DNA of 12,965 bases, taken from contig JBKHIT010000092.1 of assembly GCA_046538485.1 (NCBI GenBank), forward strand, positions 1 through 12,965, given 5' to 3'. Below, piece by piece: positions 1-12,965 of this stretch (its first letter is position 1; each line of letters opens with the position of its first letter). The translations under genes were made by a program, and so were the position numbers. The notes beneath the pieces are model-generated. The model saw nothing but the letters and a program-made list of their open reading frames with translations. It made no database searches and was not told where the DNA came from. The stretch comes from Candidatus Brocadiia bacterium (GTDB lineage Bacteria > Planctomycetota > Brocadiia > SM23-32).

Positions 1-81
1 GTGATGTATAGGCTCGGCTCCGGCCGGAAGTTGCTCCAGCGCCTGCTCCAGCGCCGTAATCCGTTCACTAACAACTATCAC
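1..81 (-). CDS. 5' end of an unidentified gene running off the left edge (partial)
   Basis: GTG at 81-79, preceded by purine-rich GAGGGATAG. The frame stays open to position 1 (MIVVSERITALEQALEQLPAGAEPIHH...). Too short to assign a function. Confidence 0.45.
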   Translation of the reverse strand, partial: MIVVSERITALEQALEQLPAGAEPIHH

Positions 82-99
82 CTATCCCTCGCTGTCCTA

Positions 100-112
100 T
101 GGTCCGACCCCG
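100..112. repeat. REP-like motif copy 1 (TGGTCCGACCCCG)
   Basis: Exact 13-bp match to 696-708; the 11-bp core also occurs at 781-791. Contains the internal palindrome GGTC-C-GACC. Confidence 0.6.
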
Positions 113-151
113 ACTTACTTCTCAGTAACATTGCGTATCCTTGTTTTGGCT

Positions 152-196
152 TTTTTGTCAACTTTATGTCAACCGTCTTTATTATTTTATGTCAAC
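152..196. promoter_or_regulatory. Three 11-bp direct repeats TTT(A/T)TGTCAAC (GTTGACA(T/A)AAA on minus), candidate operator/promoter region
   Basis: Copies at 152-162, 163-173 and 186-196 in AT-rich DNA upstream of the minus-strand gene starting at 81. Each contains a TTGACA hexamer on minus. Confidence 0.5.
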
Positions 197-398
197 AAGG
201 CCATCCCATGCCGGAGAGCTTTCATGCACTGGTCGGATAGAGATTTTAGAGTTAAGGACGGTTAAACCGGAAGAACCATTTTTTTGAGCTCGTCGTGTCA
301 TTGCCTCATCTGCCCCGCAGCATACCACAGATTAATCCTCGCTCAAAGATGGATGCGCCGGCAGGGCTGGCCGGAGATCAGCGACCTGAGGTTGTTGG

Positions 399-586
399 TT
401 TCTCGTTGATCGTTTCTCGTTTTTCGTTCCTCGTCGTCCCGCCGTCGCTGACTTCTGATCTCCGACCTCTGTCCATTGCCCCTGTCTTCGCAACTTCATA
501 GTTTCCCAGCTTCCTATCAGTCCTCTGACCTCTGACTTCTGACGTCTGGTCTCTGATCACCGATAACAGATCACCGATCACCAGTC
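399..586. repeat. Degenerate short tandem repeat region (7-mers and 8-mers)
   Basis: TTTCTCG-like x5 (399-433), CTGACTT-like x4 (448-475), TTCNNANY 8-mers x4 (487-518), and TCTGACC/ACCGATC-like 7-mers x10 (517-586). Confidence 0.8.
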
Positions 587-695
587 CTTTGCCGTCCCCT
601 GCTTAGCGCCATTTTTCAGGAGGTGAAAAACGCGTCTAACGCCGTTATACGCACCCTTTGTTGGGCGTAACTGTTGACTCAACTTGGAGATATCG

Positions 696-708
696 TGGTC
701 CGACCCCG
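696..708. repeat. REP-like motif copy 2 (TGGTCCGACCCCG)
   Basis: Exact direct repeat of 100-112. Confidence 0.6.
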
Positions 709-774
709 TATACCGTCCCAACTATCAACGGCCCTCTGTCCCTGTTTTGTCGCATCCTATTACTGAGACAGACC

Positions 775-798
775 ATCCTGTGGTCCGACCCATAGGAT
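775..798. repeat. REP-like motif copy 3 within a hairpin (ATCCTGTGG-TCCGAC-CCATAGGAT)
   Basis: 9-bp stem with one G-T pair, overlapping the TGGTCCGACCC core. Lies just 3' of the last minus-strand island ORF (stop at 810). Confidence 0.55.
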
Positions 799-809
799 TT
801 CATAATGGA

Positions 810-986
810 TCAATGAAATACCTCTTTCTGCAAACATCTCAAGGACTCCTTAGCTAGTTTTTCAGCCTTTTTTCTCGGGTTTGATACTTCTGAAGACTCC
901 TCTTTACTATAATTCTTGGGTAAATATTTTTTCTGAACTTCCGCAACTGACCGCAATTTTTTTGCGTCTTTCTTCTCTTTCTCCAT
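810..986 (-). CDS. Small basic hypothetical protein (58 aa, MEKEKKDAKKLRSV...)
   Basis: ATG at 986 lies 7 nt after the stop of the 430-aa gene, with AAGGA about 10 nt upstream. AT-rich like its neighbour; Lys/Glu-rich. The longer 1076 start overlaps the upstream gene and is less likely. Confidence 0.5.
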   Translation of the reverse strand: MEKEKKDAKKLRSVAEVQKKYLPKNYSKEESSEVSNPRKKAEKLAKESLRCLQKEVFH

Positions 987-993
987 GATAATT

Positions 994-2286
994 TCATCCT
1001 TGATAATATTTCGCAAGAAAGTGCACGTTCTTCTCTGCTTCAAAATAATGTTTTCTGTCAATCCAAACAAGCCCATCCCCTTTAGAGATTACTGCTACAT
1101 CAATTGGCCCGCCAACAGTCTCCCTATCGGTAGTAAAACGTCTCTTGATGGAAGTTAGATTCACTAAAGCTTCAGCAAGCTCTGCAAGTTGCTCTTTCGG
1201 TAAATTAGCAACTACATTTATTACTGGTCCAATGTGACTTTCCCGCCGATAAGCCTGTGCCCCCTCCTGGTAATTTTGAACCAATTTATCTGTTTGTTTC
1301 TCTAATCTATCAATAAGGTCTTGTTTGTCCTGCTCATCAATTGCGTCAATAGAATCAAGAATCATTTTGGGATAGTCAGATAACAATCTTTGGATGTACT
1401 TATCTATAAAACCCTTAAGTTCTGGATCGATCCCCTCCATAAACGTGTGGATAACATCCTTCTGGGCAAATGGAACGATGCATGCCGTATTTTCAAATTC
1501 CACACCACGTGGTTCCGTAATTTCATAGAACAGCTTTTCATTCGCTAAGAGATACATTCGTAATTCCACAAGTGAGGGAAATAAATCCTTTTCCCCAAAT
1601 CCTGCTACTACAATCCCGGAATTATAATTGAGAACTCCTGCTTTCATAAGTCCTTCTGCCGCAATCTTTTTTAGCCGATTATATGAACGTTGAGATATGG
1701 GCAGTTCCTCGAAAACAGATGTTATCTTTTCTTCTATAAGGTCATGGTAAGTCAATCGAAAACTTCGGACATCGCTTGGATCAACATCATGCAAAAGCGG
1801 CGCAGACTCTACGGTCTCCCAACGAGCACCAACCACATCTGTCACAAGTCGTTTAAGTTTCTGTTCAGAGATAGAACCGTTTTCGTCAATGTAGGTACGA
1901 ATACCACAAATAATCTCTGTTTTAATATCTTCATACAAGGCTGAAATGCGAATCGACGTATGCTTCTTTTGCTGCTGAGAAGGGAAAAATTGATCTTTTG
2001 TTTCACTCAGGTAATTAATGAATTCCTTCGCATATTCTTCGACTGTGGCGCAGCATGTGTCCCCTATTTGCTCTCTGTACTGTTTTATTATAGTTTCCCA
2101 CGGTACGCCCATGAAAGAAGCTTGACTGTAAATCATAATCCCGACAGGAACGTCATAAGAAAGTGAAAACACTTTACTTGCCGAGGGGAATATCTTTTGT
2201 TGTCCTCCACCATAACGGACAGTCACTGCGCTGTCCGCGGCCAATGCAACTGCATGCCGATTCATTATAGCGATTTCTGTTGTCAT
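994..2286 (-). CDS. Hypothetical protein with proteasome-beta/HslV-like (Ntn-hydrolase, T1-type) signature
   Basis: After Met removal: T1-TEIAIMNRHAVALAA-D17-SAVT...K37-VF. Internal GIVVAGFG and C-terminal TVGGPIDVAVISK. These match the Thr1/Asp17/Lys33 and SGGxxDVAVI patterns of 20S beta subunits, with long helical-looking insertions. Confidence 0.7.
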   Translation of the reverse strand: MTTEIAIMNRHAVALAADSAVTVRYGGGQQKIFPSASKVFSLSYDVPVGIMIYSQASFMGVPWETIIKQYREQIGDTCCATVEEYAKEFINYLSETKDQFFPSQQQKKHTSIRISALYEDIKTEIICGIRTYIDENGSISEQKLKRLVTDVVGARWETVESAPLLHDVDPSDVRSFRLTYHDLIEEKITSVFEELPISQRSYNRLKKIAAEGLMKAGVLNYNSGIVVAGFGEKDLFPSLVELRMYLLANEKLFYEITEPRGVEFENTACIVPFAQKDVIHTFMEGIDPELKGFIDKYIQRLLSDYPKMILDSIDAIDEQDKQDLIDRLEKQTDKLVQNYQEGAQAYRRESHIGPVINVVANLPKEQLAELAEALVNLTSIKRRFTTDRETVGGPIDVAVISKGDGLVWIDRKHYFEAEKNVHFLAKYYQG

Positions 2287-2456
2287 TATTCTATTATCCC
2301 ATATCCCTTGAGGTTGACATCTCCAATTTAGCTAGCATGCGTCAATTTACATAATCTTTCTTGAGGCCGCAACCACTCTCTTAACATGACGCCACTGCGA
2401 CCACACCCCACTAAGGGGGACTATAACAATAATCGTAATTGTGAAATGGTTTTGGC

Positions 2457-4235
2457 TTACAGGCCGTTCCCTTCCGACCAATCGAAGGACTCACCTACTC
2501 GATCTTCTATTTCTTGTTGAATTGCCGCCTTGCGAGCACTCAAAAACGCCTCATAATCATTTTCAAGCATGGCCTTGAAACCGGCCTCATTGATTAGATG
2601 CTCTTTAAGGAGCCTCTTCACACCCTGCTTCCCGTCGGTATGCTCCTCAATCATCTGCGGCACATATTCACCCGGCAACTGGTCTCTATATTTGAATCGG
2701 TTTACTTTAGCCTCGATTACAGTACGATTGAGCACATTATCCCTTGCTGTTCTGTCTTCATATTTTTTGCCGTTGATCCCTTTCTTGAGTTGAGAAGCGG
2801 GGAATATATGGTGGTCATCAGCCTTGTGGAGGCTTATGCTTTCAAGAGTTCCAAAATCCCTCGCCCCAGCAAGCAACAAAAGACTCATGACCGCTCTATA
2901 CTTTCCTCCACGGTACACGGACTTGAGGTCCAGTTCGACCGGTATTCGGTTTAGTCCTTCGGAAATGGAATTAGGAGGATCGCCACCATTAAGCCAAGAC
3001 GTCAACTGCTTCATGTCTTGGTAAAGCTTCGTATCGGAACTCCCACTGTATCGAGCTGAAAACACCGATATCCAATACCACTTGTAAACTTTTTTCAGCG
3101 CCTCTCCGTCCGGGAAGCTGCCATTTGTTTCGGCATGATGGATCATGTTGGCCAACGTCGGAATCAGAGCCGTGTATGGGAAACCAAATTTCCGGCTAAC
3201 CCCTAAACCGCCAGCCTGGGGTGATACCGCTTTTTCCAGCATACGATCCATCATGCCGGCGGTATTCTCCCAGTCCTCTGCAAAACTTTCCGGGGCAAGT
3301 TGGCGGAGATTTCTATCTTTACACTCGCCCCCTCGATGTAAAGCAAGCGTTTTCAACATCAGCTCACGAAGCCTGGTTTCTCCTATCATGTCGGAGCAGG
3401 TGGCGAGACGGGGATAGTCTTCGTCGTCAATAATGTCCTCCCACAAATCCCTCAGACGAATATCCCGGGTCCATAGTCGGGCTGTTAATATGTCAAAAAC
3501 TCCCAGTTCAAGGCCTTGTGTATTTATCCTTTCAAAAGTCTGAACGACCTTGTCTTCCGGAGTGTCGGCATTCAATTGAATGACCGGTATTTTGTAACTG
3601 CGGAATACTTCTGTGTTGTCCTCAAACAAATCAACGTCATCTTTGGACAAGTCCGCACGGGATTCAGCAAGGGCTTCCATCCCTCGTCTCCAATCTTTGA
3701 AAATGTCCTTGCTTTTAAAAATGGTAAATGGAATAAGCCCTTTTTTGATTTGGAATGCCAGGTCGTTATCGATCAGTCTTTGGCTGGATTTCCAGTTCCA
3801 GCGCCGCCACGATATGGCATCTTCGTCAAGGTCCCCAGCCAAAACTTTTTCCCAATCAAGACAAAACAGTTGAGCATACTTCGTATTAGCAAGTGGGATT
3901 TCCGGGGCGGTAACCGCATAATAGATACTTGAAATCCGTTGCTGCCCATCCAAAATCATCTGCATACTAAACGGATCCACACCTTGAGTTGGTGCTCCGT
4001 CCACCTGCCTTGGGGGGAATGGAGATTCGGTGGTTTCCCCTGTCACAACCGGAAGGGAGAGAAGTGTGTTGATGTAATAACCATTAAGAATGCTCTCCAG
4101 CAACTTGCCCACCTGATGCGTCGGCCAAACAAAATCCCTCTGAAAATCAGGAAGCACTATCTCGCCGTCCTCAATTTGCTGTATCAACGATTGAACGTCC
4201 ACTTGCTTGAGTCCCACTTCTAATTGGAGCGGCAT
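2457..4235 (-). CDS. GmrSD-family (DUF262 + C-terminal HNH/DUF1524-like) putative modification-dependent restriction endonuclease
   Basis: DUF262 motifs LPDFQRDFVW, ILDGQQR and FERINTQG; C-terminal DDHHIFP...DNVLNR. AAAGGA Shine-Dalgarno 7 nt before the ATG at 4235, preferred over the TTG at 4241. Confidence 0.88.
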   Translation of the reverse strand: MPLQLEVGLKQVDVQSLIQQIEDGEIVLPDFQRDFVWPTHQVGKLLESILNGYYINTLLSLPVVTGETTESPFPPRQVDGAPTQGVDPFSMQMILDGQQRISSIYYAVTAPEIPLANTKYAQLFCLDWEKVLAGDLDEDAISWRRWNWKSSQRLIDNDLAFQIKKGLIPFTIFKSKDIFKDWRRGMEALAESRADLSKDDVDLFEDNTEVFRSYKIPVIQLNADTPEDKVVQTFERINTQGLELGVFDILTARLWTRDIRLRDLWEDIIDDEDYPRLATCSDMIGETRLRELMLKTLALHRGGECKDRNLRQLAPESFAEDWENTAGMMDRMLEKAVSPQAGGLGVSRKFGFPYTALIPTLANMIHHAETNGSFPDGEALKKVYKWYWISVFSARYSGSSDTKLYQDMKQLTSWLNGGDPPNSISEGLNRIPVELDLKSVYRGGKYRAVMSLLLLAGARDFGTLESISLHKADDHHIFPASQLKKGINGKKYEDRTARDNVLNRTVIEAKVNRFKYRDQLPGEYVPQMIEEHTDGKQGVKRLLKEHLINEAGFKAMLENDYEAFLSARKAAIQQEIEDRVGESFDWSEGNGL

Positions 4236-4311
4236 TGTCAATTCCTTTCTGAATTACCAAATACGGTCAAATGTAACAAAAGACAAGGAGGATGTACTTC
4301 CCTTCATTGCT

Positions 4312-7300
4312 TCACCCAACCCGCCTCTCACACAACACCTCCGCCTGTTTGAGCACGGTTGTCGTGGCTGCTTCGCGTTTGTCCGGGGGATAACCGTATT
4401 TTCGGAGAATGTTCTTCACCAGGATCCGCATCTGGGCGCGTGTGCTGTCACGCAATGCCCAGTCAATCGTCGTGTTGCGATGCACGGCTTCCACCAGCTC
4501 GTTGGCTATGTCTCTCAGAGTGTCATCACCAAGGACTTCGACGGCACTTTCGTTCTCCGCCAGTGCATCGTAGAAGGCGATTTCTTCATCGGATAATCCC
4601 AAATCTTCGCCCCGCTCACGTGCTTTGCGCATCTCTTTAGCCATCTCGATCAACTCTTCAACAACCTGAGCCGCTTCGATGCTGCGGTTCTTATACTTGC
4701 GGATCGTGCTCTCCAGCATCTCGGAGAATGAACGGGCTTTGACCACGTTCGTTTTCCGGGTCTCTTTAATCTCGTCGGATAGGAGTTTTTCCAGCAGCTC
4801 CACGGCCAGGTTCTTCTGCTCCATCCCCTTTACTTCCATCAAAAACTCGTCCGAGATGATGGATATGTTCGGCTTCTCAAGCCCCACCGCTCCGAATATA
4901 TCGGTGACCTCGGTGCTGGCAATGGCTTTCGATACCAACTGACGCAAGGCTGTATCGATCTCTTGCCGTTCGGCCTGTTCGTCTCCAGCGGTATTCTTTT
5001 TGATGACCGTCGATACTTCCTGAAAGAATTTCAACTCATCCCGCACCTCGTCGGCCTCCTCGCACGGCACTGCAAGAGCAAAAGCCTTTGAGAAGTCACG
5101 CACCGCGGAATAGAACCTCTCCTTCCCGTTTTCCAGCCCGGAGAGAAAATCGATGGTCTCGCCAATAGCGCGCAGACGTTTCTCGTCCTGGGTATGTAGA
5201 TATTCCCTGTAATCGAACCCATGCAGGATGCCACGAATAATATCATGCGCCTCCAGCATGGCTTTAACGGCCTTTTCCTGATCGACCGCTGGCTGCCCGC
5301 GGCCCCCGCTGTTGGTGTAGTTTTGGAGCGCCTTTTTCAGCGGCTGAGCCATACCGATGTAATCCACGACACGGCCCGCGGGTTTGTCCTTGAACACCCG
5401 ATTCACCCGCGCAATCGCCTGCATCAGCGTATGTCCTTTCATGGGTTTATCCACATACATCGTATGCAAACACGGGCAGTCGAACCCCGTAAGCCACATA
5501 TCACACACAATAACCACTTTGAGCGGGTCATCGGGATCTTTAAACCGCCTGGCGGCCTGTTCCCTTTCTCCTTTGCTCAACAAATATTTCTGCCATTCTT
5601 CAGGATCGTCCGCGCTTCCGGACATAACAACTTTGATCTCTCCATCATTAATGTCCGGCGCAAACCACTGCGGACGAAGACGACGTATCTGCTCGGCCAG
5701 GTCCACACACACGCGTCGGCTCATCCCCACAATCATCGCCTTACCTTCCAGCACCTCCAGCCGGTCCTCAAAATGCTCCACGAAGTCCGACGCCAACAAC
5801 TCCAATCGTTCTTCGGCCCCCACCACCGCTTCCATCTGCGTCCATCGCGTTTTCGCCCGCTGGCGCTCGCGTTCCAGCTCGGTTTCCCCCAGCACCTCCT
5901 CCACTTCCTCGTCGATGTATTCCTGAATTTCCTCCTCAAGCTCAACACCTATGATCCGCCCCTCGTAGTAGATGGGCACCGTTGCCTCGTCCTCCACCGC
6001 CCGCTGAATATCGTAAGTATCGATGTATTCACCAAACACCGATCGGGTGTTACGATCCTCCAGTTCAATGGGCGTTCCCGTGAAACCCACGAACGAGGCG
6101 TTTGGTAATGCGTCGCGCATGTGGCGGGCCAGACCATCGATAAATCCGTACTGGCTACGGTGCGCTTCATCGGCTATCACCACGACGTTACTGCGCTCCG
6201 AGAGCAGCGGATGTTCGACTTCCCCGTCCATCGGGAAAAACTTCTGGATGGTGGTAAAAACCACCCCGCCACCGGCCACCTGCAGGCATTCTCGCAGATG
6301 CTCCCGGCTCTCCGCCTGCACCGGCGTTTGACGCAACAAATCACTGCAGCGTGAAAAGGTGCCAAAAAGCTGATCGTCCAGATCGTTACGGTCGGTGATC
6401 ACCACCAGTGTGGGGTTTTCCATGGCGGGATGCCGTATGATTTTACCGGCGTAAAAGACCATTGACAGGCTTTTACCACTGCCCTGCGTGTGCCAGATCA
6501 CCCCGATACGCTGGTCTCCAAAATCCTCCCGCCCCGGATCATAGGTCGCTTCATCATCCTTGATCTTCAGCGGGTTTTTCTCATCCATCTTCGGGAACGG
6601 CCCCTCGGCCTCAGGATCGCCATCGATCCCGCATGCCTGCAGGGTGCATCCCACGGCCTTATTGACGGCAAAATACTGATGGTAGAGCGCAAGTTTTTTG
6701 GACAGTTGCACGCCGTTGTCCTCAAAAACCATGAAGTTGCGCACCAGGTCGATAAACCGGGGTTTTCGGAAGACGGCTTTCACGAGCACTTCCAGTTCCA
6801 GGAGTCCGGGCGGAGCCACGTTCATACCGTCGAGCGATCGCCACCGTTTCATCCATTCCCACGGGCTGGTGAGGGTGCCCAGACGGGCATTATAGCCGTC
6901 GGCGATGACGAGCAGTTCGTTGAATCGAAACAGATCGGGAACGCTGTCTTCATAATTGTGGAGCTGGCGATACGCGTTGTGGATATTCGCGTTTTCGGAG
7001 GCCGGATTTTTCAGTTCAAATATCGCCAGCGGCATCCCATTGACGAAAACGACGATATCGGCCCGGCGTGTCTGGCGATTGCCCTGCACGGTGAACTGGT
7101 TGACGACCATCCATTCGTTCGCGTCCGGATCATTCGTCTCCAGGAGGTGCGCGGTCTCATAATCAACCCCCCCGTCGTCAGCCTCGCATTCAACGGTCAC
7201 CCCATCGGTCAGCAAACGGTGGAAGCCGCGGTTATCCTGGGTGAGATCCGGGCTCTCACTTTCCTCGACTTTCCGGACGACGCGGTTCACCGCATCGGGG

Positions 7301-7491
7301 CTCAACTCCGGGTTGATCCGCCGCACGGCATCGCGCAATCGGTCCGACAACACCACCTGCCGATAGTTATCCCGCGCCGGCCGGTTTCCATCGGGACTGA
7401 TATCCGGCCCATGCACGACTTCATATCCCAGACCACGGAACCAGTCGAGGGCGGTTTGTTCAATTGTGCTCTCTTTGGTACCGGTATTCAT
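4312..7491 (-). CDS. hsdR: Type I restriction enzyme, restriction subunit R
   Basis: 1059 aa. Nuclease motif ADIVVFVNG...FELK, Walker [38 protein letters not shown] and the typical C-terminal ...IDW...YGYPPD region. Confidence 0.97.
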
Positions 7492-7524
7492 CTGGATATT
7501 CCCGCTTTTTTCATTTTTTCTCCC

Positions 7525-7552
7525 TTGACAAGTGCGCTATAACTCTCATAAT
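7525..7552 (+). promoter_or_regulatory. Sigma70-like promoter pointing away from hsdR, towards the structured RNA
   Basis: Perfect TTGACA (7525-7530), 16-nt spacer, CATAAT (7547-7552). No credible plus-strand protein gene follows. Confidence 0.5.
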
Positions 7553-7557
7553 AGAAT

Positions 7558-7626
7558 TAGCTCATCCGCCATGCGCGGAAGGAGTATCGACGCCGTTTCT
7601 CTTTTCAGAGGAGCGGCGTCAGTGAT
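7558..7626 (+). ncRNA. Candidate structured small RNA (DUF3800-associated RNA-like)
   Basis: Hairpin TCCGC-CATGC-GCGGA (7565-7579) and 14-bp stem GACGCCGTTTCTCT-TTTC-AGAGGAGCGGCGTC (7589-7620). Its two non-Watson-Crick positions are U-G wobbles only on the plus strand. Immediately downstream of a promoter and adjacent to a DUF3800 gene pair. Ends are approximate. Confidence 0.55.
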
Positions 7627-8100
7627 TTAAGGGGATCTGTCACGGTCTTTCCGCAGTTTTCGACATGTGTGCTTGCGGTTGGTTGGGTAAGCAGTAATAA
7701 AAAAATAGTAGTCTCCTCTGTCGCCCAAAACGACCAGATATTGTTCGCCATACCATACACAAAAACGTTCTTCCCCACGTCGCTGTGTCCGCCAAACTGC
7801 GACCCTTGGATCATCTGCGTGTTCCAATACTGCCCGTGGCCAAGCGATTCTTTCACACCGTCTCATATCGGGTTTGCGTTCTTCGTCTTCCTTCTGCTGA
7901 ATTATGTGCCAGAAAGCAGGCTCCTTCCCATCGTCCAAAGGCCCCGTTTGGCATGCCACATCCGCTCCGCGAAACTGAGGACGGGAATGTATGAAATCCC
8001 TTTTGAATACATCGTAGAGTGCCTCGACGTATGCTGGCCAGTTCCCACCATAGTCATCGAAATGGATCTGATCCGGTAACCAATCTGGGCGTTCAGTCAT
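7627..8100 (-). CDS. Conserved-looking hypothetical partner of DUF3800; putative BECR-fold (RelE/barnase-like) RNase
   Basis: 157 aa, overlaps the DUF3800 stop by 8 nt. FWHII...RRCERIAW helical region, then beta-meander YLVVL...YFFITAYP and a basic tail. The fold call is inference. Confidence 0.7.
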   Translation of the reverse strand: MTERPDWLPDQIHFDDYGGNWPAYVEALYDVFKRDFIHSRPQFRGADVACQTGPLDDGKEPAFWHIIQQKEDEERKPDMRRCERIAWPRAVLEHADDPRVAVWRTQRRGEERFCVWYGEQYLVVLGDRGDYYFFITAYPTNRKHTCRKLRKDRDRSP

Positions 8101-8860
8101 AGTTGCGCGCCCCCGGTTCCCATCGCAACAGGTTGACCTTCGGCTCCCGCAGCCAAGTCGATTGTGTCAAATTCTTCCCTGATCTTTTCTGAATCCTCTG
8201 CACAACGGCCACTTTACCGGAGTTCGGCTCCTGTTGCCGATCAGCTAGATCTCCCCAGCACATACGGTTATGATAACCGACTGCGCCCATGAGCAGGTCC
8301 GTCAGTTGCATCAACTCACTCTCGTCGGAGCGAATTTGCTGTAATCGGTGTATGATCGTGCCCACCCGATCATATTGGCTGTTCCGCAGCACATCCTGCA
8401 ATTTCTGCCGCTTTTCTTCGCTCCGAGTATCCTTGATGTCGAGATAAATGTTGTAGCGATGTCTCGGGTCAATAACCGGCTCCAACAATGTGAACAACAT
8501 CTTGTAGTACCAGGTGTCGTGTGTCTGTCGAAACACCTCGTGATCGAGAGCCTGCTTATCGATGATGACTCCACGGAAATGCAGGTCGTCATCATCAAAA
8601 AAATAGTCCACCAGCGCAAGATAAAAGCCCTTTTTGGACTCAGACACCTTCGACCACTTACTCTCGAACGGAACGCCCTCTTCAGGTTGAAGGTCCTCAG
8701 GCTTCAGCAGGCCATACTGCATTTTCAGTTCCCGAACCCTTTCCGACACTTCCCGTACGCAATCAAGCGGACACCACACCGCACCAAGAACCATGACGGG
8801 AATGCCATCATTCTCCAAATGACAGCTCTCATCACAATAGATATTGTAGAGTTCAGCCAT
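8093..8860 (-). CDS. DUF3800 family protein (RNase H-like fold)
   Basis: N-terminal YNIYCDESCHL, ESKW, IYLD, and C-terminal S..SELMQLTDLLMGAV, which are hallmark DUF3800 acidic motifs. Start is ATG 8860 or GTG 8863. Confidence 0.88.
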   Translation of the reverse strand: MAELYNIYCDESCHLENDGIPVMVLGAVWCPLDCVREVSERVRELKMQYGLLKPEDLQPEEGVPFESKWSKVSESKKGFYLALVDYFFDDDDLHFRGVIIDKQALDHEVFRQTHDTWYYKMLFTLLEPVIDPRHRYNIYLDIKDTRSEEKRQKLQDVLRNSQYDRVGTIIHRLQQIRSDESELMQLTDLLMGAVGYHNRMCWGDLADRQQEPNSGKVAVVQRIQKRSGKNLTQSTWLREPKVNLLRWEPGARNYD

Positions 8861-8906
8861 CACCAGACCCCTTCATACTGATTTCCTAATCGCCAGAGAT
8901 GACGCG

Positions 8907-9407
8907 TCATGATTGCTCCTCTTCTATTTCTTCAGCCGGAAAGATGGTTGTCAGGTCAGCTTCAACATCCACCCCATAGCCTGTACATAGCCGCGCCAGG
9001 TGCAGGCCGAAGATGGCTCTCAGTTCACCCAAGGCCTCCCACATACGAGCTTCCTTCGGATAAACCATTCTCCGGTTGCTATCCGGATGGTCCATCCGTT
9101 CCAGAAACTTGCGGCAGGCAGCGCGCATGGCTCGTATGGGAGCTGTAAGATGCTTGTCTTCGGGACAATCTTGGAGAATATCTGTCAGCTCCTGACGCAT
9201 TTCTATAACAGACTTCTCCACCCAAGGGCCATACTCCATGTGACGTTCAGCATATAGCGCCCGCCGGTCTTCAAGAAAGGCAATCAGCCGCCGCACAATG
9301 TCGCGCTTGTTCTCCGGTGGATTCCAACTGACGCCGAAAACAGGGGTACTTATGCCAGTAATTCGTCTGGCAATATCAGCAACTGGTATCTTTGATCGCC
9401 AGGTCAT
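8907..9407 (-). CDS. Hypothetical protein, DUF6650-like (166 aa)
   Basis: ATG at 9407 has a GGAGGA SD and overlaps the upstream stop (ATGA). Motifs RITGISTPVFGVSW, FLEDRRALY, RAMRAACRKFL and ALGELR are recalled from this family. Confidence 0.7.
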   Translation of the reverse strand: MTWRSKIPVADIARRITGISTPVFGVSWNPPENKRDIVRRLIAFLEDRRALYAERHMEYGPWVEKSVIEMRQELTDILQDCPEDKHLTAPIRAMRAACRKFLERMDHPDSNRRMVYPKEARMWEALGELRAIFGLHLARLCTGYGVDVEADLTTIFPAEEIEEEQS

Positions 9408-9991
9408 GGCATCTTCCTCCACGCTATGCGGTAGTTCCACGCATCGACCCATTCGGGGTATGCAACCCACATCTGATCGATAGCCTCTGGCACGTCTGCT
9501 TCGGCAAACATGCGCTCGACATCTTCATCCAACACCAAAGTATCATCCCCTATCAACTGGAGCAGCACAATATGTACCGCTTCCGGGTAGGGACGTAATT
9601 TCTCGGGGACGCTGGTAAGTGTTTTCTGCAGTGCGCCAGCAAAGCCCTGCAATGCCTCCTCCCTCGCTTCAAGACTCAAGTTCTCCGGCAGGATCTCTTC
9701 GTAATAGCCGTTTGGCCCAGTCTTCTCCTTTGCCCTCTGATGCCAGTGGACATGATTCTCGATGTAGTCGCAGGGCCAGACAACGCTTTTCCGCTCAATT
9801 ACCATTTGTCCCCCATCGCTGCCCTCCAAAAGCACTTCCGGCTCTTTTCGGTCGGCATTGCGGACATCAAGACAAACCTCCCGGCGATAGGCTGTTTCCT
9901 TCTCCTCGTTGTAAAGCTCCACGAACTTCCGGATAAAGCGCCACTCGCATCGATCCTGAAGGCGAAAGCGACTATGGCAGTGAAAAATCAC
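9404..9991 (-). CDS. Hypothetical protein, possible divergent PD-(D/E)XK nuclease
   Basis: GTGA overlap with the phosphatase stop and GGAGG SD; ATGA overlap with the next gene. Motif PEVLL-(x8)-VIERK. Confidence 0.6.
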
Positions 9992-10497
9992 TGAGCACCT
10001 CCCTCAGCAGTTACGTATTCTTCCCAGTGTTCATCCAAAAAACCTCTTATGCCGTTTTTCGGGCAATATGCTGGGTATACTTCTCTGAAAGCCTCCTCGG
10101 CGGCTTCCAGGGAACAGGAGGGTATAGCGTCCGTGTAAGCGGCAAGATACAGCAAACCGAGAGATGGGGAACGCGATTGACCCAGGTTGCAGTGCACGAG
10201 CACTTGAAATCCAGCGTTGAGTCCCTCACGCGCAAAACTGAGTGCACTGTCGACGATCTCCTTCGGGATATAATCTGGATCATGGGCGTCTACGAAATTC
10301 AAAAAAAGCCTGTTTCCGCGCTCTGCCACGAGGTATTCGGGATGGTCTTTGGGGGCACCGCGACCCTTATAACCCAAAAGCTGCCGGTGGTACGGCTCTT
10401 TACAAGCATGAACAACCCTCCAGCCTTCTTGGCCCTTAACGGTACGCTCATAGTCAATCTCGTTCCCGACGTAAAGTCCCGGATATATCTCTATCAT
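9988..10497 (-). CDS. Dual-specificity/tyrosine phosphatase family protein
   Basis: Catalytic loop [12 protein letters not shown] (HCxxGxSRS), N-terminal EIYPGLYVG, and candidate general-acid Asp in NFVDA. ATGA overlap with the hsdS stop. Confidence 0.88.
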
Positions 10498-11843
10498 TGA
10501 ACAATCTCCTCAGACAATCCAACATCGGGAACGCGAACTTTACCCGAGAGCAGGTTCGGAAGCAACGCATCACGGGATTTAGTTAGGGTACGGATCTCCA
10601 GCTCATTATGAATTTGCCGGCCTATTGGCGGAGCGATGGCTTTTCCCATCGTGTTCAGTAGTTCCTCTGATGGAACAAGAACTTTTGCCTCACTCAAATG
10701 TGCACGTTTTATGTGCCCCATAGTGGTGGCCTTATCGGCGGCAATGCGCTGGAATCTTTCAAGATGTTCAACCGTCCAAAGATAGTAGAACCATTTCGGG
10801 AACCTGACCGAAGACACTTTGAAAAGATGCTGATTAAGCACGCCACGCCCACCTGTCCACAGTTTTACGAGGAGACTGCCGGACCATGAAAAAATAACAT
10901 CTCCGTCCTCAATAATGTATTTATCTGGAACATCCAGTGACGCCCGATCTGTGTTGTCAGAAAAACCGTCTCGGAGTTCCCTGATTTTGATCACCGGGAG
11001 AGATTCTTCGTCGCCTTCGGCTCTATACCTCTGCCAGGCAGTCCCATTCAAATAATCCGCAATTTCATCCAGCGCCCTAATTTCCCACCCCACCGGTATC
11101 GGCCCTTGGTCACTCTCCTCAAAAGCAGCTGGAAAATGCTCCGCCATATCATCAGCTACCACTGGATTCCCCGCGTCAAGCGCCTTCCGCCGTGCCGCGG
11201 CGCGATCGCCGAACTCCTCGGGGATGGGATTGCCCGCGCGGACGGCATTGTCGATGACGGGATCGAAATCCACGAACCAGCTTTTGAAAAGAGTCCGAGC
11301 GGTTGATTCCAGGGTTTTGTTCATCCGGCGATTGAGCTCGATCTTGTCGTCGAACGTCCTCAATATTTTAGAAATTTTTTCTTGTTCATCAAGATCTGGT
11401 ACCAGCACCTCAAAATCTGATAACAATCCTTTACTGACGTTTGGAAATGTAGAACCAGTTGCAGCCTTGAGCAATGCGGGCAAATAAAGTTCCAACAATC
11501 CTCGAAGAAAATGATTATATCTGAGCCCTTTTTTATGACGCAGTGCTGCAAGTCCTCGCCCTATTGCGTATTCCCTATCTGCCCAGTTCATCCGGCCTGT
11601 CGACGATCCTCTCACGCAAAACAAGAGATCACCAGGTTCCGCCCGTTTCTTTGGATCGTCTGTGTATTGTTCAGGCTGAGGATGATGTGGGCCAAATTCC
11701 GTAGGGCCATTCAATAGCGGCAATCCAATTTCTTCCTCAGAACACATTTCTCCTTTTGGGGACCGCCCCATTTTGATGTTGGCAATATTTTTGATTTTCA
11801 CCTTTTGTTTTTGCTCTACGATAGATAAATCTCCACGGTGCAA
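10494..11843 (-). CDS. hsdS: Type I restriction-modification specificity subunit S (start uncertain)
   Basis: Two target-recognition domains separated by the conserved PDLDEQEKI...[15 protein letters not shown]...LFKSWFVDF...IPVGWE; C-terminal [15 protein letters not shown]. Confidence 0.95.
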
Positions 11844-11931
11844 TTGCTATTCACTGGTACTCCGACCGATCCCCGGTCCGGGTGTGAGCAGGCAAAACCA
11901 GTACAACGGCATAAAACACACATATCAGATA

Positions 11932-12390
11932 TCAAAAAGTAAGAGTGGTGCGGTAACAGCGTTTTTCCGCGTAGTCGTCGTCCCATTTCAGCTGTATCTG
12001 AAACGGTGGATTGCATCCTAGGTTTATTCCAAGAAGGCACGAGGCCTCGGAGCCAGAGCCCAAAACCTCTGGCAAATTCTCTCCTTGCAGCATGACTTCA
12101 TGTTCCGAGGAATCTATACCGTCAATGAACACGACAATATTGCGTGCTTCCGATTGCCCTTCATTGATAATTGCCATTCGCCATGAGTTTTTATCGGTCT
12201 TTCGTAATTCTGTCCTGAGCGTTGCCTGTTGTGATTTCGCACGTCGAGCATCTGCACGACTTTGTTCAATCTTCAGCAAGCGGGACTGGGTCTTATTTGA
12301 TTTTTGATTAGCTAGCCAACTCAGTATGGTGGCAATGATGGATATTAATACCGAACCTAACGCGATTATAGTCGAAAACTTGACACTCAT
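11932..12390 (-). CDS. Single-pass membrane hypothetical protein
   Basis: Hydrophobic N-terminus (IIALGSVLISIIATILSWLA), a charged helical stalk, then a beta-rich domain (IINEGQSEARNI). Co-oriented with the operon. Confidence 0.7.
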   Translation of the reverse strand: MSVKFSTIIALGSVLISIIATILSWLANQKSNKTQSRLLKIEQSRADARRAKSQQATLRTELRKTDKNSWRMAIINEGQSEARNIVVFIDGIDSSEHEVMLQGENLPEVLGSGSEASCLLGINLGCNPPFQIQLKWDDDYAEKRCYRTTLTF

Positions 12391-12422
12391 TGTTTTTTAT
12401 TACCTGAGTCGCTCAGCATTCT

Positions 12423-12932
12423 CTATAGCTCTTTCAAATCATCGCATTCCCCAGTTAGCTCACCCTCTTGGAAACACTGGACGTCTTCAATGCATCCATT
12501 GTCCACGTCAAACTTCAAAAAAAGGCCCACACGGTAGTCATATTGCTCCCCAGTAAACGCAGCCAATTTTGCTTCATCCTTCTCGTCCCCTATTTCCGAG
12601 GTAGTTTTCTTGATCTCTATGACCAACAGATTGTGCTTGTCGTTACCGCGCTTATGCACAACGATATCCGGGTAGACAGTTTTCGCATCAGTATCGCGCA
12701 CATCACATTTTATATCCCCATAACCGTCATAGAAAAGTTTCTTCGGTTCCTCGACATGACGATTGTATTCACAGTCGACATCCCACGAATTGCCAAACTC
12801 TTTCTGCATGTGTTCAGCGAGTTTGTGTGACAGAGAACGCTCATTCACATCCCGTTCCAACAGGTAGATATCCTCCCGATAAAGGGCCAATAACGCCATC
12901 TTCACTTTTTCATATATCTTTGAGTTTTCCAT
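12423..12932 (-). CDS. Small PD-(D/E)XK-superfamily putative nuclease
   Basis: 169 aa; NERSLSHKLA, VDCEYNR, YPDIVVH...LLVIEIKK and DEAKL give an E...PD...ExK catalytic pattern. Confidence 0.75.
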   Translation of the reverse strand: MENSKIYEKVKMALLALYREDIYLLERDVNERSLSHKLAEHMQKEFGNSWDVDCEYNRHVEEPKKLFYDGYGDIKCDVRDTDAKTVYPDIVVHKRGNDKHNLLVIEIKKTTSEIGDEKDEAKLAAFTGEQYDYRVGLFLKFDVDNGCIEDVQCFQEGELTGECDDLKEL

Positions 12933-12965
12933 TTTTCCAATTAGCTATCGGCCATTCTTTCTCCA

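Follow-up and report, generated by a model that had tools for sequence, protein, structure and literature searches.

What does a gene for a 430-aa protein with proteasome-like motifs, followed by a tiny basic ORF, do within a bacterial defence island? The question is raised by a stretch of 12,965 nt (the window) on contig JBKHIT010000092.1 of a Candidatus Brocadiia bacterium. An earlier note on this DNA had proposed a stand-alone anti-phage protease or transpeptidase with a proteasome-beta-like core, whose insertions act as sensor or gate and for which the small ORF serves as substrate, inhibitor or tag. All the sequence features behind that proposal were found in the translation: besides its length, the large protein opens with M-T-T and carries Asp18 (mature position 17), Lys38 within S-K-V-F (mature position 37), GIVVAGFG at residues 224-231 and TVGGPIDVAVISKGDG at 390-405. 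The small ORF lies where it had been placed, since the stop of the large gene (TGA, 996-994) and the next ATG (986-984) leave a gap of 7 nt. The defence-island setting was also recovered, with genes for HsdR, HsdS, GmrSD, PDC-M04A/B and a PD-Lambda-3_A-like protein in the window (Table 1), and the downstream stretch 1-809 contains no ORF with a family.

Table 1 Features of the two-gene cassette and of the surrounding window
Feature	Position	Strand	Basis and remarks
58-aa basic partner gene	810-986	-	Sequence; homologue directly downstream of the large gene in 76/80 loci
Shine-Dalgarno-like AAGGA for the small ORF	997-1001	-	Read from sequence; within the final codons of the large gene, with the ATG 10 nt further on
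Large ORF, putative proteasome-like Ntn hydrolase gene, PMI-4-type	994-2286	-	Translation, 430 aa
Low-G+C block	801-2300	.	Composition profile; G+C 0.39-0.41, flanks 0.46-0.60; coincides with the two genes
Sigma-70-like promoter match	2293-2320	-	Consensus scan; ATGTCA, 16 nt spacer, TG-GATAAT; immediately in front of the ATG of the large gene
GmrSD gene	2457-4241		Upstream of the large gene
Type I HsdR	4312-7491		Window
PDC-M04A/B	8093-8863 / 7627-8100		Window
Type I HsdS	10494-11843		Window
PD-Lambda-3_A-like gene	12423-12932		Window

The large ORF is a real gene rather than a chance reading frame. The family phrog_5990 matches its product over the full length (E 2.6e-116), 7848 of 8000 scored candidates match it at E<=1e-3, and an exhaustive search with the protein gave matches in 5159 clusters at 50% identity, the relatives coming from bacterial and archaeal MAGs and isolates. 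The promoter match in front of the gene is by itself weak evidence, because the sigma-70 consensus scan returned 8 sites over 4.4 kb, where shuffled sequence led to an expectation of 6.0. Pfam gave no family for the protein at E<=0.01, PF00227 (Proteasome) included, the NCBIfam scan gave no meaningful match and a PDB sequence search with the protein alone found nothing below E 0.14. When the family profile was searched against the PDB, the best proteasome row was the Thermoplasma 20S beta subunit (E 0.11, residues 389-406); the best rows of all were to cullin-3 (E 0.007-0.05, residues 84-175), judged to be a chance helical similarity. An hhalign comparison of the family with 18 HslV sequences (left from 21 loci after two had failed the motif filter and one had matched too weakly) reached a probability of 0.3%, and separate alignment pieces were likewise not significant. 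Actually, proteasome homologues of this sort are reported to surface only below significance in sequence searches (Fuchs, Alva and Lupas, Bioinformatics, 2021; PMC8665760), so that the missing PF00227 and HslV matches do not disqualify the protein from a proteasome-like family.

The AlphaFold2 model of the large protein (pLDDT 80.6, pTM 0.76) shows a proteasome-beta-type Ntn fold with the alpha-beta-beta-alpha core that the earlier note had expected. Foldseek with this model placed 20S beta subunits at the top (E 1e-4, probability 1.00) of 28 matches at E<=1e-3, and an exhaustive VIA alignment gave 20S beta a Z of 13.6, with 185 of 193 residues aligned at an rmsd of 3.5 over model residues 1-412; Anbu (Z 12.2), BPH (10.4), HslV (9.8) and connectase (9.1, 148 aligned) were matched as well. 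The beta-strand blocks of the model lie at residues 4-54, 223-274 and 395-408, and its helices at 63-74 (H1), 82-95 (H2), 276-284 (H3) and 364-385 (H4). Two large helical insertions, also anticipated, are modelled at about 97-212, after H1/H2, and at 288-361, as a long hairpin between H3 and H4. Folded alone, the first of them (residues 96-216) is predicted to form a confident five-helix domain (pLDDT 94.6) without a convincing solved relative: the best VIA match, a TetR-family C-domain, reaches Z 5.5 over 80 aligned residues, 5 of 48,161 chains have Z>=5, and the best Foldseek E is 0.63. These structure searches give no basis for assigning a sensor or ligand-binding role to this insertion, and none of the computed results points to a sensor or gate in either of the two.

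The catalytic residues of the proteasome type are conserved throughout the family. Among 150 diverse representatives Thr2 is present in 144, the remaining six being cut at the N-terminus, and Met alone precedes it in 140 of those 144; Asp18 is kept in 148 (plus one Glu) and Lys38 also in 148. A smaller alignment has Thr2 in 30 of 30 relatives. In several of the VIA matches model residue 2 superposes on residue 1 of the solved chain, and a local hhalign of residues 2-96 with the HslV alignment pairs T2 with T1, D18 with D17 and K38 with K33, at an E of 0.06 that is not significant. As the sequences show no detectable homology to HslV or to the proteasome, the equivalence of these residues with Thr1, Asp17 and Lys33 rests on the fold alignment and on their position.

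Within the proteasome homologues, the description that fits the model is that of PMI-4 ("Proteasome homolog with Multiple Insertions 4"), one of the PMI family catalogued in 2021 (PMC8665760), which is the only literature that we found on PMI-4 as a proteasome homologue. The model has insertions after H1/H2 (the pore-loop site) and between H3 and H4, and the breadth of the family is also that of PMI-4, with the clusters spread over bacteria and archaea and with 13 phage or satellite records; Table 1 of the catalogue gives PMI-4 501 sequences and ticks phages. This assignment, made from the published description of the family (reference protein HDY66466.1), is a probable one, and since PMI-3 (reference OGZ26396.1) has the same two insertion sites, PMI-4 is preferred to PMI-3 for its abundance, its breadth and its occurrence in phages.

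The small downstream ORF, suspected from the start to be a partner, proved to be a genuine and nearly universal one. Of 80 homologous loci, bacterial and archaeal, 76 have directly 3' of the large gene a homologue that an iterated profile of the small ORF finds, and the profile has no match among the rest of the 15,391 six-frame pieces of these loci. No other neighbour is conserved around the large gene, the next largest neighbour cluster being present in only 6 of the 80 loci; an adjacent ATPase or alpha-subunit gene, the absence of which had been pointed out earlier for the window, is not conserved in this set either. Where the large gene was intact and a start could be assigned to the small ORF (63 loci), this start overlaps the end of the large gene in 45 and follows it by 0-30 nt in the other 18. 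The small protein has a Lys-rich N-terminus, an S-x-x-E-aromatic...aromatic-aromatic-Pro motif and an L-A-x-E-S-L helix motif, and its Pro23, after two aromatic residues, is near-invariant (66/69). In the window the pair has a pI of 9.7 (small protein) and 5.2 (large protein), with medians of 9.6 for partners and 6.3 for enzymes across homologous pairs. Pfam, PADLOC, NCBIfam and PHROG contain no family for the small protein, a protein-atlas search with it gave no usable match, and no DNA-binding domain or fold could be recognised in it. Its profile found 11 matches among 225 candidates in a large protein database, a low number due to word-index limits.

The earlier note had called for a joint prediction of enzyme and 58-aa peptide. 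A complex prediction of the two returned no interface; scored against controls, the pair had a median of 0.58, the best of three controls having 0.04, with runs agreeing in at least 85% of contacts and a partner pLDDT of at least 64. The verdict on the interaction is "weak support". Of 157 solved complexes 116 came up to the mark, as did 2 of 215 mismatched pairs; at 0.60 or under, only 18 of the 157 did so, along with both of the passing mismatches.

The two genes form a self-contained, horizontally acquired mobile cassette. Both lie in a block of low G+C with clearly richer flanks (Table 1), and the large gene has a match in only 3 of 201 genomes of the phylum, one of them a C-terminal remnant, and in none of the 8 same-class genomes searched. 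Homologues were found in 13 of 50,697 phage records (phages or satellites) and in 10 of 72,556 plasmid records. One of the phage copies, in a lambdoid phage, has the Q/dam genes on one side and the holin gene on the other, and others are at the cargo end of Streptococcus satellites. A CDS of 55-58 aa follows each of these copies; the partner profile does not recognise these small CDSs (58 and 55 aa, E above 1). By eye, they show an aromatic...Pro motif. An interrupted large gene is seen in 8 of the 80 homologous loci. Around the cassette we found no tRNA and no convincing flanking repeats, and Rfam had no match at E<=0.1 in positions 1-2600 of the window.

A link to defence is modest and not robust across the homologues. 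Neither protein of the cassette matches a named defence or toxin-antitoxin (TA) model, and PADLOC-DB 2.0 gave for the large protein only ZorA (E 0.0044, over helical residues 184-347). The nearest neighbour is a PADLOC-type gene in 18 of the 80 loci, 3 of which probably reflect generic domains. Per protein, 20 of 142 nearest-neighbour ORFs match PADLOC at E<=1e-10, and a control of arbitrary ORFs, taken from 16 other genomes of the phylum, gives 2 of 83 (Fisher p=0.004); with loci as the unit, the excess falls short of significance (18/80 vs 2/16 control regions, p=0.51). Our literature search found no paper joining proteasome homologues or proteasome-like proteins with anti-phage or phage defence. 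Many of the homologous cassettes sit among housekeeping genes, such as those for CTP synthase, UbiA, V-ATPase subunits, CODH/ACS subunits and RecR, and some are within metabolic operons, one between CdhC and CdhD (L026) and another between V-ATPase I and c (L006).

Our preferred reading is that the cassette encodes a putative mobile threonine peptidase controlled by its small partner, and that it is probably a conflict module; we give this a probability of about 0.5. The main competitor is an ordinary protease of the cell, devoted to protein quality control or regulation, whose small partner would be its own adaptor or assembly factor and would help to assemble it or to deliver substrates; the site in a defence island would then be incidental. 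The 62 of 80 loci without a defence-type nearest neighbour, the copies inside metabolic operons and the per-locus statistics all point in that direction, as does the catalogue of 2021, which reports no telling gene context for any of the new proteasome homologues, and no function for PMI-4 (PMC8665760). We consider it unlikely because such a protease fits poorly with the very patchy spread in the phylum and its absence from the same-class genomes, with a composition foreign to the flanks, with copies on phages, satellites and plasmids and with the interrupted genes. Even the position between unrelated operon genes resembles the insertion of a selfish cassette more than a functional linkage.

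A second alternative makes the partner a substrate or tag, the enzyme acting, instead of degrading proteins, as a connectase-like ligase or transpeptidase that cuts the small protein at a specific site, for instance at aromatic-aromatic-Pro, and attaches one of the pieces either to itself or to a different protein. Connectase, a monomeric sequence-specific ligase and proteasome homologue, is among the fold matches and cuts before a Pro within its recognition motif, and the near-invariant Pro of the partner after two aromatic residues would suit such a cut. The insertions in PMI proteins may rule out ring assembly (PMC8665760, section 3.3), which would also favour an enzyme of this kind. However, connectase is defined by the loss of H1/H2 and by a lid of two helices placed between S3 and S4 (PMC8665760, section 3.3), and these features are absent from the model, where H1/H2 are kept (63-95) and only a short, low-confidence loop is present at 24-30. 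In addition, classical beta subunits outscore connectase (13.6 vs 9.1) and a helix-breaking Pro is expected in a purely structural partner as well, so that we hold this alternative to be quite improbable.

Position 54, which by residue numbering and the non-significant HslV alignment we take to be probably the oxyanion-hole Gly47, is Ser in the large protein and Gly in 127 of the 150 relatives. This residue, and the undetectable sequence similarity to active proteasome subunits, could suggest a catalytically dead scaffold in which the Ntn fold is a platform for helical insertions, as in proteasome alpha subunits, but the idea is very improbable given that Thr2, Asp18 and Lys38 are almost invariant, that a Thr so regularly placed next to the initiator Met is a pattern not easily accounted for in an inactive protein, and that the oxyanion hole works through a backbone NH, so a Ser need not abolish it (23 of the 150 relatives also have no Gly).

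If the cassette is a partner-controlled peptidase, removal of the initiator Met would leave Thr2 as the free N-terminal nucleophile, with help from Asp18 and Lys38 and no propeptide to be cut. The two helical insertions are predicted to lie at positions responsible, in 20S, HslV and BPH, for lining the pore and for ring-ring contacts, so that there would probably be no classical closed double ring and no need of an AAA+ unfoldase. The 58-aa basic protein would be made by coupled translation and may bind the acidic enzyme, as the complex prediction hints; most likely it would be a private regulator that keeps the peptidase inactive or directs it. The module would then behave as an accessory conflict element, of the TA, abortive-infection (Abi) or defence type, and not as a housekeeping protease. 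A more ambitious version, which we put forward tentatively and consider rather doubtful, is that PMI-4 enzymes and their mini-partners are a widespread unrecognised conflict system, the first TA/Abi module of the proteasome family, in which the 58-aa protein plugs or restrains the protease, and losing or displacing this protein in the course of a phage attack sets proteolysis free.

Spread over bacteria, archaea and phages, the family is a very large one with an apparently complete proteasome-type active site. Its near-universal, translationally coupled mini-partner is the first clue from gene context, and defines a two-protein unit for co-expression, structure determination and assays. As a conflict module, it would bring the proteasome fold among the enzyme classes of microbial immunity or addiction; as a connectase-like ligase, it could be a new tool for protein engineering. 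For the window itself, the pair of genes that closes the composite defence island is explained as recently acquired cargo.

How does the cassette compare with known systems? HslV, 20S and BPH subunits are compact proteins of about 180-250 aa that stack in double rings and commonly work with an AAA+ protein or with alpha subunits. With them and with Anbu the large protein shares the predicted Ntn fold and the N-terminal Thr, Asp and Lys at matching positions, but it is about twice their size, its helical insertions adding some 190 residues where they have pore loops and ring contacts. It lacks a propeptide, and neither an alpha subunit nor an ATPase of the HslU, PAN or Mpa type is encoded nearby. 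Its 430 aa, the insertions at ring-contact sites and the lack of an AAA+ or alpha-subunit gene set it apart from the ring-forming proteases, and the host genome carries a separate, ordinary HslV-type gene. The substrate of connectase is encoded away from the connectase gene. What our protein has in common with connectase is the character of a stand-alone proteasome homologue without an unfoldase and with one specific partner protein (PMC7980362). PMI-4, as described in the catalogue, is closest: it shares the proteasome-like core with Thr1/Asp17/Lys33, the lack of a propeptide and of an associated AAA+ ATPase, both insertion sites and the many sequences in bacteria, archaea and phages. The difference is that its description there gives no gene context or co-occurrence pattern, whereas here a small basic partner accompanies the enzyme almost everywhere.

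The remaining comparison is with two-gene TA or Abi modules that include a protease, as a general class. From these the cassette differs in its small protein, which has no recognisable DNA-binding fold or family, and we know of no described TA or Abi system whose enzyme is an Ntn threonine hydrolase. A large-gene-first order and the absence of a DNA-binding domain are not typical of type II antitoxins, and both are seen in the cassette, which counts against a likeness to that type. What it shares with the class is the compact, mobile two-gene format with coupled translation and a small charged partner, and also the places where such modules are found: defence islands, prophage cargo loci, satellites and plasmids, with occasional broken copies.

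The large gene and the small ORF are closely coupled (Table). Apart from its tabulated residues, the large-gene product contains the motifs GIVVAGFG and TVGGPIDVAVISKGDG in translation. The stop codon TGA (996-994) is followed 7 nt on by the ATG of the small ORF (986-984), and an AAGGA word lies 10 nt ahead of this ATG, inside the final codons of the large gene. The sequence features listed for both ORFs in the earlier note are correct in every detail of translation and coordinates, and the defence island that it described around the cassette is a real composite one, with GmrSD, Type I R-M, PDC-M04 and PD-Lambda-3_A-like genes. All genes of the window lie on the minus strand. About 3 kb of other cargo splits hsdR from hsdS, and no hsdM was found within the window.

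Genes of the cassette and of the surrounding island
Feature	Position	Strand	Remarks
Small ORF	810-986	-	58 codons, ends at 810
Large gene	994-2286	-	430 codons; product starts M-T-T, Asp18, Lys38 within S-K-V-F
GmrSD gene	2457-4241	-	upstream of the pair
Type I HsdR	4312-7491	-	upstream of the pair
PDC-M04B	7627-8100	-	candidate system PDC-M04B/A
PDC-M04A	8093-8863	-	candidate system PDC-M04B/A; DUF3800
DUF6650 gene	8907-9470	-	between hsdR and hsdS
195-aa ORF without family	9404-9991	-	between hsdR and hsdS
Dual-specificity-phosphatase-like ORF	9988-10497	-	match below Pfam's cut-off
HsdS	10494-11843	-	upstream of the pair
152-aa orphan	11932-12390	-	beyond hsdS
PD-Lambda-3_A-like gene	12423-12932	-	beyond hsdS

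Downstream of the small ORF there are two exact minus-strand copies of GGGTCGGACCAYRGGA, which has a near-palindromic core, and a third copy of the 12-nt core (sites 95-110, 695-706 and 776-791); no exact copy beyond these two was found in the 5.19-Mb genome. The 800 nt below the cassette contain no ORF with a family, and the apparently non-coding stretch there holds, at 448-562, three imperfect direct repeats of a 24-nt, CTGACNTCTGA-type unit, 75-79% identical to a reference copy.

The large protein has no match among Pfam and NCBIfam models, and in PHROGs it matches phrog_5990 (function unknown) over its full length (E 2.6e-116). An AlphaFold2 model (pLDDT 80.6, pTM 0.76) was built from 30 aligned homologues, picked from the 120 listed for their long contigs or source names. 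Foldseek put 20S beta subunits at the top (E 1e-4, probability 1.00), with 28 matches at E<=1e-3. Exhaustive structural alignment against 48,161 solved chains gave a Z of 13.6 for 20S beta (185 of 193 residues aligned, rmsd 3.5), followed by Anbu (12.2), BPH (10.4), HslV (9.8) and connectase (9.1), and Z of 7-9 for remoter Ntn hydrolases such as penicillin V acylase, bile salt hydrolase and acid ceramidase. The proteasome-type Ntn fold with insertions that had been proposed from the sequence was the right inference. Core strands lie at 4-54, 223-274 and 395-408 of the model; a helical insertion (97-212) comes after helices H1/H2 (63-95), and a long helical hairpin (288-361) lies between H3 (276-284) and H4 (364-385). 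Folded separately, the first insertion is confident (pLDDT 94.6), and fold searches with it alone returned no resembling solved domain; the sensor or gate role put forward for the insertions in the earlier note is a hypothesis. A weak family-profile match of residues 84-175 (window ~1762-2037) to cullin-3 N-terminal repeats (E 0.007-0.05) was judged to be chance, since the fold search of the isolated insertion lists no cullins.

Residue 2 of the model aligns with residue 1 of several mature chains. Among 150 proteins listed by exhaustive search, one per 50%-identity cluster, Thr2 is found in 144 (the remaining 6 are N-terminally cut), Asp18 in 148, plus one Glu, and Lys38 in 148. The initiator Met is the sole residue ahead of Thr2 in 140 of the 144, so there is no propeptide and removal of this Met would expose the nucleophile. 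The Ntn fold, together with a Thr-Asp-Lys site that is conserved and has no propeptide ahead of it, can be taken as established. Position 54, Gly in 127/150 and Ser in the window's protein, is tentatively equated with the oxyanion-hole position. Sequence-level homology to HslV was not shown by hhalign (probability 0.3%); aligned locally, residues 2-96 bring T2/T1, D18/D17 and K38/K33 together at a non-significant E of 0.06.

The small ORF proved to be a genuine partner, as suspected in the earlier note. Of 600 pattern matches on one-genome-per-species contigs, 487 code for a relative; we kept the best 80 as homologous loci (handles beginning with L), which are spread over many bacterial and archaeal phyla. 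A profile iterated from the 58-aa product places a partner homologue immediately after the large gene in 76 of the 80 (E<=1e-3), with final-round E-values that are partly circular and single-query first-round values already at ~1e-8 to 1e-6 at several loci. As a control, the final profile was run on the full set of 15,391 six-frame pieces from these loci and found nothing beyond those 76. Two of the four misses have a broken large gene (L058, L073), L044 has a 69-aa ORF of similar-looking motif overlapping the stop, and L079 is the remaining one. Conservation among the neighbours stops there: other clusters of neighbour ORFs reach at most 6/80 loci, at varying positions. The partner can be considered obligate. 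Where both an intact large gene and an assigned small-ORF start were available (63 loci, with a heuristic choice of start), the start overlaps the large-gene end in 45 and lies 0-30 nt past it in 18. Partners are 52-111 aa long (median 60; 73/74 within 50-80 aa) and basic (median pI 9.6; >9 in 55/69). A Lys/Arg-rich N-terminus leads into S-x-x-E-aromatic-E-K-x-aromatic-aromatic-P and, after a variable linker, G-x-x-L-A-x-E-S-L-x-x-I. The underlying alignment joins the window's protein to 68 of the 74 partners whose start was assigned, six being set aside as long or atypical; its Ser/Thr, Glu and Pro columns hold 67, 58 and 66 of 69. As far as our searches show, this conserved mini-partner is unpublished.

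Complex prediction with both alignments returned 'weak support', with scores of 0.59, 0.58 and 0.57 against 0.04 for the best of three controls. The mark is reached by 116/157 solved complexes and 2/215 mismatched pairs, and at scores <=0.60 by only 18 of the 157 together with both passing mismatches. The runs share at least 85% of contacts with a partner pLDDT of at least 64; the output contained no interface. In the window's pair the charges complement each other (enzyme pI 5.2, about -14; partner pI 9.7, about +7). Given this weak support, the charges and the near-universal coupling, the two proteins likely bind.

The cassette is mobile and patchily distributed. At 0.39-0.41, its G+C lies below that of its surroundings (0.46-0.60). 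The host genome, 5.19 Mb in 143 contigs and 88% complete, carries it once, besides a separate ordinary HslV-type gene. Of 201 sampled genomes of the phylum, 3 have a match at E<=1e-10, the host included, one of them retaining only residues 350-429; the 8 genomes searched from the same class gave none. Among 50,697 phage records, 13 contain a homologue, at 30-34% identity, and 10 of 72,556 plasmids also carry a homologue. In a Providencia lambdoid phage the gene has the antiterminator Q and dam genes on one side and the holin on the other; in Streptococcus satellites it is next to last, after the small terminase and a regulator. The phage and satellite records examined have a 58- or 55-aa CDS 2-6 nt past it. 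In 67/80 loci the large gene is intact (400-470 aa, Met-Thr start); in 5 a contig end truncates it or the match begins at a later residue. In 8 (L023, L039, L045, L048, L055, L058, L073, L077) it has a premature stop or frameshift, and these may be pseudogenes, assembly errors or recoding; a partner match follows in all of them except L058 and L073. Some cassettes sit within one operon or between two gene copies: between CdhC and CdhD of CODH/ACS (L026), V-ATPase subunits I and c (L006), two CO_dh epsilon-type genes (L053, with which L051 is grouped) and two UbiA genes (L003). This looks like the insertion of a selfish cassette.

Among the 142 nearest neighbours on either side (our own ORF calls, >=80 aa), Pfam gave a mixed picture. 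Genes of restriction-modification or related kinds were methylases of the Eco57I type (L017, L040, L054) and N6/N4 type (L035, L047, L076), GmrSD (L029, L030), HsdS (L062), ThiF-JAB (L059, L065), Fic (L002) and MazE (L055); housekeeping genes were those for CTP synthase, UbiA, RecR and subunits of CODH/ACS and V-ATPase. PADLOC matched 20 of the 142 at E<=1e-10, in 18/80 loci, three probably as generic domains (a kinase, a small methyltransferase and a radical-SAM enzyme). A rough control, 83 ORFs drawn from 16 arbitrary stretches in as many other genomes of the phylum, gave 2 matches. The excess is significant per protein (odds ratio 6.6, p=0.004) but not per locus (18/80 vs 2/16, p=0.51), same-locus neighbours are not independent and control genomes differ from those of the loci, so we consider the defence association real-looking and modest. 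This pattern is typical of small selfish cassettes, not of core defence genes, and an anti-phage role can reasonably be proposed, as a hypothesis rather than a finding. In only two genomes, both Solirubrobacterales and related to each other (L059, L065; positions 7476-8916), a fused JAB-ThiF (E1-like) gene follows the cassette, giving the proteasome homologue a neighbour of ubiquitin-like conjugation type, with an HTH regulator on the cassette's other side.

We give a probability of about one half to a layered reading as a whole. The enzyme would be an active threonine peptidase that acts unaided by an unfoldase and probably not as a closed ring; its basic partner would bind it, restraining or directing the peptidase; and the two-protein unit would serve genetic conflict, as addiction, abortive infection or defence. 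That the enzyme is a housekeeping protease served by an adaptor seems a good deal less probable. Less probable still is a connectase-like ligase with the small protein as substrate or tag; connectase is among the structural matches, ranking behind 20S beta. An inactive scaffold is very improbable beside so conserved a Thr-Asp-Lys site.

The conflict-peptidase reading concerns an enzyme that is not of a new kind, since it fits a proteasome homologue family already catalogued by Fuchs, Alva and Lupas in 2021 (PMC8665760). No later literature on this family was found in open-access papers and bioRxiv, and the catalogue does not include the partner protein. There, PMI-3 (28 sequences) and PMI-4 (501 sequences, marked as present in many bacterial groups, in archaea and in phages) are the variants that carry a long insertion at two places, after H1/H2 and between H3/H4; according to the authors, these insertions may prevent ring and double-ring assembly. 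By this description, the window's protein fits PMI-4 in its architecture and in how abundant and widespread it is.
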